Source: Thermoplasmatota archaeon
Lineage (GTDB): Archaea > Thermoplasmatota > E2 > UBA202 > JdFR-43
DNA length: 64,000 nt
Direction: 5' to 3'
Assembly (NCBI GenBank): GCA_029259055.1
Contig: JAPDJP010000016.1
Span: 13,019-77,018 of the forward strand
The notes under the pieces are model-generated. The model saw only the letters and a list, made by a program, of their open reading frames with translations. It was not told where the DNA came from and ran no database searches. The translations under genes were made by a program, and so were the position numbers. Shown one piece after another: positions 1 through 64,000 of this stretch (position 1 is its first letter; every line of letters starts with the position of its first letter).

Positions 1-2430
1 AACGAAGTTTGTGTTTATTGGGTGTTTGGAGTGCCATTGGATATAGAAATTAAAGATTTGGAAACAAAAAAGATAATTGGTAAAAGAAAAATCAATATTT
101 CAACTCTTGTTACATCAAGAATGCCGTTGCTAATGGAAATGGCATATAAATATAAAGAAAGTTTGGAGGGAGAAGGGGCCACAATTCTAATGACATTGTT
201 TAGTGAGTTGTATACAGAAATGAGAGCACTTGCTCAATATGGAGGAATGAAAACAAAGGTACCCAACATCGTTGATAATAGATGGTTGCAATATGTTGCA
301 AACGCTGTTTTATTAATTCAGCAGTTTGCAGTTTTTAATAGCATAGACCCTGTTACCATTATATGCCTCTTTCATAATATGAAAGATTTTGCTGCACAAG
401 GATTCCCAGAGAAAGAAGGAATTAAAGGAGATATAGAAGATATTTATAAAAACCAAGCGGAAGAAGCGCTTGAAATATTTGGAAACATTGATAAATATTC
501 CTTCTTTTCAATAGATGAAGATCCAGCTGTCGTCAATAAAACAAAAGAAAAAGTGAGTAAACCAAAATCAGAAAGAATGAACATAACGAGGTTAGCTGAA
601 GATTTATTATTTAATACAACCTATACTTATTATTATGTAAATAAAAGCGGAGATAAATGGGAAAATAAAACATTTCATGAATTCAGAGGTTATTGTTTTG
701 AAGAAAATGAAAAAAACTGGACATATGTTTCCCCTCCCTATTATATATATAAAAATGAATCAACCGGAGAGACTTTTCAATCACCATCTTATGAAGGAAA
801 ATGTATTATAAGAAATGGAAAATATTATGTCTATATTCCGCCAGATAATCAGTATAAAAGAGAGAAGATAAATAAGCTAAGTGATACTGTTCTGTCCCAG
901 TTGAGTAAAATAATAAATGAAACTTATTATGCAACTTTTGCTACCACCATAAATCGCCAAACTATATCAACATATTGGGAAGAAGGAGATCCAACAAAAG
1001 ATCCTTACTGGAATGAAGAAGAATCAACAACAGACTGGCGGTATATAAATGCTACTAAAGAAACAGAAGTACTTGAAAATGGAGATGTTATTTTACACTT
1101 CCCATATACAGAAACTTGGGTTGTTATATGGCATAAGAAGCACATATTTGTGCATAAGGAAAAAGAACCCGTTGTTGATGAAAATGGAAAAATTATTGGA
1201 TGGAAATGGGTAGTTAAGGAGAGAGAAACATTTATAGAAGTGAAGGAAGAAAGAGTAAAGTTCAAAATTTCAGTAATAACTACTGAAGATGTGATAAAGC
1301 CATTTAATATTACAAACATAACTTTATTTGTAAATAATATTTCCAATACATTTATTGATTACAATCTTCATAACATATCGAAAGATTTTGTTAAAGATTT
1401 CGTCACAAAAATAAGAGATAAAGGATTAAAAAATGAGATAAGTTGGGATATTACTACAAAAGGGAGAGGTATTACAAAAGGTAAAAATAAATATGCTATG
1501 AAATGGTTGTATGGTTTTGAGGGAGAAGTCGCAAAAGCATTAAAAGAAATTTATGAAGAAATTAAAAAAGATAATATTAGCGTAAAAATAACCGAAGAAT
1601 ACCAATATAGAAAGAAAGATTATGATGAAACGATAGAAAATCATATTGAACAACTTAAAAGAAAATTTTTAGAAAAAAAAGATAGATATATTGATAAGGA
1701 GAGATATAAGTTGGGAGATAAATATAAGAGCTGTGGAGCAAGAGTAATTGCAAAAATGAGAGCTTGGTATGTAAATACTTTATGGGAGATGCTTAATGAA
1801 TCAAAAGAGAAATTAAAGAAAAGTGTGGAAGATAATGTTACAAAAGCATTAGAAAAAAGGAATTTAGATAAGAGTTTATTTGAGAAGAGAAAAGAAGCGA
1901 AGGAATTAAATTTAGACATAAGCAATTTGCTACCATCATTACAATTTGGTTTAAATATGCCTCTTAAAAGGAATGAAACAATAGAGGAATGGGCTGGTTT
2001 TTCTATTGACCAAAAGCCAGATTATTTTAATTATAGAGAATCTGAAAAAGATTTATATCGTTTTAAAGTAAAAAATATTTGTTTGTTTGGTCCAACTGGC
2101 TTGCCACTCCTTCCAACACCGATTACTCCTTGGGTTATTACTATCAATGCATGGTATATAGAAGTAGAGGGAGAATATGAAGAATTTGAGATTACAGATA
2201 CAATTGGTGAGATGGTGCCACATGCATTATTTGGAGATGCAGAAACAAGCTTTGTATTGAGAAAGCATTCTATAGAAGATGAAATATGCTCTGGAGAAAC
2301 TATAGGGGATTGTGAACCTCTAGAATTTAAAATAAAAACTGTTAGTGTATGCATAACACCTCCCGGTTTTGTTGGAGATATTGATACTTATAGTTATACA
2401 AAAGAGCCTTTGGGACAAGGAGGAGGATAA
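1..2430 (+). CDS. Large hypothetical protein, 5'-truncated by the window edge (frame open from nt 1); Lys/Glu/Asn-rich with at least 15 N-x-S/T sequons; candidate N-glycosylated surface or structural protein
   Basis: Long ORF on the track (22..2430) whose frame stays open back to nt 1. No recognisable enzymatic motif. The C-terminal third is charged and coiled-coil-like. Sequon density was read directly from the translation. Confidence 0.6.
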   Translation, partial: NEVCVYWVFGVPLDIEIKDLETKKIIGKRKINISTLVTSRMPLLMEMAYKYKESLEGEGATILMTLFSELYTEMRALAQYGGMKTKVPNIVDNRWLQYVANAVLLIQQFAVFNSIDPVTIICLFHNMKDFAAQGFPEKEGIKGDIEDIYKNQAEEALEIFGNIDKYSFFSIDEDPAVVNKTKEKVSKPKSERMNITRLAEDLLFNTTYTYYYVNKSGDKWENKTFHEFRGYCFEENEKNWTYVSPPYYIYKNESTGETFQSPSYEGKCIIRNGKYYVYIPPDNQYKREKINKLSDTVLSQLSKIINETYYATFATTINRQTISTYWEEGDPTKDPYWNEEESTTDWRYINATKETEVLENGDVILHFPYTETWVVIWHKKHIFVHKEKEPVVDENGKIIGWKWVVKERETFIEVKEERVKFKISVITTEDVIKPFNITNITLFVNNISNTFIDYNLHNISKDFVKDFVTKIRDKGLKNEISWDITTKGRGITKGKNKYAMKWLYGFEGEVAKALKEIYEEIKKDNISVKITEEYQYRKKDYDETIENHIEQLKRKFLEKKDRYIDKERYKLGDKYKSCGARVIAKMRAWYVNTLWEMLNESKEKLKKSVEDNVTKALEKRNLDKSLFEKRKEAKELNLDISNLLPSLQFGLNMPLKRNETIEEWAGFSIDQKPDYFNYRESEKDLYRFKVKNICLFGPTGLPLLPTPITPWVITINAWYIEVEGEYEEFEITDTIGEMVPHALFGDAETSFVLRKHSIEDEICSGETIGDCEPLEFKIKTVSVCITPPGFVGDIDTYSYTKEPLGQGGG

Positions 2431-2431
2431 A

Positions 2432-2974
2432 TTGAGGTTTTTTTGGATTATAATTTTAATGTTGTTAAATTTCGGGATGGCAAAAGCTTGGGAATGTGAA
2501 TATGGAGAAGCAAAAGCATGGGTGAAATTATATGGAGAGAAAGAATGGAAAGAAGCAATTGTAAAGGGAATTACATTAAAAGTAAAAGAACCCTTCGAAA
2601 TAAAAATATTTATAAGAACAAAAATAGATTGTTGGGTTGCTTTCGAACTTTATGAGCCAGGAAAAACGAGAGCATATGAAGCAATAAAAGGGGGAGAATT
2701 AGAACGTTTTTATAATACTCAAGATCTGCCAGCAAATTGGACAAATACATACTATTTCAAAGTAAGACCTACTGGAAATTGGACAAGAGGGACGGCGCCC
2801 TTAAATCTTTTTGTCCAATTTACTAAAAGTATGGAGGATTATAAAACTATACATAAAACAGTAATATATGCATATATATCCCCAGAAAAATGGGAGGGGA
2901 AAAAAGAAATACCGGGATTTGAAGCAATATTTATAATTTTGCTTTTATTGTTTTTAGGTTATAAAAATGAATAA
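2432..2974 (+). CDS. Small secreted protein with a PGF-CTERM-like C-terminal sorting signal (putative archaeosortase substrate)
   Basis: In-frame TTG at 2432 lies 5 nt after an AGGAGGA Shine-Dalgarno at 2421-2427, just past the stop of the upstream gene. N-terminal signal-peptide-like RFFWIIILMLLNFGMAKA. C-terminus is IPGF + hydrophobic helix + YKNE. The track ORF 2369..2974 overlaps the upstream gene, so the later start is preferred. Confidence 0.6.
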   Translation: MRFFWIIILMLLNFGMAKAWECEYGEAKAWVKLYGEKEWKEAIVKGITLKVKEPFEIKIFIRTKIDCWVAFELYEPGKTRAYEAIKGGELERFYNTQDLPANWTNTYYFKVRPTGNWTRGTAPLNLFVQFTKSMEDYKTIHKTVIYAYISPEKWEGKKEIPGFEAIFIILLLLFLGYKNE

Positions 2975-3830
2975 AGAAGGAGCAACATTTATTCCTATAC
3001 GCCTGTTAATGAGTATTGTAGTTATAGCTGTCATTTCCATGTTATTATATACAGGAATAAAGAATTGGATGATTATCTCCGCAGAAAATAATGTTCAAGA
3101 ACAAATAGGAGAACTTGTAGCAATGTTTCAAGAAATGATTAGTGGCAGTGCAAGAGATGTTTTGTATGAAAATTTTAAGATACAAAGCGGAGAGGTAAGA
3201 ACATTTACCTTTAATTTACCATCCTCTCTTATATATTTAGGAATAGGTACAGACCCAGATCCAGACAATGATGGTAAATTGGAGAGAGGAATAATGGAAG
3301 ATGGAAAAGTTATTGTATATAGAATTGGGAAAGGAAGCAAAAAATTTTATTGGCTTAATATAAAAATAAGGCTGGGAAAATACGAAGAAGGAAACTGGAT
3401 AATAAAAAAACCCGCAGAAGGCTTAATATTAACTAAAGGAAAATATAAAATATCTTTTGAATTGGTAGAATATCATTATGAAAAATATATACTTATACAT
3501 GCAAATAATTCCGAATCGATACCATATTTAGATACCAACCCTCCAATAATAAATATAAAGGAGCCAAAAAATGGTGAATATCCATATGGAGATATTTGCC
3601 TCAAATGGTTTGTATATGATGAAAAGGGTATAGAATCAATTAAAATTGTTTATAAAAACGAAACAACAGATTGGATTTTATTGGAAGAAAGGCAGGAATG
3701 GGAAAGCTGGGAATATACAATTGAGAAAGAGAAAATGATTGGCAATGAAAAGTATTGGATAAGGGTCATTGCAAAAGATAAAGGAGGCAACACCGCTTAT
3801 GATGAAATTGAAATTTTTCTTAAAATATAG
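2967..3830 (+). CDS. Membrane-anchored extracellular protein (N-terminal TM helix) with a C-terminal Ig-like AxDxxGN domain
   Basis: N-terminal hydrophobic segment LLMSIVVIAVISMLLY. The C-terminal ~70 aa (IRVIAKDKGGNTAYDEIEIF) resemble the C-terminus of 10000..11397 and the N-terminus of 45948..48722. Confidence 0.6.
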   Translation: MNKEGATFIPIRLLMSIVVIAVISMLLYTGIKNWMIISAENNVQEQIGELVAMFQEMISGSARDVLYENFKIQSGEVRTFTFNLPSSLIYLGIGTDPDPDNDGKLERGIMEDGKVIVYRIGKGSKKFYWLNIKIRLGKYEEGNWIIKKPAEGLILTKGKYKISFELVEYHYEKYILIHANNSESIPYLDTNPPIINIKEPKNGEYPYGDICLKWFVYDEKGIESIKIVYKNETTDWILLEERQEWESWEYTIEKEKMIGNEKYWIRVIAKDKGGNTAYDEIEIFLKI

Positions 3831-3902
3831 CGGGGCGTGGATTTGAACCACGGATCTTCGGGTTATGAGCCCGACGGGTTTTCCTGACTACCCCACCCCG
3901 CT
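3828..3902 (-). tRNA. tRNA-Met (CAT), initiator type
   Basis: Manual cloverleaf: acceptor AGCGGGG/CCCCGCT with an A1:U72 pair, anticodon loop CTCATAA, three consecutive G-C pairs in the anticodon stem, T-loop TTCAAAT, discriminator A, no encoded CCA. A1:U72 plus the GGG/CCC anticodon stem are hallmarks of archaeal initiator tRNA. Confidence 0.9.
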
Positions 3903-3976
3903 ATCTGCTATTATAATGGCATTGTAATTTAAACTTTACTATCAGAAGTTTTAAAACATCCTTATAATTTTATTCT

Positions 3977-4135
3977 ATGCAATATTATGCAACAGTTCCA
4001 ATGGGATTAGAAGAGATAGCAGCTGAAGAAATAAGAGAATTTGGAGGAAAAATATATGAAATAAGAAAAGGGAGAGGGAGAATATTTTTTGAAGGAGAGT
4101 TGGAGCTTATTCCGAAAATAAACTTTTTTCGGTAG
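3977..4135 (+). pseudogene. N-terminal fragment (52 aa) of a THUMP-domain tRNA N2-guanine methyltransferase, separated from the rest of the gene by a frameshift at a T6 run
   Basis: MQYYATVPMGLEEIAAEEIREFGG matches the conserved N-terminus of Trm14/COG0116 proteins. It ends at TAG 4133-4135. Deleting one T from the ctttttt run at about 4125-4131 fuses it in frame to the 4152..5066 ORF. Confidence 0.6.
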
Positions 4136-4151
4136 AACTATAGAAAGGCTG

Positions 4152-5066
4152 ATGATATTATTGGAAAGTAAAAAATTTTCTAATTTAGAAGAGATATATA
4201 AAATTGTAAAGCAAATAGATTTTGATTTCATAAAACCTGAACAATCTTTTGCAATAAGGGCATTAAGAGTAGGAGAACATGATTTTACATCAATAGATAT
4301 AGGTAGAGTGGCGGGGCAGGCGGTTATAGATTCCTATAAAGAAAGTAAAGGAATAAGGTTAAAAGTTAATTTAGACGAGCCAGATGTAATAATAAGGACA
4401 GATGTAATTCATAATGAGCTATATGTTGGTATCGATACCACAGGAGATGATGCGCTACATAAGAGATGGTATAGAGTTTATAATCATCCAGCTCCTCTTA
4501 ATTCTGCTATTGCATCCTGCATGATTAGGTTGGCAAATTGGAATAAAAATAAAAGTTTATTTGACCCGATGTGTGGTGGAGGAACTATTCCTATTGAAGC
4601 TGCTTTAAAGGAAAGAAATATTCCAATAGGGAAAAATAGAGAATTTGCATATTTTAAGTTATATGGGAAGATTTTGCCATATATAGAAGAAAATAGAGAA
4701 TTCATGGAAATATATGGGATGGATAAATTTAAAAAACATGTTAATGGCGCTATTAGAAATGCTGAGTCTGCGGGAGTGAAAGATACAATAAATTTTTTTC
4801 AAGGAGATGCCACGCTCAAAAAATTGGAAGCGGATATAATTATAACAAATCCTCCATATGGATTGAGAATCGGGAGTAAAAGAATTTTGAAGGATTTATA
4901 TAGCAAATTTGTTGAAAATTTATTTGCTGATAAAATCGTTGTTATAACCGCAGAATACAAAATTTTTGAGAGCTTCTTAGAGAATCATTATTATGATTAT
5001 TATAAGATACCAGTTAAATATGGAAACTTAGATGCAAGGATTTTTGTGGTGGGTAAATTAAAATAA
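4152..5066 (+). CDS. THUMP-domain RNA (guanine-N2) methyltransferase body (Trm14/TrmN/RlmL-like, COG0116); N-terminus is in the upstream fragment
   Basis: SAM motif I DPMCGGGTIPIEAA and motif IV NPPYG, typical of N2-G/N6-A methyltransferases. A THUMP-like region precedes them. Confidence 0.8.
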   Translation: MILLESKKFSNLEEIYKIVKQIDFDFIKPEQSFAIRALRVGEHDFTSIDIGRVAGQAVIDSYKESKGIRLKVNLDEPDVIIRTDVIHNELYVGIDTTGDDALHKRWYRVYNHPAPLNSAIASCMIRLANWNKNKSLFDPMCGGGTIPIEAALKERNIPIGKNREFAYFKLYGKILPYIEENREFMEIYGMDKFKKHVNGAIRNAESAGVKDTINFFQGDATLKKLEADIIITNPPYGLRIGSKRILKDLYSKFVENLFADKIVVITAEYKIFESFLENHYYDYYKIPVKYGNLDARIFVVGKLK

Positions 5067-5081
5067 GGGAATAATATAAAA

Positions 5082-5474
5082 ATGATGAAAGTAAGAATTA
5101 GCGCTACTATACCAGAAGACATTATAAAAAAATTTGATGAGATTTGCAATGAATTAAATTATAAAAATAGAAGCAATGCAATTTCTCAAGCTTTATATGA
5201 ATTTATAATAGCAAATAAATGGACAAAACAGGAAGGTAAAATAGCTGGAGCCATATTAATTACATATCCTCATAAAGAGAGCGAAAATTTAACAGAAATT
5301 CAGCATGATTATAATGATATAATAAATGCAAGCATGCACATTCATTTAAGCAAGGAACAGTGTCTTGAAATAATTGCGGTAAATGGAGAAGCAAAAAGGG
5401 TTAGACAATTATTTAAGAAACTGAGAGGATTAAAAAATATCTTATCAGCTAAGATAGTTACATCTGCCTACTAA
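5082..5474 (+). CDS. nikR: NikR-family nickel-responsive transcriptional regulator
   Basis: N-terminal ribbon-helix-helix (KVRISATIPEDIIKKFDEI) and C-terminal ACT-like metal-binding domain with a His cluster (HIHLSKEQC). Confidence 0.75.
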   Translation: MMKVRISATIPEDIIKKFDEICNELNYKNRSNAISQALYEFIIANKWTKQEGKIAGAILITYPHKESENLTEIQHDYNDIINASMHIHLSKEQCLEIIAVNGEAKRVRQLFKKLRGLKNILSAKIVTSAY

Positions 5475-5490
5475 AATTTTAAATCACAAA

Positions 5491-5967
5491 ATGGATAAGA
5501 AAATTATGCTAGAAAAGATTGCGAATTTATTGAAAGAAAAAAAGATTTGGATTGCAACAGCTGAATCTTGTACAGGAGGATTGATAGGGCATATGCTTAC
5601 CAATATACCAGGAAGTTCCGAATATTATAAAGGAGGCGTTGTTGCTTATAGCAATGAAATAAAGATAAAAGTTCTCGGAGTTAAAGAAGAAACCTTAAAA
5701 AAGTATGGAGCTGTCTCCGAACAGACAGCAAAAGAAATGGCTATAGGAATAAAAAATTTGATGGACGTTGATATAGGAATATCAACAACTGGCATAGCGG
5801 GGCCTGGTGGAGCAACGCCAACAAAACCAGTGGGTCTTGTATATGTTGGGCTGGCGGGGGAGGAAGTCGAAGCAAGAAAATTTTTGTTTAGTGGAAATAG
5901 ATTACAAAATAAGGAAAATTTTGCTAAATCAGCTTTAAATATGCTTTTGGAATATCTTGAAAGATGA
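5491..5967 (+). CDS. CinA C-terminal domain protein (PncC-like nicotinamide-nucleotide amidohydrolase family)
   Basis: WIATAESCTGGL motif and length typical of stand-alone CinA-C/PncC. Its stop overlaps the rtcA start (ATGA). Confidence 0.8.
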   Translation: MDKKIMLEKIANLLKEKKIWIATAESCTGGLIGHMLTNIPGSSEYYKGGVVAYSNEIKIKVLGVKEETLKKYGAVSEQTAKEMAIGIKNLMDVDIGISTTGIAGPGGATPTKPVGLVYVGLAGEEVEARKFLFSGNRLQNKENFAKSALNMLLEYLER

Positions 5968-6971
5968 TTGAAATAGATGGCAGTTATGGTGAAGGAGGAG
6001 GACAAATTTTAAGGATGAGTATTGCATTGGCAGCATTAACAAAAAAGCCGGTTAAAGTTTTTAATATAAGGGCGAACCGCCCCAATCCTGGATTAAGAAG
6101 ACAACATATGACAGCAATAGAAGCGGTCGCAAAAATATGTAATGCAAAGACTAAAGGATTGCATGTCGGTTCAAGCGTGATAGAATTTCATCCTGGAGAA
6201 TTAACGGGAGGAATATATAAATTTGATGTGGGAACAGCTGGAAGTATAACCCTTGTTTTGCAGGCTTGTTTATTGCCTTCCATATTTGCTGAAAAAGAAA
6301 CGAATTTGAGGATAAAGGGAGGAACAGATGTTAAATGGGCTCCTCCTTGGGACTATTTTAAGAATGTTTTTATTCCATTGTTAAAAAAGATGGGTATAGA
6401 GATTGAAGCAAACTTGATAAGGAGAGGATATTATCCAGTTGGGAATGGTGAGGTGGAAGTAAAAATTAAACCTTGTAAAAAAATAAAGAAATTGGAATTT
6501 AAGGAAGAAATTAATAAAATAGAGGGGGTAGTTAATATAGCGAATTTGCCTATAGATATAGCAAGAAGAATAAAAAAGAGTGCAGAAAATAAACTTACAG
6601 CATTAAAAGAGACGGAAATAAGAATAGAAAATGCGAAGGCAGATTGTCCAGGTGTTGGTATAGTTTTATGGACAAAAGAAAAGATTTTGGGGGCAGATTC
6701 ATTAGGTGAAAAAGGAAAACCAGCAGAAAAAGTTGGGGAGGAATGCGCCCAAAAACTTATAGAAGAAATAGAAGCAGATGTTGATTTAGACGAAAAAGCT
6801 GTTGATCAGCTATTGCCTTATTTTGCTGTTTCTAGCGAAGAAAGCGTGTTTAAATGCAGACAAATAAGTAAGCATGCTGAAACGGAAATATGGCTTATTA
6901 AAAAATTTATTAATACTGAATTTGAAATAAAGGAAGATAAAGTTTATGAAGTAAAAGTTATTCCTCAATGA
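5964..6971 (+). CDS. rtcA: RNA 3'-terminal phosphate cyclase
   Basis: N-terminal IDGSYGEGGGQILRMSIALAAL and the RRQHMTAIEA His-containing segment; 335 aa, typical RtcA size. Confidence 0.9.
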   Translation: MIEIDGSYGEGGGQILRMSIALAALTKKPVKVFNIRANRPNPGLRRQHMTAIEAVAKICNAKTKGLHVGSSVIEFHPGELTGGIYKFDVGTAGSITLVLQACLLPSIFAEKETNLRIKGGTDVKWAPPWDYFKNVFIPLLKKMGIEIEANLIRRGYYPVGNGEVEVKIKPCKKIKKLEFKEEINKIEGVVNIANLPIDIARRIKKSAENKLTALKETEIRIENAKADCPGVGIVLWTKEKILGADSLGEKGKPAEKVGEECAQKLIEEIEADVDLDEKAVDQLLPYFAVSSEESVFKCRQISKHAETEIWLIKKFINTEFEIKEDKVYEVKVIPQ

Positions 6972-7696
6972 TGAAGATTGCGCATATTTCAGATTTGCAT
7001 ATAACAGGAAGCAATTTTGTTAAGGAATGGGGAGAAAATTTAATAAAAATTTTAAATGAAATAAAGCCAGATATTGTCGTTATTACAGGAGATTTAACAG
7101 ATGATGGTTATATTCATGAATATGAAATAGTCAGAAATTATTTAAAAAGAATAAAAGCTGAAAAGCTTATTGTTCCTGGAAATCATGATGCAAGAAATAA
7201 AGGATATGAAATTTTTGAAGAAATTTTTGGCACTCGCTACCCCTTTTATGAAGATGATGAATTGTGCATTTTGGGAATTGATTCAAGTGAGCCGGATGTT
7301 GATGATGGGCATATAGGAAGGGAAAATTACCCATTGATAAAGAAGAAACTGGAAAATGAAAAAATAAAAATAAAATTAATGGCCTTACACCATCATCTCA
7401 TTCCTATTCCAGGAACTGGAAGAGAAAGAAATATACCAATAGATGCTGGCGATGTATTAAATTTATGCATCAAATTAGATATAAGATTGGTTTTATCTGG
7501 ACATAAACATCTGCCATGGATTTGGAAATTACAGAATACATATTTTGTTACTGCTGGCACAGCATGCTCTCGCCGTCTCAAAGGAAAATCATATCCATCT
7601 TTTAATTTCATCGAAATAGATGAAGGAATAAGAATTAAAGAAATAAATGTTGTTAATGGAGAAAGAAAAGAAAAATTATATTCCAAGTTGTATTAA
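6968..7696 (+). CDS. Calcineurin-like metallophosphoesterase
   Basis: Motifs ISDLHI, ITGDLTDDG, PGNHD, GHKH. Translationally coupled to rtcA. Confidence 0.8.
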   Translation: MMKIAHISDLHITGSNFVKEWGENLIKILNEIKPDIVVITGDLTDDGYIHEYEIVRNYLKRIKAEKLIVPGNHDARNKGYEIFEEIFGTRYPFYEDDELCILGIDSSEPDVDDGHIGRENYPLIKKKLENEKIKIKLMALHHHLIPIPGTGRERNIPIDAGDVLNLCIKLDIRLVLSGHKHLPWIWKLQNTYFVTAGTACSRRLKGKSYPSFNFIEIDEGIRIKEINVVNGERKEKLYSKLY

Positions 7697-7861
7697 AATC
7701 AGAATTATTAGGAAAAAAAGAGCTGCATACATTATATAAATGTACATTTTTCTTTTTTTAATAAAATTTTCATATTCCTTCTTGCATTTCTCGCTACATA
7801 CTATTTCTCCATATTTTATTGCTTTTCCACATATCTGGCAATGACTATGAGGGGGAATCAT
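7676..7861 (-). CDS. Small zinc-ribbon protein with a C-terminal TM helix (hypothetical)
   Basis: CQICGK...CSEKC four-Cys arrangement followed by a hydrophobic tail; short and weakly supported. Confidence 0.35.
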   Translation of the reverse strand: MIPPHSHCQICGKAIKYGEIVCSEKCKKEYENFIKKRKMYIYIMYAALFFLIILILIQLGI

Positions 7862-8508
7862 GTTATCACTATTGTGCCATTAAACTTCTTCCCATATATA
7901 GCATTTTCTAATTCTTGCAAATTGCTCCCATTCAAAACAACCGTTTTTATCTTTTCTTTCCCTATTATTCTACATGCTATTGAATCAACAACAACATTTT
8001 CTCCCGCCCTCCATTTTCTTCCTACAATTTTCTTTAAATCCTCGATTTTTATTTTATCGAGTTTTTTAGCATCTCTATATTTTTTTGGGTCTTTATCATA
8101 AATGCCATCAACATTTGTTGCGATAATGAGTAAATCAGCTTTTACCTGTTTAGCAAGCATTGCCGCAACAGCATCGGTTGAATGACCAGGCGTTGTACCG
8201 CCCATTATTACAGGCGGGGCCATTTTGCTGGCTGTTTCAATTGTACATGGAATTTTTCTTTTAAAAAAGGAGTTAAGGAGCAATGCATTCAAACGAGTTG
8301 CCATTATTCCCAATTTATCTAAATATGCCTCATCCTTGCAAAATTTTCTTGCCGTATTTATATATCCTCTGGCTGTTTTCCCTCCCCCAACAACAATATA
8401 TAAATCAATATTTTTCGATACTCTTTTAATGAATCCCGCTAACTCTTCTATAAATTCGGGCTTTTCTAAAGAAATTAAAGAGCCACCCAATGAAATAACC
8501 ACTTTCAT
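7858..8508 (-). CDS. pyrH: Uridylate kinase (archaeal UMP kinase)
   Basis: Amino-acid-kinase fold motifs KVVISLGGS and IVVGGGKTARGY; ~216 aa as in archaeal PyrH. Confidence 0.85.
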   Translation of the reverse strand: MKVVISLGGSLISLEKPEFIEELAGFIKRVSKNIDLYIVVGGGKTARGYINTARKFCKDEAYLDKLGIMATRLNALLLNSFFKRKIPCTIETASKMAPPVIMGGTTPGHSTDAVAAMLAKQVKADLLIIATNVDGIYDKDPKKYRDAKKLDKIKIEDLKKIVGRKWRAGENVVVDSIACRIIGKEKIKTVVLNGSNLQELENAIYGKKFNGTIVIT

Positions 8509-8563
8509 AAAAGTTATAAAAATTTTTAATAAAAAGTTTTAAGATGATTTTTTATATCCATTC

Positions 8564-8857
8564 ATGCGAAAATATTCCATAAAAAGGGGACATAATCCAG
8601 ATTTAGATGCATTGATTAAAAAATATTTTGGTGTTGTAGGAGATGTTGAGAAAGGTGTAGAATTTTATGCTGAAGGAATCGGGAAAATTTATATGAAAAA
8701 AGAAGGGAAAAATTTAATTGTAGATATAATCCCTCCAGAAAAAGTTGAGGCAAGTTATGAAATAATAAAGAAATGGAATGAATTTTTATTTGAAGCAACA
8801 GGCAGAACCGCCAAGGAAAGAAAAAAATTAATGGAGAAGGAAGTAATGGGAAAATGA
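8564..8857 (+). CDS. Conserved hypothetical protein (97 aa)
   Basis: ORF only; no recognised motif. Confidence 0.4.
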   Translation: MRKYSIKRGHNPDLDALIKKYFGVVGDVEKGVEFYAEGIGKIYMKKEGKNLIVDIIPPEKVEASYEIIKKWNEFLFEATGRTAKERKKLMEKEVMGK

Positions 8858-9258
8858 AGGCTTTGTTATGCATCATTGTAATAATATTATGGGGATTATG
8901 GGCATTTTTATTTAAATTAGGAGCGGATGAAATAGGAATAAAAAAGGCCATATTCTATGCTTATTTGGCAGGTATAATTTTTAGTTTTGCCATAATATCC
9001 TACCTATTTCCTAAAAAACTCGAAATTAATAAAGGAGTTCTATTAATAATTCTAGCAACAGTTGTTGGTTTTTCGGGTACTATAATTTGGTATTTTATTT
9101 TACAAAAGTATAAAGCAAGTATAATAGTTTCGTTTACGGCTTTATACCCTGTTGTTACTGTTTTATTGAGTATTTTAATACTAAAAGAAAAATTATCGTT
9201 ACCCAATGCAATAGGAATAATTCTTGCAATAATAGCTGGCATTTTATTATCCATATAA
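8854..9258 (+). CDS. EamA/DMT-family small membrane transporter (4 TM)
   Basis: Four hydrophobic helices with an EamA-like pattern; start overlaps the stop of the previous ORF. Confidence 0.6.
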   Translation: MKALLCIIVIILWGLWAFLFKLGADEIGIKKAIFYAYLAGIIFSFAIISYLFPKKLEINKGVLLIILATVVGFSGTIIWYFILQKYKASIIVSFTALYPVVTVLLSILILKEKLSLPNAIGIILAIIAGILLSI

Positions 9259-9750
9259 TTTTATCAGATGTTCCACCAATATTTTAATTCCAATTGCAAT
9301 CAAAATAATCCCACCCACCATTTTACTTATTCCAATTCTTTTTGAAATGGAAAAACCGAGCAAACAGATAAAAAATGTTATTATGCCTATTATTAAAGCG
9401 GGGAGAAAAATCGCAATACCGATAAAAGATAAAGTTATGCCAACAGCAAATGCATCTATACTTGTTGCTATAGAGAGCAATATAATATTTATAGATTTGA
9501 AATCTTCGGATTCATAAATCATTTTTATGCCAATAACTGATAAAATAATAAAAGCAATCCAATGGTCTATGGAAGCAATGAATTTTTTTAATTCAATACC
9601 AATAAACCATCCAATTATCGGCATTATTGCTTGGAAACTTCCAAAAGAGAAGGATGCTTTAAAAACATATCTTTTATCTATAGCCATAGAAACAGCAAAT
9701 GCATCCATTGAAAGAGCTATTGCGATTGCTATCATTGATAGCAAATCCAT
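9247..9750 (-). CDS. mntP: Manganese efflux pump MntP family
   Basis: N-terminal ALSMDAFAVS motif and duplicated 3-TM halves typical of MntP/DUF204. Confidence 0.7.
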   Translation of the reverse strand: MDLLSMIAIAIALSMDAFAVSMAIDKRYVFKASFSFGSFQAIMPIIGWFIGIELKKFIASIDHWIAFIILSVIGIKMIYESEDFKSINIILLSIATSIDAFAVGITLSFIGIAIFLPALIIGIITFFICLLGFSISKRIGISKMVGGIILIAIGIKILVEHLIKLYG

Positions 9751-9778
9751 ATAATGTATTTCATTATTATATTAATAA

Positions 9779-10003
9779 ATGTCACTAATTGAAATTTTGA
9801 ATAAACTCAAATGGCATGAAAAATACGATTTTAATAAAGTTATAATATGGTATATAAATAGACCTGATGGAGTAAATTGCATAAGAGGGGAGCAAATAAA
9901 GAAAATTGGCAAAAAATTTTTAGAAACAGAAGGTAAATACATACCATATCACAGAATAATAAAAATTGAATATGAGGGAGAAATAATTTATAAGAAATCC
10001 TAA
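9779..10003 (+). CDS. Small conserved archaeal hypothetical protein (74 aa)
   Basis: ORF only. Confidence 0.4.
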   Translation: MSLIEILNKLKWHEKYDFNKVIIWYINRPDGVNCIRGEQIKKIGKKFLETEGKYIPYHRIIKIEYEGEIIYKKS

Positions 10004-11397
10004 AGAATCTTTACATATCTTATTTTACTACTTTCTACACTATTTCCAGCTTTATCATATGCTATTACTTTTAATTCATTGAATGAAAATCCTTGTGGGA
10101 GAGGAGCTGTATATGGAGCTACATAATCTTTCCATAGTATTTCATCATTCAATATGAATTCAACATAATCAATACCAGAAATACCATCATTTGCCTCCGC
10201 CTCCACAACAAATTTTCCAATTATTATTGTATTGCCAAATAAACTAGACATTATTTTTCTGTTCGCTATATATATGTATCCTTCCTTGGGAGAAACTATT
10301 TCTAAGGAAGGTATTTCTTTATCAATTCTTATTGTAAAATTCTTCTTTTCTTCAACATTTCCAGTTTTATCTATGCTATAAAAATGTATGGTATGAGAAC
10401 CATTTGTAGAAATACTAAATTCTTTTTCATATTTTTTCCATTCTCCATCATTTATTTTATAAAAAGTAGCATTGACTCCAGACAAGGCATCAGCAGCAAA
10501 TAACTTTATTTTTGCATTACTTACAATCCATCCATTTTTTCCATATTTTGCATTTATTGTATAATTAGTTTTTGGAGGGGTATAATCCATTTTTAAAGTG
10601 AAATTTTTCTCTTTTTCAGCATTACCAGCATTATCCGTGCTATAAAAATATACTTTATTTATTCCTTCGTTGCTCACATTAAAGCTCCCATTATATACAA
10701 TCCATTCTCCATCATTTATTTTATAAAAAGTAGCATTGACTCCAGATAAATTATCCTTTGATGACAAGGTTACCATAACTTCTTTATTATACCATTCCTT
10801 TACCTCTGATAAATTATATGTAGTTTGAGGAGGGGTTACATCTATTAAAACAAAAATAGTATCTTTGGCGGAAGCATTATCATTATCATATACTGTTAAA
10901 TTTACAGTATAAAAGCCTTCATTACTATATGTGTGCGCAATTATACTTCCATAAGATGTTTTTCCATCTCCAAAATCCCATACATATTTTACTATGGAGC
11001 CGTCAACATCATAACTTAAATTTGCATTAAAAATTACAGTATAGTTATTCAGTATTATATTTTCCCCAGCATCTGCAACTGGAGGAACGTTTAGTATTGT
11101 TATATTTTTTTGTATATAATCCATATTTCCATTTGCATCCCATATAACCAGTCTAACTGAATATATTCCATTATCGGGATATTTATAAGTTGGATTTTTT
11201 TCTGTACTGCTATTTCCATCTCCAAAATACCAAATCCAAACTACAATATCTCCGGTGGAATTATCAAAAAATTTTACAAATTCTGTATCTGTTGGTTGAT
11301 ACGGCTCCCAATAAAAATCTGCTTTTAAATCATTGCTGGAATTTATTGGAGGTATAAAACACATGAGTATTCCCAGTAGCAAGATCACCTTCCTCAT
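10000..11397 (-). CDS. Secreted PKD-domain surface protein with tandem Ig-like repeats
   Basis: Signal peptide MRKVILLLGILMCF; two PKD motifs (WYFGDGNSS...NGN and WDFGDGKTS...YDNDNA); two ~88-aa repeats containing FYKINDGEW; C-terminal IKVIAYDKAGN Ig-like motif. Confidence 0.8.
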   Translation of the reverse strand: MRKVILLLGILMCFIPPINSSNDLKADFYWEPYQPTDTEFVKFFDNSTGDIVVWIWYFGDGNSSTEKNPTYKYPDNGIYSVRLVIWDANGNMDYIQKNITILNVPPVADAGENIILNNYTVIFNANLSYDVDGSIVKYVWDFGDGKTSYGSIIAHTYSNEGFYTVNLTVYDNDNASAKDTIFVLIDVTPPQTTYNLSEVKEWYNKEVMVTLSSKDNLSGVNATFYKINDGEWIVYNGSFNVSNEGINKVYFYSTDNAGNAEKEKNFTLKMDYTPPKTNYTINAKYGKNGWIVSNAKIKLFAADALSGVNATFYKINDGEWKKYEKEFSISTNGSHTIHFYSIDKTGNVEEKKNFTIRIDKEIPSLEIVSPKEGYIYIANRKIMSSLFGNTIIIGKFVVEAEANDGISGIDYVEFILNDEILWKDYVAPYTAPLPQGFSFNELKVIAYDKAGNSVESSKIRYVKIL

Positions 11398-11407
11398 ATA
11401 AATCAGC

Positions 11408-11806
11408 TCAAAAATTGTTTTGGTTATTTATGTATTTCGATACCCCTTCTGAAGAAATTCTAATAATGGTTTTTATTCCTCCTCTTATATTAAAATCTCC
11501 TATTACTTCTATATATCTTGGGGAAAGTTTCTCTTTCAAATCATTAAATATCCTATTTGTTGCTTCTTCATGCGTCATATATTTATCTCTAAAAGAATTC
11601 AAATAATGTTTTAATGACCTTAATTCAATTATATATTTATCTGGGATATATCTTATTTTTATAGTTGCAAAATCTGGATAGCCAGAGCGAGGACACAAAC
11701 AAGTAAATTCTGGAAAAGAAATTTCAATTAAATAATCCTTTTCTTGGGAAGGGTTTTCCCATAATTCAAGCTTGGCCTCCTTTATGGCTTTCTCCCCATA
11801 TTTCAT
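11408..11806 (-). CDS. QueF-family protein (7-cyano-7-deazaguanine reductase fold); in an archaeon it may be the QueF-like archaeosine amidinotransferase
   Basis: T-fold protein with the catalytic Cys in [13 protein letters not shown] and an ELRSLKHYL segment resembling the QueF E(S/L)K(S/A)hK(L/Y)(Y/F/W) motif; 132 aa, unimodular. Confidence 0.65.
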
Positions 11807-11807
11807 T

Positions 11808-12191
11808 TCACAAAATTTCCTCTATTTCCAACCTATTTCCTCCCCTCAGATAAATTACTGGGAGATTATATTTTTTTGCCTTCTTTTTCAATTCCTTATC
11901 ATTTGTTACTATTGCTGCATCCATTTTCAATGCTGTTTCAATAACTCCATCATCTCCTTTATTTTCTGTTTCAACTAATCTAAACCCTTTTTTCTTTATT
12001 ATACTTAATCCAAGTTTTGCAGCTCTTCCTACCTCCCCCTCCTCTTCCGCCAGTCTTTCCATTTCTTCAACAACCGTTCTTGGAATAATTATTCTGCATA
12101 TGCCCAACAACCTGTTCAATTCTTTCTCAATATTTATACCAAACTGATAAGGCATCATAAGAGCATTTGTATCCAAAACCACTGCTCTCAT
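11808..12191 (-). CDS. PIN-domain protein (COG1412-like), conserved downstream partner of eIF2-gamma
   Basis: VLDTNAL acidic motif at the N-terminus. ATG at 12191 overlaps the eIF2-gamma stop (ATGA). The track ORF extends 10 codons further upstream. Confidence 0.7.
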
Positions 12192-13414
12192 TTTATCTCC
12201 CCATATCCAATTAACCTCCACCTACCCATTATACTTCTTGAAATTGCTATTCTTTGCCCTTCTTCGGCGCAAACTGGTATTTTTAAGACAACTTCCATAT
12301 AATCATGCTTTATATGTTTTACTATTCCTACCGTTGTTGCTGTTCCAACAGTTAGCATTAATGCTTCATTTACTTTTATTTCACTTATCTTTTTTTTCTC
12401 CTTTTCTCCCATTACTCTATTTAATAGATTTATATCCATCTGCAATTCATAAAAAACTGGTGGGAGTTTACCTTCTTTTCCCACAACCTTTCCAGCCAAT
12501 GCATCCGCCTTTGTTAAAGAAGGGTCAAGATATGTTCCTATTCCTAAAAGCCCGCCAGGTCCAGCTTCTTCTACCATTTCCCCACCAGTTATAATGGAAG
12601 CAATTTCAGTAAAAATTGGTTCATATCTTACCTTTCCATGTTCTTCCACTCTTTTTCCCGGTCTTATTTCTATTTTATCTCCCACTCTTAAAACTCCTTG
12701 TTTTAATGAACCACCAATTACCCCTCCTTTTAAATCTTTTGGCTTTGTTCCAGGTTTATTCACATCGAAGCTTCTTGCTGTATACATTAGGGGTGGCTTG
12801 CTTTTATCCCTTTTTGGGGTGGGAATAAATTCCTCTATTGCCATAATAAGAGTATCTAAATTTACTTCATGGTGGGCGGAAATTGGTATAATAGGAGAGT
12901 TTTCTGCGCACGTGCCTTCTATAAATTCTAAAATTTGTTCGTAATTTTTCCTTGCCTCCTCAGGGCTAACCAAATCTATTTTATTTTGCACAATTACAAT
13001 ATTTTTGGCTCCAACTATATCTAAAGCCATTAAATGCTCTTCTGTTTGGGGCTGGGGGCAGGGTTCATTGGCAGCGATTAATAGCAAAGCCCCATCCATT
13101 ATGGCGGCACCCGATATAACAACAGCCATTAGTGTTTCGTGCCCTGGAGCATCAACAAAAGAAACTTTTCTTAATAGCTCTGTTTCCTCTCCACAATGAG
13201 GACAAACTGGCTTTGTTGAATAGCATAAAGGCTCTGGGCAATTCGGACATTTATAAAAAGAGGTATCAGCATATCCAAGTTTTATAGAAATTCCTCTTTT
13301 TAATTCCTCAGAATGCTCATCTGTCCATTTCCCAGTCAATGCTTGAGTTAATGTTGTTTTTCCGTGGTCTACATGTCCAACCATCCCAATGTTTATTTCT
13401 GGCTGCCTACTCAT
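12188..13414 (-). CDS. eif2g: Translation initiation factor 2 subunit gamma
   Basis: GTPase motifs [19 protein letters not shown], plus the zinc-knuckle CPNCPE...CPHCG. Confidence 0.95.
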
Positions 13415-13812
13415 TCTTTCTTCTCCTCCAATTTGCCAGCAGCTTTTAATAATTCCTCAATTGGTTTTGCCCCTCTTTTTATAACCTTCATATTTATTTG
13501 AGCTATATTCAAGCTTATTGTATTTCCGCAAAATGTTTTTCTTTTTCTTACTCCTTTATCTTTTGGATGAAATCCAACGCTTTCCGCTGTAAGAACTCTC
13601 CTTCTTCCAATTCCTGGTATATCCTTTCTCATAATAAAGCCATCTTTATCTGTCCCTCCAGTTATTTGCAATTTATAGCCAGGCAACGAAACAAATATTC
13701 CATCTACTTCATCTCCTATCTTTTTTCCAATCAAAGAGTTTGCATGATGCCCATCTACTATAATCTGCCAACTCTTTGGCCCATCACTTATCACTACTTT
13801 AAATTCTGCCAT
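13411..13812 (-). CDS. rps6e: 30S ribosomal protein S6e
   Basis: S6e-like sequence [12 protein letters not shown]...KIGDEVDG...GGTDKDGF; overlaps the eIF2-gamma start. Confidence 0.85.
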
Positions 13813-13862
13813 TATGTGAGCAATAAAAATGCCTTTTAATATTTTTGGTCGCTTCCTACTTT

Positions 13863-15491
13863 TTATTTCTGTTGCTCTTCTTTAGCCCACATTTCAAGCT
13901 TTCTTTTCCTTTCTCTTTCCCTTAATTCAACTCTCCTTATTTTACCACTTATTGTTTTTGGAAGGCTGTCTACAAATTCTATTTCTCTTGGATATTTATA
14001 TGGTGCTGTCTGTTGCTTAACAAAGTTTTGTAATTCTTTAATGAGCTCTTCGCTTGGTTCATATCCCTTAGCAAGGACAACAAATGCCTTTACTATATTA
14101 CCTCTAATTTTATCTGGCGAAGCAACAACAGCTGCTTCAACAACAGCAGGATGTTTTACTAATGCATCTTCTACTTCAAATGGTCCTATTCTGTAGCCAG
14201 AGGATTTTATGACATCATCTGCTCTTCCTTCAAACCATATATAACCATCTTCATCCATTCTTGCTAAATCACCAGTTAAATACAAACCATTTACAGCAAG
14301 CTCTTCCAGACTCTTTCCATTCCAGTATCCAACCATTAAGCCAGGATGCGTTATTGGAACAGCTATTTGCCCTACTTGTCCAACTGGCACTTCTTTTCCT
14401 TCTTCATCCACAAGCTTTATGTCGGCGCCTGGCATTGGCTTGCCCATTGAGCCTGGTTTTACTTTTATGCCATCATAGTTGCATACTAAGCCCGTTGTTT
14501 CTGTTTGTCCATAGCCATCGTAAATAAGGAGACCATAAGCTTTGTAGAATCGATCTATAACTTCTCTATTCAGAGCTTCTCCAGCACTTAAGAATTTTTT
14601 CATATCGGACAGGTCATAACTTTCCAAATCTTCTTGAGCCCACATTCTGTATTCCGTTGGAGTTGCACAAAGTCTATTTACCCTATACTTTTCCATTAAT
14701 TCCAAAAATTTAGCTGGTTTAAAGCGCCCATTGTAAATGAGCTGACTTGCTCCTATAGCTAATGCAACACCAATAGGACTCCAGAACCACTTTGCCCATC
14801 CAGGGCTTGTAGTAGCCCAAAGCAATTCATTTGGTTTTGCATTCCACCAGTATACAGCGTTTGTTTTTGACATACAATAAATCCATGCATGATTATGCAT
14901 TACCCCCTTAGGATCTCCTGTTGTTCCAGAAGTATAATTGATTGTCATTATATCTGTTGATTTTATTTTTTCTTTTTCAAGATGGCGAGATTGCTTTGGC
15001 ATTTCTTTTTCATAGCTGAGCCATCCATCTTTTTCCCCACCAACAACAATATAATTTTCAACTGGGATTTTATTCCTAACTTTATCTACTTCTTCCGTTG
15101 AATCCATAGAGGCAATGATTGTTTTCGCTTGACAATTAACAGCCCTATATTCAATATCTTTTGCCCTTAGCATATCTGGACATGGAACGACGATTGCTCC
15201 TATTTTGAAGCTTCCTATTTGGCTAACAAAAACTTCAGGAATTCTGGGCATTATAACCATTATTCTATCTCCTTTTTTCATTCCCAAGCTTCTTAGCAAA
15301 TTACCAAATCTATTTGATTCGTCTCTTAGCTCCCAGTAAGTCATTTTTCCCTTATTTCCTTCTGCATCTTCCCAATACACAGCTACTTTACTCCTATCTT
15401 CAGCATGCTTGTCAACTACATCAGCTATAGAATAGTATTCTGGCACATCCCACTTAAAATTTTTCACCCATTCTTCGTATTTATCTTCCAT
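13863..15491 (-). CDS. AMP-forming acyl-CoA synthetase (acetyl/medium-chain-CoA ligase family)
   Basis: TSGTTGDPKGV AMP-binding motif, YGQTE, and the C-terminal PKTISGKIRR motif. Confidence 0.9.
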   Translation of the reverse strand: MEDKYEEWVKNFKWDVPEYYSIADVVDKHAEDRSKVAVYWEDAEGNKGKMTYWELRDESNRFGNLLRSLGMKKGDRIMVIMPRIPEVFVSQIGSFKIGAIVVPCPDMLRAKDIEYRAVNCQAKTIIASMDSTEEVDKVRNKIPVENYIVVGGEKDGWLSYEKEMPKQSRHLEKEKIKSTDIMTINYTSGTTGDPKGVMHNHAWIYCMSKTNAVYWWNAKPNELLWATTSPGWAKWFWSPIGVALAIGASQLIYNGRFKPAKFLELMEKYRVNRLCATPTEYRMWAQEDLESYDLSDMKKFLSAGEALNREVIDRFYKAYGLLIYDGYGQTETTGLVCNYDGIKVKPGSMGKPMPGADIKLVDEEGKEVPVGQVGQIAVPITHPGLMVGYWNGKSLEELAVNGLYLTGDLARMDEDGYIWFEGRADDVIKSSGYRIGPFEVEDALVKHPAVVEAAVVASPDKIRGNIVKAFVVLAKGYEPSEELIKELQNFVKQQTAPYKYPREIEFVDSLPKTISGKIRRVELRERERKRKLEMWAKEEQQK

Positions 15492-15750
15492 GTTTGTGGA
15501 ATTGTGTATCCATTATTAATAATTTCGATGAAAAGAGATAGTTGTGATAAAATACCTATGATGATTCTCATTCATACAGGATTATTTTCTACAATTAATG
15601 AAAAAATGCTGATGCAATAAATGTTGAATGGAAGATGTGGTTAGACTGCAACATTTTGCTAATTTCCCCGGTTTTAGTTTTCTTAAATTAAAAGCCACTG
15701 CGAAAGTAGTTTTCATTTTATTAAAAGCATATTGAAATTTTTGATAAAAC

Positions 15751-15758
15751 TTATATAA
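15751..15758 (+). promoter_or_regulatory. TATA-box-like element (TTATATAA) 22 nt upstream of the GTPase start codon
   Basis: A/T octamer at the canonical archaeal distance, with a purine-rich BRE-like AAAAC just upstream; implies a leaderless or very short-leader transcript. Confidence 0.45.
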
Positions 15759-15780
15759 GAGCATTTAATGTTTAAACGAA

Positions 15781-16416
15781 ATGGGAATATTTAGCAAACT
15801 ATCGCAATGGCTTCTATCTATTTTTGGTAAGAGACATGTTAGAATAGGTATATATGGACCTCCAAATGCTGGTAAGACAACTTTGGCAAATAGGATTGCA
15901 ATGGATTGGGCTGGCGAGATTGTGGGAGAGGTATCGGAAATTCCTCACGAAACAAGGAAAATACAGAAAAAAGATAGAATAGTAATAAAAGATGGAAAAT
16001 CATCACTTACAATCGATTTAATCGATACTCCCGGAATAGCAACAAAAATTGATTACCATGATTTTATGGCTTATGGATTAAGCGAGGAAGAAGCAAAAAA
16101 AAGAGCAAAAGAGGCAACAGAAGGAGTAATAGAAGCTATTAAATGGCTTGATAGTTTAGATGGTGTTATTCTATTGCTGGATAGCACAAAAAATCCTTTT
16201 ACTCAAGTTAATATAACAATTTTGGGAAATTTGGAAGCAAGGGAGCTTCCTTTTATTATTGCTGCAAATAAAGTTGATTTAAATGGTTCAACACCAGCAA
16301 CCTTAAAATCAGCTTTTCCACAACATGATGTCGTGCCAATATCCGCTTTAACTGGATTAAATATGAATTTATTGTATGAAGCAATGGTAAAAAAGTTCTC
16401 AAAAAGAAAAAAATAA
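15781..16416 (+). CDS. Small GTP-binding protein (archaeal predicted GTPase)
   Basis: G1 GPPNAGKT, G3 DTPG, G4 NKVD. Confidence 0.8.
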
Positions 16417-16426
16417 AGGGGAGAAA

Positions 16427-16771
16427 ATGGAGGGAATAAGAGTAAATTTCATATCATACGAAAAGCTGAGCGGTTTATCTATGGAGGAAAAGCTAAAATT
16501 TATCCTAAAAGAAGTTGAAAAGGGACAGATATTAGTATTAGAAAAAGGGTTGACACCTGAAGAACAAACAAAACTAATAGAAATGACAATGAAAAATATA
16601 AATGAAAGATTTGCTGGTATAGAAATGGAAAGTTATATGGAAGAAAAGCCGAGTTTTTGGCACAGATTGTTAGGAAAAAATAGGGCAAGAATGACTGTTG
16701 TTGCACCAGCCAATAAATTAAAAACTATATATAAGGATAAGAATATAATAAAAGCAATTATAAAGAGATAA
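16427..16771 (+). CDS. Conserved archaeal hypothetical protein (DUF2073-like) downstream of the GTPase
   Basis: ORF of 114 aa, co-oriented with the GTPase and 10 nt after it. Confidence 0.5.
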   Translation: MEGIRVNFISYEKLSGLSMEEKLKFILKEVEKGQILVLEKGLTPEEQTKLIEMTMKNINERFAGIEMESYMEEKPSFWHRLLGKNRARMTVVAPANKLKTIYKDKNIIKAIIKR

Positions 16772-16772
16772 G

Positions 16773-17186
16773 ATGCCTCATCAATGTTTAAAATGCGGAA
16801 AGGTATATGAAGATTCAAAATATGTTATAGATGGTTGTCCAAATTGTGGAGGAAAAAGTTTTTATTATACAAAAAAACCTTTAGATGAGAAGAAAAGACA
16901 AGAAATTCTAAAAGAAATAGAAAATAAAGAAAATAGAGAATTTATAAACATAGATATAAAAAAAGAAAAAATTGAAGATATTTTAGAAGAAATAAGGAAA
17001 AGAAAGGAAGAAGCCCTAAGAGAAGCAGAAAAACTTGGTAAGAAAGTTGAAAGTATAAGCGTTAAGCAAGTGGGAGAATATGAAATAAATGTAAAGAGAT
17101 TAATAGAGGAAGGAACAATAATAATTTACAAAGAAGGTGCTTACTATATTTATTTACCCTCCCTTTTTAAGACCCCAAAAAGATAA
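16773..17186 (+). CDS. Zinc-ribbon protein (DUF2072-like)
   Basis: N-terminal CLKCG...CPNCGG zinc ribbon, then a charged helical region; starts 1 nt after the previous stop. Confidence 0.55.
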   Translation: MPHQCLKCGKVYEDSKYVIDGCPNCGGKSFYYTKKPLDEKKRQEILKEIENKENREFINIDIKKEKIEDILEEIRKRKEEALREAEKLGKKVESISVKQVGEYEINVKRLIEEGTIIIYKEGAYYIYLPSLFKTPKR

Positions 17187-17210
17187 TAAAGGGAAGAGCA
17201 TTTCAACAGC

Positions 17211-17969
17211 ATGATTAGGGACATAGATATTACAAGAATAATTGTAGAGGAATTTTTAAATGATTTCCTAAAAAGTATAGAAATAGATGTAGCGATTGTT
17301 GGTGCGGGACCATCCGGCTTAACAGCTGCAAAATATATTGCAGAAAAAGAAAAAAAAGTAATAATATTTGAAAGAAAACTATCACCTGGAGGCGGAATGT
17401 GGGGAGGAGGCATTGGATATCCGATTATTGTTTTAAAGCAAGGTTATGAGATTTTGGAAGAAGCAGGCGTTAAATGCAAAGAAAAAGATGGCTATTGGGT
17501 AGCAAATGCTATAGAAGCGGTTGCAAAACTTGTATCATCTGCCATAAACGCTGGGGCAAAAATTTTCAATGGGATGACCGTTGAAGATGTTATAGTAAAA
17601 GATGGAAAAGTCAATGGAGTCGTTATAAACTGGTCTTCAATTATGGAAGCTGGATTACATGTTGACCCAGTTTCAATAGAAGCAAAAGCTGTTATAGATG
17701 CAACTGGTCATGATTGTAATGTTGCAAAAATAGTTGAGAAAAAATATGGATTAAAAACCCCTACAGGAAAAATTGAGGGAGAGAAGGCAATGTGGGCTGA
17801 TGAAGGAGAAAGAAAAACTTTGGAAAATACGGGAGAAATATTTCCTGGATTATATGTAACAGGAATGGCGGCTAATGCTGTTATGGGAGCACCTAGAATG
17901 GGTCCAATTTTTGGAGGAATGCTACTATCTGGAAAAAAAGTTGCAGAAATGGTATTAAAAAGAATTTAA
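17211..17969 (+). CDS. thi4: Thiamine thiazole synthase Thi4 / ribose-1,5-bisphosphate isomerase family
   Basis: FAD/NAD-binding AIVGAGPSGLTAA; Thi4-like length and conserved GM(E/A) region. Confidence 0.85.
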   Translation: MIRDIDITRIIVEEFLNDFLKSIEIDVAIVGAGPSGLTAAKYIAEKEKKVIIFERKLSPGGGMWGGGIGYPIIVLKQGYEILEEAGVKCKEKDGYWVANAIEAVAKLVSSAINAGAKIFNGMTVEDVIVKDGKVNGVVINWSSIMEAGLHVDPVSIEAKAVIDATGHDCNVAKIVEKKYGLKTPTGKIEGEKAMWADEGERKTLENTGEIFPGLYVTGMAANAVMGAPRMGPIFGGMLLSGKKVAEMVLKRI

Positions 17970-18754
17970 TCCTTCTTTATTTCTATTTTATCATCCATAT
18001 AAATACGCATTCCATCAATTGCAGCTATTGTAGGAACACCAGCATTTTGAGTAATCCAATTTGCTTGTTTTGTTGCATTGCTCAATACTTTCAATCCCAT
18101 ATGTGTTAAAATTGCAAGCTCCGGCTTTATTTCTCTTACTAGTTCAGCAGCTTCCTCAGTTGACATGTGAAAGGGTATTTTGCCATTTAAAGGGCGAGTT
18201 AAACATATAATTAGCAATCTTGCGCCCTTATGAGCAGTAATTAGTCCATCAAAAAGTTGGGTATCACTTGTATATGATATTGCACCGCTATCCAACATTA
18301 ATTTGAAACCAATAGTTGTAGGGTCTGAATGAAGAGCTGGAGTAATATAAATTTCATATAAATCCTTTATGAGGAATTTATCATTTGGTTTAGCAACCTT
18401 TATTTCTCTAACAATTTTTTTATGATAAAAAGAAATAGGGGTATATCCCTCTATACCATTTATTACACTCTCACTCCCAATAAGTAATCCCCTTTTGCTT
18501 TTCCCTCCTAAAGTCATTGCTTCTATCAATATTTCAGCATCCGTATAATGGTCTGGATGAGCATGAGAAACAAAAATAACATCTGTTTGAGTAGGATCCA
18601 GACCCAATTCATACATTTTTACTAATGCTCCTGGTCCAGGGTCCACATGCATAAGGAGACCTTTGTCAGCAATATATATACCGCCTGTTGCCCTTTTTTG
18701 AAATATTGTCGCGAATCTCCCCCCGCCAGTTCCTATGAAAGTAATTTTTGCCAT
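17966..18754 (-). CDS. Metallo-beta-lactamase-fold hydrolase
   Basis: HAHPDHY motif and a downstream His; N-terminal KITFIGTGGG. Confidence 0.75.
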   Translation of the reverse strand: MAKITFIGTGGGRFATIFQKRATGGIYIADKGLLMHVDPGPGALVKMYELGLDPTQTDVIFVSHAHPDHYTDAEILIEAMTLGGKSKRGLLIGSESVINGIEGYTPISFYHKKIVREIKVAKPNDKFLIKDLYEIYITPALHSDPTTIGFKLMLDSGAISYTSDTQLFDGLITAHKGARLLIICLTRPLNGKIPFHMSTEEAAELVREIKPELAILTHMGLKVLSNATKQANWITQNAGVPTIAAIDGMRIYMDDKIEIKKD

Positions 18755-18838
18755 TATATGTAATACTTTTTTGCCTATTATATTTACTGTACAAATAAAA
18801 GGAAATAATAAAACTTAATAACAGGATATGATATACTA

Positions 18839-19459
18839 TTGATGGATATTATAGCTTTCATTGCGGGACTAATTGTAGGAATTGTGGCAGTTTCAATAGC
18901 AGTTGAGTTTGCTTGGAAAAAAAGCATGCCAGAAAAAACTTGTAAATTATTAAAAAAATGGGATTTAGCAACGCTTAGAAATCCATTAATTGTTGCTGAA
19001 AAATTAAGCATAACTCCTCCTCCAGATGCAAAAATAGTTGTAGCAACTCCAACTTCTTTAGAAAATGCTAGGGAAAATCCAGATGTAAAAGGAAATTTTG
19101 CAGTAGGGTTGAATAAAGCTTATATTTTTGCTGGAGAAATAAAAGAAGGACAGCTGGCTTTTGTAACATCAGATGATGATATATTAAGGGAATTAAGGGA
19201 AATTTTTTATGGATATTATAAAGTTAAAGAGAGAGTAACATCATATGTCCCTAAGGAAGGCAAAGTTAAAATTAGGGGAATTGTAAGAGCTGTATTTCCT
19301 TATAGAGATGGCTATTTAATGAGATTATCATATGAGGAAGGAATAGTTGGCGTTATATTGAAAGAGAGGATGGATATTGAGGGAAAGAGAGTTGAAGTTG
19401 AGGGAGAGGTAATAGAATATCCATTTATTAAACCTACAAATATAACGATATTAGATTAA
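18839..19459 (+). CDS. Membrane-anchored hypothetical protein (single N-terminal TM)
   Basis: N-terminal helix IIAFIAGLIVGIVAVSIAV. Stop abuts the mtaD start (translational coupling). Confidence 0.5.
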   Translation: MMDIIAFIAGLIVGIVAVSIAVEFAWKKSMPEKTCKLLKKWDLATLRNPLIVAEKLSITPPPDAKIVVATPTSLENARENPDVKGNFAVGLNKAYIFAGEIKEGQLAFVTSDDDILRELREIFYGYYKVKERVTSYVPKEGKVKIRGIVRAVFPYRDGYLMRLSYEEGIVGVILKERMDIEGKRVEVEGEVIEYPFIKPTNITILD

Positions 19460-20737
19460 ATGAGCATCCTAATAAAAAATTCAATAATAGTTACTCAGGA
19501 TAGAGAAAGGAGAATAATAGAGGGAGATGTATATATTGAAGATGATAAAATAGTTGAAATTGGTAATATAAATATTGAAGCGGATTATGTTATAAAAAAT
19601 AAAATTGTTCTACCTGGCTTAATAAATATGCATACTCATCTACCCATGACTTTATTACGGGGATATGGAGATGATTTACCATTGGAAGAATGGCTTACAA
19701 CAAGAATATGGCCAATAGAAGCAAAATTAAAAGCAGAACATATTGCAGCAGGAACAAAACTTGCTTTTATAGAAATGATTTCTACCGGCACTACTTGTTG
19801 TAATGATATGTATTTTTTTGAGGATGTTATAGCAAATGAGGCAAAAAAAATGGGAATAAGATGTTATGCAGGTTTTAGCATAATAGATTTCGATACTCCA
19901 GAAATGAAAAGAGAGAAATTGATTCCAGAATGTGAAAAGTTTTTAAAAAGGTGGGATAACGATGAATTAATAAAGCCTGTTGTCGCTCCTCATTCCACAT
20001 ATGCATGCTCTCCAGAAACTTTAGAAAAAACGAGCGAACTTTCAAAAAAATACAGAGCATTTATCCATATACATTGTTCTGAAACAAGGCATGAAGTATA
20101 TGATGTTCTGAAAAAATATGGAAAGAGACCTCTCGAACAAATCAAGGAATATGGATTATTAAATGAAAAGACAATGCTTGCTCATTGTGGATGGATAACA
20201 AAGGAGGAAGTGAGAGAGATTGCCAAAGCAAAAGCATGTGTAATCCACAATCCAGTAAGTAATATGAAATTGGCTACGGGAGGATATACTCCTTTGCCGG
20301 AGTTGATGGAAGCGAATGCAACAATTACATTAGGGACGGATGGGGCGGCAAGCAACAATAAGTTAGATATGTTTGAAACCATGAAATTTACTGCTTTAAT
20401 ACACAAACATCATCGATGGGATGCAAGCATTGTAAAGGCGCAGGAAGTTTTAGATATGGCCACAATTGATGCAGCGAATTTTTTAAAGTTGAATGCTGGA
20501 AGCATAGAAGTTGGAAAAAAAGCAGACATTATATGTATAGATAAAAATATGCCAAATTTAATCCCTCGCCATGATATAATAAGTCATTTAGTTTATTCTG
20601 CATCTGGTTATAATGTAAGTGATACAATAATAAATGGTAAATTAATTATGCATGAAAGAAAGTTTTTAAATATAGATGTGGAAAAGGTATATGAAATGGT
20701 TGAAAAAATGAAAGAAGACTTATTAAATATATCCTAA
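19460..20737 (+). CDS. mtaD: 5-methylthioadenosine/S-adenosylhomocysteine deaminase (amidohydrolase family)
   Basis: Metal-binding NMHTHLPMT, HCSE, and C-terminal GTDG motifs of the TRZ/ATZ/MtaD family. Confidence 0.85.
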   Translation: MSILIKNSIIVTQDRERRIIEGDVYIEDDKIVEIGNINIEADYVIKNKIVLPGLINMHTHLPMTLLRGYGDDLPLEEWLTTRIWPIEAKLKAEHIAAGTKLAFIEMISTGTTCCNDMYFFEDVIANEAKKMGIRCYAGFSIIDFDTPEMKREKLIPECEKFLKRWDNDELIKPVVAPHSTYACSPETLEKTSELSKKYRAFIHIHCSETRHEVYDVLKKYGKRPLEQIKEYGLLNEKTMLAHCGWITKEEVREIAKAKACVIHNPVSNMKLATGGYTPLPELMEANATITLGTDGAASNNKLDMFETMKFTALIHKHHRWDASIVKAQEVLDMATIDAANFLKLNAGSIEVGKKADIICIDKNMPNLIPRHDIISHLVYSASGYNVSDTIINGKLIMHERKFLNIDVEKVYEMVEKMKEDLLNIS

Positions 20738-21241
20738 TTCCTTCATCTTGTTCAGAACTTTTTCAACACTTTCATCAACACTTTCTTTATCAGTTTCAAC
20801 AATTACCTCTGGATTTTCTGGTTCTTCATAGGGGTCATCTATCCCAGTGAAATTTTTTATTTCGCCATTTAGAGCCTTTTTATACATTCCTTTTACATCT
20901 CTTTCTATACATACTTCAAGAGGAGTTTTTACATATACTTCCATAAAATCTTTGCATATTGAACGGGCAAAATCTCTGTTCTCTCTATACGGGCTGACAA
21001 AACTACATAAAACAATAACTCCTCTTTCAGATAACAATTTTGCCATTAATGCAATATATCTCAGATGCTTGTTTCTTCCTTCCTTTGAAAAATCTGTATT
21101 TCTAATATAATTTCTAACAGTATCGCCATCAAGTAGCTCAACATCCTTTCCTTTTTCCCTTAATATTTCCATTAATTTTTTTGCTATTGTCGTTTTTCCA
21201 GAGCATGGCAAACCAGTAAACCATATAGTTACACCCCTCAT
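20723..21241 (-). CDS. cysC: Adenylylsulfate (APS) kinase
   Basis: P-loop FTGLPCSGKTT and LDGD motif; ~172 aa. Confidence 0.9.
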   Translation of the reverse strand: MRGVTIWFTGLPCSGKTTIAKKLMEILREKGKDVELLDGDTVRNYIRNTDFSKEGRNKHLRYIALMAKLLSERGVIVLCSFVSPYRENRDFARSICKDFMEVYVKTPLEVCIERDVKGMYKKALNGEIKNFTGIDDPYEEPENPEVIVETDKESVDESVEKVLNKMKELGYI

Positions 21242-22599
21242 TTTATCACCCTTCCTTCCATATGTAATGGAACTTTAATACCAAATTCATTCAATAAAGT
21301 TGGAGCGAAATCATATATGCTGACTCTATCTAAAATTTTTGGCGTATGAGGATACTTAACAAATATGCCATATTTTGAATGGACCGCATCATCTGGTCCC
21401 GTGTCATTCCTTTCTAAATGTATTTTATTATGTCCTATTGTACCCGCAGACCGCCAATACAAATCATCGAAATATACCATTAAATCCGGAGGGTCTCCTC
21501 TACATTCTGGATATAGTTTCTCTGGCAAGAAAACCTTATTATCCATTTTATTGCCTTTATCATCCTCAACCTTAGAAAGCTCTTTTGCAAGCTCTTTTCT
21601 AACTTCTTCATATTCCTCTTTTTTTATCGCTCCATATTTTTCTCTATCCTTCACGTTTATAAAAACCCTCGCATAATATCCTCCCCATCCCCAAGCGATT
21701 GTTTTATCCCAAGCAACATTAACTCTATCTATACTTCTTATTCCATTTGGCTTCTCTTTTAAAACAAGCCATTCATTTTCAATGAGCCATTCATTTATAC
21801 AAAAAGCTCCTTTCATTCTTTTTGCTCCATGGTCAGATACTATGAAAATTGAAGCATCATCAATCAATTTCAAATACTCGCCTAAATTTCTATCAAGCAA
21901 TTTATAATAATCCCTTATGACATTTTTGAAGGGAGAATTTTCTTCATATAAATGGTGATTTTTATCAAAATATCTCCAAAAAGCGTGTTGAACTCTATCA
22001 AGTCCTATTTCCACAAACCAAAATAAATCCCAATCTTTATTCTGCATTAAATATTTAATGATTTCATGTCTTATCTCAGTCATTTCCCATAAATTTTTGA
22101 CTAATTCCTCCTTCTCATCAGTTCTAAATTCAACATCAAAAATATATTCCCCAACTTCTTTTTCAATTTCTTTTTTTAATTCTTCTGGATACGTATATGG
22201 TTTATTTTTATCTGGAGTTATAAAACATGATATCAGCCAACCATTAAGAGGCAGGGGAGGATATGAAGGAGGTATTCCAATTATACAGCTTTTAAAACCG
22301 TGTTTTGCCAATATGTCCCAAACTTTGGGATATTTCTTAAATTTTGTAGAATTTGCAATCCAAATGTCATTATAACTATTTTCCTTTCTGTGTCTGAATC
22401 CATATATACCATGTCTTCCTGGATTTACGCTTGTTGCCATTACCATCCATGCTGGTATAGTGATAGGTGGGTCACAACTTTCCATAGGCGCATATAAGGA
22501 ATTCCTTAGCAATTTTCTAAAATTTGGCAAATCATCTATAAATTTATTAAAAACCAATTCAGGTGTGGCACAATCCCAACCTAATACTAATGCCTTCAT
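21238..22599 (-). CDS. Alkaline-phosphatase-superfamily protein of the type I phosphodiesterase/nucleotide pyrophosphatase family
   Basis: N-terminal VLGWDCATPE metal-site motif and a downstream SDHG segment; overlaps cysC and the DHH gene by 4 nt each. Confidence 0.65.
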   Translation of the reverse strand: MKALVLGWDCATPELVFNKFIDDLPNFRKLLRNSLYAPMESCDPPITIPAWMVMATSVNPGRHGIYGFRHRKENSYNDIWIANSTKFKKYPKVWDILAKHGFKSCIIGIPPSYPPLPLNGWLISCFITPDKNKPYTYPEELKKEIEKEVGEYIFDVEFRTDEKEELVKNLWEMTEIRHEIIKYLMQNKDWDLFWFVEIGLDRVQHAFWRYFDKNHHLYEENSPFKNVIRDYYKLLDRNLGEYLKLIDDASIFIVSDHGAKRMKGAFCINEWLIENEWLVLKEKPNGIRSIDRVNVAWDKTIAWGWGGYYARVFINVKDREKYGAIKKEEYEEVRKELAKELSKVEDDKGNKMDNKVFLPEKLYPECRGDPPDLMVYFDDLYWRSAGTIGHNKIHLERNDTGPDDAVHSKYGIFVKYPHTPKILDRVSIYDFAPTLLNEFGIKVPLHMEGRVIK

Positions 22600-23561
22600 T
22601 TTTTTCCTCCTAATTCATTTAGAATAATTTTTATGAAATCCTCGCATTCATCCTTTGGAACAATAGCTCCCATAACATTTTTCTTTCCACCAGCAATATA
22701 TCCTCTTTTTTTAGCAGTATCAATTAAAAATGAAACATTATTACCTCTGACATATAACTGACAATCATTATCAAAATATCCCCAATTTACTACAATAACA
22801 TAATCATTTTTTTCCCACAATTTTCTGGCAATAGTAGATATTATATTGTATTTACAATCCATTTCTTTTATAAGTATATTACCCACTTTTTTTCCTTCTT
22901 CAGATAAAATTTTTTCTATTTCATTTTCTATCTTCATTTTATTTTCTATCCATTTTCTATTTTCCAGTATTTCTTCCTTGTTTACTCCTCTTGAAAGAAA
23001 ACGAACGGCATTTTTTATTTCATTAACATCTCCTACTTTATAATTTGAATCAATTAAACTAACCATCTCCAACATTTCTTCAAATTTTATCCTGTTCTTT
23101 TCTATAAATTTTTTAAGTTTCTCATAAAAACGAGTTTTTAAAATTCTCCTTTCCCAATCTCCAACTACTCCTAAAAAAGCTAATAAGTTCTCTTTATTTC
23201 CCAGATATTCATTTACAACCCATGAAGCAGAAGGATATTTTTCTTCATCCTCTCCTTCTATAATAGGATTTATATATTCTATGCCCTCCACTTTCTCCAC
23301 TAAATGATGGTCAAAAACTTTTATTTTCAATTTATATTCCATTAACTTTTTTAGGCTGTCTGTATGCAATGCTAAATCCACAATATATATCTCATCAAAC
23401 TTATCCTTTATTTTTTCTATTTCATCATCTGTTAAAAAATAATTTCCTATTTTTGGAGTCATCAATTCATGTCCATTGTAAAGAAGAGCTGCAGAACATA
23501 TGCCATCTGCATCCCAATGATGTATGATTAGAGACATACTAATCAACAAAAGGATTATCAT
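22596..23561 (-). CDS. DHH-family phosphoesterase (NrnA-like; candidate pAp phosphatase/nanoRNase)
   Basis: HHWDADG DHH motif near the N-terminus, 321 aa. An alternative start at M9 (23537) would leave only 1 nt between sat and this gene. Confidence 0.7.
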   Translation of the reverse strand: MIILLLISMSLIIHHWDADGICSAALLYNGHELMTPKIGNYFLTDDEIEKIKDKFDEIYIVDLALHTDSLKKLMEYKLKIKVFDHHLVEKVEGIEYINPIIEGEDEEKYPSASWVVNEYLGNKENLLAFLGVVGDWERRILKTRFYEKLKKFIEKNRIKFEEMLEMVSLIDSNYKVGDVNEIKNAVRFLSRGVNKEEILENRKWIENKMKIENEIEKILSEEGKKVGNILIKEMDCKYNIISTIARKLWEKNDYVIVVNWGYFDNDCQLYVRGNNVSFLIDTAKKRGYIAGGKKNVMGAIVPKDECEDFIKIILNELGGKK

Positions 23562-24663
23562 AACTCATTACTATTTCGGCAACTTCTTTTCGCATCATGT
23601 TTTCTGGAGGAACTTCACCAGCCCTAATCATTTTTCTTATTGCTGTTCCACTATAATAAATATGATATTCATTTTCGTGAGGACATATCTTTTCGTTTAC
23701 AACATGTCCACATTTTTTACAATAAAAGAAGGATTTAAAGAAAATAGGCGTTATTCCTAAATCTGGAAATTCTTTGAATATATCATGAGCTTCATATGGT
23801 TTATAATAGTTACCAACTCCCGCATGATCTCTACCAACTATAAAATGTGTACAACCAAAATTTTTTCTCATAATTGCATGGAAAATAGCTTCTCTTGGTC
23901 CAGCATATCTCATTTCTGTTCTCAATATAGACAAAACAGCTCTATCTTTAAGATAATAATGCTTAATTAAGGCATCATATGCCTTGATTATCACTTCATC
24001 TTTAAAATCCCCTTTCTTTTTCTTCCCTATAATTGGATTTATAAATATGCCATCTACAAATGTTAAAGCTGTTTTTTGAACATATTCATGTCCCAAATGA
24101 GGCACATTTCTTGTTTGAAAAGCTACAATTTCTTTCCATCCCTTTTCTTTAAAAAGAATCCTTGTTTCATGTGGCATTAGATGATATTCTTCAAACTCTT
24201 CATCGCCTCGTTTAACCAGTTCGATTTTCCCTCCCGCCAGCTTGCTGCCCATTTCCATAATTTTTTTAACGCCGGGATGCTGGACATCTGTTGTTTTAAA
24301 AACTTTTTCAGCATATTCTTTTTTGTCATAGCCATATATTTCCTCAATTTCAAAAGTTGCGACCATGCCATTTTTTGCAAATAGCACAATTTCGTCTCCT
24401 TCTTTTAGCTCCATATTTTTTAAATCGAAAACAATTGGAATAGTCCATGGCAAATCATTGGAAAGGCGCATATTGTAGAGGACATTTTCAAAATCTTCTC
24501 TACAGAGAAATCCCTCTAATGGAGAAAAAACACCATATGCAATATTTTCGATATCATGAGCTAAATCATTGCTTATTTCAATTCTTTCCATTCCATCAAT
24601 GTTTTTTTCTTCATTTACCCTATAAATTAATTTCCCGCCATGTGGAGCAGGTAACCTATTCAT
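23539..24663 (-). CDS. sat: Sulfate adenylyltransferase (ATP sulfurylase)
   Basis: QTRNVPHLGHE and GRDHAG motifs with an N-terminal PUA-like domain. Confidence 0.9.
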   Translation of the reverse strand: MNRLPAPHGGKLIYRVNEEKNIDGMERIEISNDLAHDIENIAYGVFSPLEGFLCREDFENVLYNMRLSNDLPWTIPIVFDLKNMELKEGDEIVLFAKNGMVATFEIEEIYGYDKKEYAEKVFKTTDVQHPGVKKIMEMGSKLAGGKIELVKRGDEEFEEYHLMPHETRILFKEKGWKEIVAFQTRNVPHLGHEYVQKTALTFVDGIFINPIIGKKKKGDFKDEVIIKAYDALIKHYYLKDRAVLSILRTEMRYAGPREAIFHAIMRKNFGCTHFIVGRDHAGVGNYYKPYEAHDIFKEFPDLGITPIFFKSFFYCKKCGHVVNEKICPHENEYHIYYSGTAIRKMIRAGEVPPENMMRKEVAEIVMSYDNPFVD

Positions 24664-24670
24664 TTTATCA

Positions 24671-24901
24671 TCAATCCAGATAGCCCAATGCTCTCAATCT
24701 TTCCTTTATTTTTTCTTCATCTTCCTTGCTGAATACCTCCTCTTTTTCTTCCTCTTCCATGCTTGCTAGTAATTCCCTTAGAACATATGTTACGTAGCTT
24801 GATATGGATGTGAAGCCAGTTCCTTCTATTCTTTTTTTAATTTTTTCCGCTAACGGAGTTGGTATCGAAACGGTTGTATATTTTCCCTTTTCCTCAGTCA
24901 T
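24671..24901 (-). CDS. Ribbon-helix-helix (CopG/NikR-N-like) small DNA-binding protein upstream of sat
   Basis: KYTTVSIPTPLAEKIKKRIE RHH-like segment plus an acidic tail. Start at M18 of the track ORF (24671..24952) is preferred. Ends 7 nt before the sat start. Confidence 0.5.
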   Translation of the reverse strand: MTEEKGKYTTVSIPTPLAEKIKKRIEGTGFTSISSYVTYVLRELLASMEEEEKEEVFSKEDEEKIKERLRALGYLD

Positions 24902-24992
24902 ATTCTTGTAATTAAATATTATTATAAAAATTTTATTAATAGATGTTATCACGGAACAGCAAAAAATTGAAAAAGAGATTTGTTTTCATAAT

Positions 24993-25400
24993 GTGCTCAT
25001 CAGAAAATGCAGGAAAGAAGATTTGGAGGAAATTTATAGAATAGAAAGAATGTCCTTTAAATATCCATATCCAACTTTTGTTTTTCATGAATATTTAGAT
25101 AAATTGTTCTTTGTTATCGAGGAAAACAGGAAAATCATTGGATATGTTATAGCTGATGAAGAAAGAAATTTAATTGTTTCAATAGCCATTCATCCAGATT
25201 ATAGAAGAAAAGGATATGGGAAAATGCTGATGAAGCATGTTTTGAGATTCATGAAAGGAGAAGTTGTTTTACAAGTAAGGAAAAGCAATGAAATTGCCAT
25301 TAACTTTTATAAAAAATTAGGTTTCGAAGAAAAAACAGAATTAAGGAGATATTATATTGATGGAGAAGATGCAATTTTGATGGCTAAGAAGATAGATTGA
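24993..25400 (+). CDS. GNAT-family N-acetyltransferase (RimI-like)
   Basis: Acetyl-CoA motif RRKGYGKMLM. Confidence 0.85.
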   Translation: MLIRKCRKEDLEEIYRIERMSFKYPYPTFVFHEYLDKLFFVIEENRKIIGYVIADEERNLIVSIAIHPDYRRKGYGKMLMKHVLRFMKGEVVLQVRKSNEIAINFYKKLGFEEKTELRRYYIDGEDAILMAKKID

Positions 25401-25704
25401 TAATTGCTTGGGCAATGTCTCCGTTTGCTTCTTCCAAAGCTTTCCTTGCTTCTTCCTTACTTTTCCCAGTTTTTTCAGCAACTAACTCCACATCTTCCTC
25501 TCTTATTTTCATTTTTATTTCAGGCTTACCCACAATTTGATATGTTTTTTGCCCTTTCATTTCCAATATACTTACCATGGGATTTGTAAAAATGTATTGT
25601 TTGTCTCCAGTTTCAATTATAACCTTCTCAGCTTTTAATTCTTTTATATTTATTCCCATTTTTTTCATTGCAAGACGGATTTGTTTATCATCAAATGGAA
25701 GCAT
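25384..25704 (-). CDS. nac: Nascent polypeptide-associated complex protein (NAC alpha with UBA tail)
   Basis: NAC domain MKKMGINIKEL...QYIFTNP and C-terminal UBA-like EEARKALEEANGDIAQAI. Confidence 0.85.
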   Translation of the reverse strand: MLPFDDKQIRLAMKKMGINIKELKAEKVIIETGDKQYIFTNPMVSILEMKGQKTYQIVGKPEIKMKIREEDVELVAEKTGKSKEEARKALEEANGDIAQAIINLSS

Positions 25705-25761
25705 AAGAATAAATAAACAAGGTTTAATAAAGATTATTTATAAAAAAGCATTCAGAAAAAT

Positions 25762-27159
25762 ATGGAAACGCATGTGCTAGATAGAAATGCAGAATTTTTA
25801 GGCGTTGAAACAGAACAATTAATGGAAAATGCTGGAAGAATTGTTGCAGAAGAAGCTAAAAAATTGCCATATAAAAAGTGGCTTATTTTATGTGGCGGTG
25901 GAAATAATGGGGGGGATGGGTATGTTTGCGCTCGCTATTTAAAAAATTGTGTTGTTATAGCTGTATCCAAACCAAAAACAAGGCTTGCGATGAAAAATTA
26001 TAGAAGAGCAAAATCAGTTGGAATAAAAATATATGGCGGAGATAAATTTGAAGAGCTATTAAATGAATGCGATGCCATTATAGATGCAATGCTTGGAGTT
26101 GGAATAAAAGGACAGTTGAGGGAGCCGTATAAAGGCATCGTGGAAACATTGAATAAATCCAGAAAATTTATTTTATCAATAGATGTTCCAACTGGATTTG
26201 GATGTGATATTTCCTTAAAGCCGAATATGACAGTAACTTTCCACTTTATAAAGGAAGGAATGAATGAAGAAAATTGCGGAAAAATTATTCTAGCAGATAT
26301 TGGCATACCAAAAGAAGCCGAAGAATATGTATTGCCTGGTGAATTTTTATATTATCCAAAGCCAAGAAAGGAGAGCCATAAAGGAGAAAATGGTATTGTC
26401 GCTATAATTGGAGGAGGCCCTTACACAGGAGCCCCCGCTTTAGCTGGACTAGCCGCCTTAAGGACAGGGTGCGATTTGGTATATATATGTTGTCCATCTC
26501 CAACTTGGCAGGTTATTGCATCTTTTTCTCCAAACCTAATTGTTAGGAGAATGCACAGCGATATTTTTACTCCAGCAGATATTAAGGAAATTGAAGAAAT
26601 TGTTGGTAAGGCAGATGCTATTTTAGTGGGGCCAGGTTTAGGAAGAAAAGAAATAACTAAAGATGCTTGTAAAATTTTGATTGAAAAATATGTAGATGAA
26701 AAATATTTTGTAGTTGATGCTGATGCGATTGAAACAATAAATTTTGACTGTAAAGGAAACGTTATTATTACGCCGCACGCTGGAGAATTTAAGAAATTAA
26801 CAGGAATAAATTTACCAAATGATTTAGAAAAAAGGAAAGAAATTGTAAAAAATGAAGCAAAGAAAAGAAATGCGGTTATTTTGCTTAAAGGATTTATAGA
26901 TATAATAAGTGATGGTAATAGAGTTAAAATAAATAGAATTCACAATGAAGGAATGACTGTAGGAGGAACAGGAGATGTTTTAGCTGGAATAACAGTTGCT
27001 TTATTAGCAAAGAAAGTTGAACCATTTCATGCAGCTTGTATGGCAGCTTTAATAAATGGAATGGCAGGAAATACCGCGTTTGAAGAAAAAAGTTACGGAA
27101 TGCTCGCGAGCGATATTATAGAGAAAATACCAGAAGTAATAAAAGAATATGTTGAATAA
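25762..27159 (+). CDS. nnr: Bifunctional NAD(P)H-hydrate repair enzyme Nnr (YjeF-N epimerase + YjeF-C dehydratase)
   Basis: N-domain GGGNNGGDG and C-domain GPGLG...GGTGDVLAG motifs. Confidence 0.9.
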   Translation: METHVLDRNAEFLGVETEQLMENAGRIVAEEAKKLPYKKWLILCGGGNNGGDGYVCARYLKNCVVIAVSKPKTRLAMKNYRRAKSVGIKIYGGDKFEELLNECDAIIDAMLGVGIKGQLREPYKGIVETLNKSRKFILSIDVPTGFGCDISLKPNMTVTFHFIKEGMNEENCGKIILADIGIPKEAEEYVLPGEFLYYPKPRKESHKGENGIVAIIGGGPYTGAPALAGLAALRTGCDLVYICCPSPTWQVIASFSPNLIVRRMHSDIFTPADIKEIEEIVGKADAILVGPGLGRKEITKDACKILIEKYVDEKYFVVDADAIETINFDCKGNVIITPHAGEFKKLTGINLPNDLEKRKEIVKNEAKKRNAVILLKGFIDIISDGNRVKINRIHNEGMTVGGTGDVLAGITVALLAKKVEPFHAACMAALINGMAGNTAFEEKSYGMLASDIIEKIPEVIKEYVE

Positions 27160-27161
27160 AT

Positions 27162-27169
27162 TTTATATA
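27162..27169 (+). promoter_or_regulatory. TATA-box-like element (TTTATATA) ~45 nt upstream of the ArsR-family gene
   Basis: A/T octamer in the short intergenic space. Confidence 0.35.
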
Positions 27170-27214
27170 CCACTAGAATATTATAGTAAATCACAATAAT
27201 ATTAAGGTGATTTA

Positions 27215-27547
27215 ATGTGTAAGGATATTCCTTGTAAGCCTCCAGATAATATTCCTCAAAAATGGCTTAAACTCCGTAATTTTGTTAAAGCCCTCCGTTT
27301 TCCAACGAGATGGTTAATAATCAGATATATTGGTGATGGAAGCAAAAGCACAAAAGAAATTTATGAATATTTGCTTCAAAGAGGAGAGCGAATAACAAAA
27401 TCAGGATTATATTATCATCTTTCTGAACTTAAAAATGCTGGAATAATAGAAGTTGCTGGATATATAGAAGAAGGAGGAGGAGCACCAGAAAAGGTATGGA
27501 AATTAAAAACGAAAAAAATTGTAATTGATTTGATTGAAGGTGATTAA
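27215..27547 (+). CDS. ArsR-family winged-helix transcriptional regulator
   Basis: HTH region STKEIYEYL...KSGLYYHLSELKNAGII. Confidence 0.7.
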   Translation: MCKDIPCKPPDNIPQKWLKLRNFVKALRFPTRWLIIRYIGDGSKSTKEIYEYLLQRGERITKSGLYYHLSELKNAGIIEVAGYIEEGGGAPEKVWKLKTKKIVIDLIEGD

Positions 27548-27892
27548 ATGAATGCAATAATTATAAATATTATAGCCATCACCGCCTTTTTAATAGCTTT
27601 TGTAAAGGATAGGAAAAAGCAATCTGGAATAAAAGGAATATTATTTATTGGCGTAGTAGGGGCGGTAACGCATATTCCAGCTTTATTATCATTTCCTATA
27701 GCAGCATCATTGCTTGAGGAAGGCGCATCAGTTAGTGCTGTTACCGCTTTTATTACCACGTTAACCATGATCGGAATAGTTACACTACCTATTGAAATAA
27801 AAGAAATTGGAGGAAAGATTGCAATCCTTAGAAATGGATTGAGTTTCATTATTGCAATTATTATTGCTCTTATAATGGGGGCAATATTATGA
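27548..27892 (+). CDS. Small polytopic membrane protein (permease-like); possibly the N-terminal piece of a fragmented permease
   Basis: Three or more hydrophobic helices; immediately follows the ArsR gene. Confidence 0.5.
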   Translation: MNAIIINIIAITAFLIAFVKDRKKQSGIKGILFIGVVGAVTHIPALLSFPIAASLLEEGASVSAVTAFITTLTMIGIVTLPIEIKEIGGKIAILRNGLSFIIAIIIALIMGAIL

Positions 27893-27991
27893 AAAGCATG
27901 ATTAGAGATTGGATTTTATTAGTAATAATTTTTGTAATTTCCAGATAAAAAAGAAGCAATTGTTCACACATCATGGAATTTTTTTATTGAG

Positions 27992-28363
27992 ATGGTTATA
28001 ATACTTCCTGCAGTAATGGTAATATTGGGTCTTTTTGCAATATGGGTGCCTAAAGATATTGTTGTAAAACTTCTTGGAAAAGCATCTGGTATAAAAGGAA
28101 TTTTCTTGGCAATAATGCTTGGAGCACTACCCACCGGCCCACTATATATTGCATTTCCGATGGCTACCGCTTTACTTAAAAAAGGTGCTAAAATATCAAA
28201 TGTTATTATTTTTCTATCTTCTTGGGCTTGTATAAAGGCGCCTCAAGAATTAGTAGAATTCCAGTTTATGGGATTACAATTTATGCTTTTAAGGCTTATT
28301 TTAACAATTATTTTTGTGGTTATTATGGGGTTATTTATAGAGAAAATTTATGATAAGATATAA
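27992..28363 (+). CDS. Small polytopic membrane protein (permease-like); possibly the C-terminal piece of the same permease
   Basis: Same frame as 27548..27892 (both start positions are 2 mod 3); separated by ~100 nt containing a short out-of-frame ORF. Confidence 0.5.
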   Translation: MVIILPAVMVILGLFAIWVPKDIVVKLLGKASGIKGIFLAIMLGALPTGPLYIAFPMATALLKKGAKISNVIIFLSSWACIKAPQELVEFQFMGLQFMLLRLILTIIFVVIMGLFIEKIYDKI

Positions 28364-28366
28364 ACA

Positions 28367-29362
28367 CTATATAGGAGTAGCCCAGCTTTCATTATCCTTA
28401 TATATTGCTTCCCCTAGCTTGGCATCTCCCTTTATCAATGGCATAGGCTCTTTTATTGCTTCTATTCTATATAAGGCTGATTTATACCAGTTGTAATCGC
28501 TTTTTGTCTTTAATTTTTTAACGATGGGCAATTTATCTTGAAATCGGAAAAAATTGCTACCATCATCAGGATAAACTTGAAATTGCCTCCTTATATCTGT
28601 TATAACAAATCCCATCTTATGAATCATTTTTTGTATTTCGTACCATTTTTTACGGGAAGCTTCTAAAGTTGTTAATCCAAAATAACCAGCACATCCAATT
28701 CCTTTTAAAGTTGAAACAGCTCTAGATAAAAATAACTTTATGCCTGGTAATGTTTCAACTGGATCTGTAACGAAAACATCAAATTTTTTCGAAAATTTTT
28801 TATTTTCATATTGAAAATCCTGGACATAAGCTTCGATATTAAGTCCATATTTTTTTGCCATATTATTTATAAAATTTATCAATCTTTCATCTATATCAAC
28901 TGCAACAACATTTTTAGGAAATCCAGTCAAAGCTAGAGCAATGCTGAATAAATCGTCATCTCCCGCAACAAATATGCTTCCATAAACATCTCCCCTTTCT
29001 ACCATAAAAGATAATTTTCTAAGAATTGCGTTTGTTCCAATATATCCTTGGTCGTATTTTTCAATGGGCTTGGGGCGATTCCTTATTATTTTTTCATAAT
29101 CCTTTTTTATTTTCATAAAAATTTTATAACCTGTTCCCTCACAAATTTTACATTTATGTTCTTTAAAATCAAATTTAAATTTCTTACCTTTTGGTGTTAA
29201 TTCAACGACTCCATCTTTTATATTAATTAATCCTTCCTTCTTTAATTCTTGCAACTTGTTAAAAAATTCAGGCAATGAAGCATCCTGAAAATCAATAATT
29301 TTCCATATAGATGCTTTACCAGCATGAAGGATAGAGAGGATTTGTTTCTTTATTCTATCCAC
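28367..29362 (-). CDS. bpsA: DUF43-family aminopropyltransferase (BpsA-like branched-chain polyamine synthase)
   Basis: GDDDLFSIA motif and a MTase-like core; sits immediately downstream of speH on the same strand, the genomic context reported for BpsA. Confidence 0.6.
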   Translation of the reverse strand: MDRIKKQILSILHAGKASIWKIIDFQDASLPEFFNKLQELKKEGLINIKDGVVELTPKGKKFKFDFKEHKCKICEGTGYKIFMKIKKDYEKIIRNRPKPIEKYDQGYIGTNAILRKLSFMVERGDVYGSIFVAGDDDLFSIALALTGFPKNVVAVDIDERLINFINNMAKKYGLNIEAYVQDFQYENKKFSKKFDVFVTDPVETLPGIKLFLSRAVSTLKGIGCAGYFGLTTLEASRKKWYEIQKMIHKMGFVITDIRRQFQVYPDDGSNFFRFQDKLPIVKKLKTKSDYNWYKSALYRIEAIKEPMPLIKGDAKLGEAIYKDNESWATPI

Positions 29363-29363
29363 T

Positions 29364-29714
29364 CTATCCCCTATCTAATATATAATGCTTATAATTTTTT
29401 GGTTTTAAATATTTAATAAACGCATCAAAAGCTTTGTGCGCCTGCTGGGGGTCGCCACAAGTGAAAATGTCCAAATTAACAAGTTCATACTCAGGCCAAG
29501 TATGTATTGAAATATGTGATTCAGAGATTAAAATTATACCAGTTACTCCATGGGGGTTGAATTGCTTATAAAGAGAGCCAACTACCTCTACCTTTGCCTC
29601 CTCAATTACTTTTTCCATTATTTGCCTTACTTGTTCCTCCTTAGAAATTAAATCCTTTGACACGCCGTATAACTCAGCTATTATATGTCTACCTAATACT
29701 TTCATTGTTATCAC
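29364..29714 (-). CDS. speH: S-adenosylmethionine decarboxylase proenzyme (class 1b)
   Basis: Self-cleavage/pyruvoyl site ISESHISIHTWPE and an FTCG motif; 116 aa. Confidence 0.9.
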   Translation of the reverse strand: MITMKVLGRHIIAELYGVSKDLISKEEQVRQIMEKVIEEAKVEVVGSLYKQFNPHGVTGIILISESHISIHTWPEYELVNLDIFTCGDPQQAHKAFDAFIKYLKPKNYKHYILDRG

Positions 29715-29827
29715 CTCTGGGGGTGAGTTTCTGTAGTTTCAAAATTTTTTCTTTGTGGACAACCCCCGAATTTTTGTAAATATACTTTCTATTTAAATTT
29801 TTCGCTGGATGCTGGATCTAAAATACC

Positions 29828-30214
29828 CTACTTATGATAAGAAATACCTTTAATTATTGTTATAGCCCTATAAATTTGCTCGAGTAAAATAACTCTACAT
29901 AATTGATATGGAAAAGTCATTTTTGAAAGAGATAAAATAAAATCTGCATCTTCCATTTCTTTAAATCCTTCCCACCCACCGATATAAAATCCTATTTTTT
30001 TATAATTTAATAATAGATTTTTTAAAAATCTCGCAAATTCAAAAGAAGTCATTTCCTTTCCTTTTTCATCCAAATAGATTTTATAATCACAATCTACAAC
30101 CTTATCTTCAAAAATTTCTATTTTAACGAACTTATTTATCCTCTTTTTATATTCTTCCACAGCATCTTTATAAAACTTTTCTTTTAGCTTACCACTACAA
30201 ACTATTTTTAGCAT
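29828..30214 (-). CDS. rlmH: RlmH-family SPOUT rRNA methyltransferase
   Basis: KIV..GKLKEKF N-terminus and C-terminal LLEQIYRAITIIKGISYHK match RlmH. Confidence 0.7.
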   Translation of the reverse strand: MLKIVCSGKLKEKFYKDAVEEYKKRINKFVKIEIFEDKVVDCDYKIYLDEKGKEMTSFEFARFLKNLLLNYKKIGFYIGGWEGFKEMEDADFILSLSKMTFPYQLCRVILLEQIYRAITIIKGISYHK

Positions 30215-30257
30215 AAAATTAAGAGAAAAATAGTTTTATAATTGTTGATATTAAATT

Positions 30258-32972
30258 GTGAAAGCAAAATTAATAGCATTACTTTTACCTTTAATCTTAA
30301 TTTTTATACCATATAAAGCAAAAGCACAATATTATGAAAAATTAATTTTGAATTTTCCAGAAGAAATGAAATATCAACCCTTAGATATAAAAATAAAATT
30401 TAAAAATGATTGCCATGCCATAAATGAAGAGAAGCATTCCATAAGAGTTTTATATAAGGGGAAAGAAATAGATAGTCAAATTTATAATTTAAAATTTGAA
30501 AATAATTTATTAAAGGAATGTAACATTGTTTTTTTATATCATGGAAAGGGGGAATATTTAATTGAATATGGGGAGGATGTTAAAAAAAAGGATTATAAAG
30601 ATTTTGTAAGTATAGAAGATTCTTTTTATTATGTTGAACCTATTCCTGGATATTTTGCAAAATTGAATTACTATTCAATAAAAGAAAATGGTAGAATAGT
30701 ATTTGGAATATGTCAAGAAGGAAATGTATTAGGAATAGAGATGGCCAACAAAGTAATAAAATTGAAAGATAATTCAACTGAGTTTAAAATGCAAAACTGG
30801 GAACAAATGTTTTCTTTTGCTCTTTTCCAATCCGATTCTGGAACAGATGAAAAAATGGTTAGCAAAAAAATCATTGTTGACGGAAATTTAATGGTCAGAG
30901 TAGTCATTCAATCAATATCAAAAAATAAAAAAATGAGAACACACGCTATTTATACCTACTATTATTCCCCAACTAAAGAGAAAAGATTATTTGTTAAATT
31001 ATATCATGAAGCAGAAAAATCGGAAGAAAATACCACATATGCATACTTGATGTGTGTTAAATCGAGAAGCAAAACAATAGAAGAACTAAATATGGGGGAA
31101 ATCCTCCCGTATATACATCTAAATGGAAGAAACGGAATAGAGGAGTATAGAATGGATACAAATCCAGAAAATAAAGAAAATAAATGGTTAATTTCTTCAA
31201 AGGATAATGTTGTTCTTGGTGAAAGAGGATGGGTATGTATAGATAATAAAAATAAAGCATATGCACTGATTTTTTCGAAAAGCGGCTTACAAGTTAGAGC
31301 GGCGGTTAGAGAGGAGGTAAATATCCCGGGCTTAGAAATAGACGGGGGAGGCGTAAGCGTTGGAGGCAATAACAGAATTTTTGAAGGAGAAATAGAATTT
31401 TTTTATGGAAGCTATGCAAAAGTGAGTAAAGAAGCTAATGCATTTTTCGATTTTTATGACTATAGAAATTTTTATTATGAAGGAAAAGAAGAGAAAGAGG
31501 AAAAAGAAGAAAGGAAAGAATATAATTTGAGCGTGTTTGTAAATAAATTTTCTATACCATTCTCTTCTCACTTATCTGCATTTTTTGGAATAAATATTCC
31601 TCATTTGGAGGCAGAAATATGGAAAGATAAAATGATTGCAAAGACGATTATAAATTTTAGAAAGGCGAAATTCCGTTTGCCAGAAGGAGAATATATAGTA
31701 AAAATTTATTATAATGGAATATTCAGCAGAAAATTTATCGGTTTTAAATATGTGGTTCTTGATGAAGATAAAAAAATAAGAATCAGTTGTACTTTTGAGG
31801 GAGAAATAAAAATTAAGGTAAAAAATGGAACAAAAATAAGAATTTTTCATTCAAATGCCCTTATAGAAGAAAATATTTCTAATGGAGAAGCGATTATTAA
31901 AGTTCCATGCTTTAAAGAATATGAGTTGAAATTGATTTATAAAGGAATTCTTGTTCATGAAGAAAAAATATTCTTATTTTTTAAAGTTGATAAGGAATAC
32001 AAATTTAATACATATGATTTAAAAGTAGATGTAGTTGATAAATTAGGATTACCTATAGGAATAAATATAACGCCTATTTTGTTTGGAAAGGATGCGGTTG
32101 AGGATTATAAAATGTATGGATTTCATTTTAAAGATTTGCCTAAAGGAATTTATAAGTTAATTATTTCATATAAAGGATATAAAATTGAGAGGGAGATAGA
32201 AGTTTATGATGATAAGTTTATAAAAATTTTATTTCCAGCAGAATATAATATTGAAATTAAAACATACGATTCGAGAGGGTTTCCCATAAAAGCAAAATGC
32301 CTCTTTGAGAGAAATGGCATGGAATTTGAAAAAAATATTCTTCCTCCAGCTGAGTATTTAGTTAAGATATATGATAAGCAACTTATAGCCACAAAGAAAA
32401 TTTTTGTATTAGAAAACGAAAGATATGAAATCGTTACCAAAAAATTTTCCCCTTATCCTTATCTCCTTCCTATTGCTGTTTTATCTTCTCATTTTATAAT
32501 TATGAATCTGAGAAATAAAGGAAATAATAATAAAGGAAAAAAGAAATGGATTAAAAAAACTATAATAATTACATTACTATCTACCTCCTTAGTATTCTCA
32601 TGGTGGCACACAACAGAATACTATAACAATGAAAAATCACAAGTTAACTTATATATGCTACCACCAACAATGATCCAGTTCCATTCTTCATATGGAAATA
32701 TTGTTTCATTGCCTTCTATGTTCAGATTTGCTTTATATATTTCTTTACTTTTCCTTATTTTTTCAATTATATTAACAATTAACCAAAAACTTTTTAAATT
32801 CTCTTTTCTCCCCCTATTATTATCATTAATAACTTATGTTATTTCATTAAAGAAATTTACAAGCATAACCGGTGGTGGTATGAACTTTGGGATAGGCTTT
32901 TATTTGGCATTAACATCATTATTTTTAATAATTATAAAGGTGATAATAAATGAAGCTAGAAGAAGCAGTTAA
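30258..32972 (+). CDS. Large (904 aa) secreted protein with a C-terminal polytopic membrane domain; function unknown
   Basis: Signal peptide MKAKLIALLLPLILIF..AKAQ; ~720-aa hydrophilic region; then 4-5 hydrophobic helices in the last ~180 aa. Confidence 0.6.
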   Translation: MKAKLIALLLPLILIFIPYKAKAQYYEKLILNFPEEMKYQPLDIKIKFKNDCHAINEEKHSIRVLYKGKEIDSQIYNLKFENNLLKECNIVFLYHGKGEYLIEYGEDVKKKDYKDFVSIEDSFYYVEPIPGYFAKLNYYSIKENGRIVFGICQEGNVLGIEMANKVIKLKDNSTEFKMQNWEQMFSFALFQSDSGTDEKMVSKKIIVDGNLMVRVVIQSISKNKKMRTHAIYTYYYSPTKEKRLFVKLYHEAEKSEENTTYAYLMCVKSRSKTIEELNMGEILPYIHLNGRNGIEEYRMDTNPENKENKWLISSKDNVVLGERGWVCIDNKNKAYALIFSKSGLQVRAAVREEVNIPGLEIDGGGVSVGGNNRIFEGEIEFFYGSYAKVSKEANAFFDFYDYRNFYYEGKEEKEEKEERKEYNLSVFVNKFSIPFSSHLSAFFGINIPHLEAEIWKDKMIAKTIINFRKAKFRLPEGEYIVKIYYNGIFSRKFIGFKYVVLDEDKKIRISCTFEGEIKIKVKNGTKIRIFHSNALIEENISNGEAIIKVPCFKEYELKLIYKGILVHEEKIFLFFKVDKEYKFNTYDLKVDVVDKLGLPIGINITPILFGKDAVEDYKMYGFHFKDLPKGIYKLIISYKGYKIEREIEVYDDKFIKILFPAEYNIEIKTYDSRGFPIKAKCLFERNGMEFEKNILPPAEYLVKIYDKQLIATKKIFVLENERYEIVTKKFSPYPYLLPIAVLSSHFIIMNLRNKGNNNKGKKKWIKKTIIITLLSTSLVFSWWHTTEYYNNEKSQVNLYMLPPTMIQFHSSYGNIVSLPSMFRFALYISLLFLIFSIILTINQKLFKFSFLPLLLSLITYVISLKKFTSITGGGMNFGIGFYLALTSLFLIIIKVIINEARRSS

Positions 32973-34236
32973 ATATGCTACAGATTTGCTACTTAGCTTG
33001 CCAAAGAAAACAAAAATCAGGATAATAGGACATATAGATGCAGATGGAATTGCATCAGCATCAATTGTTGCGATAGCTTTGGCAAGGGCTGGTTATAGGT
33101 TTCACATCTCAATAAAGAAAACGGAGCCAGACCTTATTAAGGAGATAAAAAAGGAGGATAATGATTTAGTAATATTTGTTGATATAGGAAGCAGTTATTT
33201 AGAGGAAATGAGGGAATTAAAAAATGTGATAGTTTTAGAGCACCATCTTGGGAAAGAGGAAGCACCATCCAATGTTATGTATTTAAATGCAAGATTTTTT
33301 GGATTAGATGGAAGTAAAGAAGCTTGTGGTGCAAGCGTTGCATATGCTTTTGCTTTAGCCTTAGATGAAGAAAATGTAGATTTGTCCCAGCTAGCTATTG
33401 TTGGAATAATAGGAGATAAACAACAGTTCATTGGATATAATAAGAAAATTGTAGAAGATGGGATAGGGAGTGGATTTATTGAAGAAAGAGATGAATATAT
33501 TTTGGTTGGAAAAAGCTTAAAGGAAGCATTAGAAAATTCCTTAGAACCTTATTTTACTGGCTTTTATAAATCATCCGCCTCATTCTTAGATAAATTAGGT
33601 ATACAGCCCCAAAAAAAATTTGAAGAATTGGAAGATGAAGACAGAAGAAAATTATTATCCGCCTTAACTTTAAAGTTATTGGAACAAGATGTAGATGAAA
33701 TTGCTTGGAGGAAAAGAATATACTATGGGAAAAATTATGGAAATTTATATGATATTTCATCAAAACTTAATGCTTGTGCAAGATTAAATGAAGCTGGTGT
33801 TGGAATAGCAATATGTTTAGGAGATAAAAAAGCTATTGATGTAGCTCATGTCATACAGGAAAAGTATAGGGATGAGATAAGGAAGGAAATGAGAGAAATG
33901 GAAAAAAAAGAACCATATGAAAAAAACAATTTCATCTATTTTTATACTGATAAGGCTCCATTAGCGGGTGTGCTTGCTGGACTTGCTTTAAAGTATTTGC
34001 CAAATTTTAAGAAAGATAAGCCAATTTTGGCTCTTTCATATAATGAATTTATCGATGTTTCGGCAAGAGCAGATGATAAAATGGTAGAAAATGGGGTTAA
34101 TCTTGGAGAAGCTTTGAAGCTGGCAGCAGAAAAAGTTGGGGGAATAGGAGGGGGACACCCAGTTGCAGCGGGAGCTAAAATAAGGAAAGATAAGGAAGAG
34201 GAGTTTTTAGAAGAAGTGGATAAGTTGCTAAAATGA
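32950..34236 (+). CDS. DHH/DHHA1 RecJ-like (Cdc45/GAN-like) protein
   Basis: N-terminal DHH motif GHIDADGIASA and C-terminal DHHA1 GGGHPVAAGA. Confidence 0.75.
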   Translation: MKLEEAVKYATDLLLSLPKKTKIRIIGHIDADGIASASIVAIALARAGYRFHISIKKTEPDLIKEIKKEDNDLVIFVDIGSSYLEEMRELKNVIVLEHHLGKEEAPSNVMYLNARFFGLDGSKEACGASVAYAFALALDEENVDLSQLAIVGIIGDKQQFIGYNKKIVEDGIGSGFIEERDEYILVGKSLKEALENSLEPYFTGFYKSSASFLDKLGIQPQKKFEELEDEDRRKLLSALTLKLLEQDVDEIAWRKRIYYGKNYGNLYDISSKLNACARLNEAGVGIAICLGDKKAIDVAHVIQEKYRDEIRKEMREMEKKEPYEKNNFIYFYTDKAPLAGVLAGLALKYLPNFKKDKPILALSYNEFIDVSARADDKMVENGVNLGEALKLAAEKVGGIGGGHPVAAGAKIRKDKEEEFLEEVDKLLK

Positions 34237-36194
34237 AGGAATTAATAATATGTGAGAAGAACATTGCAGCTAGAAGAATTGCATATATACTTTCAAATGG
34301 AAAATTAAAACAAGGTAGGATATATGGTATACCATACTATTATTTTAATGATTCTGTTGTTATTGGATTAAAAGGACATATTAAAAAATTGGATTTTCCG
34401 AAAGAATATTCGAGATGGACAGATATAACACCAAAAGAACTTATTGATGTAAAGCCTATTAAAAAATTAATAGATAGAAAAATAGCAATGGCGGTAAAAA
34501 ATTTGGCCAAAGATGCTACTCGAGTAATTATTGCAACAGATTATGATAGGGAAGGAGAGTTAATTGGGGTGGAAATTTTAGACCTATTGCCAAAAAATAT
34601 TGAAATAAAAAGAGCAAAGTTTAGCTCAATAACTCCTATAGAAATAAAAAAAGCATTCGAAAATTTGGAGGAGGTTGATTATAATTTGGCTAAATCGGCA
34701 GAAGCAAGACAATATATAGATTTAATCTGGGGTGCCAGCCTAACAAGATTTATTTCTCTTGCATCAGAACAATTAGGAAAGGATTTTTTATCTGTTGGAA
34801 GGGTGCAATCACCAACATTGGCATTGATTGTTGAGAGGGAGAAAGAAATAAAGGAATTTGTTCCTAAGCCTTTTTGGAAAATAAAAGTAAAGTTTGAAAA
34901 GGACGGTAAAGAATTTTTTGCAGAATATCCAGATAAAATATGGGAAGAAAATAAGGCAAAAGAAATATATGAAAAATTAAAGGAAAGAAATAAAGGAATT
35001 GTTGAAAATTTTGATAAAAAATTAAAAGAGGATTTACCTCCACATCCATTTGATACAACAACGTTTTTGAAAGAAGCATCATCTATAGGATTTTCAGCTC
35101 CTCAAGCAATGAAAATTGCGGAGGAACTTTATATGAATGGATTGATTTCATATCCTAGAACAGATAATACTGTATATCCCTCCCTCCCCTTCAAAAACAT
35201 TCTCAAAAAAATTGAAAAAATTTTTCCTAAAGAAGTAAAAGAAGTTTTCAAAATGTTAAGGGAGAAACCAGTGAGAGGGAAGAAATTTAGCAAAGACCAT
35301 CCTCCCATCCATCCAGTTGATGCAAGAGAGATTAATGGAGCCCATTTGAAAATTTACGAGTTAATAGCAAGAAGATTTATGGCAACATTATGCAAGAATG
35401 ATGTATTAGAGATAAAAAAAGCAGAAATAAATGTTAATGGAATAAAATTGGTTGCAAATGGTATAGTTATAAAAGAAAAAAATTGGAGGAAAGTGTATCC
35501 ATCTAAAGTTGAGGAAAAATTCTTGCCAGATTTAAAGGAAAAAGAAGAAATTAATATTGTTGAAATTAAAAAAATAAGAGGGGAAACAAAACCACCAAAA
35601 AGATATACACAAGGTAGTTTAATTGTAGAGATGGAGAAACTCGGATTAGGAACAAAATCGACAAGGCATGAAATAATAGGGAAACTATATCAAAGAAATT
35701 ATATAAGAGGAAAAAAAATAGTTGCTACGCCTTCCGCCTTTGCCGTTGTTAATGCGTTAAGGAGGGGCGCCGAAATAATAACAAAGCCGGATATGACTTC
35801 ATTGCTTGAAAAAGAAATGGATAGAATTGCTGAAGGAAAAAAGGAATTTGAAGAAGTTGTGGAGGAATCGAAAGAAATTTTGAAGAAAGCTTTTGAAATT
35901 TTAGAAAAAAATGAAGAGAAAATAGGAGCAGAAATTAAAGAAGCAATGAACAAGCAAAATTATTTTGGGAAATGTAATAGATGTGGAAGTGATTTAGTTT
36001 TATTAAAATCTTCTAAGGGAAAGAGATTTATTGGCTGTTCAAATTTTCCAAAATGTCAGAATAGCTATCCCTTACCCCAAAAAGGAAATGTTGTTTTTGA
36101 GGGAGATTATTGTAAAAAATGTGGTGCGCCAGTAATAACTATTATTTATAAGGGAAAAAAATGGAAAAAATGTGTTAATATGAATTGTGGTTAA
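34233..36194 (+). CDS. topA: DNA topoisomerase type IA with C-terminal zinc ribbons
   Basis: [15 protein letters not shown], catalytic Tyr region [10 protein letters not shown], and two C4 zinc ribbons at the C-terminus. Confidence 0.9.
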
Positions 36195-36337
36195 GCTTTC
36201 CTTTCCCTTGATTTCGGTCTAAGTCTTTTAGAACCGCATCTCCTACACTTATCTGCCCCAATAGGATTGCGAGCATTACAATTCATGCAAATCAATTTGT
36301 TCAATAATCTTGCTTCTGCTTCTGGAAATCTTGCCAT
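36191..36337 (-). CDS. rpl40e: 50S ribosomal protein L40e (48 aa, below the ORF-track cutoff)
   Basis: Translation [48 protein letters not shown] matches the L40e C4 zinc-ribbon protein; its stop overlaps the topA stop on the opposite strand. Confidence 0.8.
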
Positions 36338-36457
36338 GCTGTTATAACAGCTTTATTTATAAATTTGTTGCGTAAATTCAGTCTTTATATCCACTATTAT
36401 ATTACTACAATCAATTATTACAACAAAATAAAAATAAATAGAAAATAAATTACCAGC

Positions 36458-37324
36458 ATGTTCCAAAAATGGAAGGAAAAGGTAATTGTAAATGGAATAG
36501 AAAAAGAAATAGAGATAAGAAAAGATGGATATTGGCAAAGAAGGTGTAGAATAATTCAAAGAGCTGGCTTGGAATTAACAAAGGAAGAAGATTTTTCAGA
36601 TTTAATAAATAAAGAATGCATATTCTGTCAACCAGAAAAGTTGGCAAAATTCGATTTCGGAATGCTTGAAAATGAGGTTGCTTTCTTATTTCCAAATATT
36701 AATCCATATGCTGAATATAGTAGCGTGTGTGCATTTAAAAAACATTTTATTAAGCCAAATGAATTTACAGCTTTACTAATACAAAAAAATCTCGAATTAT
36801 GCATTGAATATATAAAGAAAATAGAGGCAGAATATATTTCAATAAACTGGAATTATTTGATGCCCGCTGGCGCCAGCATTTTGCATCCCCACCTACAAGT
36901 TGTAGGAAGCAATTATCCCACAACATATATGGAAAAAATTGAGAATATAAGGTTTGAAGAATATGTTAAAAAAGAAATCGAGAGTGAGAGATATGTTGGG
37001 AGAATAGGAAATATTGAAATCTTTACCCCATTTGTTCCTTTTGGTTTTAATGAAATTGTTGGCGTAGCTAAAGGTAATATTTTTAAAGAATATAGGAGCA
37101 TAGCGGAAGCATTAGAAAAAATAATAGCATTTTATGCAAGTATTGGAAGAAATTCTTTTAATATAAGTATCTATACCAATCCATTACATTTTAGATGCAT
37201 AACTAGGCAGAACATGGTAAAGTATTATAGAAATGATGCAATGTTTTTCGAAAGACTGCATAATGAAATCATTTTAGAAAAGAAACCAGAGGAAGTGGCA
37301 AGAGAATTTAAAGATTTTTTATAA
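36458..37324 (+). CDS. GalT/Apa2-like HIT-superfamily nucleotidyltransferase
   Basis: Zinc-site CIFCQ and HPHLQ active-site motif (His-x-His-x-Gln). Confidence 0.6.
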   Translation: MFQKWKEKVIVNGIEKEIEIRKDGYWQRRCRIIQRAGLELTKEEDFSDLINKECIFCQPEKLAKFDFGMLENEVAFLFPNINPYAEYSSVCAFKKHFIKPNEFTALLIQKNLELCIEYIKKIEAEYISINWNYLMPAGASILHPHLQVVGSNYPTTYMEKIENIRFEEYVKKEIESERYVGRIGNIEIFTPFVPFGFNEIVGVAKGNIFKEYRSIAEALEKIIAFYASIGRNSFNISIYTNPLHFRCITRQNMVKYYRNDAMFFERLHNEIILEKKPEEVAREFKDFL

Positions 37325-38765
37325 CCCTAACTGGCTTCAGTCCTTTCCATTCAATCTTATAACCCATATAATCAAGAGCCTTACTTGTTAAACCATACTT
37401 CCTCAAAATTTTTTCTACATCTCCGTACTCTCTTTCTATTCCAATTTCTTTTTCAATGTTTTCTAAAAATTTTTTTGATACAATTTTATCACCAATAACA
37501 AAATAATTTGGTATTTTCAATCTCTTTACTGTTTCTATTGAGATTCCCAATTCCTTTGCCTTTTTATCTATTGAAATAATATCTTCCTTTAATTCAATTT
37601 TTCCTATCTTTTTCATTTCTTCCTCAATATGTTTTTCCTCGATTTCCCTCAAAATTTTTATTATAGGTTTAATAGGGATTCTATTATTGTAAAAAATAAC
37701 TTCTGCTTCAAAATCTTCTTTTTGACAGCTTAAATTTTGATTAACTACTATACTTATGTTGGCTTTAGCTTTTTTTAATTTCGATATCTTTTTCTTCAAA
37801 TATTCGGGGGTCCAGAAACCAACGATCTCCAAATAATGTTCCATACCATTTTTATAAAAACCAAAATCAGGAATGATAACATAATTTCCCGCTTTTATTA
37901 TTGTCGGCTCCCTTCTAATTTCCCAACCAGTGTTGGCTGATTTAAAATCATTATAAAATTTTTCTTCTACTTGACTATCAAAATGAATAATTGGTTCAAC
38001 GTGAGCAGGCAATAAAATATTATCATGGGAAGTTATCTCGAAGTCATATATTCTTGGTTCCTTTCCTCTCGTCTCAATTTTTGCCCTAATCTTCCACTTA
38101 TTAGCATTTATTATAGAAGGAATTAATTTTGCAATAGACGTGCCATATTTTCTTGTCTTTTTGAAAAGAGAAGCTGGTCCGGTAACTTTTATCTCATTAT
38201 CTTCAATTTCATACATTAAACCAAGATATTTTATTCTCCTGAATATTTGTTGATAATTTCCTTCTACAGTAAAATTCAATTCCAAGGCATCAAATAATAA
38301 TGTTTGTGTTATGGATAAATTATAATTTTTGATTAAATTTATTGGAGGAAAAGGATAAAATTTCTTTATTATTTGCTCTTCCCTTAAATCAGAAAAAATT
38401 GCTTCTTCAATTTCTTTTTTACTAACTTTAAAAAATCTTTCTGCTTCTTCTAAAATTTTCTCCCTTTCATAATCATCAACGACAAATCCTCTATCAAATA
38501 AAAATTTTCTAATTTCTTTTCCGTTTAAATTCGTCTTTTTCTCGAATTCGCATCTCCTTTCTAATAAAATTGCTAATCCTCTCACTATCTTATAATTATA
38601 ATTATTTTCGATATTTTCAAGTTCTTCCTGTAATTCCTTATATTTTCTTCCTTCATATTTCTTAAAAATCTCTATTAGTTCCTCGGCTAATTTTGTATCC
38701 TGTAAATATTTAGGCTTTATGAAACCTTTTCTTTTAATAGTAACAAGCAAATCTTTTGGTAACAT
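37308..38765 (-). CDS. bax1: Bax1 nuclease (DUF790), partner of XPB
   Basis: 485-aa protein immediately downstream of and co-oriented with XPB (2-nt gap); size and position are typical of Bax1. Confidence 0.65.
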   Translation of the reverse strand: MLPKDLLVTIKRKGFIKPKYLQDTKLAEELIEIFKKYEGRKYKELQEELENIENNYNYKIVRGLAILLERRCEFEKKTNLNGKEIRKFLFDRGFVVDDYEREKILEEAERFFKVSKKEIEEAIFSDLREEQIIKKFYPFPPINLIKNYNLSITQTLLFDALELNFTVEGNYQQIFRRIKYLGLMYEIEDNEIKVTGPASLFKKTRKYGTSIAKLIPSIINANKWKIRAKIETRGKEPRIYDFEITSHDNILLPAHVEPIIHFDSQVEEKFYNDFKSANTGWEIRREPTIIKAGNYVIIPDFGFYKNGMEHYLEIVGFWTPEYLKKKISKLKKAKANISIVVNQNLSCQKEDFEAEVIFYNNRIPIKPIIKILREIEEKHIEEEMKKIGKIELKEDIISIDKKAKELGISIETVKRLKIPNYFVIGDKIVSKKFLENIEKEIGIEREYGDVEKILRKYGLTSKALDYMGYKIEWKGLKPVRVIKNL

Positions 38766-38766
38766 A

Positions 38767-40095
38767 TTATCTAATTTTCCTTCTATATGAAGTTCTTACT
38801 TCCTTTGTTCCTTTTGTTACCAACTCATATAATACTGCTTTTTTTCCCTCCCTCGGCCTTAACAATCTGCCCAATCTTTGTATGTATTCTCTTCCGCTTC
38901 CAGTTCCACTCACAATAATTCCAACATTTGCTTCAGGAACATCAATTCCTTCATCCAATACTTGAGAAGAGACTATTGCGGAATATTTTCCTTCCTTAAA
39001 CTTTTTTAATATTTCTTCCCTTTCCTTATCATCTGTTCTGTATGTTATACAAGGAATAAAGAACTTTTTGGATATTTCATAAACCATGTCATTATATCTG
39101 GTAAAAATTATTATTCGGCTTTTTTTATTTTCCCTTAATATTTTTCTCAGCATTTCTAACTTACCTTTCGAATTATATGCAATTTTTTCAGCTTTATTTC
39201 TAGCTAAAATGGCTTCCCTTGCTTCTTTATCGTATCCAGCTCTCATTACAACCTTCTCGAAATCTTGAGGGCCCTTCATTTCGATTCCTCTTGATATAAT
39301 ATAATTCCTGAAAATTTTGTAATGTTTTTCATATTCCTTTTTTTCTTCTTCGGTTAATTCTACGCCTATTTTTATTATTTCATATTCTGCCAAATATTTA
39401 CCAGCGAGTTCATCCGCTTTTATTTCATAGACTTTTCCTCCTATTAGGCGGGGCAGGTCTTCATGTAATCCATCTTCCCTTTCATAAGTAGCTGTTAATC
39501 CTAGCCGATATGGAGAAGCGAACATTTCCGCAATTTGGCGATAAGCTTCTGCTGGTAGATGATGCACCTCATCGAAAATCAACAATTTAAATCTATTGCC
39601 CAAATTCTCTGCATTTATATATGCTGAATCATATGTTGATACAGTAATTGCTTGCAAATTTTTTCTTTCCCCTGTATATTCCCCTATTTCGATTCCAAAG
39701 GATTCTGCAAGTTTTTCCTTCCACTGTTTTACTAAATCAAGAGTTGGAACGACAATAAATGTTGGTGAATTTATTTTCTCTATTATCTTAATGGCAAGAA
39801 ATGTTTTTCCAGAACCGGTTGGCATAACTATAACACCTTTTTTAAATTTAAGCCATCTTTCCATTGCCTCCCTTTGATATTCTCTAAGATTGATATGTGT
39901 AATTAAGCGGGGACATGGAATCAAATTTAAAACCTCGTCTTCATATGGAATTTTTGAATTCTCTAAATACTCAATTATTTCCCTATAATATAAAGCTAAA
40001 GCTCTATAGCATTTACTCCTATAATCCCACTTTGAATACGGGACATTATATTTTCCATATATGAGAATTGTTCCTTTATGATAAGTAAGTTTCAC
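38767..40095 (-). CDS. xpb: XPB/Rad25-type SF2 DNA helicase
   Basis: Walker A PTGSGKT, DEVHH box, motif VI QRLGRLLR; ~440 aa archaeal XPB size. Confidence 0.85.
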   Translation of the reverse strand: MKLTYHKGTILIYGKYNVPYSKWDYRSKCYRALALYYREIIEYLENSKIPYEDEVLNLIPCPRLITHINLREYQREAMERWLKFKKGVIVMPTGSGKTFLAIKIIEKINSPTFIVVPTLDLVKQWKEKLAESFGIEIGEYTGERKNLQAITVSTYDSAYINAENLGNRFKLLIFDEVHHLPAEAYRQIAEMFASPYRLGLTATYEREDGLHEDLPRLIGGKVYEIKADELAGKYLAEYEIIKIGVELTEEEKKEYEKHYKIFRNYIISRGIEMKGPQDFEKVVMRAGYDKEAREAILARNKAEKIAYNSKGKLEMLRKILRENKKSRIIIFTRYNDMVYEISKKFFIPCITYRTDDKEREEILKKFKEGKYSAIVSSQVLDEGIDVPEANVGIIVSGTGSGREYIQRLGRLLRPREGKKAVLYELVTKGTKEVRTSYRRKIR

Positions 40096-40269
40096 ATTTT
40101 TATTACAACAGTATTTTTTATTTTTTATGGGGGGTGGTGTTTTTATTTTGTTTTATGTTATGTTTTGTTTTATTTTTTATTTTTTTATTTTGTCTTGCTT
40201 TTTTAAAATTCTTTTAAATTCCCAAATTAAATAAAAAGAATTTAAAAATAGAAAGATAATCTTTTCACA

Positions 40270-42129
40270 ATGTTTGAAATAAAAGCAAGAGATGGATTAG
40301 CAAGAATTGGTATTCTACATACTAAACATGGAAAAATAAATACTCCCGCTCTCCTACCAGTAATAAATCCTCATTTTATGCCAATTCATCCGACAGAAAT
40401 GCTTGCTATGGGAATCGAGGCCATAATAACAAATTCATATATCATATATAATGATGAAGAATTGAAGAAAAAAGCATTAGAAAAGGGGTTGCATTCCTTA
40501 CTAAATTTTAATAAGCCCATTATGACAGATTCTGGCTCATTCCAAATGTATATGTATGGAATTGAAATAGATGCTTTTGAAATAATAAATTTTCAAAGAG
40601 AAATAAAGGCTGATATAGGAACAATCTTAGACATTTTTTCTGAATATAAGGAATATGAGAAAGTAAAAGAAGAAGTAGAAGAAACAATTAAGAGGGCAAA
40701 GAAAAGCATGGAATATAAGGGAGACATGCTTTTGGCTTGTACTGTGCAGGGAGGCGTATATAAAGATTTGAGAAGATATTGTGCCAAAGAACTTGCAAAA
40801 TTGCGAGCAGATGTGTATCCAATTGGAGGCGTGGTTCCACTAATGGAAAATCAAAGATATGCTGAAATTGCTGAAATTATAATATCATCAAAAAAAGAAT
40901 TGCCCCCTTCTAAACCAATCCATTTATTTGGAGCGGGGCATCCAATTATTTTCCCGATGGCGGTGGCGCTGGGGTGCGATTTGTTCGATTCAGCATCCTA
41001 TATAAAATATGCGAAAGATGATCGCCTCATATTTCCAGATAAAACTTTAAAACTCGATGAAATTGACGAGCTCCCCTGTTGTTGTCCAGTTTGTAGTAAA
41101 TATAGCATTGATGAATTAAAAGAAATGGATGAAGAAGAAAGAATAAAAAATATTGCCTTTCACAATTTGTGGCAGATGGTTGTGGAAATAAAAAGAATAA
41201 AGCAGGCCATTAGATTTGGAAATTTATGGGAACTTGTAGAGCAGAGGGCAACAGCCCATCCATCATTGCAAGAAGCTATGGAAATAATATCTAAAGAAAA
41301 AAGATGGCTTGAGAAGTGGGAAAATATATCCAAAAAGAAAGCTTTTATTTATGTAAATAAATATTCGATGCATCGCCCCATTGTTTATAGACTGCAAAAA
41401 AGAATAATGGAAAGATATGAACCATTTTTTGATAAAAGTGTTGTATTTGCTGAAATAGAAAAACCCTATAGCAAAAATGAATGGATGAAGGAATTGAAAG
41501 CAAATTGTATAATTGAATCATATTTTGGACCAATTCCCTTAGAATTAGATGAAATCTATCCTGTTGCTCAATCTCTCTTTCCATTAAATATAGAGATGAG
41601 AGGAAGATATGATAAATTTTACAAAAATTTTAATATAGTAGATATAAGGGAGGTAGAGAGAGGTAGTAAAGATTATGATATAAGAAAAATAAAAAGCGTG
41701 GCAAATTACCAATTTGGAAAAGGAGCAGGAGAAGCTTTATTTAAAGGAAAAATAAAAATTGTTAAATCAAAGGTAACAGGAAAAATAAGAAATGTATATT
41801 GCGATGGAAAGCATATAGTTTCAATGCGTGCATCAGATGGCTTTTTTACTCTAAAAATCGAGGGAGGAAAAAGATTGCATGAACATTTTTCTCCACCTAA
41901 GTTAAGAGTTATAGTTGAAAATGATGCTATTCCATTTATAAAACAGGGAAAAAATGTTTTTGCAAAATTTGTTGTAAATGCTTGCGGACAACTCCGCCCC
42001 TATGACGAGGTTCTTATTGTTGATGAAAATGATGAGCTTATTGCGGTTGGTCAGTGCATAATGAATAAGAAAGAAATGCTAGATTTTGAAAGAGGTATTG
42101 CTGTAAAAACAAGAGAAGTTGTTAAATAG
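40270..42129 (+). CDS. tgtA: Archaeosine tRNA-guanine transglycosylase (with C-terminal PUA domain)
   Basis: TIM-barrel TGT motifs (N-terminal ARIGILHTKHGKINTP, zinc site CCCPVC) plus a ~250-aa C-terminal extension characteristic of ArcTGT. Confidence 0.9.
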   Translation: MFEIKARDGLARIGILHTKHGKINTPALLPVINPHFMPIHPTEMLAMGIEAIITNSYIIYNDEELKKKALEKGLHSLLNFNKPIMTDSGSFQMYMYGIEIDAFEIINFQREIKADIGTILDIFSEYKEYEKVKEEVEETIKRAKKSMEYKGDMLLACTVQGGVYKDLRRYCAKELAKLRADVYPIGGVVPLMENQRYAEIAEIIISSKKELPPSKPIHLFGAGHPIIFPMAVALGCDLFDSASYIKYAKDDRLIFPDKTLKLDEIDELPCCCPVCSKYSIDELKEMDEEERIKNIAFHNLWQMVVEIKRIKQAIRFGNLWELVEQRATAHPSLQEAMEIISKEKRWLEKWENISKKKAFIYVNKYSMHRPIVYRLQKRIMERYEPFFDKSVVFAEIEKPYSKNEWMKELKANCIIESYFGPIPLELDEIYPVAQSLFPLNIEMRGRYDKFYKNFNIVDIREVERGSKDYDIRKIKSVANYQFGKGAGEALFKGKIKIVKSKVTGKIRNVYCDGKHIVSMRASDGFFTLKIEGGKRLHEHFSPPKLRVIVENDAIPFIKQGKNVFAKFVVNACGQLRPYDEVLIVDENDELIAVGQCIMNKKEMLDFERGIAVKTREVVK

Positions 42130-42146
42130 TTTCCAATATACTATAT

Positions 42147-42257
42147 ATGAAATGTGCATACTGTAATAAGGAAATAAAAGAAGATGAAATATATAAGAAT
42201 GGAAAATATTGGCACAGAGAATGTTTTAAAAAATGGCTTAGAAAGAAAGGTTGTTAA
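42147..42257 (+). CDS. Possible small zinc-binding protein (36 aa)
   Basis: MKCAYCNKEIKEDEIYKNGKYWHRECFKKWLRKKGC carries a CxxC...HxxC pattern; below the track cutoff; speculative. Confidence 0.3.
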   Translation: MKCAYCNKEIKEDEIYKNGKYWHRECFKKWLRKKGC

Positions 42258-42266
42258 ATAATTGAA

Positions 42267-43088
42267 TTAGATAATAGATAATAAAACTCTACTTCCTTCA
42301 TTATCTATGAAGCATTCATAATGTTTATATTTTGATAGAAATTTTTTCATTTCCTTGCTATATAAAGCAAAAATAGAATTTCCAAGCATCACCATAGAAG
42401 CTTTTCCTATTTTATTTGCTTCCTTTAAAATTTTTTTCATTTTTTCATTTGCTATTCCCGTTTCAATAGCAAATTTTAATGATAAATCGAAAAGATTGTC
42501 AATGGAAGGCTTTTTAATAAAATCTTTTAAACATTCGTTGCCAATTTCATTTATTTTATTTATTAATTTATCATTTTTCAATACCTTTTTTGTTTCGATT
42601 TTCTCTCCAATTATTGCAACGATCAGTTTTTCCTTACAATCTATTTTCTTAATTCTTCCCGTGATACCTGGTTCTATTCTCATTTCCATTCCGCCATAGA
42701 AAGAAGCGATTGCATCTCCCAATCCAGTTTTGTTTTTTATCTCAGCTAAATGAACAGCTTTTAAAGCTTCTTCATAAGGAATTTTTAATAAATGAGCTAT
42801 CGCCATTGTTGAAGCAAGTGAAGAAGATGCACTTATTCCAAATCCTTGAGAGGATGGCAAATCATTTTTTATTCTTATATCAAAATTTATTTCATCCCTT
42901 ACCAAATTTTTAATAGCATCTTCAGTTACTTTTCCCAATTTTTTTCCATTGCCAAAAGAAACCGTTGCATAACTTCCCAAAGATATACACAATCCCGCCC
43001 CCCTCGAACCAGTTTTATATACATCATCGGAAAAACAAACTTCAAAAAAAGCAGTAATATGGCATGGAGAAAAAGCAATTACCTTCAT
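42267..43088 (-). CDS. GHMP-family kinase, probably pantoate kinase (archaeal CoA pathway)
   Basis: GHMP motif LPSSQGFGISASSSLA; overlaps coaBC by 4 nt in the same operon. Confidence 0.6.
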   Translation of the reverse strand: MKVIAFSPCHITAFFEVCFSDDVYKTGSRGAGLCISLGSYATVSFGNGKKLGKVTEDAIKNLVRDEINFDIRIKNDLPSSQGFGISASSSLASTMAIAHLLKIPYEEALKAVHLAEIKNKTGLGDAIASFYGGMEMRIEPGITGRIKKIDCKEKLIVAIIGEKIETKKVLKNDKLINKINEIGNECLKDFIKKPSIDNLFDLSLKFAIETGIANEKMKKILKEANKIGKASMVMLGNSIFALYSKEMKKFLSKYKHYECFIDNEGSRVLLSII

Positions 43089-44209
43089 ATTAAATCAATA
43101 ATTTCTTTAGCTATCTCCTTTTTCCTTCCCTCGATTTTCTTAATCAAGCCATCCTTATTTATAATCCATGCCTTAGCAACATCCTTTCCAATGCTTTCGA
43201 TAGTATTCCCTATTATAAAATCTATACCGTCTTCTTTTAATCTTTTCATAGATTTTTCAATAACATCCTCCTCTTTTTCTTCCAATTTAAAGCCTATAAC
43301 GATTTTTCCTAATTTTTTTAATAAAGGATTTATTCTTGGAGCGGGTCTCAATGCTAAAGAAATTTCTTTCCCAGATTTTATTTTCCCCTCTTTTTTTTCC
43401 ACTATAAAATCAGAAATAGCAGCACAATTAATGACAGCATCATATTTTGTTGAACAATTTTTAATTAAATTTATTAAATCCTTTATTCCAACAAATTTTA
43501 CAGAATTTTCATATGGAAATGATGCCCATAAAGTTACATCCATTCCTCTTTCATATGCCTCATTTACTAATGCTTTAGCCATTTTTCCTGATGAAAGATT
43601 TGTTATTCCTCTCACATCATCTATTGCCTCAAAAGTGCTTCCCCCTATTATTAAAACTTTCTTCCCTTTTTTATCTCCCCAAATTCTTATTACCTCTTTG
43701 ACTATTTTTTGAATGCTAGCCATTTTTGCTTTGTTTTCTTCTATTTTTGGTTCAATAATTTTTATTCCATGCCTTTTGCATTTTTCTAAATTTTCCTGAA
43801 TAATCTTATTTTTATACATTGATAAATGCATAGAGGGGGCGATTGCGATTTTTTTAGCGGTAAGAGCAAAAGTTGTAACAACATTATCTGCTATCCCCAT
43901 CGAAATTTTAGATATGGTATTTGCTGTACAGGGGGCGATTAAAAGCAGATCATATTCATGTACATGTTCCACCTTTCCAGATAATTCCGTAATGACTTCA
44001 TTTCCAGTTGCAAATTCCATTGCCATTGGATTTAATATTCTGCAGGCTTCCTTGCTCATTATTGCCGTGACGCTGGCGCCGTGCCTTATTAATTCTCTCG
44101 CGAGTTTAACACATTCGACACAGGCAATTCCTCCTGTTAGAGCTAAAACAATTTTTTTATTTCTTAATTTTTTAGATTTGGTTTCTTTAATAAGATGGCT
44201 CGGATGCAC
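43085..44209 (-). CDS. coaBC: Bifunctional phosphopantothenoylcysteine decarboxylase / phosphopantothenate-cysteine ligase
   Basis: N-terminal flavoprotein domain KKIVLALTGGIA plus a C-terminal DFP/CoaB domain. Confidence 0.9.
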   Translation of the reverse strand: MHPSHLIKETKSKKLRNKKIVLALTGGIACVECVKLARELIRHGASVTAIMSKEACRILNPMAMEFATGNEVITELSGKVEHVHEYDLLLIAPCTANTISKISMGIADNVVTTFALTAKKIAIAPSMHLSMYKNKIIQENLEKCKRHGIKIIEPKIEENKAKMASIQKIVKEVIRIWGDKKGKKVLIIGGSTFEAIDDVRGITNLSSGKMAKALVNEAYERGMDVTLWASFPYENSVKFVGIKDLINLIKNCSTKYDAVINCAAISDFIVEKKEGKIKSGKEISLALRPAPRINPLLKKLGKIVIGFKLEEKEEDVIEKSMKRLKEDGIDFIIGNTIESIGKDVAKAWIINKDGLIKKIEGRKKEIAKEIIDLI

Positions 44210-44241
44210 GTTATAAATAAAAAAGTTATTTAATTATTTAC

Positions 44242-45024
44242 CTATAAAGAGATAACATCATATTCTATTTCCTTGATAGCATTTTCATTGTATTCCTCGA
44301 TTTTTTTAATTGCCATTCTTGCTTCATCTTTGCTTCCAATAAGCAAAATATTTAGACCTTTTTGAGAAGCCTCTATAGAAGCATTTATTACATCGTATTC
44401 AATATCATATTTTACTCCCAATTTTTCTAAAGAAATTTTTCCTATGATATCAAGAATACCGATTTTATCAATTTTTTTTATTTTTTTGTCCATTTCCTGT
44501 TTCAAATTTTTAATATTTATTGCCTTACTCCCCCCCTCCAAGACGGAGGGAAGAGAAAAAATATAGATTTTCCCTAAATTTAATGGTATGATTCCCCTTA
44601 TATTTGTTATTGCGATATCTTCCCCCTTTTTTGCATTTTCTATTGCTGTTGCAAAAGCTGTTGACTCCCTTTTTTTGCATGCATATAAATAACCATTTTT
44701 CATAAATAGATAAACTCTCTCTCCTTTTTTTATATCATCGTCGGCAATTGCTGAGCAATACTTTATCATATTGAGTTTCTTCTTTTTTTCTTCCAAATAT
44801 TTATCAATTTGATTTATGTAAGAAAAAATTTTATCTATACCTTTCATGGTAGCTTTATATTTTCCCCCAACAATTTCGATTAGATTTTCTTCTTTCATTT
44901 TCTTTAAATATTCTGATACACCTTGTTTTGTTATGCCAACTTTTTCTGCTATCTGCGTTATACTATAATAATCTCCAGTGGCGATTTCCAAAAGAATAAC
45001 AAATTTTTTCGACAATATTTCCAT
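44242..45024 (-). CDS. HTH transcriptional regulator with a C-terminal uncharacterised domain
   Basis: wHTH YYSITQIAEKVGITKQGVSEYLKKM; upstream of and co-oriented with coaBC. Confidence 0.6.
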   Translation of the reverse strand: MEILSKKFVILLEIATGDYYSITQIAEKVGITKQGVSEYLKKMKEENLIEIVGGKYKATMKGIDKIFSYINQIDKYLEEKKKKLNMIKYCSAIADDDIKKGERVYLFMKNGYLYACKKRESTAFATAIENAKKGEDIAITNIRGIIPLNLGKIYIFSLPSVLEGGSKAINIKNLKQEMDKKIKKIDKIGILDIIGKISLEKLGVKYDIEYDVINASIEASQKGLNILLIGSKDEARMAIKKIEEYNENAIKEIEYDVISL

Positions 45025-45947
45025 ATTCCTAATGTTCCTATTGAATTTTAAATTTTTAGTTTGTTATTTGGGGTTAATACAATTAGCCTTTTATATAAAA
45101 GCTAACCATTTTTGGCATAACTCGTTATTAAAAATATCAAAAATGGATATATGGTATCCCTTCCAAAATTTGGAGGGGATATCACGTCATGGGATGAAAT
45201 AGAAATAGAAAAGACAATAAAAAGTAATCGGAATTTTTTGGATAAAGAAATCGGAAGAAAATCTATTTATAGAAGAAATAAATGATGATGAAGGACATTA
45301 TATGGAATATCATTTGAAAAAGCTGAATCGACCGTCCATTGATTACAAACTCAAATTCCTGTATAATAGGCAGGAATATGAAATTGTGGGAGCATATTAC
45401 AGGAATAAAAGAATGAAAGAATAGGAGGAAAATAAAGAAAGGTATATTGGGAAAATGAGAAATATAAATGAAGGATTTAATTCATGTTTAAAACAACATG
45501 CAGGTTTGAATCAAATTTACCAAGAAAAGGAATGAAAATCACGTTCTTCCATACAACTTTAGGTCTTTTTTCGTTAAACATGGTTGCATTAACGAGATTA
45601 CAAAATGGTATAACTGAAAATCTTGTTAGTGTCGCATATTTAACCTAATTTTTCACAATTATAGGTTAAAATTCATGAATTAATTAGAATGGAGAAAAGA
45701 TAATTTATTTTACCTTGCAATTTGATGCAACTTTTTTATTTTAGGATTCAGAAAAATGCAGTTTTTTTATTCAAAATTGTTATTACAATCAGCAATAACA
45801 ACAAAATACAGATTTAAAAACGGTAAATCTGTATCTGCCTAACCAAACTTAACAAAGTTATAAATACAACGTTTGCATAATATATATTGAGAAGAGTTGT
45901 CTTGCGCCAAACAGGGCTTCTTTTCTCAAAATAATGGAGGAGAGTAA

Positions 45948-48722
45948 ATGTGGAAAAAAGGATTATGTTTAGTAGTAGTAATGCTATTTGTTAGCACTGC
46001 TGTTGGAGTTGCAATAAATAAAATGGGTGCTTCAACAGATATTACAGTAGAAAATAATCCAACAACAGCTTTTAGCAATATAGCAATAGAAATAATTAAA
46101 CCAAAAAGCGGCTATCTTTACATTTACGATAAAGAGGTTTTCCCTTTAATTTTTATGACAGTTATTATTGGCTCCGTAACTGTTGAAGCAAATGTAGAAA
46201 GTGATAATGAGATAGATAAGGTAGAATTTTATATTGATAATGAGCTAAATTATGTAGATTATGAAGCATATTATTCATGGGAATGGGTTGAGTCTGCTCA
46301 TTTAAGACACGAAATAAAAGTTATTGCATACGATATTGAAGGAAATACAGCATATGATTCTATATCTGTATATATTTTTAATAAGGGAACCTTGCCTAAG
46401 GAAATAACTAAGGACGATGCTATGGAAATATTAATGGGGAGAATAATAAAGCCAGCCTCTTCAGATGATAGATTATCAGCATTTATGTTGTCTAAACCAT
46501 TACAAAAAGGAGATGTTATTACTGTGGAAAGTGGGGAAAATTATGAAATTAATAAAACAACATGGTTTGTTTTTATAGATGATGATCCGCAAGCTTTTTT
46601 TGCTCATTCTACAAGATTTGTTTTAATAGATGCCAAAACCGCCTCATATAACATTATAAATGAAGTATGGCCACCTACAATAAATAATCTTTCAATGTGG
46701 GATATGGATAACCTTATTGAAATATATTGCGTTTTAAATAGCTCCTTACCTTTATCTGAAAACTATACAGTAGCCCCTTACGGCGATTATGGAGATGCTC
46801 CTGATGGGCAGCTTGCTTATTATGGTATAGATGGAGAATTTCCAACATTATACAATACAAAAAATAGTAAATTCAACCGCACTGGTGCACATGCTCTCCA
46901 TACTGGTTACGAAATTATTGGGAGTACAGTAAGTGTTGAAAGAGGAGCAAATGATATGAACGATGTTGATGGGATTCCAAATTTAGTTGATTCAGACAAA
47001 GATGATAGATTGTTTATAATTCTGGAAAATAAAAATGCAAAAATTGCTTTTTCAGTTTCAGTCAGTGAAAATGCTCCAGATATTACTCGTTATGTGAATG
47101 TGCTAATTGATTTAGATCAAAATGGAAAATGGGAAAAAGGTAGTAACGGTAAGGAGTGGGTAATAATAAATGAGGAAATAAATGTTAGCCCCGGAACAAG
47201 TAAAACAATTATAATACCTTTCAGCTGGGGAAATGTTCTTACTTCTCCAGTATGGATGAGAATTGCATTAACACGGGAAAGAATAAATGAAACACTATTT
47301 GGTGAGGATGGATGGGACGGAAGCGGAGAATTTGAGTATGGAGAAATTGAGGATCATTTAGTTTTTCTAATGGGCAATCCGCCCTTGCCACATTTTGCAG
47401 GCTGGTGGCCTCCTTGGCCTAACAACCCGCCAGGTGGCCAGCCCCCAGGCCCTAATCCTCCAGCACCTCAGCCTCCAGGCGGAGACGACTGTCCATGTGG
47501 AATTACAAAGAACTACTATCAAATTAGAATTAATTGTGGGGACAAAAAGAAGCATATTGCTCAGGGAAAACAAATTGTCAAATCGTCTGTGGATAGAATG
47601 AAAAAACTTTGTGATGATGATCCGCGTTATGTGGATGCTAGCTCTGTTGAACCATTAAAGTCGGGTCAAACTAAAAAAGATTTTATAAATGCGATTCAGA
47701 AATTACTTAATAAATTAAAGGATAAGGTGAAATGTTGTGATGAAATTATAATTTATATTTGTGGTCATGGGCATGAAAAGAGTAAAAATTATCCAAATGG
47801 TGGTATACAGTTGTATAACAATAATGGAGGCAAAATAACTGAAAATGGTAAAGGCGCAGTAATAACAAAAAATGACTTAATGGGAATGATAAAATCAACA
47901 ATTCCTCCATGTACTGAAGAAGGGGGACCTCTTGGAAATTGTGATGAGGAAGGAACATGTTGCCACATTAAAATCATAATAGAATCATGCCATGCGGGCA
48001 ATTTTAAAGGTGCATGTAGTCAAGGAATGACTGTTATAGGTACTTCAGATGATTCTCCTTCGCATGCAAATTGTAGAGGAGGAGTTTATACAAATGGTTT
48101 TATAGATGCAAGGAGGGATAAAAACGCAGATAAAAATGGGGATGGAAAAGTGGATGCTGATGAAGCCGATGAAGCTGCAAAGGATGATGTGGAAAAATTT
48201 AATAAGAAATGTGGCAAAAACCAAAAACCATGGAAGGAATCGCAAGAATGCGATTGTAAATGTCCATGCGAACCCAGTGTAGATGGTGATAAATGGGTTT
48301 GGGATGAAGAATCTGGAGAATGGGTAGATGAAATATATGCATATCTAGGACAACCTATTTGGTTTGCTTGTCAAATTGTAAATGATGGGGAATGCAGAAA
48401 TGTTACAGATATTTTAATGATTGATTGGTTGCCCTATGGTTTACAGTATGGGGATGAGGCAATTTTATACATCAATGGTCAGGAAATGGGTCCCAGAGAA
48501 CCAGATGATATTGTTGAGGGACCAGATTCTCTCAAATTAACATGGAATCTCGATGAAATTGGTGAGATTTCTCCCGAAGAATATGTAACAATAATATTTA
48601 GTGCCATTGTAGAATATCCAGGGGAATTTACGAATTTGTTATATGTATCTGCTCATTGTACTTGTGATCCAAGCATTGTTGTGAGTGATGAGGATGTGGC
48701 AACTGTCAATGCAATAGAATAA
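45948..48722 (+). CDS. Large (924 aa) secreted multidomain protein: N-terminal Ig-like domain, proline-rich linker, legumain-like (clan CD, family C13) His/Cys dyad region, Ca-binding-like loop, Cys-rich segment, C-terminal beta-rich domain
   Basis: Signal peptide MWKKGLCLVVVMLFVSTAVGVA; IKVIAYDIEGNTAYD Ig-like motif; linker PPLPHFAGWWPPWPNNPPGGQPPGPNPPAPQPPGG; IIYICGHGHE ... IIIESCHAGNF resembling the C13 His-Gly / Glu-x-Cys-x-x-Gly catalytic dyad; DKNGDGKVDADE loop. Confidence 0.7.
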   Translation: MWKKGLCLVVVMLFVSTAVGVAINKMGASTDITVENNPTTAFSNIAIEIIKPKSGYLYIYDKEVFPLIFMTVIIGSVTVEANVESDNEIDKVEFYIDNELNYVDYEAYYSWEWVESAHLRHEIKVIAYDIEGNTAYDSISVYIFNKGTLPKEITKDDAMEILMGRIIKPASSDDRLSAFMLSKPLQKGDVITVESGENYEINKTTWFVFIDDDPQAFFAHSTRFVLIDAKTASYNIINEVWPPTINNLSMWDMDNLIEIYCVLNSSLPLSENYTVAPYGDYGDAPDGQLAYYGIDGEFPTLYNTKNSKFNRTGAHALHTGYEIIGSTVSVERGANDMNDVDGIPNLVDSDKDDRLFIILENKNAKIAFSVSVSENAPDITRYVNVLIDLDQNGKWEKGSNGKEWVIINEEINVSPGTSKTIIIPFSWGNVLTSPVWMRIALTRERINETLFGEDGWDGSGEFEYGEIEDHLVFLMGNPPLPHFAGWWPPWPNNPPGGQPPGPNPPAPQPPGGDDCPCGITKNYYQIRINCGDKKKHIAQGKQIVKSSVDRMKKLCDDDPRYVDASSVEPLKSGQTKKDFINAIQKLLNKLKDKVKCCDEIIIYICGHGHEKSKNYPNGGIQLYNNNGGKITENGKGAVITKNDLMGMIKSTIPPCTEEGGPLGNCDEEGTCCHIKIIIESCHAGNFKGACSQGMTVIGTSDDSPSHANCRGGVYTNGFIDARRDKNADKNGDGKVDADEADEAAKDDVEKFNKKCGKNQKPWKESQECDCKCPCEPSVDGDKWVWDEESGEWVDEIYAYLGQPIWFACQIVNDGECRNVTDILMIDWLPYGLQYGDEAILYINGQEMGPREPDDIVEGPDSLKLTWNLDEIGEISPEEYVTIIFSAIVEYPGEFTNLLYVSAHCTCDPSIVVSDEDVATVNAIE

Positions 48723-48963
48723 GAAAATAAAGTATCAAAAAATGACTACCCTATATCCAGATATGTTTGCAATTATTTCTTTTCTCTCTTCAATTTCTTC
48801 GATCTTCCACTAATTCCCCCAAGGTTAAAGGAAAATCTATTTAACTTCCTGAAAAATTTATTATTGGCCCTTGGTTGTTTGTCCTCTCCCATAAAATTGG
48901 GACAACCCCAAGGCTTATTTCCTTCTATTTTTACTTGCGGAGATACTGCATTAACCACCATGC

Positions 48964-48971
48964 TTATATAT
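48964..48971 (+). promoter_or_regulatory. TATA-box-like element (TTATATAT) upstream of L7Ae, followed by AGGAGG (48999-49004) 8 nt before the ATG
   Basis: A/T octamer ~42 nt before the start codon and a strong Shine-Dalgarno match. Confidence 0.4.
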
Positions 48972-49012
48972 TACTACTATATTCAATTTGCCTATGATAG
49001 GAGGCGATAAAA

Positions 49013-49378
49013 ATGCCAATATACGTAAGATTTGAAATGCCAGAGGATTTGGTTGGCAAGGTATATGAAGCTGTAGAAAAAGCGAGGGAAAGCGGTAAAA
49101 TAAAGAAGGGAACAAACGAAACAACAAAAGCCGTTGAAAGAGGAGAAGCAAAACTTGTTATTATGGCAATGGATGTATCTCCAGAAGAAATATTAGCTCA
49201 CATGCCTTATCTATGTGAGGAAAAAGGGGTTGCCTATGCTTATGTACCATCAAAAGAGGAGCTAGGAAGAGCTGCTGGATTAGAAGTGGCTGCTGCATCT
49301 GTTGCAATTATTGAAGAAGGAGATGCAAAAGAACTTGTTGAAGAAATTATTAAAAAGGTGAATGAAATAAAGGGATAA
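49013..49378 (+). CDS. rpl7ae: 50S ribosomal protein L7Ae
   Basis: [32 protein letters not shown]-turn-binding signature. Confidence 0.95.
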
Positions 49379-49379
49379 G

Positions 49380-49589
49380 ATGACAGATGAAGGCATCCCA
49401 GCGGAAGTTGTAGAAATAATAGGAAGAACAGGAATGTGTGGAGAAGTAATACAAGTTAGGGTTAAAATTTTGGAGGGAAAAGATAAAAATAGAGTTATAA
49501 CGAGAAATGTAATGGGTCCCGTCAGGAAAGGAGATGTTTTAATGCTAAGAGAAGCAGAAAGAGAAGCAAAGAAATTGAGCGTTAAGTAG
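49380..49589 (+). CDS. rps28e: 30S ribosomal protein S28e
   Basis: [40 protein letters not shown] is S28e-typical. Confidence 0.95.
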
Positions 49590-49597
49590 GTGTAAAA

Positions 49598-49777
49598 ATG
49601 GCAAAAAAATGCACTTTTTGTGGAAATGAGATTGAACCTGGCACAGGATTGATGTATGTTAAGAAAGATGGGACAATCTTTTATTTCTGTTCAGGAAAAT
49701 GCAGAAAAAATATGCTTAAATTAGGAAGAGACCCAAAAAAATTCAAATGGACAAAATTCTATAGGAAGGGGACATAA
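49598..49777 (+). CDS. rpl24e: 50S ribosomal protein L24e (59 aa, below the ORF-track cutoff)
   Basis: Translation [59 protein letters not shown] (C4 zinc-binding L24e); its stop abuts the ndk start. Confidence 0.85.
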
Positions 49778-50227
49778 ATGGAAAGAACCTTTGTTATGAT
49801 CAAGCCAGATGGTGTGCAACGTCGCCTAATTGGTAAAATTCTACAGAGATTTGAAGAAGCTGGTTTAAAAATTGTTGCAATGAAATTTTTGAAAGTTACT
49901 CAAGAACTGGCAGAAAAACATTATGAAATTCATAAAGGAAAACCATTTTATGAAAGCTTGATAAAATATATCACATCAGGCCCGGTTTTAGCAATGGTTA
50001 TAGAAGGACAAAATGCAATAGAAAGAATAAGAAAAATGGTGGGCGCAACAGACCCGCAAAAAGCAATGCCAGGCACTATAAGAGGCGATTTTTGCCAGCA
50101 TATAGGAAGAAATATTATTCATGCTAGTGATGCAAAAGAAACTGCCGAAAAAGAGATAAATTTATGGTTCAATAAGGATGAAATAATAGATTATAAAATG
50201 GATGATGAAAAATGGTTATATGAATGA
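49778..50227 (+). CDS. ndk: Nucleoside diphosphate kinase
   Basis: ERTFVMIKPDGVQR and the NIIHASD active-site His motif. Confidence 0.95.
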   Translation: MERTFVMIKPDGVQRRLIGKILQRFEEAGLKIVAMKFLKVTQELAEKHYEIHKGKPFYESLIKYITSGPVLAMVIEGQNAIERIRKMVGATDPQKAMPGTIRGDFCQHIGRNIIHASDAKETAEKEINLWFNKDEIIDYKMDDEKWLYE

Positions 50228-50816
50228 AGTTATAAAATGTATTAAAGAAAGGAGAAGTATAAGGAATTTTTTAGATAAGAAGATACCAAAGGAAATTATA
50301 GAAGAAATAATAGAGGCTGGAAAATATGCTCCATCTGCGGAAGACAGACAGCCTTGGAAATTTATTGTTGTTACAAAAAAAGAATTGATACAAGAACTAT
50401 CTAATGAAATTAAGAAACAAATCAAAAGAATTTTAGATAAGAAAAGGAAATGGAAAAAGAAATTTAAGGAATTAGAAGATGAGCGCCTGGTTTTATTTTT
50501 GAAAGCAATAGCAAATTCTAAAGAAGATGTTATATTTTATAATGCTCCTCTTGTGATTTTTATAATTTGTGAGGATGAAATTTTTAATGACGAATCATGC
50601 GCCTGCTGTGCCCAAAATATGATGCTTTCCGCTTGGAGCATGGGGATTGGAAGCTGTTGGATAGGATTTGCAAAGTTTTTGGAAGCAAATGAAGAAGTGA
50701 TGGAAAGGTTAGAAATTCCAGAAGGACACCATATTTCAGCTTGCATTGTTTTTGGTTATCCAGCAAAAGTACCAAAGGCAACTATAAGAAAACCAACTTT
50801 TATAAAATGGTTTTAA
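50202..50816 (+). CDS. Nitroreductase-family protein (FMN-dependent)
   Basis: RRSIRNF motif, APSAEDRQPW, and C-terminal dimer-interface region. The true start is probably the internal ATG at ~50220, after the ndk stop. Confidence 0.8.
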   Translation: MMKNGYMNEVIKCIKERRSIRNFLDKKIPKEIIEEIIEAGKYAPSAEDRQPWKFIVVTKKELIQELSNEIKKQIKRILDKKRKWKKKFKELEDERLVLFLKAIANSKEDVIFYNAPLVIFIICEDEIFNDESCACCAQNMMLSAWSMGIGSCWIGFAKFLEANEEVMERLEIPEGHHISACIVFGYPAKVPKATIRKPTFIKWF

Positions 50817-51409
50817 CTTCTTTTTCTAATAGCCAGCAGTATAATAAAAATTCCTAAGATTATGGAAATAATTCCCATTAAAAAAACCAAGATATTTTGT
50901 CCTTCCTTTTCTTCAAATTCTATTATGATTTTTTCTCCAATTTTTGGATCAAATGAGGAAAAATAAATGCCATTTTCATATTTTAAAGGTATATTCCCTC
51001 TTACAAACTTGTTTGTTTGGATTTTAATTTCTATTTTATCAGTATCATATATGATTTTTCTCTCAAACTTATTTTTTATTTCATATTCTATATCCATAGA
51101 AATGTTCCCCTTTGGAGGAATGGCGAAGTCATACACACTTAAATTTAGTAAAATTGTGTTATTTTCCAGAAAGAAATTATCAGTCACTCCATCCATTTTT
51201 ATTTTTGCTTCCTCCGTATTTAACCATATATTCAAAGTATTGTTATAAGGGTGATTGGCTATATTTTCAAAAATTATTTTTTCCGTGACCATATCATTTT
51301 TTATTTCGATAATATGTAATGGTATCTTTATTACTTCTATATCCTTCTTTTCCTCACCAGATTGGCAAAATGGTAGTAAGAGAATTAAAAGAATCAAAAG
51401 CCTCTTCAT
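50813..51409 (-). CDS. Secreted protein with a C-terminal TM anchor and basic tail
   Basis: Signal peptide MKRLLILLILLLPFCQS; C-terminal LMGIISIILGIFIILLAIRKRS. Confidence 0.55.
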   Translation of the reverse strand: MKRLLILLILLLPFCQSGEEKKDIEVIKIPLHIIEIKNDMVTEKIIFENIANHPYNNTLNIWLNTEEAKIKMDGVTDNFFLENNTILLNLSVYDFAIPPKGNISMDIEYEIKNKFERKIIYDTDKIEIKIQTNKFVRGNIPLKYENGIYFSSFDPKIGEKIIIEFEEKEGQNILVFLMGIISIILGIFIILLAIRKRS

Positions 51410-51539
51410 CTTTCCTTATCTAAATTTTATTATTTATTATTTGTGATGCATACTATTTGTAATAAATTTCAAACAAAATATTTCAAATAAATGCAGCAAA
51501 CAAGCGTAAATAAAAAATACGCGATTTTAATATAAACTG

Positions 51540-51612
51540 GGGCTCGTGGTCTAGTGGTTATGACGTCGCCCTTACGAGGCGAAGGTCCCCGGTTCGAATC
51601 CGGGCGAGCCCA
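51540..51612 (+). tRNA. tRNA-Val (TAC)
   Basis: Manual cloverleaf: acceptor GGGCTCG/CGAGCCC, anticodon loop CTTACGA, T-arm CCCGG-TTCGAAT-CCGGG, discriminator A, 73 nt, no CCA. Confidence 0.9.
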
Positions 51613-51778
51613 CTATATACAGTAATTTCCAAGAATTTTTGGAAATAAATGAGTATATTTTATATCATCTATTCCACATATATATCTCGTAAGTCTTTCT
51701 ATGCCGATTCCAAAGCCAGCGGAAGGATATATACCTCTTTTAACCATTGATAGATAAGGATAAAACATTTTTTCATCT

Positions 51779-52176
51779 ATGTCAAGAAAAACCGTAAATG
51801 AGATAGCGAAGGAAGTTAGGTTGCCAAGAACAACGGTTGGAGAAAGAATAAAAAAGCTAGTTAAAAAGGGAATAATAAAAAAATTCACCGCCATTCTAAA
51901 TTATGAAAAAATAGAAAACCAATAACAGCTTTTGTTCTAGTTTCGTTTGTTCCTCATCCAAATGTTTCACAACGAGAGCTGGCTAGGGAAATTGCTAGAA
52001 TAGAAAATGTGCATGAGGTTTATATAATATCTGGGGAATGGGATTTATTGTTAAAAGTGAGGGGAAAAGATATGGAGGAGATTGGCCATCTCATATTGGA
52101 TAAATTAAGGAGCATGAAAGGTGTTGGCAAAACAGTTACATGCACGTGCTTTAGTGTAGTGAAGGAGGAAATATGA
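51779..52176 (+). pseudogene. Lrp/AsnC-family transcriptional regulator interrupted by a frameshift in an A-rich tract (~51905-51923)
   Basis: Frame 2 encodes the HTH MSRKTVNEIAKEVRLPRTTVGERIKKLVKKGII..NYEKIENQ-stop. Frame 1 continues with the RAM domain ITAFVLVSFVPHPNVSQRELAREIARIENVHEVYIISGEWDLLLKV... ending at 52176. Confidence 0.6.
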
Positions 52177-52715
52177 TGAAATTAAAAATAACATTAATAT
52201 TGCTTATTTGTGTCTCAGGATGCCTCACATTTGAATGGCAACCTGAATATGAAGTCAAGTATAAAGTATATGTTGTTAACGTTATAGATGGAGATACTTT
52301 TGATGCCATCTTTCCAGATGGAAATGTAGAGAGAGTTAGATTGCTGGGTGTGGATGCGCCAGAAAAAAGTGCAGAAAATAACAAGCCAAATGAATATGAT
52401 GGAATAACAGATTTAGATTGCCTTGCTTATTGGGGAATAAAAGCAAAAAAATTTGCTGAAAAATGGATCGAGGGAAAAGATGTTTATATTGAATTTGATA
52501 CCGCTGCTGGATTTAAAGGATATTATGGAAGATGGCTTTGTTATGTTTATTTGGAAAATGGAACAGATTTTAATGCTGAATTGATAAAGAAAGGATATGC
52601 AAGAGTTTATGTAGAGGGAGAGTTCTCTAAGGAAAACTATTATTTAACTTTGCAACAGGAAGCAATGGAAAGTAGCGTTGGATTATGGAGTTGTATGCCG
52701 ACGATTTTTCAGTAA
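52173..52715 (+). CDS. Thermonuclease (staphylococcal nuclease homologue), lipoprotein-type signal
   Basis: SNase motifs VIDGDTFDA and RVRLLGVDAPE; N-terminal signal with a VSGC lipobox-like Cys. Confidence 0.8.
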   Translation: MMKLKITLILLICVSGCLTFEWQPEYEVKYKVYVVNVIDGDTFDAIFPDGNVERVRLLGVDAPEKSAENNKPNEYDGITDLDCLAYWGIKAKKFAEKWIEGKDVYIEFDTAAGFKGYYGRWLCYVYLENGTDFNAELIKKGYARVYVEGEFSKENYYLTLQQEAMESSVGLWSCMPTIFQ

Positions 52716-53052
52716 GTTCATATGCTTCTTTAGAGTATTGAAAGAGTCCATGTTATGATGGTTATTAATATAGCAAAAATAGACTTAGGATAAGATGCAT
52801 ATGAAAGCATTCAGAAGGTAGAAATAAAAATTGATGACGAGGATTGGATGCTTGCTGATGGCAAAAATTCATGGAGTTATGAGTTGGATACTTATTGCTA
52901 ATGGGCAAGCGGATGATATCAAATAGCACTTCAATCTCCTAACCAGTATTTTGAAATATTGATAAAAATTACCGTTTCTCCTTGAAAATAAAAAGAAAAG
53001 AAGAATAGCCAAAAAAACCAAGAAAATTAAATAACCAATTTTATAAAATATT

Positions 53053-54306
53053 ATGAAGAAAAAGATAATTTACGTATGCATCTTAATATTAGTCTGTTCA
53101 TTTAATATTACAATTGAAAAAGAAATATCCATTCATAATGGAGGAACATTGTATGTGGGTGGGGATGGTCCAGGAAATTACAGCAAAATACAAGATGCAA
53201 TAAATGATGCGAATGATGGTGATACAATTTTTGTATATAGTGGCGTATATTACGAAAATTTATACATAAATAAGAGCATAAAGTTAATAGGAGAGAATAA
53301 AAATGAAACAATAATAGATGGAAATATTGAAGGAATTGTCATTAATGTTGTTTCTGATAGGGTACTTATTAAAAATTTTAAAATAAGAAATTGGGAAATT
53401 ATAAATGCAACAGGTATTAAAGTTTCTGGAGATGGAGTAGTTATCAAAAATAATATAATAACGGAACCCAATTGGTGGGGAGAGGGATTATTTGTCTTTA
53501 AATCTCAAAATTGTTCTATCATAAAAAATTTATTTCTAAATAGCTGTATAATTTTGGAGAATATAAGTTATAGTACAATAGATAGTAACAGGTTAAGTGG
53601 CGAATATCCATTCTTCTTTATACAACTTAAAAATTCCACAAATAGTGTTATCTCCGGAAATATGGTAAATAATAGTGACGGAGGCGGCGTGATAACAATA
53701 AATTCATCCTCTATCAAAATATATAATAATTCCATTAGTAGCAATAATTATGCAGGCATTAATCTCTGCAGCTCTTCCCATAACATGGTCCAAAATAATT
53801 TGTTAAGAGGGATTGAAAGCGGGCTATCAATATACAATTCAAATAATAATACTATATCAAATAATGCCATTCTTTTTAGTATAATAGGAATTGAATCTTC
53901 AAATTGCTTAAATAATACTATATCAAATAATGTTATCCGTCTTTCTCGAATTGCTATTTATTTCGAAGATGACACAGAATGTAAAATTTTAGAAAATAGC
54001 ATTGTTTTAAATGGTATAGGAATTTTTTTATTTGGTAATGATTTTGGATCCCATGATAATACAATTTTAAATAACAACCTTGTAAATATTATAAATGCCT
54101 GTCTTGAAGGATACTGGGGACCATATCAAAAGAAACCAAAATTTGATAATAAGTGGTTACGTAATTATTGGTGGAATTGGCCTTCTATTTTCCCAAAGCC
54201 AATTTTTGGAGTAATGTCAAGATGGGACGGTATTTTATATCCTTTATTAAACTTTGATTTTCTTCCTCGCTTAATTCCATATAGTTATGGGCCCGCGGAG
54301 ATTTGA
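53053..54306 (+). CDS. Secreted right-handed parallel beta-helix repeat protein (NosD/pectate-lyase-like fold)
   Basis: Signal peptide; many repeats of the I-x-N-N / ISNN pattern typical of PbH1 beta-helix repeats; last 19 nt overlap the tRNA-Ile on the opposite strand. Confidence 0.7.
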   Translation: MKKKIIYVCILILVCSFNITIEKEISIHNGGTLYVGGDGPGNYSKIQDAINDANDGDTIFVYSGVYYENLYINKSIKLIGENKNETIIDGNIEGIVINVVSDRVLIKNFKIRNWEIINATGIKVSGDGVVIKNNIITEPNWWGEGLFVFKSQNCSIIKNLFLNSCIILENISYSTIDSNRLSGEYPFFFIQLKNSTNSVISGNMVNNSDGGGVITINSSSIKIYNNSISSNNYAGINLCSSSHNMVQNNLLRGIESGLSIYNSNNNTISNNAILFSIIGIESSNCLNNTISNNVIRLSRIAIYFEDDTECKILENSIVLNGIGIFLFGNDFGSHDNTILNNNLVNIINACLEGYWGPYQKKPKFDNKWLRNYWWNWPSIFPKPIFGVMSRWDGILYPLLNFDFLPRLIPYSYGPAEI

Positions 54307-54362
54307 ACTCCGGACCTCTCGGTTATCAGCCGAGCGCTCCAACCAGGCTAAGCTACGGGCCC
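54288..54362 (-). tRNA. tRNA-Ile (GAT)
   Basis: Manual cloverleaf from the reverse complement: acceptor GGGCCCG/CGGGCCC, anticodon loop CTGATAA, T-arm CGGAG-TTCAAAT-CTCCG, discriminator A, 75 nt. Confidence 0.9.
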
Positions 54363-54440
54363 CCTTTTAGAATATAAAAAAGTTTTATAAATTCTTTCAT
54401 AAAAAGTTTTATATACCTAACAAAGATAGGTTAATAGAAC

Positions 54441-54821
54441 ATGCATAGATATATAAAAGAGATTTATAGAGCCTATGAAGAGGGCATACCATTAGTTGGG
54501 CCAACGTATATTTCAAAGGTTTTGGAAGTAAGTAAAACAACCGCTCAACAAGCTTTAAAAAATTTAGCAAAAAAGGGATACGGAAAATATATTGAAAGAA
54601 AGGGATTCATTATAAATTCAAAAGGAATAGATGAAGCGAAAAAATTGATAAGAAAGCACAGATTGCTCGAAGCTTTTCTTGTTGAAATATTTTGTTTAGA
54701 CGCGGAGGAGGCTTGTAGGGAAGCGAGCAAAATAGATGCTTTTGCTAGTGAAAATTTAATAAATTTAATAGAAGAGAAATATAAATTTACAGAATGTCCT
54801 TGTGGCAACAAAATTCCATGA
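54441..54821 (+). CDS. DtxR/MntR-family metal-dependent transcriptional regulator
   Basis: wHTH plus the HRLLEAFLV metal-site helix; directly upstream of the metal ABC transporter. Confidence 0.75.
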   Translation: MHRYIKEIYRAYEEGIPLVGPTYISKVLEVSKTTAQQALKNLAKKGYGKYIERKGFIINSKGIDEAKKLIRKHRLLEAFLVEIFCLDAEEACREASKIDAFASENLINLIEEKYKFTECPCGNKIP

Positions 54822-55759
54822 AATTAATCATCATTGTATTGGTTATACTGCTCCCGATGGCTAATGCGATGAATATAGTTGTTTCTATACCAGATTTTGA
54901 ATCCATTTTAAAAGAAATTGCGCCAGATGAAAATATAACGGTTATTTTGCCAAAAGGAACAGATCCTCATAGTTTTTCTATAACAAAAGAAGTTATTGAT
55001 GAAATAAAAGGAGCAGATTTAATAATTTTAGCAAATTCGAATTTATTTTCTTTTGAGAAAAATATTAAAGAAAATTGGAAAGAAAAAGAATATTTAGATA
55101 TAGAAGATTATAATATAAGCTTGTTAGATTTTGATGACTTTAAGAAAAATCCTCACGGATATTGGCTTTATATAAATAATACAATAGCAATTGCTTTTGC
55201 CATTGCAAAAAAACTTTCTCAAATTGAGCCAGAAAAAGAAGAATATTACATAAAAAATTATGAAATGCTGGAAAAGAGGCTGAAAGAATTTGAAAAATTG
55301 GTTATAGAGATTTCTAAGGATAGAGGTATATATGGAAAAAAAGTTGTTGCGGCGGTGCCAGGAGTTTGTTATATTGTAAAAAATGTTGGAATGGATGCGG
55401 ATAAAATATTGTTTTCTGAAGGAACATCTCTTCTAAACATAAAAGAAATGGAAGCAATAAAAGAAAAGCTGAAAAGTGGAGAATATATAGGTATCGTTGC
55501 TCCAGAATTTTTAAAATATTCTAAAGTTGGGGAAGTTATCCAACAAATTGCAGAAGATACAAATTCTTCCCTAATATTTGTTAAATTTGCTGAAGGAGGG
55601 GATTTGATAAACATTTTCTATTACAATTTATATCAATTTTTGGTTGAAGAAAAGAATAGGAATGAAGAGGGGAGTCTCGTATACGTATTGTTATTATTAC
55701 TAGTAATTTTGGTTATTGTAGAGGGTTGTATAATCTACAAATTATATAGGAGGTGGTAA
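54818..55759 (+). CDS. Metal (Mn/Zn/Fe) ABC transporter substrate-binding protein (TroA/ZnuA-like)
   Basis: Signal peptide MKLIIIVLVILLPMANA and cluster-9 SBP architecture; start chosen at the Met that overlaps the DtxR stop. Confidence 0.65.
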   Translation: MKLIIIVLVILLPMANAMNIVVSIPDFESILKEIAPDENITVILPKGTDPHSFSITKEVIDEIKGADLIILANSNLFSFEKNIKENWKEKEYLDIEDYNISLLDFDDFKKNPHGYWLYINNTIAIAFAIAKKLSQIEPEKEEYYIKNYEMLEKRLKEFEKLVIEISKDRGIYGKKVVAAVPGVCYIVKNVGMDADKILFSEGTSLLNIKEMEAIKEKLKSGEYIGIVAPEFLKYSKVGEVIQQIAEDTNSSLIFVKFAEGGDLINIFYYNLYQFLVEEKNRNEEGSLVYVLLLLLVILVIVEGCIIYKLYRRW

Positions 55760-55760
55760 A

Positions 55761-56504
55761 ATGATAGAAGTTAAAAACATAAGTTTTTCATATAATAGCA
55801 AAGAAGTACTTAAGGACATTTCTTTTACATTATCAAAGGAATTTCTCGCAATCATGGGTCCAAATGGTTCAGGAAAAACCACATTAATAAAACTGATTAT
55901 GGGCTTTTTAAAGCCGCTTAAAGGAAGTATTAGAATTTTTGGAAAAACACCCGAAGAATCAAGAGAATTTATAGGCTATATGCCACAAAGAGAAGCAATA
56001 GCGAGACATTTTCCCATTAGAGTAAAAGATATTGTTTTGATGGGGATAAAAAAGAGATTTTATACAAAAGATGATATAGAAATGGCAAAAAAAGCTTTAG
56101 AAGAAGTAGATATGTTGGATTTTTGGGACAATAAATTTAATGCACTGAGCCAAGGACAGCAACAAAGAGTTTTATTTGCAAGAGCTTTGGTAAAAAACCC
56201 AAAATTAATCATATTAGATGAGCCTTTCAATGCTGTTGATTTGCCAAGTAGAGAAAAAATGATCGAAGTGCTAAAGGAAAAAAGGCAAAAAGGGAAAGAA
56301 ATAATAGTTGTTGTTCATAATGTAAATCCAATTTTACATGAAATTGATAAAGTATTGCTTTTAAATAAAATTAAGATAGCATTTGGAAAGCCAAAAGAAG
56401 TTTTAAATCAAGAAAATTTAAGGAGAACTTATGGAATAGATGTTCAAATTATTATTTGCGAAGAAGGATATTGTCATCCATTAGTAGGGGATACACATGC
56501 TTGA
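55761..56504 (+). CDS. Metal ABC transporter ATP-binding protein
   Basis: Walker A GPNGSGKTT, signature LSQGQQQRV, Walker B ILDEP. Confidence 0.9.
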   Translation: MIEVKNISFSYNSKEVLKDISFTLSKEFLAIMGPNGSGKTTLIKLIMGFLKPLKGSIRIFGKTPEESREFIGYMPQREAIARHFPIRVKDIVLMGIKKRFYTKDDIEMAKKALEEVDMLDFWDNKFNALSQGQQQRVLFARALVKNPKLIILDEPFNAVDLPSREKMIEVLKEKRQKGKEIIVVVHNVNPILHEIDKVLLLNKIKIAFGKPKEVLNQENLRRTYGIDVQIIICEEGYCHPLVGDTHA

Positions 56505-57255
56505 TGAATATATTATAAGGGCTATTATTGCCATATTCCTGCTCTCAATAAATGCTTCCTTGGCGGGAACATTTACCATTTTCAAAGATATCCCTTTTCT
56601 TGTTGCTGGCGCTGCCCACGCCGCTCTGGCGGGAGCAGCCCTTTTTATTGCTTTAAATTTTTATCCAATGGTTGGAGCAATATTTTTTGCCATTTTTGTC
56701 GCCCTTTTTGCATCAAAAGCCAAGCAAGCTAATGTTGCAATTGGAATTTCCTTTGCTTTTTCAATGTCTTTGGCTGTAATGTTCATTTCATTAATAAGAG
56801 AGCAGGCAGCTAGAGTATGGGGTCTTCTTTTTGGCGATTTGCTATTACTCACGAATAGAGATATAATATTAATGGCTATTATGACAACAATTCTAATCAT
56901 AATATACTTACTTTTTCATAGAGAATTTCTCTTTATATCTTTTGATATGGAGGGGGCGATGTCGCTGGGAATAAAAGTTAAGCTATATAATTATTTACTT
57001 TTGGCAACAATATCTGTAGCGACAGTTATTATTATGAAAGCGGTTGGAGCAATTTTGGTATATGCGATGTTAATAGCGCCTGCGGGGGCAGCAAATAAAA
57101 GAGCAAATAGCGTTATGCAAGTTTTTGTTTTATCAGCATTGTTTGCACTACTTGCTGGATTTTTTGGATTGATCGCATCCTTTTTTATTCCCTTCTCGCC
57201 CTCTGCTTTATCGGCATTGATAGCGACATCAATTTTTTTGATTATGATGCGTTAG
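56497..57255 (+). CDS. Metal ABC transporter permease (ZnuB/MntC-like)
   Basis: Eight hydrophobic helices; overlaps the ATPase gene by 8 nt. Confidence 0.85.
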   Translation: MLDEYIIRAIIAIFLLSINASLAGTFTIFKDIPFLVAGAAHAALAGAALFIALNFYPMVGAIFFAIFVALFASKAKQANVAIGISFAFSMSLAVMFISLIREQAARVWGLLFGDLLLLTNRDIILMAIMTTILIIIYLLFHREFLFISFDMEGAMSLGIKVKLYNYLLLATISVATVIIMKAVGAILVYAMLIAPAGAANKRANSVMQVFVLSALFALLAGFFGLIASFFIPFSPSALSALIATSIFLIMMR

Positions 57256-57291
57256 GAAAATATTTTAATAAAAATTAATATTTCATTTTAA

Positions 57292-57363
57292 GCCCCGGTG
57301 GTGTAGCGGTTATCATGTGGGCCTGTCGAGCCCACGACCCGAGTTCAAATCTCGGCCGGGGCG
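57292..57363 (+). tRNA. tRNA-Asp (GTC)
   Basis: Manual cloverleaf: acceptor GCCCCGG/CCGGGGC, anticodon stem TGGGC/GCCCA with loop CTGTCGA, 4-nt variable loop, T-arm CCGAG-TTCAAAT-CTCGG, discriminator G, 72 nt. Confidence 0.85.
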
Positions 57364-57391
57364 CTATTTTTATTTAAAAAAGTCAATAAGA

Positions 57392-57961
57392 TTATAACAT
57401 TATAAGATTATACAAAAGCAGATTATACAAAAGCATTGATAGAAAAGAAGTTATCGGAACAAAAAAATTATCTTTTTTAGAGTATGCTTCTGCCAGCATC
57501 CCTGCAATTGTTCCAACAATCGTCAAATACAAATCTTGTAAAACAATATATACGAAAGGAAAAGAAATTAATATAGCAGAGAAAGTCCCAATATATGTTT
57601 TTTGAGAATATGGAAATTTTCTTTTTCCGTATCTCATACCAATTATACTTGAAAAGGTATCTCCTATAGAAAAGATGAGCATAGAAGCAGTTACAATTTC
57701 TTTTCCTGTTAAGGAAACAATGCTTATACTAATTATGCTTATTACACTCATTGCTAAAAAATACAAAAAGACCCTTTCCACTTCTTTTAAATATATAGTT
57801 AGAAAGGAAGAGAAAATACATGATACAATGAAAAAAATTGTTAAATAGAAAGGATATAAATAAAAAAGAATTGCAAATAAGCAGCCAAATATAAGATGAA
57901 CTAACTTTCTTATATTATGATGAAAAATTATATATTCATACACTTTTCTAATTGTGAGCAT
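57392..57961 (-). CDS. CTP-dependent cytidylyltransferase/dolichol-kinase-family membrane protein (CdsA-like)
   Basis: C-terminal GKRKFPYSQKTYIGTF resembles the CDS-family motif G-x-x-x-P-x-x-S-P-x-K-T-x-E-G. The track ORF runs to 58195 but overlaps the MMPL gene, so the internal Met at 57961 is the preferred start. Confidence 0.5.
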   Translation of the reverse strand: MLTIRKVYEYIIFHHNIRKLVHLIFGCLFAILFYLYPFYLTIFFIVSCIFSSFLTIYLKEVERVFLYFLAMSVISIISISIVSLTGKEIVTASMLIFSIGDTFSSIIGMRYGKRKFPYSQKTYIGTFSAILISFPFVYIVLQDLYLTIVGTIAGMLAEAYSKKDNFFVPITSFLSMLLYNLLLYNLIML

Positions 57962-60143
57962 TGGGGATTTTATTATTAAAAATAGAAAGAAGTTTTTAAT
58001 TTTAATTATTTGCATAACAATATTCTTCATAAGTATATTATCAAAAGGAATTAAATATGAATTTGAAGAGGAAAGCTTTTTGCCAGAAAATGAAGTTGTG
58101 AAAGCAAATGAAAGAATACTAAAGGAATATACAAAGGAATATATAGTTCCGATACTAATAAAATCAAAAAGCGGGAATGTATTAAATAAGAGCAATTTAA
58201 TTGAAATATTAATTATAGAGAAAAAATTGTATGAAAATTTTAGTGTAATGCCAATTAGTATTGCAGATATTATTATAACGAATGCAACTTATGAAGAAAA
58301 AATCAAAATAATAAAAAAATTAAGTGATAAAAACATTACACAAATAATAAGTTTGCCATTTTTTAAAAAATATGCCTCTCTTTTTCTCTCAAAAGATTTT
58401 AATGGAAAAGAAGCGAAGGCAACAATAATAAAATTTGGTTTAAATGGTTCATTAATAAAGAATAGGAAATATGCATTAGAAAATGAAAGTAAAATTTCTG
58501 CTATAATAGGAGATAATTATAAATACATAGAAGTGAGCGTTTTAGGGCTAAGAAGTATTGCTAAACAAATAATGGATGCAAACAATAAGTCATTGATAAT
58601 TTTATTGCCATTGTCATTTATACTTGTTGTTATAATTCTAATTTTTGTCTTTGGAAATTTTAAGGATGTTATAATTAGTTTATTGGCGCTAGCCCTAGCA
58701 ATTATATGGATGATCGGATTTGGATGCTTACTAGATTTTACTTTTAATCCTCTTCTTACCTCAATACCAGTACTACTTGTTGGTTTAGGTATTGATTATG
58801 GAATCCATATTAAGAAGAAAATTGAAGAAAGCGGAATCGATGGCGTTGATAAAGTTGCAATGGCTTTATTTTTATCCGCATTTACAACTTCTATAGCTTT
58901 CTTATCAAACACTTCCTCGACCATTCAAAGTTTAAAACAATTTGGAATCCTTTCTTCTTTTGGAATTTTTTCTTGCCTGTTTATAATGCTTTTTTTTATG
59001 ACAACTGAAAAAGAAAAAAAGAAAAAAAGGAAAAAGGAATTAGAAATAAAAATAGCCCATTTTATCAAGAGAAATAAAAAAATTATCGCTACCTTAACTT
59101 TCATTCTGACCTTAATATTTTCATTTTTTGCTCTTTCCATAAAAGCAGAATTTGATATGCTGGATTTCTTGCCAAAAGAAATGAAAGTTACCCATGATAT
59201 AGAATATTTGTTAGAAAATTTCAAGGCGGCGGAGGGGGAGGAAGCAATAATTGTAATAAAGGGAGATGTTTTAGAGCCATCTATTTTTAAAAAAATACAT
59301 AATATAGAAGAAAATTTAGGAGACGATAAATATGTTGTTAAAGAGGGAATTTTATCAATATCTTCATTGATGGAAGATTATGCAGATGTTTATGGTATTA
59401 GATATAATAAAAGCTTTTCCTTACTATATAAAAAATATTTTGAGAATGGCTTGCCAAAAGAAAATACAACAAGAGAGAATATTAGAGAACTATATGATTT
59501 GCTATACAGGATAAATCCATATGATGTCAAAAGAATACTACATGAGGGATATGACGAATGCATAATAAGGATTCCAACAAATACGCAAAAGGAAGAGAAA
59601 AATATAAAAATTTTATATAAAGAATTAAAAGAAGATTGCAATGATGGATTAATAACTGGAGGTATAATAACAAGTTATATTCTACTAAAAGAATTGAGAA
59701 GAAGCCAAATAAATTCCTTAATGATAACAATACTGATTTCCTTTATAATTTTAGAAAGTATTTTTATAAGAAAGAAAAAACTTATTGGTATAATTTCACT
59801 ATCTCCAGTTATAATATCTGCCATATGGATTATTGGGACAATGTCCCTTCTTAATATACCTCTTACAATAACAACTATAACGGTTGCTTCTTTAGCTGTT
59901 GGTTTAGGGATAGATTATTCTATTCATATGACATATAGTTTCATAAGAGAAAAGGATATGATTAAATGTATATCTTCAACAAGCATTGCTTTATTTGGTT
60001 CTGCTTTAACAACAATAGCATCATTTTCTTTATTATCATTTTCTTTTTTACCTCCTTTAAAAATTTTTGGTATATCTATAGCAATAGCTATATCATATAG
60101 CTTTCTTTTATGTGTTTTTGTTTTACCAATCTTTTTAGAATAG
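57954..60143 (+). CDS. MMPL/RND-superfamily exporter (12 TM, two repeat halves)
   Basis: Duplicated GLGIDYGIH / GLGIDYSIH motifs at the start of TM4 and TM10-equivalents; 729 aa. Confidence 0.8.
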   Translation: MSIGDFIIKNRKKFLILIICITIFFISILSKGIKYEFEEESFLPENEVVKANERILKEYTKEYIVPILIKSKSGNVLNKSNLIEILIIEKKLYENFSVMPISIADIIITNATYEEKIKIIKKLSDKNITQIISLPFFKKYASLFLSKDFNGKEAKATIIKFGLNGSLIKNRKYALENESKISAIIGDNYKYIEVSVLGLRSIAKQIMDANNKSLIILLPLSFILVVIILIFVFGNFKDVIISLLALALAIIWMIGFGCLLDFTFNPLLTSIPVLLVGLGIDYGIHIKKKIEESGIDGVDKVAMALFLSAFTTSIAFLSNTSSTIQSLKQFGILSSFGIFSCLFIMLFFMTTEKEKKKKRKKELEIKIAHFIKRNKKIIATLTFILTLIFSFFALSIKAEFDMLDFLPKEMKVTHDIEYLLENFKAAEGEEAIIVIKGDVLEPSIFKKIHNIEENLGDDKYVVKEGILSISSLMEDYADVYGIRYNKSFSLLYKKYFENGLPKENTTRENIRELYDLLYRINPYDVKRILHEGYDECIIRIPTNTQKEEKNIKILYKELKEDCNDGLITGGIITSYILLKELRRSQINSLMITILISFIILESIFIRKKKLIGIISLSPVIISAIWIIGTMSLLNIPLTITTITVASLAVGLGIDYSIHMTYSFIREKDMIKCISSTSIALFGSALTTIASFSLLSFSFLPPLKIFGISIAIAISYSFLLCVFVLPIFLE

Positions 60144-60147
60144 CTAA

Positions 60148-62337
60148 TCATCTCCATTTTTCCAATAATTTACCATTCTTTGCGGAATATATTGATGCAA
60201 GACTCAAAATAGAAATGATGCATGCGAAAGCAAGCATAAATAAAACGAGCAATATAAATTGGCTAATCATTTCATACTCCATAAGGAAAATAGGAATTCC
60301 TCCGCCAATCAATGCAATTGTCGCCTCCGCCAAAGAAGGGCTTTTTCTACTCAATGCTATTTTTATAGCTTTTAGCCCGCTTTTTTCCTTAATTTCTTCT
60401 CTAACTCTTTCAGTAATATGAACTGCAAAATCTATACCGACACCAATAGCAATAGATGAAACAGTAATAGTTGAAACATTTAGTGGAATTCTTAATAAAA
60501 CCAGAATACTTGGCTCTAAAATCAAAAGCAATATGATGGGAATTATTGTGAACATAGCGTATTTAAAAGAGCGAAAGACAAGCAGTAGGCAGATAAAAAC
60601 TAAAATTAATGAAATAAACATGAATTTAAATTGCTGGTCCATTAACATTGCATTTAACTCAACTGTTATAGCAGCTAATCCAGTTAATTTAGAAATTTCC
60701 CCATATCCTTTTATTTCATTATTATATTGCTCAATGATTTGATTTATAGATGAAACGCTTCGTCTCGTCTCTTTTAATGGCATAATCGGCATTTCAACAT
60801 AAATTAATGTTTTACTCAAATCCTTATCAAGCATCATTATTTTGTATTTCTCGGGCAAAATTTCTACTACTCTCTTTACATCTTCTTTTGTTTTAGGAAG
60901 TTTCCCGAAATTCATTCTTTTTATTGCATCTACTATTGAATATACAGAAGCATTTTCAACACCAGTATTTATTATCTTTTCCATTCCATCCAATTTTTCC
61001 AAAAGTTTTGGTTCAAGCATTCCTTCCTTTCTATTTGTTTCAACTAAAATTACTCCAGACTGACCAGCATTAAACTTTTCCGAATATTCATGCATTATTA
61101 CATTACTTTTCATTTTTAATGGCATCATCTCCCATACAGATGTTCTTGTTGATACTTGTGGAATAGAGGCAATTGAGATTAAACAAACCATTATAAGAAT
61201 CAAAGAAATATGTTTCCTATATCTCGTTAAATTTGCCAATGAATCCCATTTTATGGCAACTTTTTTTCTTGGAGGAAATGCCAAAAGCAAGCATGGAATT
61301 AGCACCATTGTAGAGATGAAACAATAGAGGACACCAATAAAAAAAGCTAATCCCATATTTTCGATGGGAGGCATATCAGAAGTAAGTAAAGAAGCAAAGC
61401 CAACAATTGTTGTAATTGCTGAGAGAAAAACTGCTTTCCCTGTTGTATTGATTACTTTTTTTATAGCATTTCTTGGTTCATTATTACTCAATTCCATAAA
61501 ATAATTAATCATGTGAAGGGAATAAGCAACTCCTAATGCTCCAAGCAATGGAAGAACAGCAATTACTGTTGGAGCAAATTCTATATTCATCATGCCCATT
61601 GTCCCAAAAGTTAAGGCAATAGAATATAATACAGGAGCTATGGCAATTATTACTGTTTTCATGTCCTTATGGAAAGCAAATAGAATTAGTAGAATCAACA
61701 TTAAGGAAAGCAAAGCAACACTACTTATTCTTTCCATTATCCAATCAATTGTTTCTTTATATAAAGTTAGCATCCCGGTTGGAAATGCCTTTACTTTTTT
61801 CGTTGTTTCAATGATTGGATAAACCTTTTCATTTAATAATGAATCAACATCTGCATCCTTGCTTGTTGTTAAAATTATAACACCGTTCTTATTATCTTTA
61901 GAAATCAATTTGTATTTAATTTCATCTGGAATAAACTTTAAAAGGGCATCAATATAAAATTGATTATTTGGTATCTCATCCTTCCCAAAAGGAAGATTAG
62001 CATTTGTATCTTTAATGAGCGAGGCGATGCTTGCGGTATACATAACTTCATCTTCCATTCCTTCATAGGGATTTAAGGCATTTTCAATTCCATCCATTTC
62101 CTTGAGAGAAGCAATACTTGTAACATTGTTTGATTCAATGTAAATCATAAGTGAATCAATTGGCCATTCCTGTCTTATTTTATTGAGAAGCATTACACTT
62201 GGTTGAGTTGCTGGCATATATACTTCTATATCAGATGTTATCCTCATATTAACTGCTTGAATAGAAATGAAAAAAGTTATAATTGTAAAAATGAAAATAG
62301 TGAGCTTGGGTTTTTTAAGCAATAAGTCATATTGCAT
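60148..62337 (-). CDS. MMPL/RND-superfamily exporter, paralogue of the adjacent gene
   Basis: GVAYSLH and GVGIDFAVH motifs; also exactly 729 aa; convergent with 57954..60143 (4-nt gap). Confidence 0.8.
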   Translation of the reverse strand: MQYDLLLKKPKLTIFIFTIITFFISIQAVNMRITSDIEVYMPATQPSVMLLNKIRQEWPIDSLMIYIESNNVTSIASLKEMDGIENALNPYEGMEDEVMYTASIASLIKDTNANLPFGKDEIPNNQFYIDALLKFIPDEIKYKLISKDNKNGVIILTTSKDADVDSLLNEKVYPIIETTKKVKAFPTGMLTLYKETIDWIMERISSVALLSLMLILLILFAFHKDMKTVIIAIAPVLYSIALTFGTMGMMNIEFAPTVIAVLPLLGALGVAYSLHMINYFMELSNNEPRNAIKKVINTTGKAVFLSAITTIVGFASLLTSDMPPIENMGLAFFIGVLYCFISTMVLIPCLLLAFPPRKKVAIKWDSLANLTRYRKHISLILIMVCLISIASIPQVSTRTSVWEMMPLKMKSNVIMHEYSEKFNAGQSGVILVETNRKEGMLEPKLLEKLDGMEKIINTGVENASVYSIVDAIKRMNFGKLPKTKEDVKRVVEILPEKYKIMMLDKDLSKTLIYVEMPIMPLKETRRSVSSINQIIEQYNNEIKGYGEISKLTGLAAITVELNAMLMDQQFKFMFISLILVFICLLLVFRSFKYAMFTIIPIILLLILEPSILVLLRIPLNVSTITVSSIAIGVGIDFAVHITERVREEIKEKSGLKAIKIALSRKSPSLAEATIALIGGGIPIFLMEYEMISQFILLVLFMLAFACIISILSLASIYSAKNGKLLEKWR

Positions 62338-62381
62338 AATCTTTCCCCTGTATTTTTCTTAATTTTTTTCTATATTTAAAA

Positions 62382-63560
62382 TTACCTAAATCTTTTCCAT
62401 ATGGCAGTAATAATAAATAATGCAATGATTGATAGGAAGCCAAAGCCAGGGGTGTCGCCCCCGCTCTCGCCGACAACGATTGTTGTTGTATATTTTGATT
62501 CTTCTCCATAGTTATCCATGACAATTAGGGTAACAGTGTATTCTCCTTCCTCCGTATATATGTGGGTTGGATTTTGCTGGGTACTATTTTTTCCATCACC
62601 AAAATCCCAGAAATAATATACAATTTCTCCATCCTCGTCCTTGCTAAGGCTCTCAAATAAAATTTTTGTTCCAACCTTTGGATTTTCTGGAGAATATCTT
62701 ATCTTTGCAATTGGAGGCTTATTTTCCTTTTCAACATGTTTATAATCATTCAACATTAACTGTAGATTCACGCCTTCCTCCATATTCATTACTCTTTCAA
62801 TCATTCCTTTTCCTCCATTCCATATTAATGTAGTTGCTGAAGAAATGTTTTCAAAAGGCGTTATTCCTCCAAAAGGATTATAGGTTGATTCAATCTGGTA
62901 TACATTGTCTCCTAATTTTTTGACACATTTAAAGGAGAAGGACATTTCTTGAGTTACTGGCCCCTCTTCTGTTTCTATTCCATATACCGTTACATTTGTT
63001 GTGGCTACCCATTTTTCTCCTTCCTTAACAGGGAAATCCATGAAGTCAACTGGAGGGTTATATTCTGTTACTACATGAAGCGGACTTGATGGAATAATTC
63101 CATATAAAGGTATGTTTGGAGTCACATTTATATCTATGTATATGTCCATTTCATTCCCAGCAACAGCAAGTTCATCTGTCGTAAAGTATATTTTTCCATC
63201 CGTTTTTATATTAAATACTCCTTCTATTCTCTGTGATTTTTCTCCAAACAGTGTTCCTTCAACAACTAAATTACCAGAAATATTAGAATTTATTTCTGCA
63301 ACATAACATCCCTTCAATTCATTTCCTATTTCTTTTGCTTCTATACCAACAACTTTCAATTTTACATCCAATTTATCAGTTTCTATTTGTAAGCTAAAAG
63401 AAATATTTTCAAATTCCATTTTCTCAGAATACTTAAAATTTCCAGAATAAGTCCAATAATCGCCAACGCTCCAATTCGGCTTTTCCAAATCTGCACATGT
63501 TAAAGGCATTAATAATATGAGGAAACAGACTATATATCCCAATTTAAATTTAAATTTCAT
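62382..63560 (-). CDS. Secreted PKD-domain protein with a PGF-CTERM-like sorting signal
   Basis: Signal peptide MKFKFKLGYIVCFLILLMPLTCA; PKD motif YFWDFGDGKNSTQQNPTHIYTEEGEYTVTLIVMDNYG; C-terminus GDTPGFGFLSIIALFIITAIWKRFR. Confidence 0.8.
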   Translation of the reverse strand: MKFKFKLGYIVCFLILLMPLTCADLEKPNWSVGDYWTYSGNFKYSEKMEFENISFSLQIETDKLDVKLKVVGIEAKEIGNELKGCYVAEINSNISGNLVVEGTLFGEKSQRIEGVFNIKTDGKIYFTTDELAVAGNEMDIYIDINVTPNIPLYGIIPSSPLHVVTEYNPPVDFMDFPVKEGEKWVATTNVTVYGIETEEGPVTQEMSFSFKCVKKLGDNVYQIESTYNPFGGITPFENISSATTLIWNGGKGMIERVMNMEEGVNLQLMLNDYKHVEKENKPPIAKIRYSPENPKVGTKILFESLSKDEDGEIVYYFWDFGDGKNSTQQNPTHIYTEEGEYTVTLIVMDNYGEESKYTTTIVVGESGGDTPGFGFLSIIALFIITAIWKRFR

Positions 63561-63577
63561 ATTGCTTTATTCCAATC

Positions 63578-64000
63578 TCATATAAAATTTTTTGCGTGCA
63601 AACTTCGAATTTCCCTCCTTTCAGAAATTTCTCCAGCGATATTTTTTTTCATTGCTTCCTCAACATTTTTTTCATTTGCTAAGACCCACATTAATTTTAT
63701 CCAAGCGACTTCTGGAAGCATATCTTCTCCTCCTATAACGCCTGCCTTAAGCAATTTTCTTCCTGTTGAATATACATTTAAATTAACCCTTCCATATAAA
63801 CACTGGGTAGTCATAACAACTGGAATTCCTTGCCTTGTTAACCTTTTTATGGAAGGAATCCAATCTTCATTTACATGTCCCAATCCTGTGCCAGCTATAA
63901 CAACACCATCCTTCCACTCAACAATTCTTTCAAATTCTTCCCTTGTCATCCCAGGATAAAAATAAACTAAGGAAACGTTCTCATTCAATTTTGGCATTAC
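63578..64000 (-). CDS. L-asparaginase/GatD-family protein, C-terminal part only (gene continues past the window end)
   Basis: Asparaginase C-domain VVIAGTGLGHV ... GIPVVMTTQCLYGRVNLNVY; the frame is still open at nt 64000. Confidence 0.75.
   Translation of the reverse strand, partial: VMPKLNENVSLVYFYPGMTREEFERIVEWKDGVVIAGTGLGHVNEDWIPSIKRLTRQGIPVVMTTQCLYGRVNLNVYSTGRKLLKAGVIGGEDMLPEVAWIKLMWVLANEKNVEEAMKKNIAGEISERREIRSLHAKNFI

Follow-up and report, generated by a model that had tools for sequence, protein, structure and literature searches.

The 64-kb stretch of DNA analysed here (the window) belongs to an uncultured archaeon with a low GC content of about 31%, and its nearest relatives in the databases are labelled Thermoplasmatales (in locus L002 the NPP protein is 83% identical). 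On the minus strand, between positions 20723 and 24901, we found five co-directional ORFs encoding an RHH-like protein, Sat, a DHH-family protein, a PF01663 (NPP-type) protein and CysC (Table 1). A first-pass annotation had proposed a five-gene operon with this gene order, and the ORFs and their family profiles agree with it. The 7-nt gap proposed between the regulator gene and sat is also present: the stop codon of the RHH-like gene is followed by tgataaa and then by the ATG of sat. The four enzyme genes were thought to be joined throughout by ATGA overlaps. Such overlaps exist at the DHH/NPP and NPP/cysC junctions, but between sat and the DHH gene there is a 1-nt spacer (TAG-T-ATG), and these two genes would overlap (by 23 nt) only if the DHH protein started at an upstream ATG at position 23561, which is the less likely start. 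The DHH protein length of 313 aa was also obtained when genes were called independently on a Logan contig of identical sequence, on which the 76-aa RHH-like gene is called too. The operon is flanked on its 5' side by a divergent GNAT acetyltransferase gene starting at position 24993, and on its 3' side by a convergent amidohydrolase gene, which ends at position 20737 and overlaps cysC by 15 nt.

Table 1. Genes and presumed control region of the PAPS-synthesis locus (positions in the window)
Feature	Position	Strand	Remarks
Small RHH-like protein, presumed CopG-type regulator	24671-24901	-	76 aa; ATG at 24901
sat, ATP sulfurylase (sulfate adenylyltransferase)	23539-24663	-	374 aa; PF01747, PF14306, NF003166
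DHH-family protein, PAP (3'-phosphoadenosine 5'-phosphate) phosphatase type	22596-23537	-	313 aa; PF01368, 8a8k match
NPP/alkaline-phosphatase-superfamily enzyme	21238-22599	-	453 aa; PF01663
cysC, APS kinase	20723-21241	-	172 aa; PF01583, TIGR00455
Presumed operon promoter/operator, 91-bp divergent AT-rich intergenic region	24902-24992	.	Sequence reading; function inferred

The expectation that Sat and CysC together produce PAPS is supported by ATP-sulfurylase and APS_kinase profile matches above the cut-offs. Sat matches PF01747 (E 2e-93) and PF14306 (PUA_2, E 4e-44), and it scores 531 bits against NF003166 (cut-off 387); it thus has both the curated profile match and the PUA-like N-terminal domain of an ATP sulfurylase. 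Among solved structures, the closest to it is ATPS of Methanothermococcus thermolithotrophicus (8a8d, E 5e-154). CysC matches PF01583 (E 8e-59) and TIGR00455 (217 bits, cut-off 138.7), its translation contains the P-loop GLPCSGKTT in agreement with an APS kinase, and the closest solved relative is MtAPSK of the same methanogen (8a8h, E 4e-51).

For the two embedded phosphoesterases, profile searches had been suggested by the first-pass annotation, and both proteins scored above the family cut-offs: the DHH protein against PF01368 (E 2e-8, 34.8 bits, cut-off 28.1) and the NPP protein against PF01663 (Phosphodiest; E 4e-48, 165 bits, cut-off 23). The closest solved relative of the DHH protein is MtPAPP of M. 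thermolithotrophicus (8a8k, E 4.6e-33, residues 3-306). In the alignment of the two, the full motif set HHWDxDG, YI(V/L)DL, DHH, GxVGD and AGGK is in register (HHWDADG in the window and HHWDTDG in 8a8k, YIVDL and YILDL, with DHH, VGD and AGGK the same in both). The metal ligands of MtPAPP are His6, Asp8, Asp10, Asp57, His76, His77 and Asp127 (PMC10322725); according to the alignment to 8a8k, the DHH protein has the metal-ligand residues and the DHHA1-side GGK/GGR nucleotide-binding motif (PMC10322725, PMC8268124). MtPAPP is an Mn enzyme that acts rapidly and specifically on PAP (PMC10322725), PYCH_17540 (PyapApase) of Pyrococcus yayanosii hydrolyses pAp (PMC8268124), and PAP hydrolysis was assayed for TON_1706 of Thermococcus onnurineus (Lee et al. 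2009, cited by PMC4463584 and PMC8268124). With such proven PAP phosphatases as relatives and the aligned metal-ligand motifs, the earlier assignment to the pAp-hydrolysing DHH type stands. The DHH protein is predicted to be a PAP phosphatase of the MtPAPP/PyapApase/TON_1706 type, its activity being taken from the literature on these orthologues. It is a distant homologue of MtPAPP, whereas the pApase of P. yayanosii is 61% identical to MtPAPP.

A plain sequence search of the PDB with the NPP protein yielded no significant match. Its AF2 model (pLDDT 91.3) has its best fold matches in ENPP1/3/5/6 and the Xanthomonas NPP (E 1e-15 to 1e-13), with which it has in common both the fold and the active-site motifs (two metals, Thr nucleophile), although the identity is only 13-16% and the TM-score about 0.55-0.6. 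The best 50 Foldseek PDB matches of the model are all NPP-family proteins (probability 1.00), including the ENPP7 sphingomyelinase, autotaxin and snake-venom PDE. Seven residues are invariant in 17 orthologues: D9, T47, D201, H205, D256, H257 and H407. In alignments with Xac NPP (2gsn) and phosphonoacetate hydrolase, T47 falls on the nucleophile Thr and D256-H257 on the DHG motif, while the other ligands of the two-metal site can be tentatively placed by motif order. Thus, the Thr nucleophile, six Asp/His ligands, the profile score above threshold and the fold all point to the NPP family. In contrast to the ENPPs, the window protein is cytoplasmic and operon-embedded, and the substrate reported for its orthologue is PPi and not a nucleotide diester.

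The role of this protein had been considered non-obvious, and here we come to a different view. In Table 1 of PMC9653972, which cites Lee et al. 2009, TON_1705 is listed as an inorganic pyrophosphatase with a kcat of 2.1 s-1 and a Km of 18.8 uM, and the role reported for it is the removal of the PPi formed by Sat. The kcat on PPi, as given there, is low for a PPase and comes from a single in-vitro study of one orthologue. Based on the common operon position in Thermococcales, and on comparisons with the P. yayanosii orthologue and one Thermococcus MAG, the NPP protein is probably the orthologue of TON_1705. By analogy, it would be an NPP-type inorganic pyrophosphatase.

The first gene of the operon presumably encodes its transcriptional regulator. 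Its product scores below threshold against the Pfam family RHH_1 (PF01402; E 0.047, 14.1 bits, cut-off 20.5); RHH_1 is matched (E <= 0.05) by 11 of 18 orthologues, the best at 4e-4, and a profile built from all 18 matches the RHH domain of NikR (2bj1, E 0.008, residues 7-47). An AF2 model from the single sequence is of low confidence (pLDDT 69) and shows helices at residues 15-25, 33-46 and 59-71, that is, two helices where they are expected for RHH and an additional C-terminal one. The P. yayanosii counterpart, PYCH_17520, was named a putative copG transcription factor (PMC8268124). Upstream of the ATG at position 24901 we found a TATA-like run, aaaatttttataataata, at a distance of approximately 16-33 nt, and overlapping AT-rich palindromes at positions 24915-24941. 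As read from the sequence, the 91-bp divergent region is therefore presumed to contain promoter and operator of the operon.

The first-pass annotation was not aware of any previously described archaeal operon made up of exactly these genes. However, P. yayanosii CH1 harbours PYCH_17520-17560, which encode copG, ATP sulfurylase, DHH pApase, type I phosphodiesterase/nucleotide pyrophosphatase and APS kinase (Jin et al. 2021, PMC8268124), on one strand and in the same order as in the window (locus L082). All five window proteins are full-length homologues of their P. yayanosii counterparts. When the five P. yayanosii proteins were used in tblastn searches, only the corresponding window genes were matched, with E values from 8e-26 to 7e-165 and identities of 76% (RHH-like protein, encoded upstream of sat in both), 63% (Sat), 35% (DHH protein, at the same operon position and the most diverged component), 56% (NPP protein, to PYCH_17550 over the full length and at the matching position; BLASTP) and 53% (CysC). 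The P. yayanosii cluster continues with genes for TauE, a Wzx-like flippase, a second, longer PF01663/sulfatase-like protein, GT2 and DegT, while in the window neither TauE, flippase, glycan genes nor a second AlkP paralog adjoin the operon, and its flanks consist of housekeeping genes. Orthologous clusters were also listed for Ferroglobus placidus, Aciduliprofundum boonei, Aeropyrum pernix and Ignicoccus hospitalis (PMC8268124).

The same four enzyme families neighbour each other in T. onnurineus NA1, for which PMC4463584 names TON_1704 as APS kinase, TON_1705 as pyrophosphatase, TON_1706 as PAP phosphatase and TON_1707 as ATP sulfurylase; both embedded phosphoesterases are cited as assayed there (Lee et al. 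2009, J Bacteriol 191:3415). The host here, by contrast, is an uncultured low-GC archaeon. Orthology to the T. onnurineus genes was deduced by way of the loci in P. yayanosii and a Thermococcus MAG. A third comparison is offered by M. thermolithotrophicus, whose ATPS, APSK and exonuclease-derived DHH PAP phosphatase (Jespersen & Wagner 2023, PMC10322725) are homologous to the window enzymes. In locus L084, which encodes a protein 100% identical to MtPAPP, the order is ATPS-PAPP-APSK-TauE-PAPSR alpha-PAPSR beta. This locus has an adjacent APS-reductase-like PAPS reductase and no PF01663 gene, and in both respects the window shows the opposite. Altogether, the operon is very likely a further member of a known archaeal cluster for PAPS synthesis and by-product removal, already described in Thermococcales.

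To see how widely the arrangement is conserved, we surveyed 80 GTDB species-representative genomes carrying an orthologue of the NPP gene. This order is shared by many archaeal phyla and by some bacteria, and its recurrence in dozens of unrelated genomes is far beyond chance. Of the loci that could be evaluated, 60 of 73 (82%) have cysC downstream of the NPP gene and in the same orientation; sat is found upstream in 42 of 65 (65%) and the RHH-like gene in 52 of 65, while sat and cysC are both present around the NPP gene in 32 of 60. In Archaeoglobi, clusters without sat keep the NPP gene.

We propose the following mechanism. Sat would adenylylate sulfate (ATP + sulfate -> APS + PPi), which is a very unfavourable reaction. 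The PPi would be hydrolysed by the NPP-type enzyme and the APS phosphorylated to PAPS by CysC, and together these two reactions would pull the Sat step forward; PPi removal was rate-limiting in an ATPS/APSK assay (PMC10322725). PAPS would be consumed, with release of PAP, by an enzyme whose gene lies elsewhere in the genome, and the DHH enzyme would convert this PAP to AMP and Pi, thus preventing the inhibition of PAPS users and exoribonucleases by PAP. Transcription from the 91-bp divergent promoter region would presumably be regulated by the RHH-like protein. With the activities of the orthologues, the operon would thus make the activated sulfate donor PAPS and remove two inhibitory by-products, as a cluster of a type already partly characterised in Thermococcus and Pyrococcus.

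Clues to what PAPS is used for were sought in the genes around the cluster, here and in other genomes. That no PAPS or APS reductase and no sulfite reductase is nearby, as noted earlier, was verified for the ORFs scanned in the 64-kb window. Among 48 larger ORFs (110-924 aa) from the remainder of the window, a set that takes in almost every ORF from 200 aa upwards, Pfam scans revealed no family of PAPS/APS reductases, sulfite reductases or sulfotransferases, and a motif scan of all window ORFs of at least 80 aa revealed no PP-loop, CysH ECGxH or sulfotransferase PSB loop. Similarly, the PAPS reductase (alpha/beta) beside the cluster and the F420-dependent sulfite reductase, which mark the M. 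thermolithotrophicus-type pathway, were not found among these window ORFs.

In line with the lack of a reductase in these 64 kb, PAPS may feed sulfotransferase chemistry (sulfated glycans or lipids) and not reductive assimilation, with the DHH enzyme recycling the released PAP. This idea is not new, as it was raised in PMC8268124 and PMC10322725, and we consider it a tentative but serious candidate. Glycan-related families that recur near the cluster (SDR epimerase, NTP-transferase, UDP-glucose dehydrogenase, Wzx-type flippase, GT2, DegT and others) were found within 10 kb in 44 of the 80 loci with at least one family, in 22 with at least two and in 12 with at least three, these being raw counts and not enrichments over random 20-kb stretches. 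Moreover, the clusters of P. yayanosii and Methanocaldococcus bathoardescens run directly into genes for TauE, flippase, the second PF01663/sulfatase-like protein, GT2 and DegT. Such neighbours in related loci mildly favour sulfation. However, the operon in the window lacks them, a canonical sulfotransferase motif was detected in only one of the 80 neighbourhoods, and thioredoxin-type APS/PAPS reductases are encoded elsewhere in several archaea with these genes (PMC10322725).

Alternatively, the operon could serve ordinary assimilatory sulfate reduction. In that case, other parts of the genome would encode a sulfite reductase together with a PAPS reductase, which could be either CysH-type or, like that of M. 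thermolithotrophicus, APS-reductase-like. The published cluster was indeed termed a sulfate-assimilation cluster (PMC4463584, PMC8268124), M. thermolithotrophicus grows on sulfate with PAPS reductase subunit genes following ATPS-PAPP-APSK-TauE, and in locus L043 a CysH-like gene adjoins sat. We nevertheless regard reduction as rather doubtful in view of the 64 kb free of reductases described above and of the rarity of linkage, a CysH-type motif being located near the cluster in only one of the 80 loci. Further, no sulfite-reducing core enzyme was identified in P. yayanosii (PMC8268124), and M. infernus, which has the genes and putative reductases, cannot grow on sulfate (PMC10322725). We therefore lean slightly towards sulfuryl transfer onto a glycan or another acceptor.

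Finally, the PF01663 protein could act on sulfonucleotides and not primarily as a pyrophosphatase, either in a regulatory or editing role, by hydrolysing APS or PAPS, or, more speculatively, as the missing non-canonical PAPS-dependent sulfuryl transferase using a covalent Thr47 intermediate. The alkaline-phosphatase superfamily includes group transferases such as LtaS and EptA/MCR-1, and vertebrate NPPs hydrolyse PAPS. The NPP fold, the complete bimetallo site with its Thr nucleophile and the 55-60% identity kept across phyla are compatible with such an activity, as is the low kcat reported for TON_1705 on PPi. The tighter linkage of the NPP gene to cysC than to sat and its retention in sat-less clusters point in the same direction, and count against the pulling of Sat as the explanation for its presence. 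The gene is also absent where a PAPS reductase adjoins (L084), and since this is the locus of the one methanogen proven to assimilate sulfate, a dedicated PPase pulling Sat is not obligatory. However, PPi hydrolysis with a low Km is the sole biochemistry reported for an orthologue, and an operon that produces APS and PAPS would run a futile cycle if it also hydrolysed them. In addition, RHH-NPP pairs are found next to nucleotide-sugar genes where sat and cysC are missing, which suits an enzyme that clears PPi in general better than one dedicated to PAPS. An action on sulfonucleotides thus appears improbable.

If the NPP protein is a pyrophosphatase, as we prefer to assume, its occurrence beside nucleotide-sugar genes at loci without sat may find a simple explanation, because NDP-sugar pyrophosphorylases release PPi too.

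The five ORFs located on the minus strand between positions 20723 and 24901 are co-directional and follow the order given in the first-pass annotation, and the same five gene calls were obtained on an identical 9-kb Logan contig. As also annotated, the stop codon of the regulator gene is separated from the ATG of sat by 7 nt. All four enzyme genes had been proposed to be joined by ATGA overlaps. Reading of the sequence revealed such overlaps at the DHH/NPP and NPP/cysC junctions, but the sat/DHH junction is TAG-T-ATG, with a spacer of 1 nt. A start of the DHH gene at the upstream ATG at position 23561, which would lead to a 23-nt overlap with sat, was rejected, because the downstream ATG is directly followed by the conserved HHWD motif and a protein of 313 aa was also obtained in an independent gene call.

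The operon is flanked by housekeeping genes. Upstream, at a distance of 91 bp, lies a divergent GNAT acetyltransferase gene. This intergenic region harbors an AT-rich, TATA-like run approximately 16-33 nt 5' of the first ATG of the operon as well as AT-rich palindromes, and we infer from its sequence that it may function as a promoter. Downstream, the 3' end of cysC overlaps that of a convergent amidohydrolase gene by 15 nt, and there is no space for a separate terminator between them.

Location of the operon genes, of other features in the window and of features in related loci (coordinates are window positions unless a locus is named)
Feature	Location	Strand	Length (aa)	Evidence or context
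RHH-like protein	24671-24901	-	76	ORF
sat, ATP sulfurylase	23539-24663	-		profile match far above curated threshold
DHH phosphoesterase	22596-23537	-	313	profile match far above curated threshold
PF01663 (NPP-type) protein	21238-22599	-	453	profile match far above curated threshold
cysC, APS kinase	20723-21241	-		profile match far above curated threshold
Amidohydrolase	19460-20737	+		overlaps cysC at 20723-20737
ORF followed by two half-size membrane ORFs	27215-28363	+	110, 114, 123	110-aa ORF without Pfam match
ORF	30258-32972	+	904	no significant Pfam match even at E 0.05
DHH + DHHA1 protein, RecJ/GAN-like	32950-34236	+	428	directly upstream of topoisomerase gene
Topoisomerase	34233-36194
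ORF	36458-37324	+	288	no significant Pfam match even at E 0.05
ATPS to PAPS reductase, M. thermolithotrophicus-type locus	L084:71-5899			JGI contig
Long PF01663 paralog, P. yayanosii	L082:11386-13023	-		between Wzx-like flippase and GT2
Long PF01663 paralog, M. bathoardescens	L083:11271-12887	-		between Wzx-like flippase and GT2
RHH-NPP gene pair, two bacterial loci	~10001-11360 in L059 and L079			adjoins SDR epimerase and UDP-glucose dehydrogenase

The profile matches support the predicted synthesis of PAPS by Sat and CysC, and the profile searches proposed for the two phosphoesterases assigned them clearly to the DHH and PF01663 families. For three of the enzymes the closest solved structures are from M. 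thermolithotrophicus, namely ATPS for Sat (8a8d, E 5e-154), APSK for CysC (8a8h, E 4e-51) and the PAP phosphatase MtPAPP for the DHH protein (8a8k, E 4.6e-33). The DHH protein is a distant homologue of MtPAPP. In their alignment every metal-binding motif lines up, as does the AGGK motif of the nucleotide site, and the motif residues agree with the lists in PMC10322725 and PMC8268124. The DHH enzyme is thus of the PAP-recycling type, as suggested in the first-pass annotation.

That annotation knew of no described archaeal operon with this composition, a statement which does not hold. A five-gene cluster of P. yayanosii was published by Jin et al. in 2021 (PMC8268124) and consists of PYCH_17520 (copG), 17530 (ATP sulfurylase), 17540 (DHH pApase), 17550 (type I phosphodiesterase/nucleotide pyrophosphatase) and 17560 (APS kinase). 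Equivalent clusters were named there for F. placidus, Aciduliprofundum boonei, A. pernix and I. hospitalis. The gene order in the P. yayanosii locus is exactly that of the window operon, and the encoded proteins are 76% (RHH-like), 63% (Sat), 35% (DHH), 56% (NPP) and 53% (CysC) identical. In T. onnurineus, TON_1704-1707 are listed as APS kinase, pyrophosphatase, PAP phosphatase and ATP sulfurylase in a paper citing Lee et al. 2009 (PMC4463584). The composition of the cluster and, as far as the 2009 work is reflected in citing papers, the activities of both seemingly odd phosphoesterases are therefore already published (2009, 2021, 2023), and the window operon adds one uncultured archaeon to a described cluster. 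A different arrangement is found in the M. thermolithotrophicus-type locus, whose DHH protein shares 100% identity with MtPAPP: ATPS, PAPP, APSK, TauE and PAPS reductase alpha and beta follow each other and, unlike in the window, no PF01663 gene lies between PAPP and APSK. Thus, the sole locus type proven for growth on sulfate lacks the NPP-type "pyrophosphatase".

The role of the NPP-type enzyme had been called not obvious, but it already has an answer in the literature. TON_1705, the inferred orthologue, is tabulated as a PPase with a kcat of 2.1 s-1, a Km of 18.8 uM and a pH optimum of 9.5 in PMC9653972, which reports the original work in table form. The NPP-type enzyme would accordingly remove the PPi produced by Sat, and PPi removal was rate-limiting in vitro according to Jespersen & Wagner (PMC10322725). 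A plain sequence search of the PDB with the window protein gave no match; its connection to NPPs came solely from a fold search and a weak profile search. The confident AlphaFold model (pLDDT 91) matched NPP-family structures only, with E of approximately 1e-15 at 13-16% identity. In the profile search T47 aligned with the nucleophile and D256-H257 with the DHG motif of Xanthomonas NPP, and D9, T47, D201, H205, D256, H257 and H407 are invariant in 17 orthologues from many phyla. The supplements of PMC10322725 contain nothing on the NPP-type gene or WP_018154121, and phosphoesterases are not mentioned in PMC6286981.

More than 5,000 database entries across archaeal phyla are related to the NPP-type protein at 55-60% identity. 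Scanning one genome per GTDB species yielded at least 590 loci, of which the best 80 were examined; for gene positions only those with enough flanking DNA were counted. Among these best 80, cysC is located just downstream of the NPP gene in 60 of 73 evaluable loci, while sat (42/65), the RHH-like gene (52/65) and the DHH gene (22/65) were found upstream; sat and cysC are both present in 32 of 60. The closest NPP orthologue in this set (83%) belongs to MAGs labelled Thermoplasmatales. For this reason, and because the DHH protein is a distant homologue of MtPAPP (E 4.6e-33), a methanogen (Methanococcales) origin of the window was rejected. Further archaeal hosts in the set include Hydrothermarchaeota, Baldrarchaeota, Bathyarchaeia, Asgard lineages, Archaeoglobi, Thermococci, Hadarchaeota and Nitrosopumilales, bacterial ones Aminicenantes, Eubacteriales, Rubrobacter, Paenibacillus and Desulfotomaculum; Methanocaldococcus and Methanotorris also harbor the gene. 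In 2021 the cluster was placed in "some Euryarchaeota and Crenarchaeota", but with its RHH-like and NPP-type genes it has a much broader distribution, extending to Asgard lineages, Bathyarchaeia, Hadarchaeota, Hydrothermarchaeota and Nitrososphaeria-type MAGs, and in bacteria to Aminicenantes, Clostridia-type and actinobacterial genomes.

A costly operon for PAPS synthesis is retained by many strictly anaerobic archaea of sulfide-rich habitats although no PAPS consumer is obvious in them, and both sulfation and reduction are discussed (PMC10322725 and PMC8268124). In agreement with the first-pass annotation, no PAPS/APS reductase or sulfite reductase was found among the ORFs scanned in the 64-kb window, nor a sulfotransferase, TauE, flippase or second AlkP paralog, and the window itself gives no new handle on the purpose of the operon. 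In the best 80 of the at least 590 loci, glycan-synthesis families and TauE recur most often as additional neighbours. In raw counts over these 80 loci they are SDR epimerase/dehydratase (25), NTP-transferase (16), TauE (15), UDP-glucose dehydrogenase (10), Wzx-type flippase (9), two GT2 families (7 and 6), DegT (6) and sulfatase (5). At least one of nine glycan-related families, which include GT4-like and hexapeptide acetyltransferase and exclude TauE and sulfatase, occurs in 44 of the 80 and at least two in 22. A motif scan found a CysH-type motif and the canonical sulfotransferase PSB-loop motif in only one locus each. These raw counts, together with the gene arrangement in P. yayanosii and M. 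bathoardescens (below), mildly favour glycan sulfation, although the flanks of the window operon itself are housekeeping genes. The frequent glycan-synthesis neighbours and the wider spread of the cluster are the modest additions of our survey.

Genes for TauE, a flippase, a long PF01663/sulfatase-like protein, GT2 and DegT directly adjoin the cluster in P. yayanosii and M. bathoardescens. The long PF01663 protein (538-545 aa), whose gene lies a few genes further downstream, shares 27-30% identity with the NPP protein of the window and may be a glycan-modifying enzyme; such paralogs are present in 12 of the best 80 of at least 590 loci. In several Aminicenantes and Eubacteriales genomes (L059, L061, L066, L075, L079) an RHH-like and NPP-type gene pair occurs without sat or cysC, next to genes for SDR epimerase and UDP-glucose dehydrogenase.

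It is conceivable that the PF01663 protein of the operon is not just a pyrophosphatase and acts via Thr47 as a non-canonical PAPS-using sulfuryl transferase, or as a sulfonucleotide-specific hydrolase or regulator. Its gene is tied more tightly to cysC than to sat, is kept in Archaeoglobi clusters without sat (e.g. L013, L022, L038) and is missing from the single locus with an adjacent PAPS reductase, and the PPase turnover tabulated for TON_1705 is low. The pairing with the RHH-like gene beside UDP-sugar genes in the bacterial loci named above is a further such point. However, a general function in clearing the PPi that reversible nucleotidyl transfers release (Sat, NDP-sugar pyrophosphorylases) accounts for most of this, and we consider such an additional function improbable. 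If true, the protein would be the long-sought PAPS user of archaea devoid of canonical sulfotransferases and PAPS reductases. Alternatively, the longer paralog encoded in the glycan islands next to the cluster in Pyrococcus and Methanocaldococcus could play this part. Haloferax Agl7 "sulfation" was dropped as a precedent for an AlkP-type sulfotransferase, since the paper assigns Agl7 to no family.

The RHH assignment of the 76-aa protein is weak, with a Pfam score under the threshold. Its orthologue profile matches the NikR RHH domain (E 0.008), a single-sequence structure model was of low confidence, and the P. yayanosii orthologue was named a putative copG regulator (PMC8268124). It is the best-conserved gene product of the cluster, with 83-86% identity to Thermococci and Archaeoglobi orthologues versus 57-66% for Sat. 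The invariant columns of the orthologue alignment lie mostly in the C-terminal 20 residues EVFSKEDEEKVKERLRALGYLD, outside the RHH core; such an invariant tail is unusual for a simple repressor.

Elsewhere in the window, the 123-aa membrane ORF shows a match to the N-terminal portion of ArsP_1, a predicted permease, and judging by sequence the two membrane ORFs look like a split, two-piece permease. The RecJ/GAN-like protein is unrelated to the operon and is another potential nanoRNA or pAp hydrolase.

Follow-up and report, generated by a model that had tools for sequence, protein, structure and literature searches.

The locus encodes a secreted multidomain protein

The window, that is, the whole 64,000-nucleotide stretch of a Thermoplasmatota contig analysed here, carries on its forward strand a gene for a 924-aa protein, and an identical 924-aa protein is present in a public collection (P0001), for which a look-up by exact sequence gives no contig. 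The gene and its features are the following.

45948..48722, + strand: whole gene, 924 aa plus stop codon, ATG start (from the ORF list)
45948..46019, + strand: N-terminal Sec-type signal peptide or signal anchor, aa 1-24 (read from sequence)
46170..46376, + strand: Big_7 Ig-like domain, aa 75-143 (Pfam PF17957, E = 6.9e-9; PDB 3pdd, 3pe9)
46395..46742, + strand: family-specific alpha/beta domain, "N-dom", aa 150-265 (model, pLDDT 88-97)
46782..47363, + strand: extended GEVED module, aa 279-472 (Pfam GEVED, PF20009; 59 invariant columns)
47373..47486, + strand: proline/tryptophan-rich linker, aa 476-513 (read from sequence)
47490..48245, + strand: predicted clan CD cysteine peptidase domain, aa 515-766 (domain model, Foldseek, family profile)
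47766..47768, + strand: codon of predicted catalytic His607, in CGHG at the end of b3 (120/120 homologues)
47988..47990, + strand: codon of predicted catalytic Cys681, in ESCHAG at the end of b4 (120/120 homologues)
48129..48164, + strand: EF-hand-type 12-residue loop DKNGDGKVDADE, aa 728-739, between a4 and a5 of the peptidase domain
48249..48269, + strand: Cys-rich CxCxCPC stretch, aa 768-774, linking the peptidase domain to the C-terminal domain
48279..48719, + strand: C-terminal pilin-type Ig domain of the DUF11/RrgB-D2 kind, aa 778-924 (TIGR04226, TIGR01451, Foldseek)

The domains thus run from a signal peptide through a Big_7 Ig domain, a family-specific alpha/beta domain and a DYGDAP...GEVED module of about 200 aa to a proline-rich linker, a clan CD domain with an EF-hand-type loop, the CxCxCPC stretch and a pilin-type domain with a predicted Lys-Asn isopeptide bond. 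The signal sequence consists of MWKK and a hydrophobic stretch of 19 residues, with a helix at aa 2-23 in the full-length structure model (pTM 0.75; pLDDT >85 across most of aa 150-924), and a lipobox-like motif occupies the same position in 75 of 115 complete homologues. In addition, the accessory domains found in the query and its homologues (Big_7, GEVED, PKD and DUF11/isopeptide) are all of extracellular types. The first-pass annotation had described a secreted protein of this length, and these sequence features support secretion.

The GC3 of the gene is 0.223, equal to that of the neighbouring genes (0.20-0.25), and recent horizontal acquisition by this Thermoplasmatota genome is therefore rejected on composition; the higher overall GC of the gene arises from its Gly/Pro/Asp/Cys-rich amino-acid content. 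The 923-bp gap upstream contains no convincing ORF and gives no Rfam match.

Non-catalytic modules precede the peptidase domain

The Ig-like N-domain noticed at first reading is identified by Pfam Big_7 (aa 75-121; 36.7 bits, cut-off 24.1) and by the Ig-like modules of PDB 3pdd and 3pe9 (E = 2e-7 and 2e-6). It is not family-wide, being present in 5 of 37 homologues, and its pLDDT is low in the model. The N-dom that follows is modelled as one helix and then six or seven strands, and has no significant match in the PDB (profile search) or Pfam. By eye it resembles PepSY, which is at most a possibility, given that Pfam PepSY finds a single one of 15 members (E = 0.33) and nothing in the PDB matches its profile. 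Relatives at ~30% identity have N-dom together with the clan CD domain, and N-dom, GEVED and the clan CD domain form a unit conserved across phyla, to which Big_7, PKD and NosD are variable additions.

The GEVED module comprises an acidic half, which is invariant (GDYGDAPDG ... DGIPNLVDSDKDD), and a beta-sandwich half that terminates in YGEIED. Pfam GEVED matches aa 382-472 (E = 1e-8; 36.3 bits, cut-off 24.4) and also 34 of 37 homologues, and the whole 200-aa DYGDAP/GEVED unit is found by itself in other phyla. Searched against the PDB, the extended GEVED profile returns subtilisin matches only, at chance level. GEVED has been described as a stalk domain in fibrillar adhesins (PMC10952558). 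The DYGDAP segment (aa 279-352) is the most conserved segment of the protein and is poorly modelled; since it lies outside the peptidase domain, the main activity may depend on something not understood. The linker has several Pro and Gly positions with a conservation of 90% or more.

The central domain has a clan CD fold and an intact His/Cys dyad

Recognition of the peptidase domain required family profiles and structure prediction: in single-sequence searches with the query, no clan CD model of Pfam/NCBIfam reaches threshold and the PDB yields no clan CD match. When the full-length model is submitted to Foldseek, Ig and pilin matches dominate and MALT1 appears at rank 50, so the domain was re-modelled alone. 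The AlphaFold model of aa 512-782 (pLDDT 93.6, pTM 0.91) shows a caspase-hemoglobinase fold of six strands and five helices, with the topology b1-a1-b2-a2-b3-a3-b4-b5-a4-a5-b6 and strands at aa 523-529 (b1), 561-567 (b2), 599-605 (b3), 674-679 (b4), 694-698 (b5) and 762-766 (b6). In clan CD, five helices flank a central sheet whose strands are ordered 2-1-3-4-5-6 (PMC4357240), and the predicted structure of aa 512-782 has this arrangement. Foldseek matches the domain model about equally well to caspase-11, caspase-7, legumain, MALT1 and the bacterial caspase homologue GSU0716 (E 1e-7 to 1e-6, TM ~0.5), with a probability of 1.00 for caspases, legumain and MALT1. These near-equal matches, together with the fold, support assignment to clan CD.

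All motifs quoted in the first-pass annotation are found by position, with IIYICGHGHE at aa 601-610 (nt 47748-47777) and IIIESCHAGNF at aa 676-686 (nt 47973-48005), and the clan CD dyad that it had read from them is borne out. Conservation sets the motifs apart from chance. All of 120 homologues have both His607 and Cys681; in the model the two lie at the ends of b3 and b4, and each is preceded by hydrophobic residues (IIYICG-H607-G and IKIIIES-C681), as expected of clan CD dyads. Four further cysteines, Cys596, Cys655, Cys665 and Cys672, are likewise invariant, while 119 of the 120 homologues have Gly608 and 114 have Glu679. The His-Gly and Cys positions are retained in all 20 inspected relatives at ~30% identity from other phyla. 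In the alignment of the family profile to metacaspase-4, His607 corresponds to the His of GHG and Cys681 to the Cys of DSCHSG in chain 6w8s, and chain 6w8r, which has Ala at the Cys position, scores lower. The two predicted catalytic residues are 74 residues apart, with a Cys-rich insert (CP..C....CC) between them. Taken with the model, these data support a clan CD peptidase domain with an intact His/Cys dyad, whose geometry is backed by the topology and the Foldseek superposition.

The sequence lies between C13 and C14

The first-pass annotation had proposed a C13-type (legumain/GPI8-like) enzyme, of which the clan CD part is supported and the C13 part is not. The query has no match to Pfam PF01650 (C13) even at E <= 10, and the C13 and C14 matches of its relatives are equally weak. 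PF01650 matches 5 of 17 isolated domains of relatives (best 2.6e-5; top score 24.3 bits, cut-off 22.8) and covers the His-to-Cys core only (profile positions 107-192 of 258). The query also lacks a match to PF00656 (C14), its match to NCBIfam caspase_w_EACC1 being faint (E = 0.26). C14 matches 4 of 17 isolated domains (best 3.3e-5), and PF00656 matches 5 of 37 full-length relatives (best E 8.9e-7); one isolated domain reaches 20.9 bits against a cut-off of 21.4 with profile positions 46-224 of 233 covered. C11, the other family suggested for checking, matches 1 of 17 isolated domains at E = 0.044, and C25 gives no significant sequence match.

Against the PDB, the family profile matches metacaspase-4 (6w8s) only (E = 1.1e-4). 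The alignment pairs the GHG and SC motifs, and a second weak stretch, downstream of Cys, corresponds to the p10-like part. The nearest outgroup proteins belong to Pfam C14, C13 or both; most match PF00656, and their C14 scores are stronger than their C13 scores. Judged from sequence, therefore, C13 membership is not supported, and the family is covered by no curated database family and lies between C13 and C14.

As in C14 (caspases, paracaspases and metacaspases/orthocaspases), His-Gly and then Cys each follow a hydrophobic strand, the profile aligns to metacaspase-4 over the dyad and the segment downstream of Cys, and the topology of six strands and five helices is shared with caspases and paracaspases. 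Unlike C14, the query falls under the PF00656 threshold, has the 74-residue His-to-Cys spacing with its Cys-rich insert, and is a predicted secreted, multi-domain protein with GEVED and pilin-like modules and an EF-hand-type loop between a4 and a5; its sheet also lacks the eight strands of metacaspases. E-S-C-x-A-G resembles E-A-C-E-S-G of legumain (C13), both have a six-stranded monomer-type fold, and legumain, on which a structural comparison had been proposed, is matched by Foldseek at E = 1.2e-6 and TM 0.51. In contrast to legumain, the protein has no C-terminal helical prodomain and ends in a pilin-type Ig domain, and in contrast to GPI8 it has neither a GPI-transamidase complex context nor conserved partner genes. 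After b1, where legumain has its S1 and accessory catalytic residues (Asn42, Arg44, His45), the putative counterparts of Arg44/His45 vary, with K, S, R or D at 535 and H or D at 536; only Gly531 and Asp532 are fixed in the 120 homologues. The Glu two residues ahead of Cys is not kept in distant relatives, which have E, D, I, Q, A, T or G there.

A predicted Ca2+ loop, conserved cysteines and an isopeptide domain

The Ca-binding-like loop of the first-pass annotation is present as an EF-hand-type sequence with conserved ligand positions, and Ca2+ binding is predicted. DKNGDGKVDADE fits every position of the pattern D-x-[DNS]-x-[DNS]-G-x-[ILV]-x-x-x-E, and the flanking helices that define an EF-hand loop are modelled at aa 713-727 and 737-755. 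Among 120 homologues, position 1 is Asp in 117, position 3 is D/N/S/T, position 5 is D/N in 108, position 6 is Gly in 99, position 8 is Val in 116 and position 12 is Glu in 118, and the loop is retained in distant relatives too. Pfam EF-hand_1 stays below threshold (E = 0.012-0.059).

About ten non-catalytic cysteines are conserved in the family. In the CxCxCPC stretch, which reads CDCKCPC in the query at aa 768-774, at least 118 of 120 homologues share each of Cys768, Cys770 and Cys772, and 108 share Cys774, which co-varies with Cys816 (phi 0.92, co-occurrence across homologues).

The C-terminus, described earlier as beta-rich, is so in the model and forms a pilin-type Ig domain. TIGR04226 matches 18 and TIGR01451 16 of 37 homologues, the query itself matching TIGR01451 at E = 0.0011, under the cut-off, and Foldseek finds the pilins PilA and BcpA, RrgB-like proteins and SspB. 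A candidate isopeptide bond would join Lys782 (119/120 homologues) and Asn896 (116/120), with Asp826 (118/120) as the candidate catalytic acid, so that the profile match and the residues that mark isopeptide domains (a first-strand Lys, a last-strand Asn and an acidic Asp or Glu) are both found and the bond is predicted. The profile and structure matches and the Lys/Asn/Asp triad are shared with Gram-positive pilin/DUF11 domains (RrgB D2, BcpA and S. sanguinis PilA). Unlike Gram-positive pilins, the protein has one isopeptide domain, fused to a protease, and no LPXTG/sortase signal or pilin motif.

The family is small, spans two domains of life and has no conserved gene partner

Members occur mainly in MAGs of sediment-dwelling Dehalococcoidia and Thermoplasmatota (Thermoplasmatales), and also in a few other uncultured lineages. 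The host of the gene studied here is itself a Thermoplasmatota archaeon, with an aIF2-gamma 91% identical to that of Thermoplasmatales archaeon ex4484_30. Dehalococcoidia and Thermoplasmatota members share 40-50% identity; such identity across the bacterial and archaeal domains, with occurrence in both groups, points to exchange between them of a gene for a useful exoenzyme. An IMG/VR scan finds no viral relatives, and the closest homologue is carried by a contig of 231 kb whose gene content is like that of a virus or element. An extracellular archaeal enzyme of this kind had been called unusual, a view at odds with the putative secreted C11, C25, C10 and C13 peptidases already reported in sedimentary Thermoplasmatota (PMC6461988).

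The surroundings of the gene had been called a surface-protein neighbourhood, which is overstated. Housekeeping genes flank it (winged-helix regulator, coaBC, pantoate kinase, archaeosine TGT, L7Ae and Ndk), and the sole PGF-CTERM-type (ArtA-type) protein of the window is encoded by ORF 2369-2974, 43 kb away. No gene partner is conserved in eight genomic contexts (the window and seven homologue loci), which fits a stand-alone digestive enzyme. An amino-acid permease adjoins the gene in one context and an OPT oligopeptide transporter lies near it in another; this transporter adjacency (2/8 contexts) is absent from the window.

A nutritional exopeptidase is the favoured function

We consider it reasonably probable that the gene product is a secreted, probably surface-attached clan CD cysteine endopeptidase that digests external proteins for nutrition. 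In such a scheme the protein would be exported by Sec, retained at the membrane by a signal anchor here and by a lipid anchor in most relatives, and stabilised outside the cell by Ca2+, disulfides and the isopeptide bond. It would cleave environmental proteins or peptides, whose products would be taken up for fermentation, by analogy with gingipains and clostripain-type enzymes, which serve proteolytic anaerobes nutritionally. The Ig, GEVED and pilin-like modules would act as stalk, binding or stabilising elements, and the family-specific N-domain might serve as chaperone or as inhibitory prodomain. The acidic residues Asp532, Glu679 and Asp/Asn702 lie close to the predicted S1 loops and suggest a P1 preference for a basic residue or Asn.

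The likeness to gingipains (C25) and clostripain (C11) concerns the likely mode of working, not family membership. Like them, the protein is predicted to be exported, surface-associated and probably Ca2+-stabilised; an N-terminal non-catalytic region leads to the clan CD domain, which is directly followed by an Ig-like domain, with adhesin-type modules; and a nutritional role is predicted for such enzymes in peptide-fermenting anaerobes (PMC6461988). Unlike C25 and C11, it has other accessory domains and no T9SS C-terminal domain, and it shows a minimal six-strand fold rather than their extended sheets (PMC4357240).

Alternatively, the protein might be mainly an adhesin or stalk whose clan CD domain acts only in cis, by autoprocessing or ectodomain release, as in MARTX/TcdB cysteine protease domains or gingipain-adhesin self-maturation. 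GEVED, Big_7, PKD and DUF11 are typical of fibrillar adhesins (PMC10952558), the strongest conservation falls in the non-catalytic DYGDAP region, and the full-length model is compact (pTM 0.75). However, it is the N-domain/GEVED/clan CD unit that is kept across phyla as Big_7, PKD and NosD come and go, domains are present in single copy rather than in the long repeat arrays of adhesins, and neither a conserved cleavage motif nor a repeat stalk is found, making this reading unlikely. The protein could also be a sortase analogue of monoderm Dehalococcoidia and of archaea, cleaving sorting signals and ligating surface proteins or pilin-like subunits, on the model of GPI8, legumain-type ligases and the T9SS enzyme PorU; a surface-protein-processing role was the function first suggested for it. 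Clan CD does include transpeptidases (GPI8, plant legumain ligases and PorU), the E-x-C-x-[AS]-G motif is like legumain EACESG, a pilin-type isopeptide domain is part of the same protein, and the window holds one ArtA-type PGF-CTERM protein. Yet across the eight contexts the gene has no conserved neighbour that could be a substrate or partner, the PGF-CTERM gene is distant and its products belong to a class processed by archaeosortase A, Glu679 is lost in distant relatives, and intramolecular isopeptide domains form by themselves and are common stabilising modules. We hold surface processing to be distinctly unlikely, and its more specific form, in which N-domain, DYGDAP/GEVED and clan CD domain would constitute a new family of Ca2+-dependent extracellular transpeptidases, analogues of sortase and PorU that attach or polymerise surface proteins in monoderm Dehalococcoidia and Thermoplasmatota with DYGDAP docking the substrate or the envelope, to be a long shot.

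Much the same small chance attaches to an exoprotease used not for feeding but as an antagonistic or defensive weapon against the S-layers or pili of competitors or against viral particles. The patchy distribution over bacteria and archaea, with Dehalococcoidia and Thermoplasmatota so similar, and the element-like contig of the closest homologue speak for it; no context contains an immunity gene or toxin-type partner, IMG/VR holds no relatives, and the GC3 of the gene matches the host. Pseudo-orthocaspases are reported from bacteria (PMC6426788), so a catalytically dead pseudo-protease serving as a binding scaffold is conceivable; with His607 and Cys681 invariant in 120/120 homologues and both kept in 20/20 distant relatives, we regard it as barely credible. 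The nutritional exopeptidase thus remains our preferred reading.

Significance

The family extends known biology without introducing a new principle, adding to clan CD a compact architecture with predicted disulfide, Ca2+ and isopeptide stabilisation. If its specificity were legumain-like or ligase-like, it would be of possible biotechnological interest. Public annotations of the members read "hypothetical", "PKD domain-containing" or "isopeptide-forming fimbrial protein"; one homologue, named "isopeptide-forming domain-containing fimbrial protein" by NCBI, illustrates how the name misses the peptidase domain. Dehalococcoidia and Thermoplasmatota are abundant subsurface groups, and the family is present in both. 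When protein degradation in anoxic sediments is surveyed, extracellular peptidases are counted by their MEROPS and Pfam assignments; because the members carry non-peptidase names, such surveys would miss this family despite its intact clan CD active site.

Assignment of the catalytic domain

The gene at 45948..48722 (+) is one ORF with an ATG start and encodes a protein of 924 aa. An identical protein in the public protein collection (P0001) carries no name. All of the motifs quoted from this protein by the first-pass annotation are present in the translation where it had placed them:

nt 47748-47777, + strand: IIYICGHGHE, from aa 601
nt 47973-48005, + strand: IIIESCHAGNF, from aa 676
nt 48129-48164, + strand: DKNGDGKVDADE, an EF-hand-like loop, from aa 728
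+ strand: CDCKCPC, from aa 768

The same annotation read the first two motifs as the catalytic dyad of a C13 (legumain/GPI8-like) peptidase of clan CD. By itself, the query sequence stays below threshold for every clan CD model of Pfam and NCBIfam, and its best clan CD match is a faint one to caspase_w_EACC1 (E=0.26). A significant clan CD match is lacking only for the single sequence; the family profile and the structure model do give one. Pfam Peptidase_C14 is matched by 5 of 37 full-length relatives, with a best E of 8.9e-7. Among 17 isolated domains, C13 is matched by five (best 2.6e-5; 24.3 bits against a cut-off of 22.8, over the His-to-Cys core only), C14 by four (best 3.3e-5) and C11 by one. 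When ten domains were scanned separately, the sole C14 match reached 20.9 bits (cut-off 21.4) over profile positions 46-224 of 233. Searched against the PDB, the domain profile finds Arabidopsis metacaspase-4 only (E=1.1e-4), with GHG aligned opposite GHG and ESC opposite DSC, and a related metacaspase-4 chain bearing Ala at the Cys position scores lower. A further weak stretch pairs the p10-like part of metacaspase-4 with the segment that follows strand 5, as far as the EF-hand-like loop. The nearest outgroup of the family profile consists of prokaryotic proteins that match Pfam C14 at up to 67 bits and C13 at up to 35 bits, often both.

The AlphaFold model of aa 512-782 has a pLDDT of 93.6 and a pTM of 0.91. 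Its elements follow the order b1-a1-b2-a2-b3-(small strands)-a3-b4-b5-a4-a5-b6, with His607 positioned right behind b3 and Cys681 right behind b4. The model thereby shares the layout of six strands and five helices that defines caspases, paracaspases and legumain (PMC4357240). Foldseek matches of the model in the PDB include caspase-11 (E=1.6e-7), legumain (E=1.2e-6), caspase-7, MALT1 and the bacterial caspase homologue GSU0716, each with a TM of ~0.5 and a probability of 1.00.

The family-level signal for clan CD is clear, but no single family is singled out. Judged from the family profile and the predicted structure, with its dyad invariant, the segment appears to be a true clan CD peptidase domain, intermediate in sequence between C14 and C13. 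Membership of C13 is not demonstrable, as C13 and C14 are both matched weakly and metacaspase-4 is the sole PDB match.

Conservation and distribution of the family

A homologue search yielded 248 matches among 5.8 billion proteins; those listed align over aa ~150-924 with 38-52% identity to the query. In an alignment of 120 sequences, His607 and Cys681 are invariant, as are Cys596, Cys655, Cys665 and Cys672, while Gly608 is kept in 119 and Glu679 in 114. In a scan of GTDB species representatives, the full-length architecture occurs chiefly in MAGs of Dehalococcoidia and Thermoplasmatales/Thermoplasmatota. Relatives at 30-38% identity were found in the same scan in Altiarchaeales, Acidobacteriota, Thermodesulfobacteriota, Myxococcota, Lentisphaerae, Verrucomicrobia, Ignavibacteriales and unclassified archaea. 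These distant proteins retain recognisable versions of the family-specific N-terminal alpha/beta domain, of the extended GEVED module and of the peptidase domain, and both the His-Gly and the Cys positions are conserved in every relative inspected. The peptidase-domain profile, run against 1.84 billion cluster representatives, matches 42 clusters at E<=1e-30; the count rises to 84 at E<=1e-10 and to 1020 at E<=1e-3. The family is small and has a long tail of remote relatives. Its members are publicly named 'isopeptide-forming domain-containing fimbrial protein', 'PKD domain-containing protein' or 'hypothetical protein', and the peptidase domain is annotated in none of those so named, including P0128 (NCBI MBE9505379.1) and the other listed homologues.

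Domains flanking the peptidase

The query starts with a Sec-type signal peptide or signal anchor, which is replaced by a lipobox-like motif in 75 of 115 complete relatives. Because of these N-termini, the family is predicted to be exported and usually lipid-anchored, in agreement with the earlier description of the protein as secreted. The Ig-like N-domain is likewise borne out, by a match to Pfam Big_7 at aa 75-121 (E=6.9e-9), and it is similar to Ig-like modules in PDB 3pdd and 3pe9 as well. Residues 150-265 form a well-modelled alpha/beta domain without a database match, which by eye looks PepSY-like, a candidate likeness.

Residues 279-472 (46782-47363) constitute a single module of ~200 aa, of which the Pfam GEVED model, defined as a fibrillar-adhesin stalk domain (PMC10952558), spans the C-terminal half only (aa 382-472). 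The N-terminal half reads GDYGDAPDG ... DGIPNLVDSDKDD, is rich in acidic residues and is nearly invariant (DYGDAPD ... PNLVD.D.D). It is the best-conserved part of the whole protein and also the worst-modelled one (AlphaFold pLDDT 47-64); the alignment of the module has 59 invariant columns. In Planctomycetota, Bipolaricaulota, Nitrososphaerota and others, the whole module is also seen in proteins that lack the peptidase domain (loci L058-L080).

The EF-hand-like loop is a truly conserved feature. Located in the peptidase fold where helix a4 gives way to helix a5, it keeps canonical positions 1, 3, 5, 6, 8 and 12 in 99-118 of 120 sequences and is retained in distant relatives. The CxCxCPC stretch that follows is conserved as well. 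Across 120 homologues, the presence of Cys774 (48267-48269) tracks that of Cys816 (48393-48395), with both found in 106, neither in 12 and a discordant pattern in 2, suggesting an inter-domain disulfide that staples the CxCxCPC linker to the C-terminal Ig domain. The latter (aa 778-924) is a pilin/DUF11-type Ig domain, matched among 37 relatives by TIGR04226 in 18 and by TIGR01451 in 16, with PilA, BcpA and SspB as Foldseek matches. Its nearly invariant Lys782, Asn896 and Asp826 correspond to the triad of an intramolecular isopeptide bond. The full-length model has a pTM of 0.75, which suggests that aa 150-924 pack together as one body.

Host and gene surroundings

The window is archaeal, encoding aIF2-gamma, L7Ae, an archaeosine tRNA-guanine transglycosylase and an RNA 3'-phosphate cyclase. 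The aIF2-gamma is 91% identical to the aIF2-gamma of 'Thermoplasmatales archaeon ex4484_30', and its named relatives are all Thermoplasmatota. The protease gene is flanked by housekeeping genes (winged-helix regulator, coaBC, pantoate kinase, L7Ae, Ndk). Its GC3 of 0.223, compared with 0.20-0.25 in neighbouring genes, gives no compositional sign of recent acquisition. Genes for secreted proteins are dispersed across the window; they are listed here together with the gap upstream of the protease gene:

2369-2974, + strand: sarcinarray/MAST family protein (TIGR04209, E=3e-19), PGF-CTERM-type tail ...EIPGFEAIFIILLLLFLGYKNE
2967-3830, + strand: secreted protein with a C-terminal Big_7-like Ig module
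10000-11397, - strand: secreted protein with PKD, three OmpL47-type barrel domains (NF047446, E=1.6e-49) and a C-terminal Big_7-like Ig module
45025-45947: non-coding gap of 923 bp between the divergently transcribed winged-helix regulator gene and the protease gene
52173-52715, + strand: secreted thermonuclease/EcnA-like Ca2+-activated nuclease with a lipoprotein-like N-terminus, downstream of the protease gene
53053-54306, + strand: secreted NosD-like parallel beta-helix protein, downstream of the protease gene

The Big_7-like modules that end the proteins at 2967-3830 and 10000-11397 resemble the N-terminal Ig module of the protease. The gap is unusually long for such a compact genome and has a GC content of 28%; it contains no ORF of more than 74 aa and no Rfam match, and the short frame fragments within it may be remnants of degraded coding sequence.

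Eight contexts were compared, comprising the window and seven archaeal and Dehalococcoidia homologue loci, and no neighbour is common to them. Uptake-system genes lie near the protease homologue at two loci: an amino-acid permease gene is directly upstream of the closest homologue, P0002, and an OPT oligopeptide transporter is two genes upstream in a Thermoplasmatales MAG. P0002 (47% identity, same Big_7 N-terminus) is encoded on a 231-kb scaffold (locus L001 1-18835, ENA ERZ23498673). Dozens of small same-strand ORFs that lack Pfam matches, an HNH_3 protein and, downstream of the P0002 gene, a 1443-aa unannotated protein are also encoded there, a content that resembles that of a virus or an extrachromosomal element. 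A search of IMG/VR returned no relatives of the protease.

Proposed role

The protein combines export signals, an intact and invariant clan CD dyad in the correct topology, a conserved Ca2+-type loop, conserved cysteines and an isopeptide triad. Such a protein would be an extracellular, surface-tethered cysteine endopeptidase built to withstand outside conditions, with a domain logic similar to that of gingipains. The acidic residues Asp532, Glu679 and Asp/Asn702, close to the predicted S1 loops, would be compatible with either Asn or a basic residue at P1. The most likely role would be digestion of environmental proteins for peptide and amino-acid uptake, in line with the function put forward for the C11, C25 and C13-like peptidases that sedimentary Thermoplasmatota secrete (PMC6461988).

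A role as processing enzyme or transpeptidase is less supported. The first-pass annotation had raised surface-protein processing as a possibility and placed the gene in a surface-protein neighbourhood; the archaeosortase-type substrate to which it alluded is the PGF-tailed protein at 2369-2974, which sits 43 kb from the protease gene, and there is therefore no real linkage, the flanking genes being housekeeping ones. Also less supported than the nutritional role are a cis-acting autoprotease of an adhesin and an antagonistic exoprotease, while the invariance of the dyad essentially excludes a pseudo-enzyme.

Secreted prokaryotic caspase homologues are already known (PMC3501461), and an extracellular archaeal clan CD peptidase is not as unusual as had been supposed, since such enzymes have been described (PMC6461988). 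Three points are new: a clan CD family that has gone unannotated and always combines the N-terminal alpha/beta domain, the DYGDAP/GEVED module, the peptidase and the isopeptide domain; an EF-hand-type insert within the clan CD peptidase fold; and the occurrence of this family in subsurface lineages of both Bacteria and Archaea.
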